This document shows, piece by piece, positions 1 through 64,000 of a stretch of DNA of 64,000 nucleotides; positions within the stretch are counted from its first letter, which is position 1; every line of letters begins with the position of its first letter. Source of the stretch: Candidatus Cloacimonadales bacterium (GTDB lineage: Bacteria > Cloacimonadota > Cloacimonadia > Cloacimonadales > JAFGVF01). The notes below the pieces were generated by a model. That model had not been told where the DNA came from. It saw only the letters and a list, made by a program, of their open reading frames with translations, and did no database searches. The position numbers and the translations under genes were made by a program. The stretch spans positions 1,888,001-1,952,000 of the forward strand of contig OY782781.1 in NCBI GenBank assembly GCA_963678315.1. The letters run 5' to 3'.

Positions 1-619
1 AGCTGCTCAAATCGGTGGACCATCAGGTGGTTGTTTAACTGAAGAACACTTAGATATGCAAATGGACTTTGACTCTCTTCAAGCTGCTGGAGCTATGGTT
101 GGTTCTGGTGGACTTGTGATTCTTGATACAAAAACATGTATGATTGAGACTGCTAGATTCTTCATGAGTTTTACTCAAAATGAATCATGCGGTAAATGTA
201 TTCCTTGTAGAGAGGGAACAGGTAGAATGCTTGAAATTCTTACTAGAATCACTAAAGGTAAAGGTCAAGAAGGTGATATCGAGCTTCTTAAAGAACTAGG
301 TCACACAGTTAAAGAAGCATCTTTATGCGGATTAGGTAAAACTGCAGCTAACCCTGTTCTATCAACTCTTCACTATTTTGAAGATGAATATAAAGAACAC
401 ATCTTTAACATGAGATGCCCAGCTGGTGAATGCAGTGACTTAAAAGTATATGAAATTGTTCCAGAATTATGTAAAGGTTGTTCAAAATGTGCTAGAGTAT
501 GTCCTAACGATGCTATCTCAGGCAAAATCAAAGAACCGTTCGTAATAGACCAAGAAAAATGTATTAAATGTGGTGCTTGTGAATCAGCATGTCCATTTAA
601 CGCTATTAAAGTAGGATAG
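1..619 (+). CDS. hydB: NuoF-like flavin/FeS subunit of multimeric [FeFe] hydrogenase (HydB/HndC type), 5' truncated by window edge
   Basis: Frame is open from position 2 (AAQIGGPSGGCL...). It carries the ESCGKCIPCREG NuoF 4Fe-4S motif and a C-terminal 2x[4Fe-4S] ferredoxin domain, and lies directly upstream of hydA. Confidence 0.88.
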   Translation, partial: AAQIGGPSGGCLTEEHLDMQMDFDSLQAAGAMVGSGGLVILDTKTCMIETARFFMSFTQNESCGKCIPCREGTGRMLEILTRITKGKGQEGDIELLKELGHTVKEASLCGLGKTAANPVLSTLHYFEDEYKEHIFNMRCPAGECSDLKVYEIVPELCKGCSKCARVCPNDAISGKIKEPFVIDQEKCIKCGACESACPFNAIKVG

Positions 620-630
620 GAGAATAAACG

Positions 631-2640
631 ATGAAACAATATATGGAAGTTAACGGTAGACAAGTAGAAATTACTGGTAATGAAAAAAATATACTAGAAT
701 TAGTTCGCAAGTTGGGAATAGAAATTCCTACATTCTGCTATCACTCAGAACTATCAGTTTATGGTGCTTGCCGTATGTGTATGGTTGAAGATGAAAATGG
801 TAACTTAATGACTTCATGTTCAACAAAACCAACTGAAGGAATGAAGATTAAGACACATACTAAGAAGATAATGAACACTAGAAGAATGATTCTTGAACTT
901 CTTTTAGCAAATCATCACCAAGATTGTACTACTTGTGAAAAAAGTGGTAACTGTAAATTGCAAGAATTAGCAGTTAACATGGGTGTTAAAAAAGTTAGAT
1001 TCAAACCAAGAACAGAATGGCAAGATCTTGATATGTCTTCAAAGAGTATAGTTAGAGATCCTAACAAATGTATTCTTTGTGGTGACTGTGTAAGAATGTG
1101 TTCAGAAGTTCAAGGTGTTGGTGTTTTAGGTTTTGTTAATAGAGGACCTGAAATCGGTGTTGTTCCTGCTTTCAATAAACCTATCTCTGATGTAGATTGT
1201 GTTAATTGTGGTCAATGTGTAAGCGTATGTCCTACTGGTGCTTTAACTGTAAAAGATGATACAATGAAAGCTTGGGAAGCATTAATTGATCCTAAGAAAA
1301 AAGTTGTAGTTCAAATTGCTCCAGCCGTAAGAGTTGCTTTAGGTGAAGAATTCAATTTACCTGAAGGTCAAAACAGTCTTTACAGATCTGTGGCTGCTCT
1401 TAAATTAATGGGTGCTGACTATGTATTTGATACATCATTTAGTGCAGATTTAACAGTTGTAGAAGAAGCAAGTGAATTTGTAAATAGAGTACTTAAAAAT
1501 GAAAAGCTACCACAGTTCACATCATGTTGTCCTGGTTGGGTAACTTATGCAGAAAGAAATTGTCCAGATATGTTAAGCAATCTTTCTACATGTAAATCAC
1601 CTCAACAGATGTTTGGTGCTGTATTTAAGAAGTTCTTCGCTAAGCAAATGAATGTTAAACCTGAAGATATGTTTGTATTATCAGTAATGCCTTGTACAGC
1701 TAAGAAATTTGAAGCAGATAGACCTGAATTCAACACTGATGGTGCACAAGATGTAGATTGCGTAATCACAACAGTTGAATTAGCTAGAATGATAAGAAAG
1801 ATGGGACTTCAGTTCAATGAAATCGAACCTGCATCATTAGATATGCCGTTTGGATTCTCATCAGGTGCTGGTGTAATCTTCGGTACTTCTGGTGGTGTTG
1901 CTGAAGCAGCTCTTAGATATGCAGTTGAAAACATTACTGGTGAAACTTTAACAGATGTTAACTTCAAAGAAGTTAGAGGACTTAAAGGTATCAAAGAAGC
2001 AGATTTCAGAATTGCAGATAAAGAAATAAAATTAGCAGTTGTTTCAGGATTAGCTAATGCTAAATCAATAGTTGAAAAAATTAGAGCTAAAGAAGTTAAC
2101 TATGACTTTGTAGAAGTTATGGCTTGTCCTGGTGGATGTATCAATGGTGGCGGACAACCTGTTTCACATGATACAGATACTACACAAAAACGTTCTGAAG
2201 GCTTATACGATATAGATGCTAAATCTACTGTTAAAAAAGCTCAAAACAACCCAACAATAGAAAAATTATATGCAGAATGGTTAAAATCTCCAAATAGTGA
2301 TGAAGCTCATTATGCTCTTCACACTCATTATAACCATAAGAAAAGAATAGATGGCTTCGAAATCAAAGATGAACAAGAAGTCGAAAAGAAAGTTACTGTT
2401 TCAGTTTGTGTGGGAACAAACTGCTACCTAAAAGGTTCTTATGATGTATTACAAGGACTTATCAACTTATCTAAGAAACACAACATCGAAGATAAAGTTG
2501 AATTTAAAGGTACTTTCTGCTTAGAAAACTGTAGCTGTGGTCCATCAATCAAAGTATCAGATGATGTTCACAAATACGGAGTAAACAAAGAAGAAACTGA
2601 AAAGTTCTTCAATAATGTAGTACTTCCACGTATTAAATAA
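631..2640 (+). CDS. hydA: [FeFe] hydrogenase catalytic subunit, group A (NuoG-like N-terminus, C-terminal thioredoxin-like 2Fe-2S domain)
   Basis: H-cluster motifs TSCCPGW, MPCTAKKFE and EVMACPGGCINGGG; N-terminal 2Fe-2S, His-ligated 4Fe-4S and 2x4Fe-4S motifs; C-terminal CVGTNC...CLENC; RBS aggag. Confidence 0.95.
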   Translation: MKQYMEVNGRQVEITGNEKNILELVRKLGIEIPTFCYHSELSVYGACRMCMVEDENGNLMTSCSTKPTEGMKIKTHTKKIMNTRRMILELLLANHHQDCTTCEKSGNCKLQELAVNMGVKKVRFKPRTEWQDLDMSSKSIVRDPNKCILCGDCVRMCSEVQGVGVLGFVNRGPEIGVVPAFNKPISDVDCVNCGQCVSVCPTGALTVKDDTMKAWEALIDPKKKVVVQIAPAVRVALGEEFNLPEGQNSLYRSVAALKLMGADYVFDTSFSADLTVVEEASEFVNRVLKNEKLPQFTSCCPGWVTYAERNCPDMLSNLSTCKSPQQMFGAVFKKFFAKQMNVKPEDMFVLSVMPCTAKKFEADRPEFNTDGAQDVDCVITTVELARMIRKMGLQFNEIEPASLDMPFGFSSGAGVIFGTSGGVAEAALRYAVENITGETLTDVNFKEVRGLKGIKEADFRIADKEIKLAVVSGLANAKSIVEKIRAKEVNYDFVEVMACPGGCINGGGQPVSHDTDTTQKRSEGLYDIDAKSTVKKAQNNPTIEKLYAEWLKSPNSDEAHYALHTHYNHKKRIDGFEIKDEQEVEKKVTVSVCVGTNCYLKGSYDVLQGLINLSKKHNIEDKVEFKGTFCLENCSCGPSIKVSDDVHKYGVNKEETEKFFNNVVLPRIK

Positions 2641-2674
2641 AGAATTGTCTCCCAATTCTATTTGTATGTAAAAT

Positions 2675-2708
2675 AAAAACCCCCGCTGTCCTCGGGGGTT
2701 TCTTTTTG
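2675..2708 (+). terminator. Rho-independent terminator after hydA
   Basis: aaaacccccg-ctgtcct-cgggggtttt stem-loop followed by a T-tract. Confidence 0.8.
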
Positions 2709-2769
2709 TATTAATATAGTATGAAGATATATATTCTTTATACATTTACACTTAAATATTCAAGGAAAT

Positions 2770-2853
2770 CAAGCATCTTGCTTGGCATAATTCTGGGAAG
2801 GCAAGCAAGCATCTTGCTGGACACAATACTGGGAAGGCAAGCATCTTGCTTGC
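2770..2853. repeat. Three tandem REP-like palindromes (ctgggaag)gcaagcatcttgcttgc
   Basis: Copies at 2770-2784, 2793-2820 and 2829-2853 with core GCAAGCA-TCT-TGCTTGC. Confidence 0.7.
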
Positions 2854-2967
2854 TATAAGCTTTGTTAATATTTCTTTAATAGGCAATGTTTTTTCTTGAC
2901 ACTTAAGAATTAGGCAATATTCTTTTAATGAGAAAGAATTTTAATAAATAAAATATAGGGAGTTAGT

Positions 2968-4458
2968 ATGAAAAAGTTTCTACTAATGTTTTTAGTATTA
3001 TTGCCTGTTTTACTTGTATCTCAGGAAGATACGAATGATGGTTTTCAGATGGGTGGTTCCGCAGGTGCTATGACTATTAATGGTGAGACATACACCAGAA
3101 TTAGATTAAATCCTGAATTTGTTTTTTGGAAATTTGGTGTTGGCTTAGATTTTGACCTTCTTATTACAGGAGAAGGAGATTTAAGAGAAGAGGATTGGGA
3201 TGATCCAGAAGATTACATAAACAAGATTTTATATATTCGTTATGGTCATAGAGGTGATCCATTTTATGCTAAAGTTGGTAGCATGAAATCTTACACTCTT
3301 GCTAATGGTCTTATAATGAGTGGTTATTCAAATATGCTACAATATCCAGATGTTAGAAAGATAGGCGGTTATTTTGGTATTAATACTGAAATAAGCGGAT
3401 TGGGTTTAGAAGTCTTTGATGCTGATTTTGCAGAAAATGATATTTTTGCAGGAAGAGTTTTCTTGGACCCATTCCAAGTAACACAAGCACCATTATTTAA
3501 AAACTTACAATTAGGTGCATCATTTGCTATAGATACTGACCAATATAATAGATTTAATGATGAAGATGGAGATAATGTACCTGACATCTTTGATGCTTTT
3601 GAAGATGATTCTAATTATTCAGTAGATACTGATGGTGATGGAATTCCTGATGAAGAAGATATTGATGCTGATGGTGATAATTTAATTGATAATCCTGATG
3701 ATGGTACTGAATGGTGGGGGCAATTACCTGAATCTTATCAAGATAATGATGGCGTAAATCTTGATAAAGCTAGTAAGTATGATGCTGAAGATGAAGTTGT
3801 TATCTTTGGTCTAGATTATACATTACCTATTATTGATGAAGAGTATTTAAAGCTATATCATTATTCTGAATATGCAAAAATTCTTGATTATGGTCAAGGT
3901 GTAATATTCCCTGGTTTTGGTGCTAAAATTGCTATTTTTGATTTCAAACTTGAAGGTAGAAGATTTGAAGATGAATTTATACCTGGATATTTCGATTATC
4001 AATATGATACTCAAAGATCTTATGTGTCTGGCGATACAATCATAACAAAGGAATCTATACTTGAAGAAGTAAAGGCTTCAACAGGTTGGTATGGTTCTGT
4101 AACAGCTAATATAGCAAATGTTATATATTTTGATTTAGCTTATCAAGATATGTATGGTGATGATGTTACAACAGGTAAATCTTTATGGGCTGGCTTACGT
4201 GCAGATACAAGTATGATACCTAAAATTAAAGAAGCATCAATTGAATATTCTCAAACAAACAAAAGATATATAAACTTTTCAGAATTTAGAAATCCTAATG
4301 CTGTAGTTAATGGCAAGATTTCTTATGAGTTAAGTCCATCTTCTTTCTTAGTTGGTAATTATAAAGAACGCTATACAGATATAAATAATGATGGTAAAAT
4401 CAAAGGTACAGATGAAATTGAAAAAACCTTTGGTTTTGGAGTAGAATTTAACTTCTAA
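2968..4458 (+). CDS. Secreted, probable outer-membrane protein with Asp-rich Ca-binding (TSP type-3-like) insert
   Basis: Signal peptide; DxDGDxxPD repeats in the middle; C-terminal alternating strand ending FGFGVEFNF. Confidence 0.6.
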   Translation: MKKFLLMFLVLLPVLLVSQEDTNDGFQMGGSAGAMTINGETYTRIRLNPEFVFWKFGVGLDFDLLITGEGDLREEDWDDPEDYINKILYIRYGHRGDPFYAKVGSMKSYTLANGLIMSGYSNMLQYPDVRKIGGYFGINTEISGLGLEVFDADFAENDIFAGRVFLDPFQVTQAPLFKNLQLGASFAIDTDQYNRFNDEDGDNVPDIFDAFEDDSNYSVDTDGDGIPDEEDIDADGDNLIDNPDDGTEWWGQLPESYQDNDGVNLDKASKYDAEDEVVIFGLDYTLPIIDEEYLKLYHYSEYAKILDYGQGVIFPGFGAKIAIFDFKLEGRRFEDEFIPGYFDYQYDTQRSYVSGDTIITKESILEEVKASTGWYGSVTANIANVIYFDLAYQDMYGDDVTTGKSLWAGLRADTSMIPKIKEASIEYSQTNKRYINFSEFRNPNAVVNGKISYELSPSSFLVGNYKERYTDINNDGKIKGTDEIEKTFGFGVEFNF

Positions 4459-4468
4459 ACATATATGT

Positions 4469-4503
4469 AAGAATGTAGGTAAAAGCCTACATTCTTCTTT
4501 TCT
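4469..4503 (+). terminator. Rho-independent terminator
   Basis: aagaatgtagg-taaaag-cctacattctt followed by ctttt. Confidence 0.7.
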
Positions 4504-4561
4504 CTAGTTTCTTGAGGCTGAATAAACAACAATAACAATTACAACCCCATAAGAAGTAAAA

Positions 4562-6229
4562 ATGGAAATATATCTCTTAAGTATTAATATATTGATTTTA
4601 TTAATAGTCTGCTTATTAGCTTATCTAATATACAAGAAGATTACCGGAAAAAGTAATATAATTCAATCTGAAGTAAAAACTATAAATCCTGATTTAGTAA
4701 ATGTTAAAGAAAATGAATTAATGCATATTCTACCATATCCTGCTATAATGATTGATATAAACGGAAACATAGTAGATTATAATTTTATGTCAAAGGAACT
4801 TCTACCTAATATTGAGATTGGCAAACGTTCAGAAGCAGATTTAATTTTATCGACAACAGAAGCAGAATTACCATTCAAGGAAGCCTTTATTAATCGTAAA
4901 ACAATAACAAAAAAGTTTTTATATAAACAATCTGTTTATTCAATGCTAGTGATACCATATTATGAGAATAGTAACATAGTTGGTTTTTACGAATTATTCT
5001 TAGATATATCTGAAGTTGAGCAATTAAAAAAGGATAGAGGTCAGAAATCAAAACTAGAGACAGTTGGGCATTTATCAATGGGAATGGCGCATGATTTCAA
5101 TAATATATTGCAGGTAATCATGGGACATGCTGAGCTATGTTTAGATGAGGATGACATTGATGATGCAACTAAAGATAATTTGGAAATTATTTTACAGGCG
5201 GGAGATAAAGCTTGTTCTCTAACTAGACAACTTCTCATCTTCTCAAGGAAACAAGAGGGAGATTATAAGCTCCTTGAGCTTAATGCAATAATCAAGAGTA
5301 TGCAAAAAATGCTTGATAGATTATTAGGTGAAAACATCAAAATAGAGCTTAATCTATGGAAAAGTGGTTTAGAATTAAAAGCAGATGAAATACATTTGGA
5401 GCAGGTTATTCTAAACTTATGTGTTAATGCTCGAGATGCAATGCCTTCTGGTGGGACAATCAAAGTTTCAACTGAACTGATAGATGTAATGGCCGGAGAT
5501 TTTGATTCTAACCCTGAACGCTTACCAGGTCAGTATATAAAACTATCTGTTGCTGATACTGGTACAGGTATATCTCAAGAACATATTGATAAGATCTTTG
5601 AACCATTCTTTACAACCAAAGGCAAGGGCAAGGGTACTGGTTTGGGGCTTGCTAACGTGCTAGGTATTATAAAACAGTATAATGGTTTTATTGATATAGA
5701 AAGCAATATTGGATTTGGAACAGTTTTTAAAATATTTATTCCTCATAAAACATTTTCAGTAGATACACAGATTATTGATACTGAAGTAAAACAAGAAGCA
5801 AAGTTAGAACTAAATAATCAACATGTGCTTCTAATAGAAGATGATGATCTTATATGTCAGGTTGTAACTAAAATGCTAAAAAAGAATAAACTTAAGGTTT
5901 CTATTTGTAAAGACATTACATCCGCAACAAAATTACTAAATGAAGATTTATCAAAGTTTGATTTAATAATATCTGATTTAATACTTCCTGATGGTAATGG
6001 ATATGATTTATATAAATCTTTACAACAGATAAATAATAAAATTCCATTTATAATTACAAGTGGTTATTCTGAAGAACGAGAGGAATTAAAAAATCTTATC
6101 TCTGAAGGCGTATGCTTCTTAAAAAAACCATTCTCTGTAAAAGATTTAATGGGTAAAGTTAAAGAGATTTATAGAGCTTCTAAGAATAGGGATATAGATA
6201 AAGAAACTATGTCTAATAGTAAAAACTGA
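4562..6229 (+). CDS. Membrane-anchored hybrid sensor histidine kinase (PAS-HisKA-HATPase-REC)
   Basis: N-terminal TM; AHDFNNIL H-box, NARDAM N-box, DTGTG, FFTTKGKGKGTGLGL; receiver domain IEDD...SDLILPDG...KP. Confidence 0.92.
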   Translation: MEIYLLSINILILLIVCLLAYLIYKKITGKSNIIQSEVKTINPDLVNVKENELMHILPYPAIMIDINGNIVDYNFMSKELLPNIEIGKRSEADLILSTTEAELPFKEAFINRKTITKKFLYKQSVYSMLVIPYYENSNIVGFYELFLDISEVEQLKKDRGQKSKLETVGHLSMGMAHDFNNILQVIMGHAELCLDEDDIDDATKDNLEIILQAGDKACSLTRQLLIFSRKQEGDYKLLELNAIIKSMQKMLDRLLGENIKIELNLWKSGLELKADEIHLEQVILNLCVNARDAMPSGGTIKVSTELIDVMAGDFDSNPERLPGQYIKLSVADTGTGISQEHIDKIFEPFFTTKGKGKGTGLGLANVLGIIKQYNGFIDIESNIGFGTVFKIFIPHKTFSVDTQIIDTEVKQEAKLELNNQHVLLIEDDDLICQVVTKMLKKNKLKVSICKDITSATKLLNEDLSKFDLIISDLILPDGNGYDLYKSLQQINNKIPFIITSGYSEEREELKNLISEGVCFLKKPFSVKDLMGKVKEIYRASKNRDIDKETMSNSKN

Positions 6230-6326
6230 TAAGATATGATTAAATTTAATCTTCCTTTTTATTGACAGACTATTAGCATAGAATAAATTGCCGATTATAT
6301 AAATAATTATTTTTTTAGGAGAAAAA

Positions 6327-7577
6327 ATGAGTTCACTCGCGATATTAGGTTGCATGTTCGGAGACGAGGCTAAAGCGAAAATCGTTGATGTCATGGGAGC
6401 TGATGCAGACTTAGTTGTTCGTTTTCAAGGTGGTAATAATGCTGGTCATACTATATGTATTGGGGATGAAAAGTATGTATTCCATTTAGTTCCAGCTGGT
6501 ATATTATATCCAAAGATGACTTGTGCAATAGGAGCTGGTACAGCAATTGATCCTTGGGCACTAAAAGAAGAAATGGAAAACTTGAAAAATCAAGGTATTG
6601 AATTTGATGGTAGATTCTATCTAGATCCAAGAGCAAACGTTACCCTACAACTTCATAGAGAATTAGATTCAAAAAGTGAAAATACTAATAGTAAAATTGG
6701 TACCACTAAAAGAGGAATTGGACCAACTTATTCTGATGCAATTGCAAGAAAAGGGTTGAAGTTTATTGACCTTTTTGATGGTAGTGACCTTTCTTCAAAA
6801 ATACAAAATCTTTATCATTATCACAATATCAATTTGGCTGACGAGCTCTTAGATTCTATTATTGGAGAGTTAGAAGAGATCAAAAACTTCTATGCACCAT
6901 TTATTAGACAGGTCAATTATTTAATAAATGAATACTATAGTGCAGGAAAGAATGTTATCTTTGAAGGTGCACAAGGTACCTTGCTCGATATTACATATGG
7001 TACTTATCCATTTGTAACTTCATCTAATACTATGTCTGGTGGGATTTCTACCGGATGTGGGTTTCCACTAAGAAAAGTTGATAAAATACTTGGTGTATAT
7101 AAAGCATATTATACCAGAGTAGGGGATGGACCATTCCCAACAGAACTTTTTGATGAAACTGGCGAGCAAATCAGAAAACAGGGAAATGAGTTTGGTTCTA
7201 CTACTGGAAGACCAAGACGTTGTGGTTGGTTTGATTTATTTGCTTCAAAATACACTGCAGATATCAATGATGTTGATGAGATAGCTCTTACTCTAGTTGA
7301 TGTTTTAATGAATATAGATAGCATAAAAGTTTGTACAGGATACAATTATCAAGGTAAAAAACTCACTGAGTTCCCTGCTAGTTCTCAACAATTAGCAGAA
7401 TGTGAGCCTATATATACTTCTCTTGCTGGATGGACTGAAGATATCTCTTCAATTAGATCTTTTGATGAACTACCAGAAAATGCTAAAAACTATGTTCTTT
7501 TTGTGGAAAAAGAGATGGGCAAGAAAGTTTCAATAGTATCAGTAGGACCAGGAAGGGAGCAAACAATATTTAGATAA
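6327..7577 (+). CDS. purA: Adenylosuccinate synthetase
   Basis: FGDEAKAKIVD, RFQGGNNAGHT, GTTKRGIGPTY, EGAQG, TTGRPRRCGW motifs. Confidence 0.97.
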   Translation: MSSLAILGCMFGDEAKAKIVDVMGADADLVVRFQGGNNAGHTICIGDEKYVFHLVPAGILYPKMTCAIGAGTAIDPWALKEEMENLKNQGIEFDGRFYLDPRANVTLQLHRELDSKSENTNSKIGTTKRGIGPTYSDAIARKGLKFIDLFDGSDLSSKIQNLYHYHNINLADELLDSIIGELEEIKNFYAPFIRQVNYLINEYYSAGKNVIFEGAQGTLLDITYGTYPFVTSSNTMSGGISTGCGFPLRKVDKILGVYKAYYTRVGDGPFPTELFDETGEQIRKQGNEFGSTTGRPRRCGWFDLFASKYTADINDVDEIALTLVDVLMNIDSIKVCTGYNYQGKKLTEFPASSQQLAECEPIYTSLAGWTEDISSIRSFDELPENAKNYVLFVEKEMGKKVSIVSVGPGREQTIFR

Positions 7578-7589
7578 AGGAGATAGGGG

Positions 7590-8774
7590 ATGAAAAAATT
7601 ATTATTAATTAGTGTGCTATTTGCAATTTGTGCAGTTCCTTTAACAGCTAACTACCAATATAGTGCACCAGAGTTTATGCAAGCTTACTATGACTTATTC
7701 TCTCAGAACTACCTGAATGCACTTGCTGCAGGTCGAGGTAATACAGGTGTCGCAAAAGTTGAGAACATAGAAAATGCAGTGATAAATCCAGCAGGATTTT
7801 CAACCGAGCATTCTGAACTTTATACAGAGATTGTGTTCAAACCTTCTCAAGATGAGTTTGGTCATACTGGCAATAATAATTATCTTAGTGAAAATCCCCT
7901 TTCAATGATTGGTCTAGGATTTACTTTAGTAGATGATTTAAGTACAGGAATATACTATTCTCATCCTAAGAATATTAAGTATGATAACTATGCGATATCG
8001 TTACCTACAGGTGCCTATGTTAATATAAAAAGTGAATACACACATCATAGAATCGGTTTTGTGAATTCTTATAACTTTGGTATAGTATCTATGGGTGCAG
8101 ATGTAAACTATAACATTCATAATTACGATAACTTTGTTGTAATGGGATCTACTGAAAAGATTGATATGAAAGAAGCTGGTATTTCTTTTGCAACAGGAGC
8201 TGTAATTTCTACTTCGGATAATTTTAATATAGGATTAGCTTATAATCATTCAGAAGACTATGAATTTACCAATAGACATACTAGTTGGGATGTCACAATT
8301 CCAGCAAAGATTACAGCCGGGCTATCATATAGATATAACAGAAATAGTGTTGTAAATATGGATGTAGAACATAGATTGAACAGTCAAATGAGTGACGATT
8401 ATGAAGATATAGATATTTTAAAACTAGGATTTGAACAACAAATTAGAAATAGTATTATCCGTATTGGTGGTATCTATATTCCATCAACTTTTAATGGTGT
8501 GGTAGATCTTCCAACAGTAGGCATTGAAGATATGAACACATTCTATGAACCAGATAATTACAATGGTGGTATAGAAGTAATTGGAGAAACTGATCAAACA
8601 TTTCTAACTGTGGGATATACTCTAAATCTTGAAGATTTTACTTTCAATTTGGCAGCAATGCAAGCTTTGAATTCTGAAGTTAATACTACTCAATTCTATA
8701 TCTCTCTTGGTGTTAACCTAACTGATTTCGATATTAACAACTATACTCCAGGAAGCTATGAAGATGATGAATAG
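7590..8774 (+). CDS. Outer-membrane beta-barrel, FadL/PorV-like
   Basis: Signal peptide; ALAAGRGNTGVA...NAVINPA resembles the FadL/PorV N-terminal plug motif. Confidence 0.55.
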   Translation: MKKLLLISVLFAICAVPLTANYQYSAPEFMQAYYDLFSQNYLNALAAGRGNTGVAKVENIENAVINPAGFSTEHSELYTEIVFKPSQDEFGHTGNNNYLSENPLSMIGLGFTLVDDLSTGIYYSHPKNIKYDNYAISLPTGAYVNIKSEYTHHRIGFVNSYNFGIVSMGADVNYNIHNYDNFVVMGSTEKIDMKEAGISFATGAVISTSDNFNIGLAYNHSEDYEFTNRHTSWDVTIPAKITAGLSYRYNRNSVVNMDVEHRLNSQMSDDYEDIDILKLGFEQQIRNSIIRIGGIYIPSTFNGVVDLPTVGIEDMNTFYEPDNYNGGIEVIGETDQTFLTVGYTLNLEDFTFNLAAMQALNSEVNTTQFYISLGVNLTDFDINNYTPGSYEDDE

Positions 8775-9897
8775 TAAAGTTTTTGTCAAAAGAATGGAAT
8801 CTTATGATTTAGATAAGATAGTTTCATTTCTTAGAAGACATTACTTTAAGTCTGAAGAGCAGATTAGTAAAATAAAGAGGAAGAAAATACTAATCAAACC
8901 TAATCTTCTAGGTGCATATTCCCCTGAAAAAGCTGTTACTACTCACCCAATCATCGTTGAAGCAGTTGTAATATTACTTCAAGAACTTGGATGTTCTATT
9001 GTATTGGGCGATTCTCCAGGTGGAAGTGTTAGTTATGAACAAGTATGCCAGAAGACTGAATTAAAAAGAGTCGCTGATGAATACAAGGTTGATTTAGTTA
9101 ACTTCAACAAGCTTCCAGTAAAAATAAACAAAGTTGATGGTTATGATATCTCATATTCCCAAATCTTTGATGATGTTGATTATATTATTAACCTTGCAAA
9201 ATATAAAACACACGGATTGATGCAATTTACTGGTGCAGTAAAAAACTTGTACGGTTTGATTCCAGGATTAAAAAAAGCTGACTACCATAGACAGTTTCCT
9301 AACAGTCGAGATTTCTCTAAATTTATATCTACTTTCTATAAAATGATTAAGCCAAAAATCTTATTAAGTGTGATAGATGGCATAGTTGGAATGGAAGGAA
9401 AGGGGCCTAGTGGCGGTAAAGCACGTGATTTTGGCATTATATTTAGTTCTGAGACTTCTTCTGCTCTTGATTATGTTGCAGCTTATATGATGGGATTTCA
9501 ACCAATGAAAATTGACCTTATAAAGTTGTCTATGCATGATGATGGAGTTTTATCTTCTAGGATATCTAGTAACTTTCTCTGGAAAGATAACATATTCGAT
9601 AATGTAGATATTGGAATTGTTAAAACTAGCAATAGAATACTTAATAATTTTCCAAAGTTAGGTAAAACAATTTTCGATAGGTTGTTCTGGTACAAACCTG
9701 TGATTACTGATAAGTGTAAAAAATGTAATGTTTGCTATGATAGCTGTCCTGTTGATGCAATCATAAAAGATAGTGAAGGAAACTTAAAGATAGATGATAA
9801 GAAATGCATAAAATGTTTATGTTGTCATGAATTCTGTGTTTATAATGCAATTAGAATTGATAAATCAGCTATTGCAAGGAAGTTGATTCCTACATAG
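8758..9897 (+). CDS. DUF362-family protein with C-terminal 2x[4Fe-4S] ferredoxin domain
   Basis: LIKPN, TTHP, GDSPG, KYKTH, AVKNLYG, GMEGKGP motifs; CKKCNVC..CP and CIKCLCCHEFC. Confidence 0.85.
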   Translation: MKMMNSKVFVKRMESYDLDKIVSFLRRHYFKSEEQISKIKRKKILIKPNLLGAYSPEKAVTTHPIIVEAVVILLQELGCSIVLGDSPGGSVSYEQVCQKTELKRVADEYKVDLVNFNKLPVKINKVDGYDISYSQIFDDVDYIINLAKYKTHGLMQFTGAVKNLYGLIPGLKKADYHRQFPNSRDFSKFISTFYKMIKPKILLSVIDGIVGMEGKGPSGGKARDFGIIFSSETSSALDYVAAYMMGFQPMKIDLIKLSMHDDGVLSSRISSNFLWKDNIFDNVDIGIVKTSNRILNNFPKLGKTIFDRLFWYKPVITDKCKKCNVCYDSCPVDAIIKDSEGNLKIDDKKCIKCLCCHEFCVYNAIRIDKSAIARKLIPT

Positions 9898-9999
9898 AAG
9901 TAACATTCTAGACTTGTCGATTGGTTAGGATATAGTTAATATTCAAAAAAATCTTGACGGTCTATTCATAATTATAGTAAATGAATAAAATGAGGAGAT

Positions 10000-10320
10000 G
10001 TGATGCCGAAAGTACATAAAAATCCAACTGCTTCTAGAATAAGGAAGATAGTTTTACTAGTTGTAACGACTGTAGTATTAGTTTATGTTACTTTTGTTGG
10101 TGAGAATAGTATTATTTCCTTACTAAAGTATAAAAAAGAAGTTACTGCTAACAAGGCTGCATTAGAGAAGACTGAAGCAATCTTAGATAGCTTGAATCAA
10201 GAAAACGATAAGCTAGAAAATGATGATAGAACTATTGAAAAGATAGCTAGAGAAGAATACGATATGCAGAGACCTGATGAGAAAGTAACAATAATAAAGA
10301 AAACAGACGAAGATAAATAA
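10000..10320 (+). CDS. ftsB: Septum formation initiator FtsB/DivIC family
   Basis: Single TM, coiled coil, IEKIAREEYDMQRPDE motif. Confidence 0.8.
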   Translation: MMPKVHKNPTASRIRKIVLLVVTTVVLVYVTFVGENSIISLLKYKKEVTANKAALEKTEAILDSLNQENDKLENDDRTIEKIAREEYDMQRPDEKVTIIKKTDEDK

Positions 10321-10346
10321 ATTAAGTTATTATAGAGGTTGGTAAT

Positions 10347-11450
10347 ATGGCTCAAGTTATTGTTAATAATGTTAATAAGATATATGAGAATAGTTTTCAC
10401 GCAGTTAAAAGTGCAAACTTTGTAGCTGAAGATAAAGAATTTGTTGTTCTTGTAGGACCTTCTGGTTGTGGTAAAACAACAACTTTAAGATTAATTGCTG
10501 GTCTGGAAGATATCACTGATGGTGAAATCAAAATTGGCGAAAAAGTAGTTAACAATATTCCTCCAAAAGATAGAGATATTGCTATGGTTTTCCAAAACTA
10601 TGCTCTTTATCCTCATATGACTATTTATGATAACATGGCCTTTGCTCTTAAGCTTAGAAAAGAATCAAAAGAGTCTATTGATAAGAAAGTTAAAGATGCT
10701 GCAGGATTATTGGGTATTGATAGTCTACTAGACCGTAAGCCAAAGCAATTATCAGGTGGTCAACGTCAAAGAGTTGCACTTGGTCGAGCTATTGTGAGAA
10801 ATCCCTCTGTATTCTTATTTGATGAACCCCTTTCAAACTTAGATGCTAAATTAAGAGTTCAAATGAGAGCTGAAATTGTTAAACTTCACAAAACTCTTGA
10901 AACAACTATGATTTATGTTACTCATGATCAAGTTGAAGCTATGACAATGGCAGATAAAATCGTGGTAATGAAAGATGGTATTATCCAACAGATTGATTCT
11001 CCATTAAACCTATATAATAACCCTGTAAACTTGTTTGTTGCTGGATTTATTGGTTCACCTGCTATAAACCAAATTTCTGGAACAATAGCTAAGAAAGGTG
11101 ATAGTTATGTTTTTGAAGATGGTGAAATATCTTTAGAACTTATAAAAGAACATCATGAAAAAGTTAAGAACTATGTTGGTAAAGCTGTTGTCCTAGGAAT
11201 TAGACCTGAAGATTTATATGACAGTAACTACTCAATTCTAGCTGAAGCTCCAGTAAAAATCAACGCAATGTGTGATCTTGTTGAGCCAATGGGTAATGAG
11301 TTTGTTGTTTTCTTGAATACAAAAAATGCAAACTTAACAGCACGATTTGACCCAAAGAAAATGCCTCAAATTGATAAAGAAATGTCAATAACTCTTGATA
11401 TGAAGAAAGTACACATATTTGATAAAGAGAGTGAACTTGCTCTATTTTAA
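10347..11450 (+). CDS. Sugar ABC transporter ATP-binding subunit (MalK/MsmX/UgpC family); no adjacent permease genes
   Basis: [43 protein letters not shown]-terminal TOBE region. Confidence 0.93.
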
Positions 11451-11462
11451 TTAATCCTTTTT

Positions 11463-11497
11463 GATGACTCCAGTTTAACTGGAGTCGTTGTTTTTTG
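11463..11497 (+). terminator. Rho-independent terminator
   Basis: gactccagt-tta-actggagtc followed by a T-rich tract. Confidence 0.7.
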
Positions 11498-11526
11498 TTG
11501 TGAGATTGCATGTGAGGTTTGTGGTT

Positions 11527-12300
11527 ATGTATGGTTGGTTTATTGTATTTTTGTTATTTACTACATCTTTATTTCCAAATATTCTTGAAAATAGTTCAGC
11601 TGAAAGAGCAAGTCTAGGTTATTTAGACATTATTTCAAATACTCCTGAAAGTTTCTATTACAACCCTGCTAAATATACAAATGGTATTGCTTTAGGATAT
11701 ACAAAACCATTTAGTATAAACACGGTGTCATTAGGTAATGTTTCTATCTGTAATTCATATAAGTATTTGCATTTAGGTGTCTCTGAAAACTATCTTGAAT
11801 CAGAATATTATTCAAGATACATTTCTACAATTTCAATAGGGTGTTCAGTCACTGAATATTTATGTGTTGGGTCAAACATAAAGTATGTTGATGTAATAGA
11901 GAATCTCAGGAGTAACAGTCTTTCAAGTGATATAGGTGTTATGGTTAAACATAATAGTACTAGACTTAGTGTAGTTATAAATAACGTTTTAGCAAAGAAG
12001 AGAAAGGAATTTGATCTTACAAAGAATTTAGTAGCTGAACTATCTATTAATGTCGGAAAGATATCTTCTGTAGCTGTTGGTATTGAGAAAGAAGAAGACC
12101 AAGATATGATGGTAAAGTGTGGAACACTATTCAAGATATATAGGTCTTTATCATTAAAGTTAGGTTATACTGTAAAAGCAGATTTTGTATCAGCAGGATT
12201 TACTTATAACCTTAGGAACTTTAGTCTTGATTATGGGGTTAGTGTTCATGATGAATTAGAAGCAACACATTATATTTCAATTAAGTATGCAATTGATTAG
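11527..12300 (+). CDS. Putative outer-membrane beta-barrel (PorV-like)
   Basis: Likely start at MYGWF; SAERASLG...FYYNPA plug-like motif; amphipathic beta strands. Confidence 0.5.
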   Translation: MYGWFIVFLLFTTSLFPNILENSSAERASLGYLDIISNTPESFYYNPAKYTNGIALGYTKPFSINTVSLGNVSICNSYKYLHLGVSENYLESEYYSRYISTISIGCSVTEYLCVGSNIKYVDVIENLRSNSLSSDIGVMVKHNSTRLSVVINNVLAKKRKEFDLTKNLVAELSINVGKISSVAVGIEKEEDQDMMVKCGTLFKIYRSLSLKLGYTVKADFVSAGFTYNLRNFSLDYGVSVHDELEATHYISIKYAID

Positions 12301-13705
12301 AATCTGTTATACTTGTATCATTTATCTTATTATATCCACTTCTTTTGCTCAAGAAGAATATGAATTCACCAATAATTCAGAGTATGTCCAAAATTACAAT
12401 GAAATGTTGATTGCTAGCAACATTGACAGCTTGATAGAGGATTATGACTATACTTGTACTCTATATTCATTGGAAAACAACTTATCTAGTTTAAATTTGG
12501 ACTATAAATATGCTAATCAAGATTTAACTGCTTTCCTTAATTATACCGAAAGTAAAAGGATTGCAGTTTTTGTAGAAACATCACATAAGAATAATAAATT
12601 CGGTTTTGGTAGATATAAGATTAATTCTGAAAGTTTTGAAATTGTTCCTTCTAGCAGAAGTAATAAATTAAGTATAATGAATGGTTTTTTTACTAAATTA
12701 TCTTTTGATAAAGTACAAGTTCTAGCTACATATTCTAGAAGAAAACTACATTATAAAACTGTAGAAGAAGATGTCCAAGAACTTTCTTATAGCTCAAATA
12801 GTGAAGACTATTATGAAGAGCTTAACTTAGGCTTTAGGTATAAATATGCTAATTTAACTTGTGCATATATTGTTAATCCTAATAGATTCAGATATGCATT
12901 AACTCAATTTACAGGACAAAGTGAAGTTATTGTTAATAAGTTTCTAGTAGGATATCAAACAGAAACACTCGATATAGGTTTCAGCTCAAGTTATATTAAT
13001 CAGAAAGCAAGTATAGATATCAATTTAGGTATGCAATCTGATATGTGCAGGCATAATATCACTTATAACTATGTAGCAAGTAACTCACTTGCATGGAAAG
13101 AAATGGGACTGTATAACAAGTTTAACAAAGACTCTAGTCAAATTAAGTTCGATTCAGAAGTTAAAGTATCTGATAAAACAAAACTGAGTATCAACTGTAA
13201 AGTTCTAGAAAATCATTCAACAGATTTATGGTATAGAAAATTTCAAGCTAAGATAAAATTAAATAAAATTGGAACATATTCTTTAGCTAGAAGTAGTTAC
13301 TTAAATAGTTCAATGGAAAAGAAAGTAGTGCTAAATCATCTTTTAAGTGCAAATATAATATCTATAAGCCCCAATAATATAATTAGCATGACTTATAGAT
13401 TAAGTAGTAAACTTACCGACAATAGCAACTATCAAAAACTAGTTATATCCTACAATAATATTTGTGAGTGGGGAAGAACTAGCTTCGGTATTTGTGCAAA
13501 ACAAAATATTAAAAGCAATGATATTGCGATTGATTCTGATGGCTTCCTTTATGAAAGCAGTGAGAAAATAGATGATGATTTAACCTTATTATGTAGTCTC
13601 ACTACAAAAGCTAAATTTAACATTAAAGCTAAAGCAACCACAGAATATTCTCTCTATAGTGATAAGCTTATAAATCTGAAAATATATTTAAGTTATCTTC
13701 TATGA
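12287..13705 (+). CDS. Hypothetical secreted beta-rich protein
   Basis: 472-aa ORF with signal-peptide-like N-terminus; overlaps the upstream gene; no motif recognised. Confidence 0.5.
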   Translation: MQLIRICYTCIIYLIISTSFAQEEYEFTNNSEYVQNYNEMLIASNIDSLIEDYDYTCTLYSLENNLSSLNLDYKYANQDLTAFLNYTESKRIAVFVETSHKNNKFGFGRYKINSESFEIVPSSRSNKLSIMNGFFTKLSFDKVQVLATYSRRKLHYKTVEEDVQELSYSSNSEDYYEELNLGFRYKYANLTCAYIVNPNRFRYALTQFTGQSEVIVNKFLVGYQTETLDIGFSSSYINQKASIDINLGMQSDMCRHNITYNYVASNSLAWKEMGLYNKFNKDSSQIKFDSEVKVSDKTKLSINCKVLENHSTDLWYRKFQAKIKLNKIGTYSLARSSYLNSSMEKKVVLNHLLSANIISISPNNIISMTYRLSSKLTDNSNYQKLVISYNNICEWGRTSFGICAKQNIKSNDIAIDSDGFLYESSEKIDDDLTLLCSLTTKAKFNIKAKATTEYSLYSDKLINLKIYLSYLL

Positions 13706-14360
13706 CATAAGGCTTGATTAAGTCAGATGAATTGTTTCTTACATTATTTACTTTCTTACTTACAGAGTAATGTTTTAACTGACCTGAAATAGGCCTGATA
13801 ATATTATTTAGAAGCTTGTTATAATCTGTGCTGTTAATGTAATCACTAAGCATATCAGCCTGGATAATCACAGGCATTCTATGGTGAATATTTTCCATGT
13901 CAGCATTAGCATCTGTGGTTAAAATAGAACATGAGGTTATATAACTTCCATCTGAGCCATGCCATGTATCGTAGATTGCTGCAAAGAAAAGATATTCATC
14001 ATTTTCTGGGATAAAGTAGTTAGGTTCTTTTGTTATTTTATCCCATTCATAGAAACCACTTGCAGGTATTAGACATCTTTTATGTTGAAAAAGGCCTCGC
14101 CAGAAAGGCTTTTGCTTGATTGATTCAACCCTTGTATTAATAATGTTATATTGTGAATTAAGGCTTTTGGACCATGATGGAATTAATTGCCATTGTAGAA
14201 AATCAATACTAAGTTTATTTTCTTGAAGAAGTATAGCCCCTACATTATTAGTAGGAGCTACATTAAAGTTTATTGGAATAGTTTGCTCAGTATTTTCTAG
14301 TTCATCAAGGTACTTCTTTAAGTTTTTGTACTTAACAACTTGAGCAAATCTTCCACACAT
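13668..14360 (-). CDS. SOS response-associated peptidase (SRAP/YedK/HMCES family), abasic-site protection
   Basis: Start placed at MCGRF (catalytic N-terminal Cys); NVAPT, INTRVE, RCLIPASGFYEW, IHHRMPVI. Confidence 0.93.
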   Translation of the reverse strand: MCGRFAQVVKYKNLKKYLDELENTEQTIPINFNVAPTNNVGAILLQENKLSIDFLQWQLIPSWSKSLNSQYNIINTRVESIKQKPFWRGLFQHKRCLIPASGFYEWDKITKEPNYFIPENDEYLFFAAIYDTWHGSDGSYITSCSILTTDANADMENIHHRMPVIIQADMLSDYINSTDYNKLLNNIIRPISGQLKHYSVSKKVNNVRNNSSDLIKPYVIEDNLNIFSDL

Positions 14361-14361
14361 A

Positions 14362-15606
14362 TTAACTCCAGCTTTCTGCAAGTCTTACAATGACTTGAAC
14401 AGCTTTTACCATGGATGAAACAGGTATCCACTCTTTCTTTGAATGGAATAAGAAGCCACCTGTGAAGATATTTGGAGTAGGAAGGCCCATGAAGCTTAAT
14501 CTTGCACCATCTGTCCCGCCTCTTATAGGTGTTCTGAGTACTTTGATGTCAAAGTCTTTCATTGCATTGCTTGCCTTTTCTACGACTTGTGGAACCTCTT
14601 TGAGAACCTCATTCATGTTTCTATAAGATTCTTTCACAGTTACATCAATTATTAATCCAGGGTATTTAATTAAGAAGGTTTCTTGTAAACTATTGATAAA
14701 ATCAATTCTAGATTTGTTTTTTGCTGCATCAAAGTCTCTAATTATTAAGCTTGCCTTTGCTTGGCTTTCATTACCTGAGATACTGCTTAAATGATAGAAT
14801 CCTTCACGCTTTTCAGTATGCTCAGGAGATTCATTAGCAGGAAGTGATGTTACAAATTCAGAAGCAATTTTACAAGCGTTAATAAGAAGGTTCTTAGCAC
14901 TTCCTGGGTGAACATTTTTACCAGTAAATACTAATTCAATTCCATGGGCATTGAAGCATTCATCTTCAAGTTCACCAATTTGACCACCATCAATAGTGTA
15001 AGCATATTTACCAAGCTTATTGACATCAATGGAATCAGCACCACGTCCAACCTCTTCATCTGGAGTAAAACAAATTCGAAGCTCTGGATGTTGAATATCA
15101 TCACTATTTATTAAGATTTCTAGGGCTGTCATTATTTCTGCAATACCTGCTTTATCATCAGCTCCAAGAAGAGATATACCAGAGGCTGTAATAATATCAT
15201 CTCCAATATAGTCCAGTAAGTATGGGCATTCTTTGGGACTCAGGATAAGCGTCTTATCATCAGGATAAGTTAAATCATCACCCTTATAATTTTTATGGAT
15301 TATTGGTTTTACATTTTCTCCAGTTACTGCAGGGCTTGTATCCATATGTGAAATAAAGCTTATTGGGGTTCCATTAACATCCTTAGATGCTGGTAGGGTA
15401 GCGTAAACATAGCAACAATCATCAACCTCAACATTGATCATTCCTAATGCAATTAATTCTTCTTTTAATAGTTCAGCTAAATCATACTGGTTATTTGATG
15501 TAGGATTTTTAATACCATTCTCATCAGATGTAGTGTATACCTTCGCATATCTTATAAAACGTTCAACAACAGATTCTTTAATTTGGTTTTCGCATGTAAT
15601 ATTCAT
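14362..15606 (-). CDS. pepT: Peptidase T (M20 tripeptidase)
   Basis: SHMDT, LLGADDKAG, PDEEVGRG, HPGSAK, PIRGGTDG motifs. Confidence 0.95.
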   Translation of the reverse strand: MNITCENQIKESVVERFIRYAKVYTTSDENGIKNPTSNNQYDLAELLKEELIALGMINVEVDDCCYVYATLPASKDVNGTPISFISHMDTSPAVTGENVKPIIHKNYKGDDLTYPDDKTLILSPKECPYLLDYIGDDIITASGISLLGADDKAGIAEIMTALEILINSDDIQHPELRICFTPDEEVGRGADSIDVNKLGKYAYTIDGGQIGELEDECFNAHGIELVFTGKNVHPGSAKNLLINACKIASEFVTSLPANESPEHTEKREGFYHLSSISGNESQAKASLIIRDFDAAKNKSRIDFINSLQETFLIKYPGLIIDVTVKESYRNMNEVLKEVPQVVEKASNAMKDFDIKVLRTPIRGGTDGARLSFMGLPTPNIFTGGFLFHSKKEWIPVSSMVKAVQVIVRLAESWS

Positions 15607-15617
15607 AATTTCCTCAT

Positions 15618-15643
15618 AAAAAAAAGCGGTCCTAGACCGCTTT
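15618..15643 (-). terminator. Terminator after the lipoprotein gene (minus strand)
   Basis: aaagcggtc-cta-gaccgcttt with an A8 run on the + strand, read as a T-tract on the minus strand. Confidence 0.7.
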
Positions 15644-15659
15644 AATCAACTAATATTTA

Positions 15660-16223
15660 TTAATTATCCATTTTTTTAAATTCTGTTTCCATTTCTTGGA
15701 ATGTTTGAGAAGCTTTAAATTGGTTATACAGTGCTTCTTCGTTCTTTATTGCATTGAAAGTTTCACGGTCTACTTCAGATTTAGGTAGTTTAAGTCTTAC
15801 AAATGCTTTAAATTTTGACCCTTCTCTAATCATTTTATGCTCGTCGATTAATAAACCTCTAATTTTTGATTCAGAAAGAACCTTAACAACACCTTTAGTT
15901 AAACCTAATACTTCAGTATTGTTAACACCTGATTCTTGTTCAAATGTTTTAATCATACCTTGAACATAAGTATCCAAGTACATTGATGCATTGAAAATAG
16001 CATTAGATCTAGCTGCTTTTCTAGCAAGAGATGTAGTTGATTGTACACCTTCACCGAAGAAGTAAACATATTCTGCGTTGTCTTGTTTGTCATACCAGTC
16101 AGGGTAATATACTTCTAAATCACTATCAATCTTAGATTCTTTTGAATCATTAGATGAGCATCCAACAATAAGAAAAGCTAAAGATATTAGCATAAGTAAA
16201 ATAATTACTTTTCTTAATTTCAT
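15660..16223 (-). CDS. LPP20-like lipoprotein
   Basis: Likely start MKLRKV with ggag RBS; lipobox LIVGC; PDWY motif near the N-terminus. Confidence 0.6.
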   Translation of the reverse strand: MKLRKVIILLMLISLAFLIVGCSSNDSKESKIDSDLEVYYPDWYDKQDNAEYVYFFGEGVQSTTSLARKAARSNAIFNASMYLDTYVQGMIKTFEQESGVNNTEVLGLTKGVVKVLSESKIRGLLIDEHKMIREGSKFKAFVRLKLPKSEVDRETFNAIKNEEALYNQFKASQTFQEMETEFKKMDN

Positions 16224-16342
16224 AATCTCCTCCATTATTTTTTTCATTCACATCAATTATGATGTCTTCATTTTAAAGTGTCAAGAAAAATAATCATCAT
16301 TTAGATTTATCTTTAAACTAGTCAGTGTTTTAAATAAATTAA

Positions 16343-16406
16343 TTGACAAGTTAAAAAAACTATGCATTCTTAACATTAAACATACATAAGACATGGAATT
16401 CCATGT
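16343..16406 (+). promoter_or_regulatory. Sigma70-like promoter plus perfect 16-bp palindrome (candidate operator)
   Basis: TTGACA at 16343; ACATGGAATTCCATGT at 16391-16406, upstream of the RBS. Confidence 0.45.
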
Positions 16407-16429
16407 TATTAATACAAAAAGGAGATATT

Positions 16430-17626
16430 ATGAACAGAAGAAAAGTTGCGTTGTTAATTGTTGGTTTATTAATCGTTTCTACAAGTGTTTTTGCTAGCTA
16501 TAGTAGGATTATAGGTTTAGGCTCTCCACATGGTCTCATTGAAGATGATACCGATATTTATCTTTATCCATCGACGATGAATCAATATGAAGGTGTTGTT
16601 GTTGGTGAACTTTTTAATACTCCAAATGATTTTGATTGGACTATTGGGGCTAATGTTCCAATAGAAAATGTCAAAATAGGTTTATATCTTAATCAACCAA
16701 CTGGCATTAACTTTGATGATAACGAACACTTATTTGGTTTAGATATTTCAAGAAGCACTAATCTAATGATTGGCTTTATGGAAAAGATTGCTTTAGGTTT
16801 TGGTACTGCAATTGATTATAAAGATGAAGTTAAATGGACCAATGGTGATGAAACCAAAAAACTTGACCCTAAAGCTAACTTCTATAAAATATTTGGTGGC
16901 TATTCAACTGGTAAAGTTGATTTTGGTGTTAATATAGACATTGCTGATGCTGAAAATGTTGATGATGGAACAAAGGCAGAGTATTCTAAAATGATTATGG
17001 ATATCAATGCAAGAACAACTATCATAAATAACAGTAAAATGACCTTAATTGCTAAGGCTGGATTCTCAAACATTTCTGAAGAGTATGATTATTCAGATTT
17101 TTGGACAGGAGATCAAGGTATGTCTACAGACCTTTCAGAAATAAATGTAGATATTTCTGCTGGACTTCAAGTTAAGGCTGGTGAAAAGAATAAAATCTTT
17201 ATCGGTTTAACTCCATTCAGATACAGTAGTGCTACTTTAGAAGAAAAAACTCCTATGGAAATAGATCCATCTAAAGATAGTTATGTAGCTAAAGATGAAT
17301 ATAAATTAGATGCAATGGTTTTTCCAGCATATTATTTAGCTGTTGAATCTCAAATTTGTTCATGGTTAACAGGTAGATTTGGAGCTAATCAAGATTATGT
17401 TCATGTAACCCAAGAAGCTGATTATGATGAAGAATCTAATCAAGAAGATGAAGATACTGAATTTTATGAAAAAGAGTATAATATGAACTTAGGTCTTACT
17501 TTTAAATTTGGAAACTTCTGTATTGACTCTGTTATTGAAAAGGAATTATTATTTGATGGACCAAACTTTATCGGTGGTAGAGATTCTGGTTTAGCATCAA
17601 ATGTTTCAGTGAAATATAAGTTCTAA
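16430..17626 (+). CDS. Putative outer-membrane beta-barrel protein
   Basis: Start MNRRK with ggag RBS; signal peptide ending VFA; C-terminal SVKYKF. Confidence 0.6.
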   Translation: MNRRKVALLIVGLLIVSTSVFASYSRIIGLGSPHGLIEDDTDIYLYPSTMNQYEGVVVGELFNTPNDFDWTIGANVPIENVKIGLYLNQPTGINFDDNEHLFGLDISRSTNLMIGFMEKIALGFGTAIDYKDEVKWTNGDETKKLDPKANFYKIFGGYSTGKVDFGVNIDIADAENVDDGTKAEYSKMIMDINARTTIINNSKMTLIAKAGFSNISEEYDYSDFWTGDQGMSTDLSEINVDISAGLQVKAGEKNKIFIGLTPFRYSSATLEEKTPMEIDPSKDSYVAKDEYKLDAMVFPAYYLAVESQICSWLTGRFGANQDYVHVTQEADYDEESNQEDEDTEFYEKEYNMNLGLTFKFGNFCIDSVIEKELLFDGPNFIGGRDSGLASNVSVKYKF

Positions 17627-17644
17627 AGATATAGTATAAATTAG

Positions 17645-17905
17645 AAAGGGATTGATTATTTTCAATCCCTTTCTGACTTTTGAAAAGGATTAATGTTGAA
17701 AAGTGTTGTTGGTAAATATAAATGTTTAGTATTTTGAGATTCGACATACCTTAGCTAAATCTTTAGTTATCGAAGTATAACAATACATCTTCGACTAAAG
17801 TTTTAACTAATCTATTGCCGATTTATTTTTGTAAAAATAAAACAAAAACAAAGAGCCTTAACTTTGTGAAGGCTCTCAAAGGGACTGATTATTTTCAATC
17901 CCTTT
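17645..17905. terminator. Convergent terminator region with two near-identical 28-bp hairpins
   Basis: aaagggattgattattttcaatcccttt (17645-17672) and aaagggactgattattttcaatcccttt (17878-17905); additional hairpin gagcctt...aaggctc at about 17853-17875. Confidence 0.7.
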
Positions 17906-17927
17906 AATTTGGTTTAGTAAAGTATAT

Positions 17928-18599
17928 CTATAAACCAAAAGTTCCTAAGTTTTCACTAACTTCTAATTTAGCTTCTGTTTTTTCTAATACTTCTTCAAGA
18001 GTGTATCCTTCAGCAATTTCTTCAAGAACAGCACCATTTTCACTAATTCTGATTAATGCTATATCAGTAACAATTAAGGTTACTTTATTTTTAGCTGTTA
18101 ATGGAAGAGTACATTCTTCAAGAATTTTTGTATTACCTTTTTTGTCACAATGCTCCATTGCTACTACAACATTCTTTGCACCTGTAACTAAATCCATAGC
18201 TCCACCCATACCAGGAACCATTTTTCCAGGAATCATCCAGTTAGCTAGATTACCATATCCATCAACTTGTAAAGCACCTAGAACTGTCATGTTTAAGTGT
18301 CCTCCACGGATAATTGCAAAGCTAGTTGCAGAATCAAAGTATGAAGCGCCTGAACCCTCTGTTATAAATCCACCTCCAGCATTAATTAAGTCAGCATCTT
18401 CGTGACCTTCCTGCGGAGCTGGACCTACACCCATTATACCATTTTCGGATTGGAAATGAACTGTCATCCCTTCTGGAATGTAGTTAGCTACTAGAGTTGG
18501 TAAGCCAATACCTAAATTAACAAAATCACCATCATGAAGTTCTTGAGCAATTCTTTTTGCAATTACTGCTCTTTTATATTGTTTGTCATTTCTATCCAT
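17928..18599 (-). CDS. atoA: 3-oxoacid/acetoacetate CoA-transferase beta subunit
   Basis: VNLGIGLP, QSENG (catalytic Glu), GMGGAMDL. Confidence 0.9.
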   Translation of the reverse strand: MDRNDKQYKRAVIAKRIAQELHDGDFVNLGIGLPTLVANYIPEGMTVHFQSENGIMGVGPAPQEGHEDADLINAGGGFITEGSGASYFDSATSFAIIRGGHLNMTVLGALQVDGYGNLANWMIPGKMVPGMGGAMDLVTGAKNVVVAMEHCDKKGNTKILEECTLPLTAKNKVTLIVTDIALIRISENGAVLEEIAEGYTLEEVLEKTEAKLEVSENLGTFGL

Positions 18600-18601
18600 T
18601 T

Positions 18602-19255
18602 CTACTTCTCCTTTAAAACAAGATAATCTACGAAAACGCCTGGTGTAACTATTTCTTCAGGTGAAAGCTCTCCAGCTTCAACTATTTCATCAACTTCTAC
18701 GATAGTAATTTTACCAGCCATTGCCATGATAGGATTACTGTTTCTAGCAGTTTTGTTGAATATTAAGTTGCCAAGTTTATCTGCCTTATGTGCTCTAATT
18801 AAAGCATAATCAGCATGGATAGGTGTCTCTAGAATATATCTTTCACCATTAGACTCAATAATTTGCTTTCCTTCTTCAGCTAATGTTCCAAGACCAGTTT
18901 GTGTTAAAATACCACCAAGACCTGCTCCCGCGGCACGAACTCTTTCCATCAAGGTACCCTGAGGAACTAACTCAATATCTATTTCTTTTTCATTCATTTG
19001 TCTTTGTATTTCTCTATTAGTCCCTAAATGTGACACTTGAGCTGATTTAGCTTGTTTAGCTGTGATCAATTTACCCATTCCTCTGTTATCATAATCAGAG
19101 GCAATAACGATTAAATGTAGATTGTCTACTTTTGCTTCTACAAGAGAATCAATAATTGTCTCAGGTGCACCAACAGCAAGAAAACCACCTATCATTAATC
19201 TAGAGTGTGGTTTTATCATTTCAACAGCTTGTTTAGAAGTGATAACCTTTGCCAT
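18602..19255 (-). CDS. atoD: 3-oxoacid/acetoacetate CoA-transferase alpha subunit
   Basis: GGFL, PQGTLMERVRAAGAG, KADKLGNL, ARNSNP motifs; adjacent to the beta subunit. Confidence 0.9.
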   Translation of the reverse strand: MAKVITSKQAVEMIKPHSRLMIGGFLAVGAPETIIDSLVEAKVDNLHLIVIASDYDNRGMGKLITAKQAKSAQVSHLGTNREIQRQMNEKEIDIELVPQGTLMERVRAAGAGLGGILTQTGLGTLAEEGKQIIESNGERYILETPIHADYALIRAHKADKLGNLIFNKTARNSNPIMAMAGKITIVEVDEIVEAGELSPEEIVTPGVFVDYLVLKEK

Positions 19256-19404
19256 AAAAACTCCTTAATTCATATTCTGATAATTTTTACAATTATAATG
19301 TTTATATGTAATCAGTCAATAAAATTAATTCTAAATCAAAGTTGATAGTAATTTACATATCTACTATAAGCAGGGAACTAATTTCAAGAAAAGTAAAAAA
19401 GATG

Positions 19405-19457
19405 TTGACTAAAGCGATTGAATTTAATTCAATTGGTTAAAATGAATAGTATTCATT
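19405..19457. promoter_or_regulatory. Divergent atoDA/fadL promoter region with two 17-bp AWTGAAT-N3-ATTCAWT palindromes
   Basis: TTGACT at 19405; ATTGAATTTAATTCAAT (19417-19433); AATGAATAGTATTCATT (19441-19457). Confidence 0.6.
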
Positions 19458-19517
19458 AATAAAGATATCTTAATATACAATATTCTAAGATGTTAAATAA
19501 TGATTAGGAGTCAATTT

Positions 19518-20801
19518 ATGAAAAAGTATTTATTAATTACTTTATGTTTTTTATCAGTGTTGAGTCTTGTTGCAAATGGTGTAAGTTTGAATAGTATTGG
19601 TCCTAAAGCTGCTGCTATGGGTGGAGCTTTTGTAGGTCAAGCAGATGACGCTACAGCTGTTTATTGGAATCCTGCTGGCTTGGTTGGTCAGGATGCAACA
19701 ATCAATCTATCTTTGGTTGATGTATATGAATATCCAACTTATAAAAATGAGACTTATGGCATAGATGCAGAAGGTGCTGATGAACACTACTTATCACCAC
19801 ATTTATTTATGAATTATGCTAAAGATAAGTTTGCTTGGGGATTTGGTATTTATGTACCTCATGGTTTAGGTGCTGATTGGGATGGTGATAATTTCACTTC
19901 ATTAGCTGGACCAGAAATGCTAGAAGGTGTTATCGCAAATCCATTTGCAGGTAAAGAGTTTGAATGGAAATCAAAGATTGCTATGATTTCTGTTAGTTCT
20001 TCTGCAGCTTATCAAGTATCAGATAGATTCTCTGTAGGTATTGCTGTAAATATTAACCATGGTTCTATGGAAATTAAACGTGGCGAAGATAGACTTGATA
20101 TTGTATCATCTCCTGGAGATATTCTACTTGGTTCAGATGGAAAGATTGATACACAATATCATGAAGAAGTTGAAGGTTCAGGAACTAGTTTTAATTTAGG
20201 TGTTAAATATAAAATCATGGAAAACTTAGATTTAGGTCTTGCTTATCATTCTCCTTCAGTTGTTGCCCTAAAAGGTGATGCTACTTTAGCATTTGCTACA
20301 GGTGATGAAGAGTTATATGTTAGAAGAGATTTAGAATTACCTATGTGGGTTGGTATGGGATTATCCTATAAACCTAATGATAGATGGACTCTTAACTTAG
20401 ATGCTCAATTCACAAATTGGTCTACTTTTGATAAGATGGTTACTCAAGTTCTTATGGAAGACAGTACCGAAAATATAGTAACACATATGGATTGGGAAGA
20501 TTGTATTCAATATAGATTTGGTATGGAATATAAGGCTACAAAATGTCTTGCTTTAAGAGCAGGTTACTTCTATGACCCAGCTCCAGCACCGGATGAAACT
20601 TTGAATTTCTTATTCCCATCATCTGAAAATCATAATGTTGCTGGTGGTATTGGATATACATGGAATAAAATTACTCTTGATCTAAGTGCTGAGTATTATC
20701 TTGGACAAGAAAGAGAAGTTGAACTGGCAGAACATAATATGCCCGGAACACATCAAATGGATATTTTTGCTTACTTAGTTGGTCTTAAATATACTTTCTA
20801 A
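19518..20801 (+). CDS. fadL: Long-chain fatty acid outer-membrane transporter, FadL/OmpP1 family
   Basis: Signal peptide; GPKAAAMGGA...ADDATAVYWNPAG; C-terminal LKYTF; start at MKKYLL with aggag RBS. Confidence 0.85.
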   Translation: MKKYLLITLCFLSVLSLVANGVSLNSIGPKAAAMGGAFVGQADDATAVYWNPAGLVGQDATINLSLVDVYEYPTYKNETYGIDAEGADEHYLSPHLFMNYAKDKFAWGFGIYVPHGLGADWDGDNFTSLAGPEMLEGVIANPFAGKEFEWKSKIAMISVSSSAAYQVSDRFSVGIAVNINHGSMEIKRGEDRLDIVSSPGDILLGSDGKIDTQYHEEVEGSGTSFNLGVKYKIMENLDLGLAYHSPSVVALKGDATLAFATGDEELYVRRDLELPMWVGMGLSYKPNDRWTLNLDAQFTNWSTFDKMVTQVLMEDSTENIVTHMDWEDCIQYRFGMEYKATKCLALRAGYFYDPAPAPDETLNFLFPSSENHNVAGGIGYTWNKITLDLSAEYYLGQEREVELAEHNMPGTHQMDIFAYLVGLKYTF

Positions 20802-20820
20802 GTTGTATGGCATGAGAAGT

Positions 20821-20852
20821 AAAAGGCAGTCGAAAGACTGCCTCTTTTTTTT
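20821..20852 (+). terminator. Rho-independent terminator
   Basis: aggcagtc-gaaa-gactgcct followed by a T8 run. Confidence 0.85.
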
Positions 20853-20979
20853 GTAAAAATAAAGCAAAAACACATAGAATTCAGTCAAATGTAAATAGAC
20901 TAATAATTTCAATTAGAGTTGATTTCATTAGATGAAAGAGATAAAAACTAACAGGATATCAATATAAGTAGTATTTTTG

Positions 20980-21897
20980 TTATTTTTTCCTGTTAATCAT
21001 TAAAATTGCAAAAACCATGACAGAAGCAGAAATCAGTTGTATTTTTGATAAGCTGTGTCCATTTATATAGTAATCAAAAACAACTGATGAAATTGGAAAG
21101 AATAGTTCTGCAAAGGCAGAAGCTGTTGCCTTCACTCTTTTTAAACCATAATAATATAAAAGAATTGCTCCTGAGCCAGTTGTTAAAGATATTAATAGAA
21201 TATATAACCATTGAGTCATATCAACAGCTTTTACATGGGCAAAAACACTGTTAAAACCCATAAATATACCCATTATTATTGCAGTAAAACAATATCTAAA
21301 GTATGTAACTTCTTTAAAATTAAGAGAGGCTAGTGATTTCTTACTAAATACTGTTCCTGCTCCGAAAGAGAAGGCTGCTAATAATGCATATAATGATGCT
21401 GTTAGAAGGTTATTGTCAGCAGAGAAGTTAGGTATGTTGTTTTCAAATGTAAGGAAGTATCCCCCGACAAGAGCTAAAGCACCCCAAATCCAAAAGGTTC
21501 TTGAAGTTTTTTCACCTAAGAATATTCTTGCTAGGATAACTGCAAATATCGGCTGTAATTTTTGTAGAATTACAACTACTGAAAGGTGGTCAAAGTTTAC
21601 TAGGAATAGAGATTTAACTATTGCTATTGTTCCTAATGCACCTCCAAATATTGAAACGACAATTAAACTAAAAAGTGTTTTTACCTCAAGTTTTGGAATA
21701 ATCTTCCAGTATCTACCGAAAATGAAAGTCAATAATATTGCAGGGATGAAGTGCAACATAAATACAACGAATGGGACGTTTAATTTATACAAGTTTGGGG
21801 TTAGAGCTATACCGTCTAATCCCCAGAGGATTGCAGCCACAATAATGGCTATAATACCAAGTAATTCAGCTTTTAATATTTTATTCATAATCACCAC
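20980..21897 (-). CDS. EamA/DMT family transporter
   Basis: About 10 hydrophobic segments in two repeats; LWG, LQPIF..ILARIFLGEK motifs. Confidence 0.85.
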   Translation of the reverse strand: MVIMNKILKAELLGIIAIIVAAILWGLDGIALTPNLYKLNVPFVVFMLHFIPAILLTFIFGRYWKIIPKLEVKTLFSLIVVSIFGGALGTIAIVKSLFLVNFDHLSVVVILQKLQPIFAVILARIFLGEKTSRTFWIWGALALVGGYFLTFENNIPNFSADNNLLTASLYALLAAFSFGAGTVFSKKSLASLNFKEVTYFRYCFTAIIMGIFMGFNSVFAHVKAVDMTQWLYILLISLTTGSGAILLYYYGLKRVKATASAFAELFFPISSVVFDYYINGHSLSKIQLISASVMVFAILMINRKK

Positions 21898-21927
21898 AAA
21901 TCTAAGCTAGTTCAAATAGTAAAGAAA

Positions 21928-23256
21928 TTATTTTCCTCCAAGCAGAGTTATTCCTTCTATTCTATTCAATAGTCTCTTCTTATCAGCTAAATCGGGCACA
22001 TTTAATCCAGGCTCTAAAGATGTTATAACTGTTTTACCAATTATAAATCTTCCTTCATCTCCCCAGAAACTCTTCGTTCTTAAACCCCAAATATTATGTA
22101 AAACTAAGGGCTCACTTCCTATATGACCAATGTAAAGCATTATGTGACCTGGAACACGAACAAGAGTCTTGAATGGGATAGCATTCTCAATAATGAAAGT
22201 TTTGTATTCTCTTTTTTCAATATCTTTCATTGAAACAAATCTACCTCCATGTTTCGCTTGTGCAGAACTATTGCGTGGAAGCAAAATCCCGAAAGGCATA
22301 AATAAATCTAGCATGGATTGAGAACAATCTCGATTGAAGTACATTCCACCCCAACCATAATTCTGATTCATCATCTTTTCTGACAGTTCTGCAATGTTAT
22401 TTTCGGTAAATTTCACTGGATAATCTTTTACTGAATTATTGCTTATACTTCCAAGGGTAGGACTAGCAAAACCATACTTGTTCTTTCTAAATAATAATAC
22501 TTCAGACTCAAGAGAGTCTGTCTTTGTAAGTGGTAGAATAGTGCCTATGTCAACTGTGCAAATATAAGATACATTGCTATCATAAATTGGTATATCATCT
22601 TGCCAGATAGCTATTTTATTTCTAGATTTTATCTGATTTATTAAATCATCTTCAATATAGGCAATATCTACTGTTTTAACCCAACCACTACAAATATGAC
22701 ACGTTATAAGAGACCAGCCATTTGCTTCATGGTAGATAAATATAGGAGTACCTACTGGAAGAGTACTTTTTTGCCAATAATCAAAAGGGTAACCTTCGCC
22801 TGCTTTTTCAAAATTCAGAAAATATGGCTTATCAGTTGGATTTGAACGAATATTACTTCTTTGAATTGATATTCCCTTAACCAATGTGTTAAATTTTCCA
22901 TTTAATTCCGATTGCTCGTTAAGTTCTTCATATAAGGACGTATCTCGAACTAAAGTATTTTCTGCATAGCCAGCCCATGTTTTGAGTGAAGTTACTTTTT
23001 TACTATAATACTCATAGAGCTTATTAATTTCCAAAGAATCTGTTTCCATGTTAGGATTCCAAGGTGCATAAAACTTCTCATGCGATTCTTTAACTAGTTT
23101 CTCTTGATTTGCAAGTGTATCATTCAAAGAAGAATCCTGCAGATAATAAGTAGTATTCTGTGGGTAAAGCTTTATGTCGTTAATATATCTAGGGTAGCTG
23201 CTACATGCAGATAAAACTACGATTATAACTAGTAATATAAATTTATAGAATTTCAT
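21928..23256 (-). CDS. NlpC/P60 peptidoglycan endopeptidase lipoprotein with SH3-like domains
   Basis: Lipobox LSAC; YGWGG, RDCS (catalytic Cys), LPRNS, GHIMLY. Confidence 0.88.
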   Translation of the reverse strand: MKFYKFILLVIIVVLSACSSYPRYINDIKLYPQNTTYYLQDSSLNDTLANQEKLVKESHEKFYAPWNPNMETDSLEINKLYEYYSKKVTSLKTWAGYAENTLVRDTSLYEELNEQSELNGKFNTLVKGISIQRSNIRSNPTDKPYFLNFEKAGEGYPFDYWQKSTLPVGTPIFIYHEANGWSLITCHICSGWVKTVDIAYIEDDLINQIKSRNKIAIWQDDIPIYDSNVSYICTVDIGTILPLTKTDSLESEVLLFRKNKYGFASPTLGSISNNSVKDYPVKFTENNIAELSEKMMNQNYGWGGMYFNRDCSQSMLDLFMPFGILLPRNSSAQAKHGGRFVSMKDIEKREYKTFIIENAIPFKTLVRVPGHIMLYIGHIGSEPLVLHNIWGLRTKSFWGDEGRFIIGKTVITSLEPGLNVPDLADKKRLLNRIEGITLLGGK

Positions 23257-23410
23257 GAAACCTCACATTGCTTTTAAAATTAATACTTTATCTAGAGAAT
23301 GTTTACTTCTATATTGTAAAATTGATAATTAGATTGCATGTGTCAATAAAAAGTTGTTTCTAATTCAAAACTACTTCTTACAAGCAGACAATTAAAGTGC
23401 TTATCTTTTC

Positions 23411-23463
23411 GTAAGCATGAAGTTTCTTAAACTTCAACCTATCGGTGGATGCTTACAGTCCAT
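23411..23463. repeat. Dispersed ~55-bp GTAAGCAT...ATGCTTAC repeat
   Basis: Near-identical to 26393-26446; related to 26186-26240; partial inverted copy at 42216-42238. Confidence 0.7.
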
Positions 23464-23633
23464 TTTAACCTGAGAAAGAATCCATCTTAGACTTGAGAGT
23501 GTTACTTCTCTGCACCCCAAAAATAGCATGAAATAGCTAGGTTAGGTTAACATAACAATAGAGTTAAAATATTAATTGACAACAATTAAAAATATCTATA
23601 ATCTTGATTTAAGCTTAGAACAAAGGAGATAAT

Positions 23634-26108
23634 ATGAAGTTAATTAAATTAACCTTATTGGCTATGTTTTTTTTATTGTTTTGTTTTGGACTTTATGCTG
23701 AAGGAACAGCACCACAAGGATTAGGAACTTCCGAAAATCCTTATCAAATTGCAAACTTAGAAAATTTACGCTGGCTTTCCACAACCCTTTCTGCTTGGGG
23801 AGCTGAAGATAATCTAGTTTATTATATCCAAACAGAAGATATCGATGCTACAGATACCAGAAATTGGAATGGTGGAGCTGGATTCTCGCCTATCGGGGAT
23901 TATTTAGATTATTCTCCAACAAGAAAATTTATCGGTTCCTATGATGGTCAAAATCACACTATCTCAAACCTCTATATTAATAGATCTAACCAACCTTATA
24001 TTGGCCTTTTTGGATTTATAAAAACAGGAACAATCTCTAATTTAGGCATTATAGACAATATGACAACTGGTAGCACTTATGTAGGGGGATTGGTGGGTCA
24101 TTGTTTTTGGGAATCTACAATCGAAAACTCTTATTCGACAGGACGTGTTTCGGGCTTTAGCAATGTAGGAGGCTTGGTCGGATACTGTGATAGCACTACC
24201 ATATCATATACTTGTGCTACAGGAAGTGTTTCTGGCAATAGCAATGTAGGCGGATTAGTGGGTTATGTTTTTGATTCCACCATATCAAATGCTTATGCTA
24301 CAGGAAGTGTTTTTGGTGAAGTTAATTTTGTAGGAGGCTTGGTTGGAGTCTGTGATAACTCAACGATATCATATACTTATGCCACCGGAAGTGTTTCTAG
24401 CACCGGAAATGGAGCTGTAGGCGGATTGGTGGGAGCAAAATCAATTGTTGCCTTTGTGAACAATTCTTTTTGGGATATTTACACAACTGGTCAAACAGTG
24501 TCAGATGGTGGAAGTGGCTTGCCAACCGAACAAATGACAGATGCAACAGCATATTTACTCGCTGGTTGGGACTTTGTAGGGCCAGCAGATGGACAGAATG
24601 AAGATATTTGGGGCATTCATTCAATAGCTAATGGTGGTTATCCATTCTTGATGTGGCAATTTCAATCTATTATGGATATAAGTGATAGAATTGTTATCGG
24701 TGAAAATGATGTTACGTCACATACTTTTGGTTATACCCAAGTCACAGTAGAAATGTTAGAAAATCATCCAGAAATTACTCTTGATGTTACTCTATACACT
24801 CAAGCACCAAATGTTGTAAATGATGTTTTACCTCCACATGTAACAACATTACTTCCCGTATTTTGGGATGTAGATAGTAACGGTGTAGAAGGCTATAGTT
24901 ACAATTTCACTTTTGATTTAACTGAATTTGAAGATTTAGCTGAAGGAAGTAATTTTGCAGTTCTTAAAAGAGATAGTGCAATGGATGAGTGGAAAGATGT
25001 TTTAGCTTTAGGAGCATCTTTTGAAATAGTTGGTAATCAAGCTATTGTTTCAGGACTTGATTCTTTCTGTCAATTTGCAGTAGGTAACGCAATTGAAGCT
25101 ACTCCGGTAGAAGAAAATCATAGTGACCCTCTTGAATTCCCTCAATCAGGTGTAGAAATAGAGTTTCCTAGTAATAACCCAGCACTTACTTTGGAAGTAA
25201 TTCTGATAGAAAGCACACCAACAATAGTTAATGGATCTTTACCTACTTCAGTTAATAAGCTTTGCTCTAATCACTGGCAAGTAAATTGTAATGGTGTAGC
25301 TGTTTATAACATTACTTTTGATATGACAGGTTTCCCTGAATTAGAAAGCTATAATAACTTTAGAATTCTCAAAAGAGAAGATAATAAAGAAGAATGGATT
25401 GATGTAATAACCCTTGGTGGAATTGTGACTCGCAATGGAAATAAAATTACAGTTTCTGGCTTAGATTCATTCTCTCAATTTGTTCCTGCTTATGATGAAA
25501 ATGATACCCTTCCTGTAACCCTTTCTTCTTTCAATGCTGTAGCCTACTCTGATGAATATGTATCAATCAACTGGGTAACAGAATCAGAATCAAATCTTTT
25601 AGGCTTCAATGTGCTTAGAGCTGAAACTGAGAATGTAGAAAACTCTGTAAGAGTTAACAGCTCAATGATTGCTCCAAATAATACAGGACAAACATCTAGT
25701 TATTCATTTGTAGATGATGAAGTATCAGCAGGAAGATACTACTACTGGTTAGAAACAAGAGAACTCTCTAATGAAGTTCAGCTTAGTCACGCCTTTATGG
25801 TTGAGGTAAAAGCTGGAGATGATAGTCCACAACTACCAACAGAAACTCTTTTAGGTAATCCTTACCCATCACCATTTGCTGGAAATACTCAAGCTGATTT
25901 AAGAGTTAAAGAAGGTGAAACAGCTAGTGTAACAGTATATAACCTATTAGGACAAGTAGTGAAGAGAGAAAGCTTCTCAGCTGGTAATCATACTTTCGAA
26001 TGGAATGGTAATGATTCAAAAGGAAACAGGACAGCTAATGGCATCTATTTCTTTAGAATGACTACTCCATCACAAACAAAATCTTATAAGGTTCTAAAAT
26101 TGAAATAA
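23634..26108 (+). CDS. Secreted surface protein: GLUG repeats, duplicated beta domain, C-terminal T9SS-CTD/FlgD-Ig-like domain
   Basis: Signal peptide; GxGTSENPYQI; five VGGLVG repeats; two VSGLDSF-ending domains; LPVTLSSF; PYPSPF...VYNLLGQ...WNG...GIYFF...KVLKLK. Confidence 0.8.
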   Translation: MKLIKLTLLAMFFLLFCFGLYAEGTAPQGLGTSENPYQIANLENLRWLSTTLSAWGAEDNLVYYIQTEDIDATDTRNWNGGAGFSPIGDYLDYSPTRKFIGSYDGQNHTISNLYINRSNQPYIGLFGFIKTGTISNLGIIDNMTTGSTYVGGLVGHCFWESTIENSYSTGRVSGFSNVGGLVGYCDSTTISYTCATGSVSGNSNVGGLVGYVFDSTISNAYATGSVFGEVNFVGGLVGVCDNSTISYTYATGSVSSTGNGAVGGLVGAKSIVAFVNNSFWDIYTTGQTVSDGGSGLPTEQMTDATAYLLAGWDFVGPADGQNEDIWGIHSIANGGYPFLMWQFQSIMDISDRIVIGENDVTSHTFGYTQVTVEMLENHPEITLDVTLYTQAPNVVNDVLPPHVTTLLPVFWDVDSNGVEGYSYNFTFDLTEFEDLAEGSNFAVLKRDSAMDEWKDVLALGASFEIVGNQAIVSGLDSFCQFAVGNAIEATPVEENHSDPLEFPQSGVEIEFPSNNPALTLEVILIESTPTIVNGSLPTSVNKLCSNHWQVNCNGVAVYNITFDMTGFPELESYNNFRILKREDNKEEWIDVITLGGIVTRNGNKITVSGLDSFSQFVPAYDENDTLPVTLSSFNAVAYSDEYVSINWVTESESNLLGFNVLRAETENVENSVRVNSSMIAPNNTGQTSSYSFVDDEVSAGRYYYWLETRELSNEVQLSHAFMVEVKAGDDSPQLPTETLLGNPYPSPFAGNTQADLRVKEGETASVTVYNLLGQVVKRESFSAGNHTFEWNGNDSKGNRTANGIYFFRMTTPSQTKSYKVLKLK

Positions 26109-26144
26109 ACTAGGATTGTAAGATACTAGCTTACCAATGAATAT

Positions 26145-26179
26145 AGGACATATCATATCGATATGTCCTTTTCTTTTTT
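26145..26179 (+). terminator. Rho-independent terminator
   Basis: aggacatatc-atatc-gatatgtcct followed by a T-tract. Confidence 0.75.
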
Positions 26180-26185
26180 GCTAAT

Positions 26186-26789
26186 GTAAGCATGACTTTT
26201 TCTTGCTCTTCAATCTAGCTATCTATGCTTACACTCCATTATTCTCAATTCTGAATCCGTCTGAACTGTGCTGCAAATCTATATCGTCCCTTCGGGACTC
26301 AAACCACTTATATCATTCTACATGGGGTGCAAGACCCCATGCTAATACATGACACCCCTTTGGGGTTAATACATGACTCCAGTATTGCCAGCGTAAGCAT
26401 AAAGTTTCTTAATCTTCAACCTATCAGTGGATGCTTACACTCCATTATCAATTCATCCTCGCATCCCCTACGATTGAAATCATGGGCTCAGAAAAGATAT
26501 GTCCCCAAGGGACATAAATGAATTTATACCCTGTAAGGGTTAATCAATAAAGAGCCCATGGTTTTAACCATGGGTGATAAAATGGAGATCAATTATCTTT
26601 ATTCTTTTTTTTATTTAGAAGTACAGCCGTTAGTGTTTACAAATTCACTTATAACTAACAAACGTTCTAAGTGAAGCCAGCGCGGAGGCTGGCGATCCCA
26701 GTTTGTCCAATGGCGTTCCCAGTCACTCCTAACTCCTTCCTTAAGGGTCTCATTGAAAAATCGGCTTTTTTTCAAGGAGGCAAGTAAGG
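26186..26789. repeat. Intergenic cluster of several REP-like palindrome families
   Basis: GTAAGCAT elements (26186-26240, 26393-26446); bipartite CCCATGG-type hairpins (26321-26366, 26465-26516, 26528-26575); ~150-bp element 26638-26789 repeated at 41988-42156. Confidence 0.75.
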
Positions 26790-27011
26790 GTCGGGTATTT
26801 TTTGGAAGGAATAGTTTAAACTATGTTGCTTTTAGAAAGGTGAGCATATAGAACTTTTAAGGCTATATAAGATGTATTGGAAAGTAATAATAAAGGAGAA
26901 AGAAAAGTATTGATAAAACAGATTGACATTTAAATGTGAGGATAAGAATTAGTTTAATGAATAGTTTAATCGTAAACTTGATATTAATATAAATTATCTT
27001 ATGAGGAATAA

Positions 27012-28244
27012 ATGGAAAAATCAAGAAATTATACCATTACTAAAAGAATTCTAATTATTTCTGCTTTGTTTAATGGATTCTTTTTATCTTTTGGAAATAT
27101 TCAAGATATTATTGCTAGAAAAGCTTTTGGTGCTGTTGATTGGCAGTTAACACTTTTAGCCATGATGTGGCCTGTTACCAACTTTTTCTCCATTTGGTGG
27201 GGAAAGCTACTTGAACAGAGTGAAAGCAAAGCTAAGTTCTTCTTAATGGTAGGTATATGTGGTAGATTAGCACTTCTTTCTGCTTACTTTATAACTAACA
27301 TTAATATTTATATTTTGATTTATGGTTGGGTAAGTTTCTTTAATGGAATACTATCACCTGCTACAAATTCGATATATCAAGCCAATTTCCCCAAAGATAG
27401 GTCTAAGATATTTGGTTTAACAATTTCTCTTAGTTCCCTTGTAAGTGTTGTTTTTGCTTTTCTAGCAGGAAGAATGTTAGATACTAATGAGAATAATGTA
27501 AGACTTATTTTTATAACTGTAGCAATAGCAGGATTTATTGGGTCATCAGTATTAAGTCTGGTTAAGCTTGATTCTCATAATGTAAAGCTTCAAAAGAAAG
27601 AGAAAAATACAAACTTTCTAACTCCATTGAAAAGGGCATTAAGACTACTCAAAACTAACAAACCTTATGCTCATTTTCAGAGAGATTTCACTCTTTATGG
27701 TTTTGGATTTCTGTCTTTAGTTCCTGTAGTGCCAATCTTTTTAGTTGATTATTTAAAACTGAATTATACAGAATCATTTATTTCAAAAGGAATTTTAGCA
27801 CAAGTAGGATTATTAATCTTATCTCCTATTATAGGTAGATTTCATGATAGATTTCATCCATTTAAGTTTATTACTATAGCCTTTGCTGGCATAGCAATGT
27901 TTCCAATTTTATTGATAGTAACTGGATTAATGAATAACCATTTAACCACATTGATTGCTATATATGGAACATATATTGTGTATGGCTTGGCTATGGCTGC
28001 TGTTAATATTGCCTGGAACATGAGCTCAATTCATTTTGCAGGGGATGATGATGTCTCTATGTATCAGAGTTTACACATAACTATTACAGGGATAAGAGGT
28101 CTGTTTGCACCAATCTTAGGTATCTTAGCAAAGAATTTACTTGGAGTGTATGGAGCTTTTGCCATGTCTTGTTGCTTCTTTTTATCTGCTTCAATATTCT
28201 CATATCTCGATTATAAAAAATATTCTCAAGGAAAGTTAAATTAA
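27012..28244 (+). CDS. MFS transporter
   Basis: About 12 hydrophobic segments; GRFHDRFH motif-A-like sequence in the second half. Confidence 0.8.
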   Translation: MEKSRNYTITKRILIISALFNGFFLSFGNIQDIIARKAFGAVDWQLTLLAMMWPVTNFFSIWWGKLLEQSESKAKFFLMVGICGRLALLSAYFITNINIYILIYGWVSFFNGILSPATNSIYQANFPKDRSKIFGLTISLSSLVSVVFAFLAGRMLDTNENNVRLIFITVAIAGFIGSSVLSLVKLDSHNVKLQKKEKNTNFLTPLKRALRLLKTNKPYAHFQRDFTLYGFGFLSLVPVVPIFLVDYLKLNYTESFISKGILAQVGLLILSPIIGRFHDRFHPFKFITIAFAGIAMFPILLIVTGLMNNHLTTLIAIYGTYIVYGLAMAAVNIAWNMSSIHFAGDDDVSMYQSLHITITGIRGLFAPILGILAKNLLGVYGAFAMSCCFFLSASIFSYLDYKKYSQGKLN

Positions 28245-28377
28245 TTTATAGTTCACTAACTATATACTAATAAAATAAGTAGTTAGAAGCTATGTCCGTA
28301 TCCCACTACAAAAAAATAATAGTAAAATGTAATATGGAATGAATATTGTATTACATAATTTAAAAGAATTTAAGTAG

Positions 28378-31068
28378 GTGGATATGAAAAGAATTTTGTT
28401 TTGGATAATTGTTTCAATTTTCATAGTTTCTTGTTCTAATCAGTCAATTAAGAAAGAGAATGTAATAAGTCATGATAGTTATTCATCAACAACAAGTGCT
28501 AGCTATTTTGTTGAACTTGACCAGTCAACAATTGATAGAATACAAAGATATAACTCTAACAATGCTGAAGCTTTAATTGAGTATGTTAACAGATTAGCAA
28601 TGGTAAAAAAAGACTATGCTAAGTTTGTATTAGAAAACTCTTCTGATAATGATTTAGCTGTCTTAACACCTGAATACCTTGATGAGCATTTAACTTATGC
28701 TCTTAAAGCGAAAGAACTTCCTTATGTTAAATCAATTCCAGAACAAGAATTTAGACATTTTGTATTACCTTTAAGAGTATCTCAAGAACCTTTTGAAAAT
28801 TGGAGAAAGAAATTCTTTGATGATTTGTATCCAAAGGTATCACAAGCAAAAACTATCAATGAAGCAATTATGATTGCTGATTTATATTATCTAGAAGGTG
28901 TTTATTTTAAACAAACATCAGGTAGAGATCAAGGACCACTTCTTTGCATTAAAAGAGGTTATGGACGTTGTGAAGAGATGATGATTTTGCAGATGTGCGT
29001 TGCTAGAGCAATAGGCATTCCATGTCGTCCTGCTTCAGCTAGCTATTGGTCTTTTACAGATAGTAATCATGTTTGGACTGAAGTATGGACACCTCAAGGT
29101 TGGAAGATAGTTCCGGAAGCTTATCCTCAAGAATACAGAACTTCTTCATGGGAAATTGATAGAGCAATGAAAGCTCCAATGATAACATCAACTGTTTTTG
29201 GGAAATATCCATCTTATGATGTGATAGAAGATAATGAAATATACACAGAAATAAATACAACTGAAAATTATAATAAAACTGTTCCAATAAAAGTTAGAGT
29301 TATGGATGAAAACAAATTACCTGTTGTAGATGCTAAAGTTTATTTTTATGCAACTACATTTGGAGGCTTGTTTGTCTTGTATTCAACTGAAACTGATAGT
29401 AAGGGTCAAGTAAATCTCAAAGTAGGAGAAACTTCAATGTACGTTACTGCTGGTAAAGATGGAGAGATTGCTAGTGGCTTAATTAGTACAGTTAAAGGTT
29501 TAAATGAACTATCTCTTACCCTTAAAAAGAACAATGACTTTAATGAAGATATGGTTTATTATTTTCCTCTATCCTCATCAAGTAACAGAAACTTTCAACT
29601 TGCTCCAGAAGATAAATTATTCAGAGAGCAGATGCATGATTTGGCTAACAAAAGAAGGGATCAAAGACTGCTATCTCAAAGAAAAACAATTGACTTTCTA
29701 AATAACTATCCATTAGAAAATACTGATGAAGAATCTTATGTTTCAGAAAGAACATCTTATTTAGAGAAGACAGATCTTCTTGCTGGAAATTCAGAAAATT
29801 GGAAAGAAGTTGATGAATGGATTAATGAGCAAGAAAACAAAGAAGATTTGCGTCAAACTATGGTTGATATTGTAAATATTTGGAACATTAAAGATTTAAT
29901 TGAACTTCCTGATGTGGAATCTATTAAAAACTTGATAGAATTATATACAAGCAATCGTAACCGATATAAGAGCAAAGTATCTCATGAAATGTTTAAAGAA
30001 AATGTGATTAGTCCAATCTTTGGAGCTAATCCTTTCCCAGAAACTGGCTATCAACTTGATTTGTATAAGAATATTGTCCAATTACAAGAAGAAGATATAG
30101 ATGCAACAGTTACTAATCTATATCAATGGGTGAAAAATAACACAATCATAGATACTATGGGAACATGGTCTTACTTTTCTGGAAGCTTAACCCCAACACA
30201 ACTAGTTAATAAAAAGTATCTGAGTGAAAGTCAAACTATATATCTTCTTACTTCAATGCTACAAAATGCTGGTATTCCAGCAAGATGGCAGGGCTTCCTT
30301 GAGTATTATAATGGTGACGAATGGAAGGAACTAAAGCTTGATTTTATTCAAGATGAAGAATCAGAGGAAAAAAGCAGAAGCTTAGTTGAATTTGAGTTGA
30401 AAATGTTAGTTGATGGGGAAGAGGTTCAACCTTCTCCATGGAGTAACTTCTTGCTAGCTTCTCACAAAGGAGATGGACTTGTAACAAATTGCTGGTTTGA
30501 CTTCTATGAAAAGGAAGGAAAATACTTTGTTAAGTATTACCAAGAAGAAGATCAAGATAACTATTTTGAAAGCTATATTAGAAATCAAAATGGGGATGCC
30601 CATGTACAAGTCAGTAAGCTTGATGCTAATTCAAAAGAAATGACAATTTCACTGAATACTCCAAAAACATCTATTGAGAATAACATTCAATGGAAACGAA
30701 AAACTATCCATAACATAACTTCTTTCTTAGAGAATGAAAAACTAAATGAAGGACTTACTCTTCTATTTGTAAGAAATAAGAATGACAATGAACCTCAAGA
30801 GAGGATGTTAGAACAGCTTCAAGATAAGAGTAAAGAGTTTGCAGATAAAAATGTTAAGCTCATTGTTTACACTCAAGAAAGAAGTGATAGAGATATTAAC
30901 AAAAATAATGAAGGCATAAAGTATTTTACAGGTAAGCAAATAATTACAGAATCATTAGAACTTGAAGATTATCCCCTTATATTCATCTTTAAGAATGATG
31001 TGCTTATCTCATCTGCAAATGGGTATGATATGGGGTTGATAAACTATCTCCTAAGAACAGTTGATTAA
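28378..31068 (+). CDS. Transglutaminase-like (cysteine protease fold) lipoprotein
   Basis: Lipobox IVSC; FVLPLRV.QEP, GRCEE, RAIGIPCR, NHVWTEVW; second degenerate domain LQNAGIPAR. Confidence 0.75.
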   Translation: MDMKRILFWIIVSIFIVSCSNQSIKKENVISHDSYSSTTSASYFVELDQSTIDRIQRYNSNNAEALIEYVNRLAMVKKDYAKFVLENSSDNDLAVLTPEYLDEHLTYALKAKELPYVKSIPEQEFRHFVLPLRVSQEPFENWRKKFFDDLYPKVSQAKTINEAIMIADLYYLEGVYFKQTSGRDQGPLLCIKRGYGRCEEMMILQMCVARAIGIPCRPASASYWSFTDSNHVWTEVWTPQGWKIVPEAYPQEYRTSSWEIDRAMKAPMITSTVFGKYPSYDVIEDNEIYTEINTTENYNKTVPIKVRVMDENKLPVVDAKVYFYATTFGGLFVLYSTETDSKGQVNLKVGETSMYVTAGKDGEIASGLISTVKGLNELSLTLKKNNDFNEDMVYYFPLSSSSNRNFQLAPEDKLFREQMHDLANKRRDQRLLSQRKTIDFLNNYPLENTDEESYVSERTSYLEKTDLLAGNSENWKEVDEWINEQENKEDLRQTMVDIVNIWNIKDLIELPDVESIKNLIELYTSNRNRYKSKVSHEMFKENVISPIFGANPFPETGYQLDLYKNIVQLQEEDIDATVTNLYQWVKNNTIIDTMGTWSYFSGSLTPTQLVNKKYLSESQTIYLLTSMLQNAGIPARWQGFLEYYNGDEWKELKLDFIQDEESEEKSRSLVEFELKMLVDGEEVQPSPWSNFLLASHKGDGLVTNCWFDFYEKEGKYFVKYYQEEDQDNYFESYIRNQNGDAHVQVSKLDANSKEMTISLNTPKTSIENNIQWKRKTIHNITSFLENEKLNEGLTLLFVRNKNDNEPQERMLEQLQDKSKEFADKNVKLIVYTQERSDRDINKNNEGIKYFTGKQIITESLELEDYPLIFIFKNDVLISSANGYDMGLINYLLRTVD

Positions 31069-31094
31069 GATTAACTGTTTTCTCACTAAGTCAC

Positions 31095-31117
31095 GGGGCT
31101 GGAAACAGCCCTTTTTC
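31095..31117 (+). terminator. Rho-independent terminator between convergent genes
   Basis: gggctg-gaaa-cagccc followed by ttttt. Confidence 0.75.
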
Positions 31118-31129
31118 TATTACGAAAAA

Positions 31130-33589
31130 CTAAGATTTTAGAGCAATCAAGAATTGTTTAGGCTCAAGAGTAGCCTTATCGGTATCTGTCATAATTAATC
31201 TATCTGTGGACTCAATTAAGTTAGCAATTTTAACACTTTGATTGCTATTGTTAATGAGAACTAGGAGTGACTTCTTTGCATCGAGTGAACTGCAAGTATA
31301 GCTCAATATATAAGGAATATCGTAGAACTTTATAATACCTTGGAAGCAATCAAAGAACTTCTTTCTTATTGAAACTAAACTTTTGTAGAAGTCATGTAAT
31401 TCAAGTGACTTAGAATTATTGGAAAATTCCCAATCAAAAGGTCTTCTATTATCTGGGTCATTCTCACCATCTAAAAAGATTTCATCACCGTAATAAATAT
31501 GAGGAATTCCTTTAAAAGTAAACTGAAAAACTAGAGCAAGTTTGATTTTGGATAAATCACTATTGCAAATATGCCTCAATCTTTTTGTATCATGAGTACC
31601 TAAAATATTCATTTGAAGATTATTTACTCTTTCACAGTTTGATATTAATGAAGTTGAAATACTATTAAGGAATTCAGATCTAGTGATACTGTTATGAATG
31701 AAATAGTCGATAACAGGGTTTCTAAAGTAATGATAATTCATGACAGCATCTACATAATTATCTTTTAGCCAAATGCTAGACTTAGACCAAATCTCTCCTA
31801 CAATATATAAATCAGGATTAATTGCTTTAAGATGGTCATAGAATAACCTCCAGAACCAGAAAGGAACTTCTTCAGGAACATCTAGTCTAAAACCATCAAT
31901 ATTATACTTATTTACCCACATTTCCATTGATGTAAGCAGATAATCTGTTAGGGGATAGTTGACTTTAGCATCTGAAATATTCTCTATATAATTCTCATCA
32001 GGTGTTCCTCTCGATAAATCGAAATTAAACTCAGGTAAGTCTTTTACACCCCACCAGCATTTATAGTAATCTTCTGCAACAAAGTCAGGAGTTAGATCTT
32101 TAGGAAGAGGCCACTTAAACCAGTCGAACCAATCCCAATAGAGGGAATCCTTTCCTTTGGAAAGGCAATCCTCAAAAGCAAAGAAAGCTGTTCCACAGTG
32201 ATTAAGTGCAATATCAAGGATTACTTTAACTCCATTATCATGTAGGTCATCGACTAGTTGTTTAAACTCATCATTGGTTCCTAGATGGGGGTCTATAAGT
32301 TGAAAGTCTATGGTATCATATCTATGATAAGATTTTGCTTGGAAGATAGGATTTAAGTAGATTACATTAACTCCTAAATTAATAAGATAAGCAATCTTTT
32401 TACGAATACCAGCAAGATCTCCCCCGTAAAAAGCATGCCAATCAGGATTAGCTTGAGCCGAATAGGGATTCTTCTTGAGTATTGCTGTGTCATTCCACTC
32501 TGCCAAATGATAAAAGGCTTGATTCTTGTGTAGTTTATTGTTTAGTGAAGGCTTACAAACATTATCTGAATAATATGACTCTTTAAAAGTAGGATTAATC
32601 CTTTCATCACCATTGTGGAACCTATCAGCTAAGATTTGGTACATAACTAAAGCATCTTTAAACTTGGGAATATTGAACTTTGGTAAGTTCTGTACAATAA
32701 TATAATGAATACTATCTTTATTATCTAAGTTAAGTATGTTATTGTTAATAAAACATCTAGTCTTGTTAACTTCAAAAGATATTTTTAACTTTAAGATTGC
32801 TTTCTTAGATGCTAGATCGATGTTAGAGTAATAGGCTGTGAAGTGTTTATTCTTACCAGAAAAGTAATATTGAACTGCTATGCCGTCAATTACTACTTTA
32901 AGCTTATCATAGCTTTTAAAAGGGATTCTGAACTTAATTTCTACTTGCATATCTGAATACTTGTATACATCAATCAACTGACTATTAAATACTAATTTAT
33001 TATTGGAATAACTAGATAGTAAATTAGAATCTATAGAATACATGCTTGAAGAATCTATAACAACTTTACTGTTAGAAAGCTTTTCTTTTTGGACTTTCTT
33101 AGAAGGGTAATGACCAACAGAATCTTGGTTAACCCAAACACCAGCTTCTGCTAAATATTTGTATTCATACTCTCCACTTTCTAAGAATAAGCTTGTTTTA
33201 TATTGTCCTTTTGAGATCTGGGCAAGTCTATTTATGTCTGGAGTCCAGTTGTTGAAATCTCCAACCAATGATAATTTACCTTCATAATCTATGATTACTT
33301 TTTCGAATGTATGAAGAGCAATAAGCTTGCTTTCTTTCTTAACCTCAATGAAGGAAAGTTCAACACCGTTGATAAGCTTAAATGGTGCATTGGGGTCTTT
33401 CATATACTTCCCATCAATCTTAAATCTGTAGTAATACATACCCTCGTTTAGTGATACTCTAGCTAAATATTTACCATTTGTCTCTACTAGTTCAATAACA
33501 TGTTTATCCCAATTATCCGAATTAGCAACTAAGTAGACTTGGTGATTACCAACTATGGGAGGTTCATAAATAAAAGTTACAGTTTTCAT
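31130..33589 (-). CDS. GH13 alpha-amylase/neopullulanase-type enzyme with two N-terminal CBM48/AMPK-like domains
   Basis: YQILADRF, GGDLAGI, YHRYD, DIALNH, DGFRLDV, GEIW, THDT; two glycogen-binding-like N-terminal repeats. Confidence 0.88.
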   Translation of the reverse strand: MKTVTFIYEPPIVGNHQVYLVANSDNWDKHVIELVETNGKYLARVSLNEGMYYYRFKIDGKYMKDPNAPFKLINGVELSFIEVKKESKLIALHTFEKVIIDYEGKLSLVGDFNNWTPDINRLAQISKGQYKTSLFLESGEYEYKYLAEAGVWVNQDSVGHYPSKKVQKEKLSNSKVVIDSSSMYSIDSNLLSSYSNNKLVFNSQLIDVYKYSDMQVEIKFRIPFKSYDKLKVVIDGIAVQYYFSGKNKHFTAYYSNIDLASKKAILKLKISFEVNKTRCFINNNILNLDNKDSIHYIIVQNLPKFNIPKFKDALVMYQILADRFHNGDERINPTFKESYYSDNVCKPSLNNKLHKNQAFYHLAEWNDTAILKKNPYSAQANPDWHAFYGGDLAGIRKKIAYLINLGVNVIYLNPIFQAKSYHRYDTIDFQLIDPHLGTNDEFKQLVDDLHDNGVKVILDIALNHCGTAFFAFEDCLSKGKDSLYWDWFDWFKWPLPKDLTPDFVAEDYYKCWWGVKDLPEFNFDLSRGTPDENYIENISDAKVNYPLTDYLLTSMEMWVNKYNIDGFRLDVPEEVPFWFWRLFYDHLKAINPDLYIVGEIWSKSSIWLKDNYVDAVMNYHYFRNPVIDYFIHNSITRSEFLNSISTSLISNCERVNNLQMNILGTHDTKRLRHICNSDLSKIKLALVFQFTFKGIPHIYYGDEIFLDGENDPDNRRPFDWEFSNNSKSLELHDFYKSLVSIRKKFFDCFQGIIKFYDIPYILSYTCSSLDAKKSLLVLINNSNQSVKIANLIESTDRLIMTDTDKATLEPKQFLIALKS

Positions 33590-33591
33590 AA

Positions 33592-36500
33592 TTAAAAGTT
33601 AAGGCTATGGTATAACATTATTTCGTGGGAATTCTCATCACTCGGACGTAACTTATATTTATAAGAAACTTTAGTACCAAATTTAAAATTATACTTAAAT
33701 TCTAAATCTTGATAGTAGACCATTTTAGATTGATTTTGTAAGTTAGTAGCTTCTTGGAATAGCCCAGTGTAGTTGAAAAATAGTCTTTTGTAGACTTCTC
33801 TACCAAAATTAACAGATAGGTTGTTTAGCAGTATAGAAGAACCAAATTGCTCAAGCTCAGATTCATATACTTTCTCTTCTTGATCTCCTATATCAGAAAC
33901 GATATATTCATTAAACATATTCTTGATAAAACCAGGTCTGATATAGAAGTAATCTAAGTAAATACGTCTTCTTATAAATAGCTCTAAAGGTTTTAAGAAA
34001 TCATTGAATACACTATTATCCATATTAGAACCAAGCATGAGAACTGTTTCATTTTGTAGAAACTCTGTCTTTTGTTCCTGGGTTAAACTTCCATAATCCT
34101 CTCCATAGCGTAATCTATTAAGAGCATCTATTTGAGTCTTGTCTTCTGGATTATCACTCTCTAATGTTAATGAAAGAGCTTCTATACCATTTCTTTCTGT
34201 ATCATCATTAGATATCTTCAATGTGACTAAACTACCATCATTAGCTCTTTTGCTAAAGTTACCAGATATAATGAATTTTATATTGTTTATTACAACTTCA
34301 ACAAATTCTGTATTAAACTGATTACCTAAGAAATCAACATATCCTCCTTCAGCTGAGAAATATGCGTTAGGTATAGACCATTCTTTATCATGAGTAAGAA
34401 CTAAATAAGATCCTGGAGTTACCTCAATGTTGGCTGGGTATGTAACGTAATTAACATTCTCACCAATAATAAGTTTAGAGTCTAGTGTAAATGCTAAAGC
34501 TCTAAAAGATGAAGAAGACGATGATCTTTTACGGCTAAAGGTCTTCTTAGAAATGCTAGTAATAAGTGCTAGTAAATCTTGAGTGTCTGGAGGATAAATG
34601 CAAGAAGCATTAGATACTTTAACTTCAGCTTCAATCTTTAAATCATCAAAAGGACCTTTAATAATAGCTGATTGGGTTGTTCTACCAGATATGTTTACTG
34701 TTCCTGTCTCATCTTCAGGCATATATACAGGAATATTGATAACAACTCCTCGCTCAGAAGTGTTTATCTTGAATTGACCAAGAACCAACTCGCCAATGAA
34801 GAAGTTATCATTCTCATTGGAAGTGTCATTGTTGATGACAAGATATCCAGAACCAATTTGAGCTTGTAATTGCTCAATATTGAGTAAGTTATTCTTTATG
34901 CTTGCAGATAAGGCAAGGTTATTAAATCTTTCTGGTTGCCCTTTAATCTTCAAGAAACCTTTGTTAGATTTGATATAACCTTCTTCATAAATTAAACCAT
35001 TTTCTCCAATGCTGACAATCAACTCTGAGTCAATAGAGAAGTCTCCCTCTGGGAACGTTTCGGGACTGAGTTTGTGTAATATTTGATATGCCTGAGTGTT
35101 TAGATTTAAGTAAAATCTTTTATTTGAAGGAATAAACTCACCTGATAGAAGGTTGTAAGATAAATCTCCGAATGCAGTTAACTCTGCAAATCCATGTGAG
35201 TTAACATATAAATTATCCACTCTAATATTACGTGGATTAATTAAAACATTAAGGTGTGAGTCTTGTATCTCAAAGTCAGCAAAGTTAATATTTGATCCAA
35301 GACCATTAAATCTTAGTCCACTCTGATCCAAGTTGTTTGAGTCATAAATAAAGCTTAAATCACCATTGATATAGCCTTTAATCGGAACAAGATAGTTGTA
35401 ATCAGATAAATCAAGGTTAGACAGGTTACTATCTAAGGTAAGTTTGTAGCCATTGGTTAAACTAGCAATACCATTTGCTTCCAGCAAGACTTGTCTTTCA
35501 TTATAAAACTTTAAACTAGAGATATTTATATTATCTTTTGTTCCTTGAAAATCTACCTTCAATCCCATTCCTACAAAGTTCTTGAATTTTACCCCAGTTA
35601 GATTAATATTACCACTAATCTCAGGAGAAGAGTAACAATAATCCATTTGGGCAGTACAGAATCCTACAGGTAGGGCAGAAGCAATATCTTCTGCTAGTAA
35701 TTGCTTTATTTCTCTGAGATTTACTTTATCTATATTTACGAGCAGTCCTCTAGTATCATGCAGTAAATCATGTCCTTTGAAGCTTATATTATCATTTATG
35801 TTTAAATCAATATTTAATATGTTTCCATTAGCAAAACTTAGTTTTCCCACAGCATTAGTATGAGTATTGAATATTTTTGCTTCAATAACTTCATTCTCAA
35901 TATCAAAGTTCTTGTTTTTAATATCCCAAGAAAAGTTAGTTTTTAGTGGGATGAATAAATCATCGTTATAAGCTGTAGCGATTATATCTAAGTTGCTTGA
36001 AAGCCTATTGTTTTTGTAACTACCAGCTATAGAGCCGTTAATCAAAGGACTTGCATTATTTAGGAATACATTATCTGAATTGAATGTTTGCAGAGGAGAG
36101 AAGTCTTTTAAATCAATCTTGAAGTTATAAGAATTATCAAGTATATTTCCATTGGCTACAAGACTTAAATTATTACTGGCTAAGTTGCTATAAACAGACT
36201 TATCTTTAAGGAGTAAGTATCCATTGATAAGAGGAGTATTGATATCGTTATAGGTTACTATTGCATCATTAATATCTAATCTAAAGAATGGTGATTTGTT
36301 AAGAAGTAAGCCCTGTGCTTCAAGTTTACCATTAATCTTCAAATAAGAATCAGAAGAGTTACCAACTACTAAATCTGCTTTCAATATATCATCTATATAA
36401 GAAGCTTTCCCCTTAAAAATATTCCCGTTGTATTCTGAGTTAAGAAGTTCAACTTGTATAGAATTATCAATATATGAGACATCTGCATCGATATTGTCTA

Positions 36501-37596
36501 TCTTGAAACCATTTGTTGTGAATGTCTTTGTGTTTAGTGTGGCTGATAAATCTGGTTTAGTAACCTTACCTTGAACTGTTAGAGTTGCATTAATATTGCT
36601 AAAGATATTATTGATTCTCTTATTTAAATCATAATCATCAATTTTAGCTTTAGCATCAATATACTGGTCATTAAACATATCAAACAATCTTCCAGAAACT
36701 TGAGCTGGAATATCCATGAATGTAACATTATCACCTTCAATAAACAACTCATTAGAAGATCCAGAAACTTTTAAATCATTAATCTTTGCATCCATCCCGT
36801 AACTAGTGAAACTCAATAGATCAATAGTATTATCAAATGCTAAATAATTTAAGGTGTCGTCCAGTGTCTTTAGTTGTTTGTAGATAGTTTTACCAGAGAT
36901 AGTAGTTACAATGTTATCCAGTTTATAGATATATAGAGAATCAGGAGTGAAAGAATTAGCATTCATTAGAATTTCTTCCATACCTTCACTATTAAGACTT
37001 ACATCAACCTGCAGAGTGTTATCATTAGCATCTTTTATCACTGTTGTTACTTGCTTATTAGCATCTCTATTATAGACTAGGTCTAAATCATGAGCTTTTT
37101 GTGCCAGATAGAAATACTCTTTAAATGATATTTCAACATCTGCTGATGCTCCCTCTATAAACGCTGTTCTTGCATACTTAGTTATGTCAAATTTAGCAGA
37201 CTTTTCTTTTTTGTCATCACTCTGTTTGCCTACGAACTTTTTGGAAAAGTCAATCTTTGGATTTGAGACATAAAGTGAATCCACAATATTTGAAAAACGG
37301 TCTTCTCCAGAAGAGAATAATGAGGAATAGTTAAGAGCTGCATCTAAGTAGTCAACACTTACATCATACAAAGCATTGTTATCTTTTACCTTCAATTTGG
37401 AAATTGTTATATTCTCACTTCCGATATGGATTTCATCAAGAGTAATCTCAGCCTTAGCTAACTTTGATAAGTTATTTTCTAAATATGATTTAGCTATTAC
37501 ATTCCTAAAACTTATGATAGTAACAGGAATTACTAAAAAGATAATGCTAAAAATAGCTAATGAGAATATTAAAATCCTCTTATTTCTTTTTCTCAT
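33592..37596 (-). CDS. Large AsmA/TamB-like periplasmic protein
   Basis: N-terminal TM anchor, 1334 aa, beta-rich throughout; in an operon with lolD/E-like genes. Confidence 0.6.
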   Translation of the reverse strand: MRKRNKRILIFSLAIFSIIFLVIPVTIISFRNVIAKSYLENNLSKLAKAEITLDEIHIGSENITISKLKVKDNNALYDVSVDYLDAALNYSSLFSSGEDRFSNIVDSLYVSNPKIDFSKKFVGKQSDDKKEKSAKFDITKYARTAFIEGASADVEISFKEYFYLAQKAHDLDLVYNRDANKQVTTVIKDANDNTLQVDVSLNSEGMEEILMNANSFTPDSLYIYKLDNIVTTISGKTIYKQLKTLDDTLNYLAFDNTIDLLSFTSYGMDAKINDLKVSGSSNELFIEGDNVTFMDIPAQVSGRLFDMFNDQYIDAKAKIDDYDLNKRINNIFSNINATLTVQGKVTKPDLSATLNTKTFTTNGFKIDNIDADVSYIDNSIQVELLNSEYNGNIFKGKASYIDDILKADLVVGNSSDSYLKINGKLEAQGLLLNKSPFFRLDINDAIVTYNDINTPLINGYLLLKDKSVYSNLASNNLSLVANGNILDNSYNFKIDLKDFSPLQTFNSDNVFLNNASPLINGSIAGSYKNNRLSSNLDIIATAYNDDLFIPLKTNFSWDIKNKNFDIENEVIEAKIFNTHTNAVGKLSFANGNILNIDLNINDNISFKGHDLLHDTRGLLVNIDKVNLREIKQLLAEDIASALPVGFCTAQMDYCYSSPEISGNINLTGVKFKNFVGMGLKVDFQGTKDNINISSLKFYNERQVLLEANGIASLTNGYKLTLDSNLSNLDLSDYNYLVPIKGYINGDLSFIYDSNNLDQSGLRFNGLGSNINFADFEIQDSHLNVLINPRNIRVDNLYVNSHGFAELTAFGDLSYNLLSGEFIPSNKRFYLNLNTQAYQILHKLSPETFPEGDFSIDSELIVSIGENGLIYEEGYIKSNKGFLKIKGQPERFNNLALSASIKNNLLNIEQLQAQIGSGYLVINNDTSNENDNFFIGELVLGQFKINTSERGVVINIPVYMPEDETGTVNISGRTTQSAIIKGPFDDLKIEAEVKVSNASCIYPPDTQDLLALITSISKKTFSRKRSSSSSSFRALAFTLDSKLIIGENVNYVTYPANIEVTPGSYLVLTHDKEWSIPNAYFSAEGGYVDFLGNQFNTEFVEVVINNIKFIISGNFSKRANDGSLVTLKISNDDTERNGIEALSLTLESDNPEDKTQIDALNRLRYGEDYGSLTQEQKTEFLQNETVLMLGSNMDNSVFNDFLKPLELFIRRRIYLDYFYIRPGFIKNMFNEYIVSDIGDQEEKVYESELEQFGSSILLNNLSVNFGREVYKRLFFNYTGLFQEATNLQNQSKMVYYQDLEFKYNFKFGTKVSYKYKLRPSDENSHEIMLYHSLNF

Positions 37597-38251
37597 ATTT
37601 ATTTAATTTACCATCAATGAGGGTATAGTGGCTGTCAACTTCTCTTGGTAGTGATAAATCATGAGTTACTAGCACTACTGTTAATCCTTCACTGTTGAGT
37701 TTTCTTATCAAGTCCATCACCAAAAGAGAATTCTCTTGATCTAGATTACCTGTAGGTTCATCAGCAATCAGTATTTTTGGGTTCGTAACAATTGCTCTTG
37801 CTATTGCTATTCTTTGCTCTTCACCTCCACTTAGCTTTCGTGGTAAATGATTCTTTCTATCTTCCAAACCGATAATTTTAAGCATATTTAATGCTCTTTC
37901 CTTAGCTTCTTTCTTGCTAACATTTTGAATTAAGAGAGGAATCATTATGTTTTCTAAAGCAGTGAAGTCTTCAAGTAAGAAATGAGATTGAAATACAAAG
38001 CCCATATTGATATTTCTAAAACGTTCAACACTTTTGATGCTTGAAACACCTTTGTTCAGAATAGATAGTGATCCTGATGATGGTTTATCAAGCAAACCTA
38101 TTAAATGAAGCAAGGTACTTTTGCCACATCCTGATGCCCCTGTAATATATACAAATTCTCCTTGATGAATGTCTAAGTTAACATCTTTTAACACTTCTAA
38201 CTTCTTATTTGCATCTATAAAACTTTTCTTTATATTTTGTAATTTTACCAT
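37580..38251 (-). CDS. lolD: ABC ATPase, LolD family
   Basis: [39 protein letters not shown]. Confidence 0.8.
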
Positions 38252-38253
38252 AA

Positions 38254-39480
38254 TTAGCTTCTTATTATTTCTATAACATTTAATTTGTTTATTGTTTTCA
38301 ACGACCAGAATATTGTTGTTGAAACTATTACTAGTGCAGTCAGGTAGATTGTTAGATAAACATCAAGTGAAGGACTAACAATTATTTTATCTATAAAATA
38401 TACATCTGCTTTAAGTAACTGATCGGAGTATTTAGATAACTGATAAGCACCAATAGTACCTAGTATCAAGCCTAGGATGATACTTATATTAGTTAAGAAG
38501 AGTGAAAAATAATAATACAGTTTTTTTACTTGTCTTTTGGTTAGTCCTAAGGTGAGCAAAATGCCAATTTCCACATTTCTTTCTAATATTATTGAACTAA
38601 GAGTACTAACTACGTTGAATGACGCAACTAAAACAATAATATTTAATATTAGGAAAATCATAATCCTTTGTAGTTCAAGTGTTGAAAACAAAGATTCGTT
38701 ATTCTGTAGTTGATTAAATCCATATAGATTTCTATTATTAAAAGAGTTTTTAGCATGGAATCTATTAAGAGTATTGGATATATTTGTTGAACTATTATCT
38801 TCTAGTAATACGGGAATAAAACTAAAGCTATCTTTACTCTCTATCAAGCCTTGTACTTTAGTTAATTCTAATAAGGATATACGCTTATCAATTTCATATA
38901 AACCAGTACTGTAATTTTCTTTAACTATGAAGTCTGAACTCTTCTTGATTAATCCAAAAATAGATAATCTAATTGATTTAGGCAATATTACCTGAACAGT
39001 ATCTCCCTGTGATACATTTAAATCTTTTGCTAGATATTTCCCAAGAATAATCTCGTTGTCTCTTAAGTGAAAGTCTTCGTTTTTAGAAAAAGGATAATTA
39101 ATAGAATTGAAATCAATATTGTCGTTGTCAAAAGACCCAAGTGTTGATGGCTTTGTAACATTGCCCTTGGAAAGTAAGACAGGTATCTCAATTTTCTTGT
39201 CCCAAGCTTTAATCTTAGTAATGTCAGAAATAGAATTTTCAATATAATTTACTTCCTTGTTAGAAAGATTATTAGTGGTAGAATTTACTATTATATCTGA
39301 GAATGATCTCTTAAAGACACTTTTAAGAGTATCCTGGTATCCTTGAAATAGGAGCATAGCCATTGTTAATGCTGATATTGATAGGGTTATACTAATCAGC
39401 ATAAATAAAGAGTTTTTACCCCAACTGGATTTTCTAACCTTCAGGATTTTGCTAATATAAAGTTTTATAAGTAGATTCAA
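38254..39480 (-). CDS. ABC permease, LolC/E (FtsX-like) family
   Basis: One N-terminal TM, periplasmic domain, three C-terminal TMs; IVLVASFNVVSTL and EIGILLTLG motifs. Confidence 0.8.
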   Translation of the reverse strand: MNLLIKLYISKILKVRKSSWGKNSLFMLISITLSISALTMAMLLFQGYQDTLKSVFKRSFSDIIVNSTTNNLSNKEVNYIENSISDITKIKAWDKKIEIPVLLSKGNVTKPSTLGSFDNDNIDFNSINYPFSKNEDFHLRDNEIILGKYLAKDLNVSQGDTVQVILPKSIRLSIFGLIKKSSDFIVKENYSTGLYEIDKRISLLELTKVQGLIESKDSFSFIPVLLEDNSSTNISNTLNRFHAKNSFNNRNLYGFNQLQNNESLFSTLELQRIMIFLILNIIVLVASFNVVSTLSSIILERNVEIGILLTLGLTKRQVKKLYYYFSLFLTNISIILGLILGTIGAYQLSKYSDQLLKADVYFIDKIIVSPSLDVYLTIYLTALVIVSTTIFWSLKTINKLNVIEIIRS

Positions 39481-39482
39481 GA

Positions 39483-39959
39483 TTAATCTCTTAAGCTTGG
39501 ATGTGGCAACTCAATGATAATTTTTTCTTCTGGTTGTTCTTTTTCTTCAACAATCTCCTGTCTTGCTTTAAAGAAATTAAAACCACTTTCTTTGTATGTT
39601 TTATAGGAAAAATAGCTTAGAAATATAACAACAGCAATGATTAAAATTACATAAAGCCAATTCATGGAAATTAAAAACTTTCTTTCATTCTTGAATTCAA
39701 TATTTTGATAGACATTTGTTTTATATTGTGGGTAAAGTGAATCGAGTAAATTGTTAAGTTTTACACTACTTCCATTCAATTTACGCACAATCGTATTAGC
39801 ATAGCTCTTTACAACACCAAATCCACCAAGTTCTTCAACCTTGTTGGCTTCTAACATAATCAATGTATCTCTTTTTATAAGTGTAAGCTCTGAAAGCTCT
39901 TCTATTGTCATTCCATTTTCTTCTCTAAGCTTTTTAACAAATTTACCTATGCTATCCAT
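39483..39959 (-). CDS. RodZ-like HTH membrane protein
   Basis: SIGKFVKKLREENGMTIEEL Xre HTH, VKSYA motif, single TM; start at MDSIG. Confidence 0.7.
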   Translation of the reverse strand: MDSIGKFVKKLREENGMTIEELSELTLIKRDTLIMLEANKVEELGGFGVVKSYANTIVRKLNGSSVKLNNLLDSLYPQYKTNVYQNIEFKNERKFLISMNWLYVILIIAVVIFLSYFSYKTYKESGFNFFKARQEIVEEKEQPEEKIIIELPHPSLRD

Positions 39960-40737
39960 TTCTTCTCCAATAATATTTACCTTCACAGATTAAGTCAACA
40001 CTTCCCATCATATAAACTCCTTTAGTATATCTAAAGTTCAAAGCTCCTCCTTGGAGTTTAACTTGAGCTGACTCGCTAATTAACTTGTTTTTTAGGCAGT
40101 AATAATAAACTGCTGTAGCCCCACTTCCGCATGCCAGTGTAACACCAGAGCCTCTTTCATAGACAAAACACCTTACAGTTTGGTTATCAATTATGTCAAT
40201 CTTTTCTACGTTTATTCCATCTGGAAAAAGAATGTTATTTTGGACTCTTTTAGCTAATTCTACAAACTTATCATTATTTAGGTCACAATTGGGGAAAATT
40301 AAATGTTCATTGCCAACATTCACTAAACTGCATTTATAGCCCTCGATAGTGTATTCTGAAACAATTTTAGGTTCACCCATAAATACTTCAATGTTACTAT
40401 CTTCTTTTACTAGAGATTTTCTCACTCCACTAAGTGTGTTAATAGTAATCTCTTGTTTATTAGTCTTTTGGTTCATCAAGTAAGCTACACAACGAAGGGC
40501 ATTGCCACACATACTAGCTTCGGAACCATCAGCATTGAATATTCTCATGTAGCAGTCTGCATTACTGTCTTCAGATATAACTACTAGACCATCAGAACCA
40601 ACTCCAAAATGTCGGTTTGAAACACTAATACTGAGTGAAGAAAAATCAATATCCTCAAATTCTTTATCTAGGTTATCTAGGTAGATATAATCATTACCTA
40701 GACCTGTCATTTTAATAAAATTTATTTCGGTCTTCAT
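39952..40737 (-). CDS. dapF: Diaminopimelate epimerase
   Basis: KMTGLGNDY, NADGSEASMCGNA, GNEH, YERGSGVTLACGSG. Confidence 0.95.
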   Translation of the reverse strand: MKTEINFIKMTGLGNDYIYLDNLDKEFEDIDFSSLSISVSNRHFGVGSDGLVVISEDSNADCYMRIFNADGSEASMCGNALRCVAYLMNQKTNKQEITINTLSGVRKSLVKEDSNIEVFMGEPKIVSEYTIEGYKCSLVNVGNEHLIFPNCDLNNDKFVELAKRVQNNILFPDGINVEKIDIIDNQTVRCFVYERGSGVTLACGSGATAVYYYCLKNKLISESAQVKLQGGALNFRYTKGVYMMGSVDLICEGKYYWRRNG

Positions 40738-41442
40738 TTATTTAAAAATCTCACTAAAGTAATCGCTAAAGTTATAAAAGCCTTTTTTGGAGTTAATCCA
40801 CTCAGCAGATTTAACAACTCCACCCACAAATGCAGATCTTTCTCTTGCTAAATGTTTTATCTCAAGAAACTCATGTGTTCCATCTATTCCTAGAACATGA
40901 GTACCTGGTTTCTTGCCAGCTCTAACTGCTTCAAATTCAAAATCTTCTCTTATATTTTTATTTAATTCTTTTATAGTTTTGCTTATGTATTTCGCTGTTC
41001 CAGAAGGTTTATCTTTTTTCATGTTATGGTGTTCTTCATAACCGTAATAATCAAACTCTCTTATATTCTTAGTGAGTTTTGCTAGATACTCAGCCATTTG
41101 AAAAAAGATGTTCATCCCAATTGAAAAGTTTGCTCCATAGATTATTCCAACTTGATGGACTTCAGCTAATTCTTTTACTCTATCTATTTCATCATACCAA
41201 CCTGAAGTTCCAACTACAATGTTAGTACCGCTTTTAGCGATTTTTTCAAGTCTTTCCAATATACCTGTAGGCTCAGTAAACTCTAATGCTACATCAGCAT
41301 TGTTTAGGCTTTCTATGCATATATCTGATTTATATTTTTCTATATTATTATCAATTATACTAACTACTTCATGATTACTGTCAAGACATAACTGATGCAG
41401 TAATTTTCCCATTTTTCCATAACCAATAATTGCTATTTTCAT
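40738..41442 (-). CDS. dapB: 4-hydroxy-tetrahydrodipicolinate reductase
   Basis: GYGKMG, GTSG, NFSIG, EEHHNMKKDKPSGTA. Confidence 0.95.
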   Translation of the reverse strand: MKIAIIGYGKMGKLLHQLCLDSNHEVVSIIDNNIEKYKSDICIESLNNADVALEFTEPTGILERLEKIAKSGTNIVVGTSGWYDEIDRVKELAEVHQVGIIYGANFSIGMNIFFQMAEYLAKLTKNIREFDYYGYEEHHNMKKDKPSGTAKYISKTIKELNKNIREDFEFEAVRAGKKPGTHVLGIDGTHEFLEIKHLARERSAFVGGVVKSAEWINSKKGFYNFSDYFSEIFK

Positions 41443-41460
41443 ATTATATCCTTTTTTTTC

Positions 41461-41489
41461 ATTTTATAATGATTATAGCATTTTGTCAA
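41461..41489 (-). promoter_or_regulatory. Sigma70 promoter of the dapB operon
   Basis: Minus strand TTGACA-17bp-TAAAAT immediately upstream of dapB. Confidence 0.6.
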
Positions 41490-41523
41490 ACTTATTTTGC
41501 GTTGATTTTATTGGGTCTTATCT

Positions 41524-41825
41524 TTTAATTTAGTAAATACTTTTTGAAAGAGTAAATTGTCTGTTTTTTTTAACCTATTTAATGCTGTAGGCTTCTCGTG
41601 AAGAGTGCAGATTCCGTCTAAGCCGGACACGGTATTTCAGCAAAATAAGTTACAGAATCGAAGTTTGAATAATATATATTCTAGCTGAGATTATGTAAGT
41701 TATCCTTGCCATGAGTCTTCGCTGAGGCTACGCCCTCACAGGAATAATATAGTACTATTCTAGAAGTTCTACTGTATTAGATGGGTTTAATTTAGTAAAT
41801 ACTTTTTGAAAGAGCAACTTGTCTG
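41524..41825. repeat. 40-bp direct repeat pair enclosing a ~220-bp segment
   Basis: tttaatttagtaaatactttttgaaagag(t/c)aa(a/c)ttgtctg at 41524-41563 and 41786-41825. Confidence 0.75.
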
Positions 41826-41987
41826 AATTTTCTCAATTCTACCTTACAATTATTTTGTACTTTTCTTCTGTCAAAAGTATCTTTTTACCATAATGTTTCT
41901 AACAAATATGCTGATATAAGTCATTAGCTAAAAATTAAACATTTTGCTAGACTTTTCTGAAAGGTCTCTGCTCATATACTAGTCCCT

Positions 41988-42238
41988 TTGAAAAAAAGTC
42001 GATTTTTCAAGGAGACCCTTAAGGAAGGAGTTAGAAGTGAGGAGTTACTGGGAACGCTTTGCCTTTAGTCCGGCTGCTGCCGGATAGCTGGCTAATACTG
42101 GGATCGCCAGCCTCTGTGCTGGCTTCACTTAGAACGTAGTGATAAGTGAATTTGTAGAGACGTTTGAAAAAAAACGTCTCAGAAACAAGCTAGAAGCTTG
42201 TGCACCTAGATGGTGATGGAGAGTAAGCATTCACCGAT
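41988..42238 (-). repeat. Inverted copy of the 26638-26789 element plus adjacent REP-like palindromes
   Basis: Reverse complement matches 26638-26789 in blocks; gtagagacgttt...aaacgtctc at 42154-42180; acaagctagaagcttgt at about 42185-42201. Confidence 0.75.
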
Positions 42239-42270
42239 TATATGTGGAAAATGTGCTAATTCTATGTAAT

Positions 42271-42528
42271 TTAAAGCTTGTCAATATACCACCAGAAGTG
42301 TGACTCTGGGATGTTCTCTGCTTCTCTAACATCTGTTATAAGTCCAATCACATAATCTGGATCCTCTTTGTCTATAAGAAGGTGTTTTTTAGAGAGAATA
42401 GCCTCTTTTAGCTCCTGATTGTTCGCAAGAGTATCTGCATGTTCTGACATTCTATAGCACCATGTCATATATCCACAAGGATGCTCGGGTTTGCTAATCT
42501 CTCGGAATAGCTTTACAAAGTCGGTCAA
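42271..42528 (-). CDS. Small hypothetical protein ending PESHFWWYIDKL, just downstream of the tRNA 3' end
   Basis: TTG start with aaggag RBS; 85 aa. Confidence 0.55.
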   Translation of the reverse strand: MTDFVKLFREISKPEHPCGYMTWCYRMSEHADTLANNQELKEAILSKKHLLIDKEDPDYVIGLITDVREAENIPESHFWWYIDKL

Positions 42529-42623
42529 TTTAAACTCCTTTTAATGACTTCATAATGAAAATGCTTAGATGTACAGAAAATCCTCTTTCAAGAGTTAAGA
42601 TTTATTATAGACATTAATAAAAA

Positions 42624-42711
42624 TGGCGGAGACGTAGAGATTCGAACTCTAGATAGGTTGCCCTATACACGGTTTCCAACCGTGCTCCTTAAACCGCTCG
42701 GACACGTCTCC
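42624..42711 (-). tRNA. tRNA-Ser (anticodon GGA)
   Basis: Reverse complement GGAGACG...CACGG-TTGGAAA-CCGTG, long variable arm, GTTCGAATC T-loop, CGTCTCC-G-CCA end. Confidence 0.96.
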
Positions 42712-42980
42712 TAGGTTTCGTAATAAAATTAATCCCCTTTTATATGTCAATGAATATTTATCAGAAATTCATAGAATTCGTTATTTGTGTATGCTTTCTG
42801 GTGATTTAACCCAACTAATACTTGGCTTATTGTAAATAGTGTAGATTCTTTAGTATAGTTGTAAAGTAAACAAATATTCAGTATAAGAAATGAGACAGGG
42901 ACTACTAGTTTGTAAGAAAAAATATTGACATTGAGTTAAGTAAAGATGAAATGGAAAAAACAAATCAAATAGGAGTTCTC

Positions 42981-44414
42981 ATGAACAATAATGTAAGAGT
43001 TAGACTTGCTCCAAGTCCAACAGGATATCTCCATTTAGGTACCTTAAGAGTAGCATTATATAATTATGCTTTTGCAAAGAGAAATGGTGGTAAATTTATA
43101 TTAAGAATAGAAGATACAGATCAAAATAGATTAGTTGATGATGCAGTAGAAAATATTATAACAACTTTAAAAACTATTGGGGTTGAATTTGACGAAGGTC
43201 CTGGAAAAGGCGGAGAATTTGGTCCTTATGTTCAATCAGAAAGACTTGGTATATACAGAAAATATATTGATAAACTAATTGCTGATGGTAATGCCTACTA
43301 TTGTTTCTGTGATAAAGAAACTTTAGACACAATGAGAGCAGAGCAAATGGCAAAAAAAGAAGACCCTCGTTATGATAGAAGATGTTTAAAATTATCAACA
43401 GAAGAGGTTGAGGCAAGAATAGCTAACGGCGACCCTTATGTAGTTCGATTGAGAATGCCTGATGATAAAGTATTCAAATTCAATGATGCAATTAGGGGAG
43501 ATGTAGAAATACACTCTTCAACTGTAGATGACCAAGTTATCTTGAAATCTGACGGTTTTCCTACCTATCATTTAGCTGCTTGCGTGGATGATCATCTTAT
43601 GGAAATATCACATGTATTCCGTGGAGAAGAATGGATATCAAGTACACCTAAGCATTTATGGCTCTATGAATGTCTTGGTTGGGATGCTCCTAAGTTTGTA
43701 CATTTACCATTAATTATGAATACAGATCACTCTAAACTTAGTAAGAGAAAAAATGATGTATCAGTTGAAAACTATCTTAAGAAAGGATATCCAGTTGCAG
43801 CAATTATCAATTACATAGCAATAATTGGCTGGCACACTTCAGATGATAGAGAATTCTTCTCATTGGATGATTTATGCAAAGAATTCTCTTTAGATAGAGT
43901 TAATAAAGCTAATGGTGTTTTCGATATCGTGAAATTAAATTGGATGGCAGGAATGTATATTCGAGAAATGTCTAATGAAGATCTTCTTGAAAAATGCCAA
44001 CCATTCTTTATTAAAGCTGGATTAGACACTTCTGATAGGACTAAAATGCTGGCTGTAATGGAAAATGCTAAAGATAGAATAAGTTATTATGAACAATCTG
44101 TGGAACAATCAGAAATGTTCTTTAAAGATTTAGAGATTTCTGAAGAAGATATAGAAGTATTGAAATCAGAATCTTCTCAAACAGTTATAAAATATTTCTT
44201 AGATAATTTAGATAATCTTAATTGGGATGATATGGATGAAGTGGGAACTTTTATTAAAAAGGGTTCTAAAGAGATTGGTGTGAAAGGTAAAAACTACTAT
44301 TTCCCATTAAGAATTTCATTATTTGGTAGCTCCCACGGTCCTGATATACCAAAATTGTTTGCAATTTTAGGTAAAGATGGAGTTAGGAACAGATTTAGCA
44401 AAGCATTAGTATAA
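42981..44414 (+). CDS. gltX: Glutamate--tRNA ligase
   Basis: RLAPSPTGYLHLG (HIGH), LRIEDTD, KLSKR (KMSKS); start at MNNNV with aggag RBS. Confidence 0.97.
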   Translation: MNNNVRVRLAPSPTGYLHLGTLRVALYNYAFAKRNGGKFILRIEDTDQNRLVDDAVENIITTLKTIGVEFDEGPGKGGEFGPYVQSERLGIYRKYIDKLIADGNAYYCFCDKETLDTMRAEQMAKKEDPRYDRRCLKLSTEEVEARIANGDPYVVRLRMPDDKVFKFNDAIRGDVEIHSSTVDDQVILKSDGFPTYHLAACVDDHLMEISHVFRGEEWISSTPKHLWLYECLGWDAPKFVHLPLIMNTDHSKLSKRKNDVSVENYLKKGYPVAAIINYIAIIGWHTSDDREFFSLDDLCKEFSLDRVNKANGVFDIVKLNWMAGMYIREMSNEDLLEKCQPFFIKAGLDTSDRTKMLAVMENAKDRISYYEQSVEQSEMFFKDLEISEEDIEVLKSESSQTVIKYFLDNLDNLNWDDMDEVGTFIKKGSKEIGVKGKNYYFPLRISLFGSSHGPDIPKLFAILGKDGVRNRFSKALV

Positions 44415-44498
44415 TAATTAACTGTTAGCATCTATATTGATAATGGAAAACTATTTGTATAGATGCTAGTTTAAAATATTTATCAGGAGTCAGTAATA

Positions 44499-45110
44499 AT
44501 GGAATATGTTAGAAAGTTAGAAGGTAGTAAAATATTTTTAGCTCCAATAGAAGTAGATGAAGCAAGAAAATACATTTCTTGGTACAATGATTTTGAGATA
44601 GGCTTCTTTTTAGGAACACAAGATAGAATAGTTACAGAAGGACAAGAAAAGAATATTCTTGAAAGATTATCTAATTCAAATAAGGATTATCAATTTACAA
44701 TCGTTGACTTAGAAACAAAAACAGCTATTGGACACTGCGGATTACACAACATAGATTGGGTTAATCGTACAGCAGAATTTGGTATCAATATAGGTAATAA
44801 AAGCTATTGGAATAAGGGCTACGGTACAGATGCCACTGAACTCTTAGTCGCTTTTGCTTTTGATATTCTAAACTTAAATAATGTTATGCTTAGAGTTCTT
44901 GAGTGCAACCCAAGAGCAATTCATATATATGAAAAAGTCGGCTTCAAAGAGATAGGTAAACGCCGTGAAGTTGTGACAGTAGCTGGTGAGAACTTTGCTA
45001 TGGTTTATTATGATATTATCTCTTCTGAATTTAAATCTGATTTGATTAGAAATAACATAGATAAGTACAAGAAAGCAGATAAGAATCTAAATAAAATATC
45101 TTTACTATAA
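44499..45110 (+). CDS. GNAT (RimJ/RimL-like) acetyltransferase
   Basis: YWNKGYGTDA acetyl-CoA motif; NPRAIHIYEKVGF. Confidence 0.88.
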   Translation: MEYVRKLEGSKIFLAPIEVDEARKYISWYNDFEIGFFLGTQDRIVTEGQEKNILERLSNSNKDYQFTIVDLETKTAIGHCGLHNIDWVNRTAEFGINIGNKSYWNKGYGTDATELLVAFAFDILNLNNVMLRVLECNPRAIHIYEKVGFKEIGKRREVVTVAGENFAMVYYDIISSEFKSDLIRNNIDKYKKADKNLNKISLL

Positions 45111-45125
45111 TTTAAGGAAATATGC

Positions 45126-46232
45126 TTGTTAAATAAAATTAAAGGACAAAGCAAAGTTATTTCTTCTTTGCTTAATGCAATTGAAGTTAATAGGGTGGGG
45201 CAAAGTTATCTTTTCTATGGACCTGAAGGCATAGGAAAGTTAACTACTGCTCTATATTTTGTGATGGCGATTAATTGCTTAAATGAAGAAGAAGGATGTC
45301 CGTGTGGAGTCTGTGACTCCTGTAGAAAGTTCTTAAATCTATCACATCCAGACTTAATCTATATTTTTCCAACTCCTAATTTAAAGCTTTCTAGTGATGG
45401 GGAAATTAAAGATTCAAAGTATCAAGTAGAGTATGCTGAATATATCAATAATAAGATTAATTCTCCTTGGAAGTCTTATAAATTCTCAGCAGCTAGTGAG
45501 ATTAGAATTGATTCTATCAGGATGTTACAACAACGCTTGAATTTAACTAAGAATGAAGCGAAAACACGGGTCTGTATTATTGAAGATGCAGATTTGATGA
45601 ATAATAACACAGCAAATGCTTTTCTTAAAACTTTAGAGGAACCACCTGAAAATACTATAATCATTCTTACTACATCAAAAGAAAACAAATTGCTTCCTAC
45701 TATATTATCAAGATGTCAGAAAGTAGCTTTTAAAAACCTAAGTAAGGATACTATCAGTTCTATTCTAGTTGAGGAATTCCAGGTCGATTCAAGAAAAGCC
45801 AATATCTTAGCAAGAATCTCTTATGGTAATGCTGAGAAAGCCATTCAGCTTATTGATGAAGATCTAGATAGTGGCAGAAAGATTGCTCAAATGATAATTC
45901 AATATAGCCTCAAGAAAGATGATTTATCATTTATAGCTTATCTTGAAGAAATCAAATCATTAAAGCAAAAGAAATACCTCAAGAACATCTGGTTCAATAT
46001 AGTCATAATTCTGATGGACCTAATCTATCTCTCAGAAAGTCCAGATAATGTAATTAATATTGACTCAAAAGATTTGCTTGAAGAACTGTTGAATAAAAAA
46101 AGCACCTTCACAGAAGATGTCTATAAATTAGTAGATTATACAAATTCTATAAATGAAATGATTGACTTAAACACCGTCCCAGCCCTTATTCTAACTACTA
46201 TTTATCATAAATTAAAAAAAATATTTAATTAA
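45126..46232 (+). CDS. holB: DNA polymerase III delta' subunit
   Basis: GPEGIGK, Zn module C..PCGVCDSC, HPD, ANAFLKTLEEPP, TILSRC. Confidence 0.9.
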   Translation: MLNKIKGQSKVISSLLNAIEVNRVGQSYLFYGPEGIGKLTTALYFVMAINCLNEEEGCPCGVCDSCRKFLNLSHPDLIYIFPTPNLKLSSDGEIKDSKYQVEYAEYINNKINSPWKSYKFSAASEIRIDSIRMLQQRLNLTKNEAKTRVCIIEDADLMNNNTANAFLKTLEEPPENTIIILTTSKENKLLPTILSRCQKVAFKNLSKDTISSILVEEFQVDSRKANILARISYGNAEKAIQLIDEDLDSGRKIAQMIIQYSLKKDDLSFIAYLEEIKSLKQKKYLKNIWFNIVIILMDLIYLSESPDNVINIDSKDLLEELLNKKSTFTEDVYKLVDYTNSINEMIDLNTVPALILTTIYHKLKKIFN

Positions 46233-46445
46233 TTTTTAAAAGTATTCATAAAAGTCTAGAGAATAGGATGAAATGTTTAAGTTGCTGATAAACAATGCTT
46301 TAACTTTTTGAAGGACTGCCATAGGGATGTCATTATATTGTGTAAGTTATTATTAGGTAAATAAATATAGAAAAAAATATTTGACAATAATTAATATGAG
46401 CTTTAAATAAGCAATGACTCGCAAAACTAAATCATTGGAGGAAAT

Positions 46446-46718
46446 ATGACAAAAGATGAACTTGTTAGCAAAATTGCTGATAAATCTAATCTATCAAAGA
46501 AAGTTGTTAATGAATTTGTAGCAGCATTTATCGAAGAAATTACTGAGGCAATGAAGAATGGCAAAAGAGTATCTTTCGTAGGTTTTGGAACATTTGAACC
46601 AAAATTAAGAAAAGAACGCCAAGGTATTAATCCACAAACTAAAGAAAAAATTACTATTCCTGCTAGAAGAGTTCCAGTATTTAAAGCTGGTAAGAAATTG
46701 AGAGAAGCAGTTAAGTAA
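46446..46718 (+). CDS. hup: Histone-like DNA-binding protein HU
   Basis: MTKDELV, GFGTF, GINPQT, PVFKAGK. Confidence 0.95.
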   Translation: MTKDELVSKIADKSNLSKKVVNEFVAAFIEEITEAMKNGKRVSFVGFGTFEPKLRKERQGINPQTKEKITIPARRVPVFKAGKKLREAVK

Positions 46719-46762
46719 ATATAATTTTAATTTTAATTATTAAGCTGTAATTGTTCAGCCTG

Positions 46763-46791
46763 AGAGCCTTGTTTATTCAAGGCTCTTTTTC
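46763..46791 (+). terminator. Rho-independent terminator after HU
   Basis: agagccttg-tttatt-caaggctct followed by tttt. Confidence 0.8.
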
Positions 46792-46897
46792 TATTTAAGG
46801 TTCTACATTTTTTCAATACACAAATAACTAATTAGAATTCTGTTATGGCTCAAAAACACCTACGCTCATTCTGAATGTTATAGATTTATAGTTTTTG

Positions 46898-46925
46898 TTG
46901 ACATTATAGCTGTTCATTTTATAAT
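46898..46925 (+). promoter_or_regulatory. Consensus sigma70 promoter
   Basis: TTGACA-16bp-TATAAT upstream of the 46952 operon. Confidence 0.65.
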
Positions 46926-46951
46926 AGCTAAAAAATAATGTTTGGTGAAAT

Positions 46952-47863
46952 ATGAATAAAATTATTAGTTTATCTTGTCTGTTGTTTTGCATTATAAGCA
47001 TAAAAGCTCAATCAGTAAATTCACATATGATTGCTAAGGTTGAAAACATGATTGATAGGAATGATACTTTCTTTATAAATGAGTTTATTGATCAAAGCAT
47101 GCAACCTAAAAAAATGGGTTCTTTCTATTTAGAACTTGCAGATAGCCTTATAGCTCATGATATTGATATTGAGTATCTATCAATATTTTCTAAGTCTGGA
47201 GCTTATAATATAATTAGAAAAGCTGGCGATATGCAGTATTCCAACCGACGAGTATCTTCAAGATTAAAGAAAGATGCTTGTAGCTTATTAAGGGTTTCAA
47301 TTGATAGAGTTTTTGAACAATGGCTAGCTAATAAGAATGATGGTTCTTTATTATTGAAAGATAGTATTGATATGATGATGCTCTACAATAGAATCCAATC
47401 ACAAATTGATTATGACCCAGTTAGTAATTTTAAGAACTATATACTTTTTGGAGAACTTTATTTAGCAGTTGAGGACTATAAATCAGCTCAAGAATATTTC
47501 ATGGCTGCAAAAGAATTCACTAAGCAAATTGAAACACAAGAATATTCCGATATCTCTGAAATATATTGTATACTTGCTGAAGCGAACAGTAATTTAGAGT
47601 CAGAAGGAACCATTCTTGATATGCAATCATTTTTGACTAATTACTACAAGCTAGATGGTCTTTTTGATAAATATGAAGATCTTGTTGATAGTAAAAGAAA
47701 GAAGTCAGAAGATGACTCTAAAGAAGATGATTCTACTAATAATATTTCCAAAGATCTTGTTGATGTTTCCTTAGAAGAATCATCAAACTGGTTAAGTAGA
47801 CTAAATAAGATTAAACAAAGAGTATTTACTGACTTCTATATAGTTGCAGAAGAGGATGAATAA
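46952..47863 (+). CDS. Hypothetical secreted helical (TPR-like) protein
   Basis: Signal-peptide-like N-terminus; FGELYLAVEDYKSAQEYF resembles a TPR. Confidence 0.5.
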   Translation: MNKIISLSCLLFCIISIKAQSVNSHMIAKVENMIDRNDTFFINEFIDQSMQPKKMGSFYLELADSLIAHDIDIEYLSIFSKSGAYNIIRKAGDMQYSNRRVSSRLKKDACSLLRVSIDRVFEQWLANKNDGSLLLKDSIDMMMLYNRIQSQIDYDPVSNFKNYILFGELYLAVEDYKSAQEYFMAAKEFTKQIETQEYSDISEIYCILAEANSNLESEGTILDMQSFLTNYYKLDGLFDKYEDLVDSKRKKSEDDSKEDDSTNNISKDLVDVSLEESSNWLSRLNKIKQRVFTDFYIVAEEDE

Positions 47864-47865
47864 TT

Positions 47866-48876
47866 GTGATAAAGTCCATTTCAATAAGCAAAGACAAAGC
47901 TATTATTATAGACCAAACTTTATTACCTTCTGAAGAGAAGTATATTGAAATCAATAATTCAGACCAGATGATAGAAGCTATAAAGAAGTTACGAATTAGA
48001 GGTGCACCAGCTATAGGTATTGCTGGAATGTATGCTTGCTGGCTAGCATTTTGTGAAGAGAAGATGAACGCATGTAATCAAAAAGCTCTTCTTACAAAGA
48101 TTAATGCAATTGAAATAGCTAGGCCTACCGCTGTAAACTTGTCTTATGCAACTGATAAGGCAAGAAGCTATGTAAATAGTCATAGCTTTAACTGGGATAA
48201 TGACCAACTATATCAAATGACTGATTTTCTTATGGATGTGGAACTAAACAATTCTCAGAAGATGGGTCAACATGGAGCTAACCTTATTTATAGTGGTCAA
48301 AGAGAGTTAAGAATACTCACTCATTGCAATACCGGATCTTTAGCAACTTATGGAGATGGAACAGCTTTAAGTGTGATAAGAGCTTTAGCTAAGAAAACTA
48401 AGGTTAAGGTATGGGCTGATGAAACAAGACCTCTAATGCAAGGCTCTAGATTAACTATGTGGGAACTAATGAAAGATGGTATTGACTGTACATTAATTAG
48501 TGATTCTATGGCTGCTCATACAATTAAAACACAAGGGATTGATTTAATAATTACTGGAGCAGATAGGATTGCTCTGAATGGCGATTCTGCTAACAAGATT
48601 GGCACTTATAATTTATCTATTTTAGCAAAACATTTCAATATTCCTTTCTATATAGTTGCTCCTACAACGACTATCGATTATGCTATTGAGAGTGGATCTA
48701 GCATCGTTATTGAAGAAAGAGATTCCAAGGAGTTAATTTTTGTTGGTACTAAACAGACAGCTCCAGCAAATGCAAAAGTGTTTAATCCAGCTTTTGATGT
48801 TGTAGATAGTTCTTATATAGAATCGATTATAACTGAAGAAGGAGCATTCAAGTATCCTTATGATTTCAGAAAATAA
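47866..48876 (+). CDS. mtnA: Methylthioribose-1-phosphate isomerase
   Basis: IDQTLLP, RGAPAIG, ARPTAVNL, THCNTGSLAT, ETRP, GADR, NKIGT, NPAFD. Confidence 0.95.
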   Translation: MIKSISISKDKAIIIDQTLLPSEEKYIEINNSDQMIEAIKKLRIRGAPAIGIAGMYACWLAFCEEKMNACNQKALLTKINAIEIARPTAVNLSYATDKARSYVNSHSFNWDNDQLYQMTDFLMDVELNNSQKMGQHGANLIYSGQRELRILTHCNTGSLATYGDGTALSVIRALAKKTKVKVWADETRPLMQGSRLTMWELMKDGIDCTLISDSMAAHTIKTQGIDLIITGADRIALNGDSANKIGTYNLSILAKHFNIPFYIVAPTTTIDYAIESGSSIVIEERDSKELIFVGTKQTAPANAKVFNPAFDVVDSSYIESIITEEGAFKYPYDFRK

Positions 48877-49621
48877 TAAAGCAATAATAGAGAAAGTATC
48901 AGAGCTTTTTGATAAGGCTAAGAATGTAGTCTTTTTTACAGGGGCAGGTATCTCAGTTGAAAGTGGAATAGCTCCTTTTAGAGGTAACAATGGAGTATGG
49001 ACTAAGTATGATGCAAAGGTTTTGGAACTCAACTATTATCTTAAAAACCCTAGTAAATGTTGGCCAGTTATAAAAGAACTTTTTTACAGTAAGAAAGTGA
49101 TTGATGCTACTCCAAATTCAGCACATTATGCTATAGCTGAGTATGAAAGACAAGGTAAATCACTGGCTGTAATAACCCAGAATATTGATAATTTACATCA
49201 AAAAGCAGGAAGCAAGAAAGTGGTTGAACTGCATGGGAATATTTCAAGGTTTTATTGCCAGAAATGTAGTAAGCAGTGGTTTTCTAATGATGTAGTTCTA
49301 GATGATGATAAGCCAATTTGCAAGGATTGTGGTGGATTGCTTAAACCTGATTTTGTTTTTTTTAGTGAGCCTCTATCTAGTAAATCTTTAGAAGATGCTT
49401 ATGAGTTTTCCATGAAGGCTGATTTGTTTGTTATTATTGGTTCTTCTGGTGAAGTTCAACCAGCAAATCAATTTCCATTGCTAGCAAAGCAGTCAAAGGC
49501 TACAATCATTGAATTCAATACAGATGAGTCAAATTATACAAAATATATTACTGATTATTTTATAAAGGGTAAAGTAGGTAGAACTTTACCAATGTTGTTA
49601 AAATATAAAGGAGAGTTATAA
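48860..49621 (+). CDS. cobB: NAD-dependent protein deacylase (Sir2 family)
   Basis: TGAGISVESGI.FRG, TQNIDNLH, ELHG, CxxC..CxxC Zn site, GSS. Confidence 0.92.
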   Translation: MISENNKAIIEKVSELFDKAKNVVFFTGAGISVESGIAPFRGNNGVWTKYDAKVLELNYYLKNPSKCWPVIKELFYSKKVIDATPNSAHYAIAEYERQGKSLAVITQNIDNLHQKAGSKKVVELHGNISRFYCQKCSKQWFSNDVVLDDDKPICKDCGGLLKPDFVFFSEPLSSKSLEDAYEFSMKADLFVIIGSSGEVQPANQFPLLAKQSKATIIEFNTDESNYTKYITDYFIKGKVGRTLPMLLKYKGEL

Positions 49622-50688
49622 TGAAAAAGATTATTATAGTTATGTTAATGACATTAATTTCAACTACCACGATTCTTGGTGTAACAGTAGAAGAACTAAT
49701 GGGCAATGTTAAATCAATTAAGGCAAATATAAAAGATGATAAAGCTATTGTAAATTGGCAGTTTAAAAGTGGGATTGAGTGTGATTCTGTAGTGGTTTAT
49801 AGAAGTTATTCACCGATGGAGATTCCTCTTGATAGATATTTATATCCAATAAGAAAGAATACAGTTACTGGTAAAAGTGTTTTCTCTGATGAATACTTAG
49901 CTTCTAATGTAGATTACTATTATAAAGTTGTTGGTTATCTTAATGGGGAACTGGCTGGCATTTCTGATAATTGCAAAATCTCCGTAAGTGGAGATTCTTT
50001 AAGAACTGTAGATATAGATTTCAAAAATGTGCATATAGAAATTGATAAAGTTAATTATTTGCTCTCTATTAAGAATAATGATACTACTCTAAAATCATAT
50101 CCAATAGCCATGGGGGGTAACCCTTTTAGCAGAAAGATTATTAGGGATAATGAGTCAAGTCCAGAAGGTATATATAATGTTGTTTATATCCAAAGAAATG
50201 CTACATATTACAAAGCACTAGATATTAACTATCCAAACACAATTGATAGAGTTAGGTTTGATGTAGCAAAACAGACCGGTATGATATCACAAAGTGATGT
50301 TATTGGTGGTGAAATTCAAATTCATGGTAAAGGTATTTACAATAACTGGACATTTGGTTGTTTTGCATTAAGAAATGATGATATCGATGAAATCCTTGAT
50401 TCTAAACTAATCAGACGTGGAACTAATATTGTTATCTTTGGTTATGAGATTGAAAGAGAAGATTTAGGGTATATTTTTAGGTATTGGCCAAAGAGTGAAG
50501 TCAAAGTTATCCAAAGAAAATTAAGAGATCAAGGCTATAAGGTCGGTAGTGATGGAGTTCTTGGTCCAAACTCTAGACGTCAACTTGGTAAGTTCCAAAA
50601 AGACAATGGTTTGGCTGTTACCTGTGATTTAGATAAAGACACGTGCAAAAAACTGGGTTATATCCCTAGTAGCATTAAAAATAAATAA
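49621..50688 (+). CDS. L,D-transpeptidase (YkuD) with N-terminal FN3-like and C-terminal peptidoglycan-binding domains
   Basis: SPEGIY, IQIHG....WTFGCFAL; C-terminal IQRKL..DGVLGP..FQKDNGL. Confidence 0.85.
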   Translation: MKKIIIVMLMTLISTTTILGVTVEELMGNVKSIKANIKDDKAIVNWQFKSGIECDSVVVYRSYSPMEIPLDRYLYPIRKNTVTGKSVFSDEYLASNVDYYYKVVGYLNGELAGISDNCKISVSGDSLRTVDIDFKNVHIEIDKVNYLLSIKNNDTTLKSYPIAMGGNPFSRKIIRDNESSPEGIYNVVYIQRNATYYKALDINYPNTIDRVRFDVAKQTGMISQSDVIGGEIQIHGKGIYNNWTFGCFALRNDDIDEILDSKLIRRGTNIVIFGYEIEREDLGYIFRYWPKSEVKVIQRKLRDQGYKVGSDGVLGPNSRRQLGKFQKDNGLAVTCDLDKDTCKKLGYIPSSIKNK

Positions 50689-50717
50689 CTTGCTTAAAAA
50701 ACAATTAGGCATATTTT

Positions 50718-51077
50718 GTGGCTATGAGTTATAAAGATAAACAGATTTTTTTTAGGACACATATGAAAGGATTTATCCAAGGATTTTTATTCATACTTGT
50801 CATTATTTTAATTATTGGATTTTTCCAATTGATAGGCTACATTGACGTTCAGATTAATGGTGAAGTACCTACACCAAATTCGGAAGCTAGTTCTTGGAAT
50901 GAATCAGATGAACAACCCGATGGTGTTTATAATCGTATCGAGCCTAAAGAAATGAACAGTTCTGCTAAAAAGAACTTTGATTCAGACTTTGGCTCTAAAC
51001 CATTAAACCAAAAGGATAGAGATAAGTCTGAAGAAAATAAGCAAGATAGAATGAAAAAGTCTTTCAAAGGCTTTTAG
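50718..51077 (+). CDS. Hypothetical single-pass membrane protein
   Basis: One hydrophobic segment followed by a charged tail. Confidence 0.5.
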   Translation: MAMSYKDKQIFFRTHMKGFIQGFLFILVIILIIGFFQLIGYIDVQINGEVPTPNSEASSWNESDEQPDGVYNRIEPKEMNSSAKKNFDSDFGSKPLNQKDRDKSEENKQDRMKKSFKGF

Positions 51078-51101
51078 TTTTAACTGAATTATAGGGCTTC
51101 A

Positions 51102-51150
51102 TTAAGGGTCTCCTTGAAAAAACGACTTTTTTTCAAAGAGGCAAGTAAGG
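51102..51150 (+). repeat. Partial third copy of the dispersed element, at the left edge of the R-M island
   Basis: ttaagggtctccttgaaaaaacgactttttttcaaagaggcaagtaagg matches 26741-26789. Confidence 0.8.
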
Positions 51151-51303
51151 ATGAAGAGTTAATGAGCTGTTAGGAGTTAGTAGTTAGGATAGGGTTGACT
51201 GGAAATGCCCAGCTGGGGAAAAGAATAAAAAAACTTAAATAATATCAAAAATTAAATAGGTATAGGAAACATATATCTAATAATTGAATGAAGTAGGAAA
51301 AAT

Positions 51304-53835
51304 ATGGCTAAAGAAGCAAAAGCAAGGATTAAAATTAATAGGTTATTAGAAGAAGCTGGTTGGCGATTCTTTGATAGTGAAGAGGGTAAAGCTAATATTG
51401 AGCTTGAGAAGGGTGTAAAAATAACAAAGCAGTATTATGACCAGATGGGAAACAATTTTGAGGGATACAAGAACGGTTTTACTGATTACACACTATTAAA
51501 TAAAAAAGGTTTTCCTTTAGTTGTTCTGGAAGCAAAACGTGAAGAAAAAGATCCTATGGATGGCAAAGAACAAGCTAGACGCTATGCTAAGAGCTTGAAT
51601 GTAAATTTTGTAATTCTTTCCAATGGTAATTTACACTATTTCTGGGACTTAAGAAAAGGTAATCCTGTTGTAATTACCTCGTTTCCTACTGAAGATTCAT
51701 TAAACTATTATTCTCGTTCAAATCCCAACCCAAAGAACCTTGTAGAAGAAATTATAACAAAAGAATATATACTAGAAACACAATATCCATTATATAAAAC
51801 AGATCCAGACTATCTTGATAAAACTAAACACAAGGATTTCTTTGAAAAACATTCAGAGTTTAGATTGCTGAGAGACTATCAAATAAATGCTTTAAAATCT
51901 GTTCAAGAAGCAGTTAAAAATGGCTCTGATAGATTCCTTTTTGAAATGGCGACAGGTACGGGGAAAACTTTAACATCAGCTGCTCTAATAAAGTTATTTT
52001 TAAAGACTGGAAATTCTTCTAGAGTTCTATTTTTGGTTGATAGGTTAGAATTAGAAAAACAAGCAGCTACTAATTTTAACAACTATCTAAAAAATGATTA
52101 TACTAGTGTAGTATATAAAGAAAATAAAGATGAATGGAATAGTGCTAGGATTGTTGTGACAACTGTTCAAAGTTTATTGCATAACGATAAGTATCAAAGA
52201 CTATTCTCTCCTACTGATTTTGATTTAATTATTTCAGATGAAGCACATAGAAGTATTAACGGAAATGCCAGAGCACTCTTTGAATACTTCTGTGGTTATA
52301 AATTGGGGTTAACAGCAACACCTAAAGATTATTTAAAGAATATTAATGCAGAAGAGCTCAGGACAAACGATTCAAGAGCTTTAGAAAAAAGATTATTATT
52401 AGATACTTATAAAACTTTTGGTTGTGAGACAGGTAATCCAACCTTTAGATATAGTCTACTTGATGGAGTGAAAGATGGCTATTTAATTAATCCTATAGTT
52501 GTTGATGCTAGAACAGATATTACTACACAACTTCTTTCAGATCAAGGCTATTCTGTAATGGTTAAAGATGAAAATGGTGAGTTGCAAGAAAAAGCTTATA
52601 CTCAAAAATCTTATGCAAAGAAATTTTTCTCTCAGGAGACAGATATAGCTTTTTGTCTAAGCTTTATAGAAAATGCTCTTAGAGACCCTATAACTAATGA
52701 AATAGGTAAATCAATAGTGTTTTGTGTTAGTCAAGACCATGCTAATAATATATCTATGATTCTAAATGAGATAATAGAAAAGAAATACCCAGGTAAATAC
52801 AATTCTGATTTCGCTGTACAAGTGACTTCTAGAATTACAGATGCTCAAACTATGACTGTAAACTTCTCAAATAAAAATCTGAATGGTAGAACAACATTCC
52901 TTGATGGTTATAAGTCTGACAAGACAAGGGTTTGTGTTACAGTGGGTATGATGACAACAGGTTATGATTGTCCAGACTTATTGAATGTTGCTTTAATGCG
53001 ACCAATCTTTTCACCTTCTGACTTTGTACAAATAAAAGGAAGAGGAACTAGGACAAATACCTTTAAGTATGAGACAAGAAGAAATGGTATAACTGAAACT
53101 ATAAAACAGAATAAGACTAATTTCAAATTGTTTGATTATTTTGCTAATTGTGAGTATTTTGAGACAAAGTTTGATTATGATCAAGTAATAAAACTACCTA
53201 AATATTCATCAACAATTAAAGTAGATAATAATGACAATAATGATGATAAGATAAGTATAGATAGTTATAATTCTATAATAGCTGACCCTATAACTGAGCT
53301 TACAGAAGAACAGATAGGTTTAGATGGAATGAAGATTGATAGAAAGCTATATGAGAAGTTTGAAGAAGAGGTAACTAACGATAAAGAGCTTATTGAGCTT
53401 CTTGAAAATGAAGACTTTTCTGCTATGGAAGATTATATCAATGAAAACATCTTCAATAAACCATCTGAGTTTTATAACTTAATTAAACTTAGAAATGCAA
53501 TCAAAGTTGATAGAAGAGTCTCACTTAGAGAAATGATACTAAAAGCCTTTGGTCTTATCGATAGGTTTAAAGGAAAACATGAAATGTTAGATAGTGAGTT
53601 TGCTAAATTTGTAAGCATATACCATCCAGATAATGAGCATGTCCATGTAGCTAGGAAATTCTTTAAAGCTTATGTTACAGATGAAGAGATAAGAACAATT
53701 ATTAAAAAGAAAGAGTTTGGTAGGTTTGCTACTAACTCAAAGATAACTATAAATGATATAAGAGAATTAAACGGTTTCAGAGAGATAATCCCTGAATATG
53801 TTAAAGATTATGTTAATATAAATCAGTTTATGTAA
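51304..53835 (+). CDS. hsdR: Type I restriction enzyme R subunit (EcoEI/EcoAI-like)
   Basis: Nuclease DY...LEAK; helicase motifs RDYQ, MATGTGKT, DEAHR, TAT, TTGYD, QIKGRGTR. Confidence 0.9.
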   Translation: MAKEAKARIKINRLLEEAGWRFFDSEEGKANIELEKGVKITKQYYDQMGNNFEGYKNGFTDYTLLNKKGFPLVVLEAKREEKDPMDGKEQARRYAKSLNVNFVILSNGNLHYFWDLRKGNPVVITSFPTEDSLNYYSRSNPNPKNLVEEIITKEYILETQYPLYKTDPDYLDKTKHKDFFEKHSEFRLLRDYQINALKSVQEAVKNGSDRFLFEMATGTGKTLTSAALIKLFLKTGNSSRVLFLVDRLELEKQAATNFNNYLKNDYTSVVYKENKDEWNSARIVVTTVQSLLHNDKYQRLFSPTDFDLIISDEAHRSINGNARALFEYFCGYKLGLTATPKDYLKNINAEELRTNDSRALEKRLLLDTYKTFGCETGNPTFRYSLLDGVKDGYLINPIVVDARTDITTQLLSDQGYSVMVKDENGELQEKAYTQKSYAKKFFSQETDIAFCLSFIENALRDPITNEIGKSIVFCVSQDHANNISMILNEIIEKKYPGKYNSDFAVQVTSRITDAQTMTVNFSNKNLNGRTTFLDGYKSDKTRVCVTVGMMTTGYDCPDLLNVALMRPIFSPSDFVQIKGRGTRTNTFKYETRRNGITETIKQNKTNFKLFDYFANCEYFETKFDYDQVIKLPKYSSTIKVDNNDNNDDKISIDSYNSIIADPITELTEEQIGLDGMKIDRKLYEKFEEEVTNDKELIELLENEDFSAMEDYINENIFNKPSEFYNLIKLRNAIKVDRRVSLREMILKAFGLIDRFKGKHEMLDSEFAKFVSIYHPDNEHVHVARKFFKAYVTDEEIRTIIKKKEFGRFATNSKITINDIRELNGFREIIPEYVKDYVNINQFM

Positions 53836-53844
53836 AATAATTAA

Positions 53845-54434
53845 GCCACAGATTAACACGGATGCACACAGATAATAAAAAAAAGAATTAATCAGTGTCT
53901 ATCAGCGTGAATCAGTGGCAAGAAAAGTAAGTAATTATTAAGCCACGGATTAACACAGATAAACTCGGATAAAAAAAGAATTAATCAGTGGTAATAAAAA
54001 GAAAGTAATATATTAGCCTCGGATTAACACGGATGCACACAGATAATAATAAAAAGAACTAATCCGTGTCTATCAGTGAAAATCTGAGGCAAGAAAAGTA
54101 AGTAATTATTAAGCCACGGATTAACACAGATAAACTCGGATAAAAAAAGAATTAATTCAGTGGTAATAAAAAGAAAGTAATATATTAGCCTCGGATTAAC
54201 ACGGATGCACACAGATAATAATAAAAAGAACTAATCCGTGTCTATCAGTGAAAATCTGAGGCAAGAAAAGTAAGTAATTATTAAGCCACGGATTAACACA
54301 GATAAACTCGGATAAAAAAAGAATTAATTCAGTGGTAATAAAAAGAAAGTAATATATTAGCCTCGGATTAACACGGATGCACACAGATAATAATAAAAAG
54401 AACTAATCCGTGTCTATCAGCGTAAATCAGTGGC
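53845..54434. repeat. Left tandem array of 7 imperfect-hairpin units (4 complete, 3 with truncated right arm); 172-bp higher-order period
   Basis: Units start at 53845, 53942, 54016, 54113, 54188, 54285, 54360. Left arm e.g. gccacagattaacacggatgcacacagat, A-rich loop, right arm e.g. atcagtgtctatcagcgtgaatcagtggc. Confidence 0.95.
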
Positions 54435-54466
54435 AAAGAAAGATAGGTTATTGAGGAGGATGATTA

Positions 54467-54847
54467 ATGTTATATGAAGGTTTATCTGATAAGATAATAA
54501 AATGTTTTTATGATACATATAACGAACTAGGTAGGGGGTTCTTAGAAAATATTTATGAAAATGCACTAAGTATAGTATTTCAAGAGAATGGTTTAATCCA
54601 TCAAAAGCAAAAAGATATTGATGTTTTTTTTCATAAAAAGAAAATAGGTTATTATAGAGCAGACATAATCGTTGAAGATAAAATTATATTGGAATTAAAG
54701 GCTGTTGCAAAGATAAAACCTGAGCATCAAGCTCAGTTAATAAATTATCTTAAAGCTACTGGAATAAAAATAGGATATATACTAAATTTTGGAGATAAAC
54801 CAGAGTTTAGAAGATTTATATTTGATAGTTCGAATGTAAATAAATAA
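54467..54847 (+). CDS. GxxExxY family protein (PD-(D/E)XK nuclease-like)
   Basis: 126 aa; GFLENIY matches GxxExxY; RADIIVEDKIILELKA matches D...ExK; AQLINYLK; strong gaggagg RBS. Confidence 0.92.
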   Translation: MLYEGLSDKIIKCFYDTYNELGRGFLENIYENALSIVFQENGLIHQKQKDIDVFFHKKKIGYYRADIIVEDKIILELKAVAKIKPEHQAQLINYLKATGIKIGYILNFGDKPEFRRFIFDSSNVNK

Positions 54848-54863
54848 ATTAAAGAGATGTTTA

Positions 54864-56144
54864 GCCACGGATAAACACGGATGAACTCAGATAAAAAAGA
54901 ATTAATCAGTGTGTATCAGCGTGAATCTGAGGCAAGAAAAGAAATTAATATTTAAGCTACGGATTAACACGGATGCACACAGATAATAAAAAAAAGAATT
55001 AATCATTGTGTATCAGCGTGAATCAGTGGCAAGAAAAGAAAGTAATAAATAAGCCACGGATTAACACAGATGAACTCGGATGAAAGGGAATTAATCAGTG
55101 TTTATCGGCGTGAATCTGAGGCAAGAATTTAAAGTAATAAATAAGCCACAGATTAACACAGATAAACTCGGATGAAAGGGAATTAATCAGTGTTTATCGG
55201 CGTGAATCTGAGGCAAGAATTTAAAGTAATAAATAAGCTACGGATTAACACGGATGAACTCAGATAAAAAGAGAATTAAATCAGTGTGTATCAGCGTGAA
55301 TCAGTGGCAGAAAATAAAGAAATTATTAAGCCACGGATTAACACGGATGTACTCGGATGAAAGGGAATTAATCAGTGTTTATCAGCGTGAATCTGAGGCA
55401 AGAATTTAAAGTAATAAATAAGCCACAGATTAACACAGATGAACTCGGATGAAAGGGAATTAATCAGTGTTTATCAGCGTGAATCTGAGGCAAGAATTTA
55501 AAGTAATAAATAAGCCACAGATTAACACGGATGAACTCAGATAAAAAGAGAATTAAATCAGTGTGTATCAGCGTGAATCTGAGGTAAGAATCTAAAGTAA
55601 TAAATAAGCTACGGAAAAACACAGATGAACTCGGATAAAAAAGAATTAATCAGTGTCTATCAGCGTGAATCTGAGGCAAGAATTTAAAGTAATAAATAAG
55701 CCACAGATTAACACAGATAAACTCGGATAAAAAGAGAATTAAATCAGTGTGTATCAGCGTGAATCTGAGGCAAGAATTTAAAGTAATAAATAAGCCACAG
55801 ATTAACACGGATGAACTCAGATAAAAAAGAATTAATCATTGTGTATCAGCGTGAATCTGAGGCAAGAATCTAAAGTAATAAATAAGCTACGGAAAAACAC
55901 AGATGAACTCGGATAAAAAAGAATTAATCAGTGTCTATCAGCGTGAATCAGTGGCAAGAAAAGAAAGTAATAAATAAGCTACGGAAAAACACAGATGAAC
56001 TCGGATAAAAAAGAATTAATCAGTGTGTATCAGCGTGAATCTGAGGCAAGAATTTAAAGTAATAAATAAGCCACAGATTAACACGGATGCACACAGATAA
56101 TAATAAAAAGAACTAATCCGTGTCTATCAGTGAAAATCAGTGGC
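54864..56144. repeat. Right tandem array of 14 imperfect-hairpin units, ~92-97 bp period
   Basis: Units start at 54864, 54956, 55053, 55145, 55237, 55330, 55422, 55514, 55608, 55700, 55794, 55886, 55978, 56070; same arms as the left array. Confidence 0.95.
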
Positions 56145-56170
56145 AAATAAATAAGTTATTAGGATGAAAA

Positions 56171-58672
56171 ATGTTAGATAAAACAACGAAAAGAAAAATA
56201 GATAATGCTAGAGATATATTGGTAGGCAAAGTACCAATACCTAAGTCACAAATAGACTTAATAACCATAACACTAATATATAAGTTTATGGATGATATGG
56301 ACAGACAAGCAGAAGAGATTGGTGGCAACGCCAGCTTTTTTGTGCAAGATTTTGAAAAGTATGCTTGGGCTAAAGTAATGGACCAATCACTTGGTGGTTA
56401 TGAAAGATTACAGCTTTTTGATGAAGGTCTTATCAAAATGAATCAAAACCCTCATATTCCTGCTTTATTCAGAGAAATATTTAAGAATGCCTTCTTACCT
56501 TTTAGAGATCCTGAAACTCTCAACATGTTTTTAGAAGAAATAAATGATTTTGATTATGGTCATTCAGAAAAGCTTGGTGATGCTTTTGAATACTTACTTT
56601 CCATTATGAGCTCACAGGGAGATGCAGGACAATTCCGAACTCCTAGGCACATTATCGAGTTTATAGTTGATGTTGTAAATCCAACTAAAACAGATAAAAT
56701 ATTAGATCCAGCTTGTGGAACAGCAGGTTTCTTAATCTCTGCCTATAAACACATAATGGAAGAGAATACCGAAGATTACTATGGAGATATGCTTAATAGT
56801 GATGAAAGAGATACACTAGCTAATAATATAGTTGGCTATGATATATCACCAGATATGGTAAGGCTTAGTTTAGTTAATATGTTTTTACATAAGTTCCCAA
56901 ACCCACAAATATTTGAATATGATACGTTAACTAATACTGAAAGATGGGAAGATAGCTTTTCTTGTATATTAGCTAACCCTCCTTTTATGTCTCCTAAAGG
57001 TGGAATAAAACCACATTCAAGGTATGCTATAAAATCTAAGCGTTCAGAAGTACTTTTTGTTGATTATATGATGGAACACCTAACCGAAGATGGTAAAGCT
57101 GGAATAATTGTTCCCGAAGGTATCATCTTCCAAAGTCAAAAAGCTCATAAAGAACTACGTAAGAAGATGGTTGAACAAAACTACCTTTGGGCTGTTGTCT
57201 CCTTACCAAGTGGGATATTCCAACCCTACTCAGGTGTAAAAACCTCAATCCTACTATTTGATAAAGCAAGAGCAAAAGCAAGTGATAAAATAGTTTTTGC
57301 TAAAGTTCAAAATGATGGCTATTCATTAGGATCACAACGAACACCTATCAATAAAAATGATCTACCAAAATTAATTGATGCTCTTAATTATTACAAAAAT
57401 AAAAATGAAATCTGTGAAAATCAGTGTGAATCTGTGGCAAAAGAAGATTGTATTAGCCACGGATTAACTCAGATTGAAACGGATAAAGAGAATATATTTA
57501 AAAATATTTCAATCGTAGAAAAATCAAAACTTGCAGAAAATGATTATAATTTGAGTGGAGATAGGTATATTGTAGAGAGTATAATGAATCATTCAAACTG
57601 GGAAATGGTGTACTTAGGTGATGTATGTGAATTGGTGAGAGGTGTTACATACACTAAAAGTGATGAAGTAGATGAAAATGGGCATATGATATTGAGAGCA
57701 AATAATATATCACTAGAAAGTAATACACTTAACCTTGATGACATTAAAATGGTTAAACTGGACAAGCAACCTAAACTTCATAAGAAACTTAGTAAAGATG
57801 ATATCCTAATATGCTTAGCAAGTGGTAGTAAAAAACATATTGGTAAGGTTGCCTATAGCGATTCTGAAACTGAATATTATTTTGGTGGATTTATGGGAGT
57901 TGTTAGGTGTACTACTTTCAAGAACATTCCTAAATTTATATATCATTTACTTAAACACAGTAAGTTTAATGAATTCATCAATTCACAAATATCAGGTGCA
58001 AACATTCATAATTTGAATAGTAAAATATTATATAAGTACCTAGTTCCTCTCCCACCCCTCGAAGTCCAAGAAGAGATTGTCGCAGAAATCGAAGGATATC
58101 AAAAGATAATTGATGGAGCAAAACAAGTTGTAGACAACTACAAACCTCATATTGATATTGATCCTGAGTGGGATGTTGTGGAATTCGAGGATGTATGCAC
58201 ACTTGAATATGGAAAAAGTTTACCGAAAAGCAAAAGAATTGAAGGTGAATTTCCTGTAGTAGGCTCTAATGGTATTACTGGATATCATAATGAGTTCCTA
58301 CTTGAAGCTCCTTCTATTATTGTTGGTAGAAAAGGATCTGCTGGTGAAGTCGTATTTATTAGCAAGCCATGCTATCCGATTGATACAACCTACTATGTAG
58401 AATTAAAATCAGAAGATACAAAATTGAAGTATGTTTACTACATTTTAAAATCTATGAATCTTGTAAAACTAAAAGGTGGAGCTGGTATACCAGGATTGAA
58501 TCGTAATGATGTATATAGAACAATAAAAATACCAAAACCTTCATTAGAAATTCAGCAGCGTATAGTTTCAAAAATCGACGAAGAGCAAAAGTATGTAGAT
58601 GGTTGTAAAAAACTAATTGAAATTTATGAGCAAAAGATAAAAGAAAGAATAGACAAGGTTTGGGAGGGGTAA
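56171..58672 (+). CDS. hsdM: Type I R-M fused methyltransferase-specificity protein (HsdM-HsdS), N6-adenine MTase
   Basis: GQFRTP, DPACGTAGFL (motif I), ANPPF (motif IV); C-terminal two TRDs with conserved PLPPLEVQEEIV and PKPSLEIQQRIV regions in a single ORF. Confidence 0.9.
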   Translation: MLDKTTKRKIDNARDILVGKVPIPKSQIDLITITLIYKFMDDMDRQAEEIGGNASFFVQDFEKYAWAKVMDQSLGGYERLQLFDEGLIKMNQNPHIPALFREIFKNAFLPFRDPETLNMFLEEINDFDYGHSEKLGDAFEYLLSIMSSQGDAGQFRTPRHIIEFIVDVVNPTKTDKILDPACGTAGFLISAYKHIMEENTEDYYGDMLNSDERDTLANNIVGYDISPDMVRLSLVNMFLHKFPNPQIFEYDTLTNTERWEDSFSCILANPPFMSPKGGIKPHSRYAIKSKRSEVLFVDYMMEHLTEDGKAGIIVPEGIIFQSQKAHKELRKKMVEQNYLWAVVSLPSGIFQPYSGVKTSILLFDKARAKASDKIVFAKVQNDGYSLGSQRTPINKNDLPKLIDALNYYKNKNEICENQCESVAKEDCISHGLTQIETDKENIFKNISIVEKSKLAENDYNLSGDRYIVESIMNHSNWEMVYLGDVCELVRGVTYTKSDEVDENGHMILRANNISLESNTLNLDDIKMVKLDKQPKLHKKLSKDDILICLASGSKKHIGKVAYSDSETEYYFGGFMGVVRCTTFKNIPKFIYHLLKHSKFNEFINSQISGANIHNLNSKILYKYLVPLPPLEVQEEIVAEIEGYQKIIDGAKQVVDNYKPHIDIDPEWDVVEFEDVCTLEYGKSLPKSKRIEGEFPVVGSNGITGYHNEFLLEAPSIIVGRKGSAGEVVFISKPCYPIDTTYYVELKSEDTKLKYVYYILKSMNLVKLKGGAGIPGLNRNDVYRTIKIPKPSLEIQQRIVSKIDEEQKYVDGCKKLIEIYEQKIKERIDKVWEG
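57410..57484. repeat. In-frame copy of the array hairpin inside hsdM-S
   Basis: atctgtgaaaatcagtgtgaatctgtggc-17nt-gccacggattaactcagattgaaacggat, translated as ICENQCESVAKEDCISHGLTQIETD. Confidence 0.85.
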
Positions 58673-58674
58673 GT

Positions 58675-59475
58675 ATGGAAGAATATATATATAATTTATC
58701 TCGTTTTTATCCAATTACTATTAGAGATCAAAGTCATATTGATTACATAGAAGGATTAAAAACGTCTTTTTTAGATAATATAGAAACAAGTAATTATCAG
58801 TTTGCTTTTTTTTCTTATCATTTGTTATTTATGGGATTTATATATTATTCTATAGCAACTTATAGAGAATTATATCAAGAGCATTTTGAACAAAGTTTAT
58901 ATTTATTAACAGGCAACAAAGATAGATTGAAACTATTTAATCAAACAGGTAAAATTTTTGATTTTTCTCATGAAAATGAGAGCACTATTATTAGATTATT
59001 ATCAGTATTTAACTGTGATAAAATGGTAATTAACGATTTGAAGAGACTTATAAAAAAGAGAAATGATATAGGACACTGTAATGCAAAAAATGAGTTCGTA
59101 GACCTTAAAAATCTTGAAAAAGAGTTAGACAAATATCTTGTAATAGCAGATCATATACATAAGTCTTTGGTGGATATTAAAAGCTGCAAATTCATTGATT
59201 ATATTAAAGATACTTTTGTAGACAAATTTTATTTGGATTATGAACTAGACGATTTTGAAGAGGATGATTATTTAAGTGAAAATGATGTTATTACTGAACT
59301 AAATGAGAATTATATTCCTGATAATTACATTTCTGAAAATGATATAGAAGAATTGAAGAGAATTAATTTATCAGATTTTGAAAAAATTGAAGAACATAAA
59401 AATTTAACTAAAATATATAGCTTTATGATTGAGAAATGGCAAGAAGAATACAATTTGGAGGAAAGAGAAAATTAA
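58675..59475 (+). CDS. Hypothetical protein with RxxxxH (HEPN-like) motif, coupled to hsdM-S
   Basis: ATG at 58675, 2 nt after the hsdM-S stop, with ggagggg RBS; helical, KRNDIGH; very AT-rich. Confidence 0.55.
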   Translation: MEEYIYNLSRFYPITIRDQSHIDYIEGLKTSFLDNIETSNYQFAFFSYHLLFMGFIYYSIATYRELYQEHFEQSLYLLTGNKDRLKLFNQTGKIFDFSHENESTIIRLLSVFNCDKMVINDLKRLIKKRNDIGHCNAKNEFVDLKNLEKELDKYLVIADHIHKSLVDIKSCKFIDYIKDTFVDKFYLDYELDDFEEDDYLSENDVITELNENYIPDNYISENDIEELKRINLSDFEKIEEHKNLTKIYSFMIEKWQEEYNLEEREN

Positions 59476-59664
59476 CAATTTGATTGTAGAAAGCAGTTTT
59501 CCTAGTATATCATTAGAGGAATTTTTTTTCAGACAATAGTTGATTTAACAGAAGCTTTTGCTTCTAATACAGGTATTGAAACTTCTTTGATCGATTTTGG
59601 TGTTCTTGAATATTTTAAAATTAATAGTTTGAAATAACATTCATGGATTTAAAGACATTAATTT

Positions 59665-60675
59665 TTATTTTGTAACAATATTAACAAGCATTTTTGACAA
59701 GAGAAGCTTAGGATCCAAATCAGTTGACTTAAGTTTTAAATCTGTTTCAAGCAAGTAATCAAAAATCTCCTGCATCCTTTTATCTTTATAATTCCAGGCA
59801 AAATTAATATAATCTTTTCTGAATTTAATATATACATCTGCTAAATAGTTTGAGGCAATTTCTTGTTGCGATACGCCCTTGGACAGTAGATATTTTACCT
59901 TCCAAATCTTTTGAAAAAAACGAGTAAGCATAACAACAACAAAAGGTGAATTTTTGCTTTCTTCTGATTCAAGTAATTTAATCAGTACTTGCAAGCTGAC
60001 TTTAATATTTCGAGCACCAAGAGCATTCTGCAACTCAAAAATAGTATTTGCTCTATTATCTTTCATGCAGGTTTGGATATCTTCTACTTTGATTGTACTG
60101 CTCTTACCAATGTAAATAAGTATCTTTTGAAGCTCATTGTAGGCTGTATAATAATCTGCTTCAATTTTAGAAGCAAAGAGTGAAATAGCGTCTCTATTGG
60201 CTCGTATATTCAATTTCCTAAGTTCAGATTGTAGCCACTTTTCTATTTCCCAATATCCAGCTGGAGGATTAGTCTCGATAACTGTAAACTTACTGAATTT
60301 ACGGGCAGTACTTGATCTTCCATCTTGTTTTTCACAATGAATAATTAAGATTGAAGTTTCAGGAATATTACTAATATAATCAGCTACCTTTAATTTTTCA
60401 GGCTCTCTCAATAGCTCAAAGCTTCTAACCAAAATAACACGATATTCGGCTAGGAACGGAAACATTTCTAATTGTTCTATAATATCAGCACTTTTACAAT
60501 TGCTAGCGGATAAGTTGATGAAATCAAATTCTGAACTATCCTTAGAAGTGAATCTTCTGAGAAGTAACTGTATAATCCTATCAGCAAGAAAATGATCTTC
60601 TCCAATAAGGTAATATACATTACTTGGGTCATGCATTTTGAAAGAGTTTATAAATTCAGGAGCTTTATATTTCAT
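59665..60675 (-). CDS. holA: DNA polymerase III delta subunit
   Basis: YYLIGED, FPFLAEYRVILV, NELQKI, IFEL, ETDLKLKS. Confidence 0.85.
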   Translation of the reverse strand: MKYKAPEFINSFKMHDPSNVYYLIGEDHFLADRIIQLLLRRFTSKDSSEFDFINLSASNCKSADIIEQLEMFPFLAEYRVILVRSFELLREPEKLKVADYISNIPETSILIIHCEKQDGRSSTARKFSKFTVIETNPPAGYWEIEKWLQSELRKLNIRANRDAISLFASKIEADYYTAYNELQKILIYIGKSSTIKVEDIQTCMKDNRANTIFELQNALGARNIKVSLQVLIKLLESEESKNSPFVVVMLTRFFQKIWKVKYLLSKGVSQQEIASNYLADVYIKFRKDYINFAWNYKDKRMQEIFDYLLETDLKLKSTDLDPKLLLSKMLVNIVTK

Positions 60676-61488
60676 CTACCTGACCGTTAAAAAATATATA
60701 ATGTAAATTATTGAGAATATCCAGCAATAAATTGAGAAATACATGAGTTTCTTCTTCTTAATTAGTTGTAACAAGAGTGTTATGACTAAAAGTCCAGAAA
60801 TAAAAGAACTTACCGCACCAGCTAGATAAATCTTTAAAACATCTGGGCTGATAGCTTGTATTTCATCAAGTTTAAGAACTGCTGCTCCAAGGATAGCTGG
60901 AATGCTAAGAAGAAAAGAGAATCTAGCAGCATCAGAACGCTTCATTCCTGAGAATAGAGAGAATGAAATAGTTGTTCCTGATCGAGAAATCCCTGGCATC
61001 ACAGCAAGTGCTTGACCTAATCCAATAAACATTGATTTAACAAAACCAATATTATTATCAGGTAATTTACCGCTAGGCATTCTATCAGAAGCAAATATAA
61101 TAAATCCATTAATAAATAAGAGTATAGCAACGATTAGTGGTAGCTGATATAATGATTCAAAATAATCTTTAAAAAAGAGGGTTATAACAGCAGTTACAGC
61201 CGTAGCAATTATGATGTAAGTGGCAACTCTGATGTTGTTATCATCTTGACTTGTTTTATTCTTTGAAAATAACTTGAAACAAGACATAACTATTGAAAAG
61301 ATGTCTTTAGAAAAATATATTAGAACTGCTAACAATGATCCTACATGAACAACTATCTCGAAAACCACTCCTGGTTCAGAAACATTTACTAAATCTTGTA
61401 CTATAACTAAATGCCCTGAACTTGAAACAGGTAAAAACTCTGTTAAACCTTGGATGATTCCTAATATTATTGAATTAATTAATGTCAT
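60676..61488 (-). CDS. uppP: Undecaprenyl-diphosphate phosphatase
   Basis: QGLTEFLPVSSSGH, PGISRSGTT, ARFSFLLSIP. Confidence 0.96.
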   Translation of the reverse strand: MTLINSIILGIIQGLTEFLPVSSSGHLVIVQDLVNVSEPGVVFEIVVHVGSLLAVLIYFSKDIFSIVMSCFKLFSKNKTSQDDNNIRVATYIIIATAVTAVITLFFKDYFESLYQLPLIVAILLFINGFIIFASDRMPSGKLPDNNIGFVKSMFIGLGQALAVMPGISRSGTTISFSLFSGMKRSDAARFSFLLSIPAILGAAVLKLDEIQAISPDVLKIYLAGAVSSFISGLLVITLLLQLIKKKKLMYFSIYCWIFSIIYIIYFLTVR

Positions 61489-61498
61489 TACTCACTCT

Positions 61499-62686
61499 CT
61501 ATTTAATTTTTGGTAGGTCAGATTTAAGTAGATCTGAAACGCTAACTAGCTTACATTTCTGTCTTTTTAACAGCTTTAAAATACTTTTTAGATTGTCAAT
61601 ATCTAATTTATTCCTAGCAGAGAGAAGAATCAGAGGTGTATTACTAATCTCAAGCAGGTCAATTACTTTAGAATTACTGACTTTCTTGTATGATAAAGCC
61701 CATGTTGAAGATACTTGATTTCTTTGGGCTAGTTTGTACGCAACCGATTTACTAGCTGTCATAGAATCAACATAATATAAATTATTCTTTTTACAGTAAT
61801 CTATAATTACTTTCATAAATTCTGCTTCTGTAGATGCAAACTGTCCAAAAGAATGTGTTATACCTTTTGCATTCTTTACATTAGTTCTCAGATTGTTTAA
61901 TTTTCGTTCTACAAGATATTCATTAACTGGATAAGTAACTGGTATCTCTCTTTTAGTAGATTCGTAATATCCATGTTTGTATGACTCTAAGGGGATAGTT
62001 AGCATTGTTTCTAAATCATTATCATTAGCTAAAGCAGATAATTCTGCTGAATAATCATAATCACCACAAAATGATAGAGTTATGTTATTATCCTTGAAAA
62101 GACTAATATTCTCGGTAACAATTTCTTTATTTTCACCCAGCTCTGAAATAACAACTGCAATCTTTTGCTCTTTAGTTAGGTGCTTATAAGGAGCTTTATC
62201 ATAGACTAATCTCAATAAATACTCATAGCTCTTATCCTTGCTGAGATAGGTTAGTTCATGACCAACAGAATAGTTCTTCCAATGAACAATTTTATTACCT
62301 GAAACAACATGCCCGTCAACACTTTCAACAGCTTGTTTTAATAGCATATTTACATAGTAAAAGTCAACTTCTCTTCTATCAAGTTTAAATCTTAAATAAA
62401 CTTTTCTAGGATTGCTTGTTGATTTATCTTCAAACCTTAAAATACTAGAATATATATTGTTTATACTGTCTTTTTGATGTTCATTATATGGAATTTTTAA
62501 TTTATAGGCAACATCATAAAGAGCTTTTTCTAAGGGAGTAATCGATGCCTGATGCCAAGGCATGCCAGACAAATCAATAATCTCTTCTTCCACTTCAACT
62601 TGAGGGATAACAGTTTCCTCTTCAGAACAGGAAGTAAGCAGGAAATTTGCTGTAAAGAACACTAATAAAGATAAAATAAATCTCAT
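61499..62686 (-). CDS. Divergent polysaccharide deacetylase (YibQ-like) lipoprotein, metal ligands apparently degenerate
   Basis: Lipobox LTSC; IAVVISELG (canonical IDDxG), GITHSFG (canonical NNHMG), YVDSMT. Confidence 0.6.
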   Translation of the reverse strand: MRFILSLLVFFTANFLLTSCSEEETVIPQVEVEEEIIDLSGMPWHQASITPLEKALYDVAYKLKIPYNEHQKDSINNIYSSILRFEDKSTSNPRKVYLRFKLDRREVDFYYVNMLLKQAVESVDGHVVSGNKIVHWKNYSVGHELTYLSKDKSYEYLLRLVYDKAPYKHLTKEQKIAVVISELGENKEIVTENISLFKDNNITLSFCGDYDYSAELSALANDNDLETMLTIPLESYKHGYYESTKREIPVTYPVNEYLVERKLNNLRTNVKNAKGITHSFGQFASTEAEFMKVIIDYCKKNNLYYVDSMTASKSVAYKLAQRNQVSSTWALSYKKVSNSKVIDLLEISNTPLILLSARNKLDIDNLKSILKLLKRQKCKLVSVSDLLKSDLPKIK

Positions 62687-62687
62687 T

Positions 62688-63359
62688 CTAGAAATTGATG
62701 TTTAAGTTAACCATTGGAGTGTAATCACTTTTTAGTGATGTATTCAAAGAGACTTTAGGGGTCTTATTTCTATTCTTATATCTAATCATCATGTCTATTG
62801 TAGAAATTAAATGATTAGCGATTATCACACCTACAAGTGTCTTGCTATAGTCTTCATAATCATGGTAATCTCTTCGAAGGGAGTTATATTTATATCGATT
62901 ACTAGAACTATCCCATCTCCAGTTCATGTTTTCAGCTATTTGATTTTCATTAATATATTCTTGTTGTGCTACATTATCTCCAGGGAATAATTCTGCAGCT
63001 TGTTCAAGAACTTCTTGATTATAACCATTAGGTTCAAAATATGAAGAATCATATCTACCTATAGTTTTATAATAGTCGTTGCTGTAGCTTTCAGAACCAA
63101 TATGAGCATATTTTATAGCATAATTGATGCTATGCTCTTTGTTTATATCAGCTTCATTATCACAATAAAGTTTGGATGAAATCAAGACTACTTCTGTTGC
63201 TAAATTAATATAACCAGTATTATTACCTGAAGCTAATTGTCCCCAGCCAGGGATGATCATGGATTTGATGATTGAGTAACTATAATTCTGGGCAAATAAT
63301 CCTGCAACTGATAATGCTAAAAGACAGATTAGAGCAAATTTTTTAGAACTTAAAACCAT
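62688..63359 (-). CDS. Hypothetical secreted/membrane protein (SMIIPGWGQ motif)
   Basis: Signal peptide, IPGxG motif, WRWDS, NH..S..D; C-terminal LNINF. Confidence 0.6.
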   Translation of the reverse strand: MVLSSKKFALICLLALSVAGLFAQNYSYSIIKSMIIPGWGQLASGNNTGYINLATEVVLISSKLYCDNEADINKEHSINYAIKYAHIGSESYSNDYYKTIGRYDSSYFEPNGYNQEVLEQAAELFPGDNVAQQEYINENQIAENMNWRWDSSSNRYKYNSLRRDYHDYEDYSKTLVGVIIANHLISTIDMMIRYKNRNKTPKVSLNTSLKSDYTPMVNLNINF

Positions 63360-64000
63360 AATTAACCATTACCCCCTCATTTTCAAAATCTGGAATTACA
63401 TTAAAAGAATGTTTTTCATTAAATTGTTTATTATGTTTACTTGATCTTACAGCACTTATAATGGCACTATAAACATGATTTACGATGATTGTTCCTACAA
63501 CAATGTTTCCACGTTGTAAGTACTTCTGTTTTCTAGCTCTGATATCTTTATATTTACTGTAATTCTCTTTTGATTCCCAGTCCCAAGACTCTTCTTCTGA
63601 AATAGAGTTATTGTTAACAAAAGTATAATAATCTTGTGTACCATAGCCATAATAATTCTGAGCATTGAGTCTAACATTTTCATTATAAACATCACTAGAA
63701 ATCTGGCTGTTGACTAAGTCATAATAACTTGATTCTACACTGCTATCAAAACCAAGAGTATTTTGAGCATAAGTTCTGTATGAGCTAAGTGCTCTATCTT
63801 CTTCACTGTTATAGTGCAAAAGAGTAGCAATTAAGGCTATTTCAGTAGCTAAAGAAATTGAACCTTTTACATAATCTCTTCTATAGAAATCTCCTGCACC
63901 TGGAATGGCTGCAGATAGGGCAAATGATAATTTAGTTGAATATGTTCTCTCTGCAACTAAGGTAAGAGTTGAACAAAGTATTAGAATATATATTATTATT
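63343..64000 (-). CDS. Paralog of the 62688-63359 protein, 5' truncated by window edge
   Basis: Frame is open to the window end (…LSAAIPGAGDFY…); WDWES, NHVYSAI; C-terminal YGFKF. Confidence 0.6.
   Translation of the reverse strand, partial: IIIYILILCSTLTLVAERTYSTKLSFALSAAIPGAGDFYRRDYVKGSISLATEIALIATLLHYNSEEDRALSSYRTYAQNTLGFDSSVESSYYDLVNSQISSDVYNENVRLNAQNYYGYGTQDYYTFVNNNSISEEESWDWESKENYSKYKDIRARKQKYLQRGNIVVGTIIVNHVYSAIISAVRSSKHNKQFNEKHSFNVIPDFENEGVMVNYGFKF

Follow-up and report, generated by a model that had tools for sequence, protein, structure and literature searches.

A GxxExxY nuclease-like gene embedded in 21 hairpin repeats, a possible copy of a widespread nuclease-and-repeat cassette

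In the genome of a Candidatus Cloacimonadales bacterium, a gene of the GxxExxY family is embedded in 21 hairpin repeats between the genes of a type I restriction system, an observation first made in a first-pass annotation of the bare sequence and confirmed here. In our reading, with a probability of roughly 0.55, the block is a copy, amplified locally, of a nuclease-plus-repeat cassette that is widespread; its nuclease would recognise short words in the repeats, cut there and drive their copying or insertion. The design is found again in many bacterial phyla, and it resembles a selfish system of nuclease and repeats that has yet to be described rather than a component of the adjacent restriction system. 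That gene and repeats belong together, as had been proposed from the sequence, is supported by the flanks of homologues compared with shifted controls, by the match between word type and protein clade, and by arm numbers that track gene copies in 121 genomes. The window (the whole stretch of 64,000 nucleotides analysed) contains the following features at this site:

51304..53835, + strand: hsdR, type I restriction subunit R (ORF; Pfam ResIII, HSDR_N and Helicase_C), upstream border of the block
53844..54434, + strand: upstream hairpin array of 7 units (unit parse, Tandem Repeats Finder, alignment)
54467..54847, + strand: GxxExxY gene, 126 aa (ORF, PF13366, TIGR04256)
54863..56144, + strand: downstream hairpin array of 14 units (unit parse, Tandem Repeats Finder, alignment)
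56171..58672, + strand: fused hsdM-S (N6_Mtase and two Methylase_S stretches), downstream border of the block
57410..57484, + strand: extra arm pair inside hsdM-S (right arm, 16-nt linker, left arm)

The placement of the 126-aa gene between 7 upstream and 14 downstream units was evident both in the sequence and in a parse of the 21 units, and the 29-bp arms, the loop of 12–17 nt and the A-rich linker of about 22 nt described earlier agreed with the unit alignment. The count of 21 copies holds, but only 18 of them are full hairpins, the upstream units 2, 4 and 6 being stumps. The ORFs and the Pfam and NCBIfam matches likewise bore out that the block splits hsdR from hsdM-S, with hsdR scoring under the cut-off of the NCBIfam EcoAI-type R model.

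The gene, preceded by GGAGG 8 nt before its ATG, encodes a member of the GxxExxY/PDDEXK_3 family, as judged from PF13366 (E 8e-40, 136.2 bits, cut-off 22), its sole Pfam match, and from TIGR04256 (128 bits, cut-off 35). Its product is predicted to be a minimal RecB/Cas4-like PD-(D/E)XK nuclease: the AlphaFold2 model (pLDDT 93.5) had the Cas4 protein SSO0001 (Cas4 4ic1, E 1e-4) and LHK-Exo as top Foldseek matches, together with lambda exonuclease and Hjc. A sequence search of the PDB returned nothing relevant, and a homodimer prediction scored 0.00 against a mark of 0.42. Across 78 homologues D66, K78, Q90 and Y94 are invariant and E76 is nearly so. The gene had been called a lone one with an intact motif; the conserved D66, E76 and K78 bear out the second part, but four further GxxExxY copies, one of them broken, are present in the genome. 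PF13366 is listed as a family of unknown function in the relevant entries of a 2012 survey of PD-(D/E)XK proteins (PMC3424549).

The arms of the repeat consist of a heptamer word, CRCNGAT, recurring at a spacing of 9–10 bp and inverted between the two arms, and the units in the window are gene-less forms of such arms. According to a script parse of the 21 units, each opens with AGC(C/T), and the unit ends are AGCC...GGC, which presumably sets them apart from the integron attC core. In the upstream array four full units of type A (u01, u03, u05 and u07) alternate with three truncated ones of type B, 74–75 bp long, the right arms of which are cut to one heptamer; in the downstream array 12 units are of type B and two (d02 and d14) of type A, d14 being 95% identical to u03, u05 and u07. 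Tandem Repeats Finder described the upstream array as a 172-bp higher-order unit repeated 3.5 times (95% matches), and the downstream one as a 92-bp unit repeated 13.3 times (87% matches) or, alternatively, as a 278-bp unit repeated 4.4 times (91% matches). Given these higher-order repeats, the occurrence of both unit types in both arrays, and a second array-gene-array case at homologue locus L090 (2 and 6.9 units), we conclude that the arrays were enlarged locally by tandem duplication of blocks of units. The window's array was the largest seen in this analysis. A blastn search with one 92-nt unit detected no exact unit elsewhere in the genome, the wider family having surfaced only through word patterns, and a 9-base exact-seed search found no inverted pairs in the arrays because mismatches between the arms interrupt the seeds. 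A CRISPR array was considered and rejected, since loops and linkers are near-identical between units and no unique spacers are present.

All five copies of the GxxExxY gene in this genome have inverted-arm flanks, the four other than that in the block being located in a polysaccharide locus, and all three word types that we distinguish (GAT, RAG and AAT) are represented. Phased arms number 152 in the genome and 12 in the reversed genome; together with the folding of the units at z -4 to -6 against shuffles, this places the repeat pattern beyond chance.

Homologues were then sampled from many phyla (80 loci, 75 of them with both flanks of at least 200 bp) and compared with 141 control windows shifted by 800 bp. 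Counts from a strict arm detector, which overlooked many of the degenerate arms at the 80 loci, were not taken as frequencies. The score for inverted repeats between upstream and downstream flanks had a median of 33 at the 75 loci, against a control median of 18 and a control maximum of 29. The enrichment of similar inverted repeats beside homologues, suggested in advance as a check, was thus observed: 46 of the 75 loci exceeded the maximum of the 141 shifted controls, nearly all of them with a phased CRCNGAT word. The second check, on the repeat sequence and the protein phylogeny, was also answered positively. Mapped on a tree of 101 proteins, the three word types require two changes, the minimum possible, against a mean of 16.8 for shuffled labels, with none of 200 shuffles as low as two, and all 17 RAG cassettes fall in one clade (SH-aLRT 97). 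These data show that the word type is co-inherited with the protein clade; we speak of co-inheritance rather than co-evolution because the link rests on essentially one split.

A census of 121 genomes of the order yielded 5111 triple-heptamer arms, compared with 464 matches to a control pattern. PF13366 was detected in 86 of the 121 genomes, with up to 16 matches per genome, and the median number of arms was 28 in genomes with the gene and 5 in those without it. Arm counts correlated with gene copies (Spearman 0.62, against 0.41 for the control pattern, across 121 genomes that are related and hence not independent).

What is conserved within the repeats is a motif and not a stem, as at position 4 the word is free to vary and mostly does not pair, and the stems are devoid of covariation. 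Letters at this position were identical between the two arms in 0.55 of 67 pairs, with one C among 134 letters. In the alignment of the 18 full units (17 distinct rows) no covariation was found, three pair positions were unpaired in every row, and 467 of 500 shuffles paired as well as the observed units.

We propose the following scheme. In its basic form the cassette is a GxxExxY gene with an inverted arm on either side, each arm made of a short tag and two to four CRCNGAT words spaced 9–10 bp apart; gene-less copies consist of two arms around a short loop. Tandem duplication of blocks of one to three units multiplied such gene-less hairpins into the arrays of 7 and 14, and the whole block recently came to occupy the variable slot that separates hsdR from hsdM-S, with no specific tie to restriction. 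The nuclease may recognise the heptamer words as a motif, rather than a perfect stem, and may nick or cut at these words; the nicking or cutting could then drive the copying or insertion of arms and cassette, as a RAYT does on REPINs or Ssn on NTS. Neither a target duplication nor an excision junction was seen.

The block had been likened to REP/RAYT systems, and the analogy is apt in that REPIN clusters adjoin their RAYT genes (Bertels and Rainey 2011, PMC3116915); it fails for the enzyme, which is a predicted PD-(D/E)XK nuclease of 126 aa here and an HUH Y1 (IS200/IS605-like) transposase there. As far as the parts of that paper on cluster organisation go, an enzyme gene present in one or a few copies has clusters of its cognate hairpin repeat on its flanks, as in the block, and, as with the cassette, distinct repeat flavours belong to different enzyme genes, the majority of copies are intergenic and lack the gene, and tandem clusters occur. 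Cognate clusters flanking the gene and a match of flavours were accordingly both found in our data, and an HUH Y1 transposase was not. Further differences are that the arms here are phased heptamer words and not a REP palindrome, that the inverted repeat as a rule encloses the gene, and that copies number tens as opposed to hundreds, with clusters of 7 and 14 units compared with four REPINs in the largest cluster described for SBW25 (PMC3116915). The second system of comparison is that of Ssn and the NTS/SRM repeats, Ssn being a GIY-YIG nuclease that cuts single-stranded DNA at NTS (Chenal et al. 2025, PMC11893778). There, too, the nuclease is small and stands alone, with a link to a short repeat dispersed over the genome, and the association was recognised from the co-occurrence of gene and repeat. 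However, cleavage by Ssn has been shown, whereas the GxxExxY protein is known here from sequence and a model; Pfam and Foldseek gave no GIY-YIG domain for it; and NTS, as presented in the passages on it, is not an inverted repeat of phased heptamers enclosing a gene. The cassette would thus work like REPIN-RAYT or NTS-Ssn, by analogy, but is a member of neither. Contiguous 7-bp TAACTGA direct repeats in Beggiatoaceae and cyanobacteria (PMC4679880) resemble our repeats in being intergenic arrays of a seven-base word common to distant phyla, but in the passages on them they are not inverted and come without helical-turn spacing or a GxxExxY link. None of the literature matches listed, from a search that covered few subscription journals and no supplements, connects GxxExxY with such a repeat.

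Tentatively, this may be extended to the family as a whole: GxxExxY proteins could be nucleases of a new, word-specific class, by which hairpin cassettes with heptamer arms are mobilised or maintained. This class, a PD-(D/E)XK counterpart of REPIN-RAYT, would have spread horizontally to many phyla of bacteria and to at least one archaeon, and would be able to seed arrays of tens of units as well as in-frame insertions in protein genes. PF13366 is a very large family, and its fixed link to a short phased word turns the question of its cleavage target into a testable hypothesis. If true, this would add a repeat-nuclease system to REPIN-RAYT and NTS-Ssn, offer a possible source of compact sequence-specific nucleases, and explain common intergenic repeats that break short-read assemblies and yield spurious small ORFs.

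The hairpins might instead be an independent intergenic family of the REP/BIME type, either selfish DNA that a host factor or another one moves, or transcript-stabilising or insulating stems, with GxxExxY as one unrelated cargo among others; we regard this as unlikely, and several observations are in its favour. Most arms are gene-less and distant from the gene, a GxxExxY gene being near only 4 of the 17 multi-arm loci of the genome, and Acido-Lenti-1 RNA modules and a group II intron have arms next to them as well. A gene for a four-helix-bundle protein (PF05635) in the same genome has the same phased-word arm layout with a different word. Against the cassette reading, the tag of the window's units, AGCC, is that of the genome's resident gene-less arms, and the nearest relatives of the protein have GAAC. 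In the census, 8 of the 35 genomes with no PF13366 match keep 20–121 arms and 5 of the 86 gene-carrying ones hold three or fewer, which likewise speaks against a nuclease cassette. Of 110 Pfam-annotated neighbours of the 80 homologues, 99 are co-oriented with the gene, so the cassettes are carried on operon transcripts. Against an unrelated cargo stand the joint inheritance of word type and protein clade, which holds even inside a single genome, and the same-word arms at 46 of 75 homologues from many phyla, while the systematically unpaired positions and the absent covariation argue against selection for a stem.

Known elements share parts of this layout. The IVS (intervening sequence) in the 23S rRNA of Coxiella, in the passages describing it, is a long inverted repeat around a small ORF, tolerated within a transcription unit and horizontally transferred (PMC4990558). 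It differs in its location in rRNA and in its cargo family, and in the window complete hairpins stand on both sides of the gene, none of them enclosing it. The block is situated between hsdR and hsdM-S with an ORF of PF13366 in place of an rRNA helix and a PF05635 ORF, and no rRNA match was found at 53000–57000. In Leptospira, too, 23S rRNA has an intervening sequence with an S23p/four-helix-bundle ORF. Enterobacterial BIME clusters resemble the arrays of the window in that their hairpin repeats stand in tandem within operons and have co-oriented genes on either side, but they alternate REP orientations, have defined linker types and are not known to embed an enzyme gene.

Decoy sites within a defence operon had been offered as an alternative at the outset. 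Given the position of the block between hsdR and hsdM-S, gene and arrays could more generally serve the type I restriction system, be it as a second-line nuclease, as a regulator of the hsdR:hsdM-S expression ratio or as a set of decoy sites. The slot is variable. In the relative G007, the hsd genes of which are 93–94% identical, it holds a 154-aa ORF with weak GIY-YIG-like similarity, and in G020 it holds a Fic gene; a second strain label has gene and repeats in the same slot. The different contents in G007 and G020 show that the block was gained recently, and, as Fic and GIY-YIG-like genes are known to be embedded in type I loci, they could also be read in favour of a restriction role. However, none of the 110 annotated neighbours of the 80 homologues is a clear restriction-modification gene, and habitual linkage to hsd genes, as expected of a type I accessory gene, was not seen; at one locus alone (L020) a methylase-like ORF adjoins the homologue, with a score under the Pfam cut-offs. 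The neighbours are housekeeping genes (polysaccharide synthesis, efflux pumps, ABC transporters, tRNA synthetases and pyrimidine synthesis), hence no link to restriction is apparent. With the other four copies of this genome in a polysaccharide locus and PADLOC returning only two weak matches (Cas4, E 0.002, and PDC-M36A, E 0.0026), we consider a restriction role improbable.

Also raised at the outset was that the arrays are transcribed and then processed to structured RNAs, each about 90 nt long, with a function as RNA. Folding of the units is good on either strand (-22 to -30 kcal/mol, and z-scores as given above), and neither of the two terminator-like sites falls within the arrays, so that read-through from hsdR is conceivable; a promoter scan gave 16 sites against 13.7 expected. 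The lack of covariation, the three stem positions that never pair, and near-identical linkers, which are hence not spacers, make this reading very improbable. Rfam gave nothing with E < 0.1 at 53000–57000, and at E ≤ 1 only three chance microRNA-like matches. That the arrays are an assembly artefact has a negligible probability: short-read contigs break in them and give no check on the number of units, but the genome is one 2.99-Mb contig, contigs from a second organism label and study show the end of hsdR, a unit joined to the gene and the start of hsdM, and L090 has a similar array.

Rickettsia palindromic elements, of another sequence family and, to our knowledge, with no associated nuclease, insert in frame into protein genes, and the arm pair at 57410–57484 is similar in this respect. 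It is in frame and stop-free in hsdM-S, where a linker connects the M part with the S part, its GCC tags point inward, and it is 73% like the stretch of the array that runs from a right arm across the linker to the next left arm. At the corresponding site the hsdM-S orthologue of G007 lacks 69 nt. The window offers both a gain datable by comparison with a close relative and a copy that sits in frame within a gene.

The block at 53844-56144 of the window, taken here to be a selfish nuclease-plus-repeat cassette with locally amplified hairpins, comprises 21 repeat units around one ORF, as seen in the sequence and the unit parse. The features referred to are:

53844-54434, upstream array, 7 units (u01-u07)
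54467-54847, GxxExxY (PDDEXK_3) nuclease ORF, a clear family match in profile searches
54863-56144, downstream array, 14 units (d01-d14)
57410-57484, extra arm pair in hsdM-S: right arm, 16-nt linker and left arm, in frame

Each full unit consists of left and right arms of ~29 nt each, with an A-rich loop of 12-17 nt between them, and then an A-rich linker of ~21 nt. In the unit alignment the left arm has AGCC and then three heptamer words, CACRGAT or CTCRGAT, spaced by 10 bp; an imperfect inverse of this sequence, with GGC at the end, forms the right arm. The parse bears out the 7 upstream and 14 downstream hairpin copies recorded in the first-pass annotation, except that u02, u04 and u06 retain only one of the three words of the right arm, so that 18 of the hairpins are full. 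The higher-order periods given by Tandem Repeats Finder are 172 bp in the upstream array (95% matches) and 92, 186 and 278 bp in the downstream one. The units fall into two types, A (u01, u03, u05, u07, d02 and d14) and B (all others), and the last unit ahead of hsdM-S, d14, shares 95% identity with upstream units (u03, u05 and u07). Both arrays are therefore mosaics of the two types, expanded via tandem duplication of blocks and not by 21 separate insertions.

When repeats were counted genome-wide, the exact 92-nt unit proved to be confined to the block, and the arm design to be widespread: 152 arms of at least two phased words (79 GAT, 43 AAT, 28 AAA and 2 RAG by word type) were distributed over 48 loci, versus 12 on the reversed genome. 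The gene, earlier described as lone, has four further copies in the genome (one broken), all with phased-word flanks; one paralogue is enclosed by three nested arm pairs, and another sits between complete hairpins, as the window gene does.

A profile built from four paralogues was used to fetch 80 homologue loci from Bacteroidota, Ignavibacteriota, Chlorobiota, Chloroflexota, Acidobacteriota, Desulfobacterota, Planctomycetota, a CPR bacterium, a Heliomicrobium MAG and a Methanoperedenaceae archaeon, with 46-58% identity to the window protein. The 250 bp upstream were aligned to the reverse complement of the 250 bp downstream in the 75 loci with at least 200 bp in each flank, five with short flanks being left out. 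The median inverted-repeat score was 33 (n = 75), against 18 (maximum 29) in 141 control windows shifted by 800 bp at the same loci; 46 of the 75 loci surpassed the control maximum, and the flank enrichment anticipated around GxxExxY homologues was thereby found. Flanks paired between different loci had a median of 21 and a high tail (99th percentile 46), because the word is common to the loci. Read by eye, nearly all arms consisted of GAAC and then CRCNGAT words every 9-10 bp; cassettes with the word CRCNRAG were found in a second sample, 29 loci of the window's own order. The window array was the largest among the 81 loci examined. In a Melioribacteraceae MAG (L090) the gene is preceded by two 113-bp hairpin units and followed by 6.9 units of 114 bp. 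One arm of that locus (L090:1970-2117) has expanded into a run of a 19-bp two-word unit (7.8 copies), and arms themselves can thus grow by slippage.

Each locus was labelled by its commonest oriented word on a tree of 101 proteins (87 labelled, 14 unlabelled). The labels required 2 changes, the minimum possible, whereas shuffled labels required 16.8 on average and at least 14 (0 of 200 as low); for the 32 rows of the order-plus-own subset, 2 changes compared with 11.0 on shuffling (0 of 500 as low). The 17 RAG cassettes formed a single clade (SH-aLRT 97). Arms and gene are thus seen to travel as one, and do so even within a genome holding three word types. Word type therefore tracks protein clade, as the first-pass annotation had proposed to check, but the distribution is essentially one split and does not prove co-evolution.

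In the main rival explanation, the arms form a repeat family independent of the GxxExxY gene, which would be a passenger. The best argument for this view comes from gene-less genomes: of the order's 121 genomes, a PF13366 match is present in 86, and 8 of the 35 without one hold 20-121 arms; conversely, 5 of the 86 with the gene have three arms or fewer. On the other side, the median is 28 arms per genome with the gene and 5 without, and arm count correlates with gene copies (Spearman 0.62; 0.41 for the control pattern), with p-values that are overstated, as related genomes are not independent. The triple-word pattern occurs 5111 times in these genomes versus 464 for the pattern read backwards. 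Four genomes without a PF13366 match (G037, G107, G087 and G017) carry 75-121 triple-heptamer arms, and in the genus to which two of them belong the remaining members have 3-10 copies of the gene; the four are natural gene-loss cases for testing the dependence of arms on the gene.

If the block is a selfish cassette, its nuclease would act on the heptamer words. In 67 aligned word pairs from 46 loci, positions 1, 3, 5, 6 and 7 are invariant. The two arms agree at position 2 (A or G) in 0.87 of pairs and at position 4 in only 0.55, with one C in 134 letters at the latter. Of the cells in the 18 full units of the window, 75.9% are paired; three positions lack pairing in 17 of 17 distinct rows, and no covariation was detected (467 of 500 shuffles reach the observed level of pairing), the units being recent duplicates of low power for this purpose. 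They fold well on both strands, as any inverted repeat would. The conserved feature is therefore not a stem but a motif, a word repeated on one helix face in inverted arrays, a pattern more in keeping with recognition by a protein than with selection for an RNA stem.

The catalytic motif, earlier described as intact, was confirmed: in an alignment of 78 homologues D66, K78, Q90 and Y94 are invariant and E76 nearly so, matching the D, ExK, QxxxY pattern of nucleases of the RecB/Cas4 type. AlphaFold2 gave a model of high confidence (pLDDT 93.5). Among solved structures the closest folds are those of Cas4 SSO0001, an alkaline exonuclease and lambda exonuclease, then a structural-genomics protein and Hjc, with TM-scores reaching only 0.59. 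The cassette would work like REPIN-RAYT, in which REPIN clusters adjoin RAYT genes (PMC3116915), or like NTS-Ssn (PMC11893778). However, the GxxExxY enzyme has another fold, so the cassette is a member of neither, and the REP/RAYT-like label holds as a working analogy and not as membership. Our literature searches found no published description of a link between GxxExxY genes and heptamer arms.

The block is bordered by hsdR and a fused hsdM-S, both confirmed as the neighbours that it had been said to part. A role in a defence operon, also considered earlier, is not favoured by the neighbours of the 80 homologues: 150 of 151 ORFs were scanned, and the 110 with a Pfam match were housekeeping genes of many kinds (99 of 110 co-oriented with the GxxExxY gene), the only methylase-like ORF scoring under the cut-off. 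GxxExxY genes are thus carried in operons irrespective of function, and no tie to restriction was seen.

The hsdR/hsdM junction is a variable slot. In the related genome G007, the hsdR and hsdM-S ends of which are 94% and 93% identical in nucleotides to the window's, the slot (L100:1571-2035) is taken up by a single, tightly packed ORF of 154 aa, which gives a weak match to GIY-YIG (20.4 bits, under the cut-off of 21.4), and no heptamer arms lie between the two genes. The slot of G020 (L101:1937-3010) holds a Fic/DOC gene, and those of G014 and G019, from match coordinates, apparently hold little or nothing. Run contigs under a second organism label and study, ~97-99% identical to the window (differing letters counted by hand), contain the end of hsdR, the gene attached to a repeat unit, and the start of hsdM. 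The block was therefore gained recently and is not an artefact of a single assembly, a possibility raised earlier, the unit number aside, which short-read contigs cannot verify. The extra arm pair at 57410-57484 lies at the M-to-S linker of hsdM-S and is 73% like the matching array stretch; the G007 orthologue (83% protein identity) is without 69 nt at this point. A 271-aa ORF at 58660-59475 overlaps the hsdM-S end and has a weak PADLOC Csx1 match (E 2e-4) and no Pfam match.

Elsewhere in the window's genome (G000), a second tandem array (L017, G000:C1:2076000-2077450) has at least 5 copies of a 260-bp composite, in which a pair of heptamer arms, one of the ATCYGTG and one of the TTTCGTG type, is combined with a module of three GC-rich hairpins; this module is found again at 373k, 1119k, 1855k and 2623k. 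Acido-Lenti-1 RNA (RF01687) gave six matches over the gathering score, all in loci fetched for their heptamer arms (L008:1475-1521; L011:1458-1504; L014:1569-1615 and 2844-2890; L019:1415-1460 and 1827-1873). A group II intron (D1-D4 match and reverse transcriptase ORF, L012:1186-1322 and 1640-2419) directly follows a three-word heptamer arm. A conserved short element, made up of ACTGGGAACGC and then a GC-rich CCGGC hairpin, is found repeatedly beside heptamer arms and upstream of cassette genes (G000:C1, about 743000, 744790, 995150 and 2934230), with no Rfam match in the fetched loci, outside which the 995150 copy lies. The genome's single PF05635 (four-helix-bundle/23S IVS protein) gene, at L134 (G000:C1:995100-995690), is preceded by phased words of the TTGATAA type and followed by their inverse, the design of the GxxExxY cassette with a different word.
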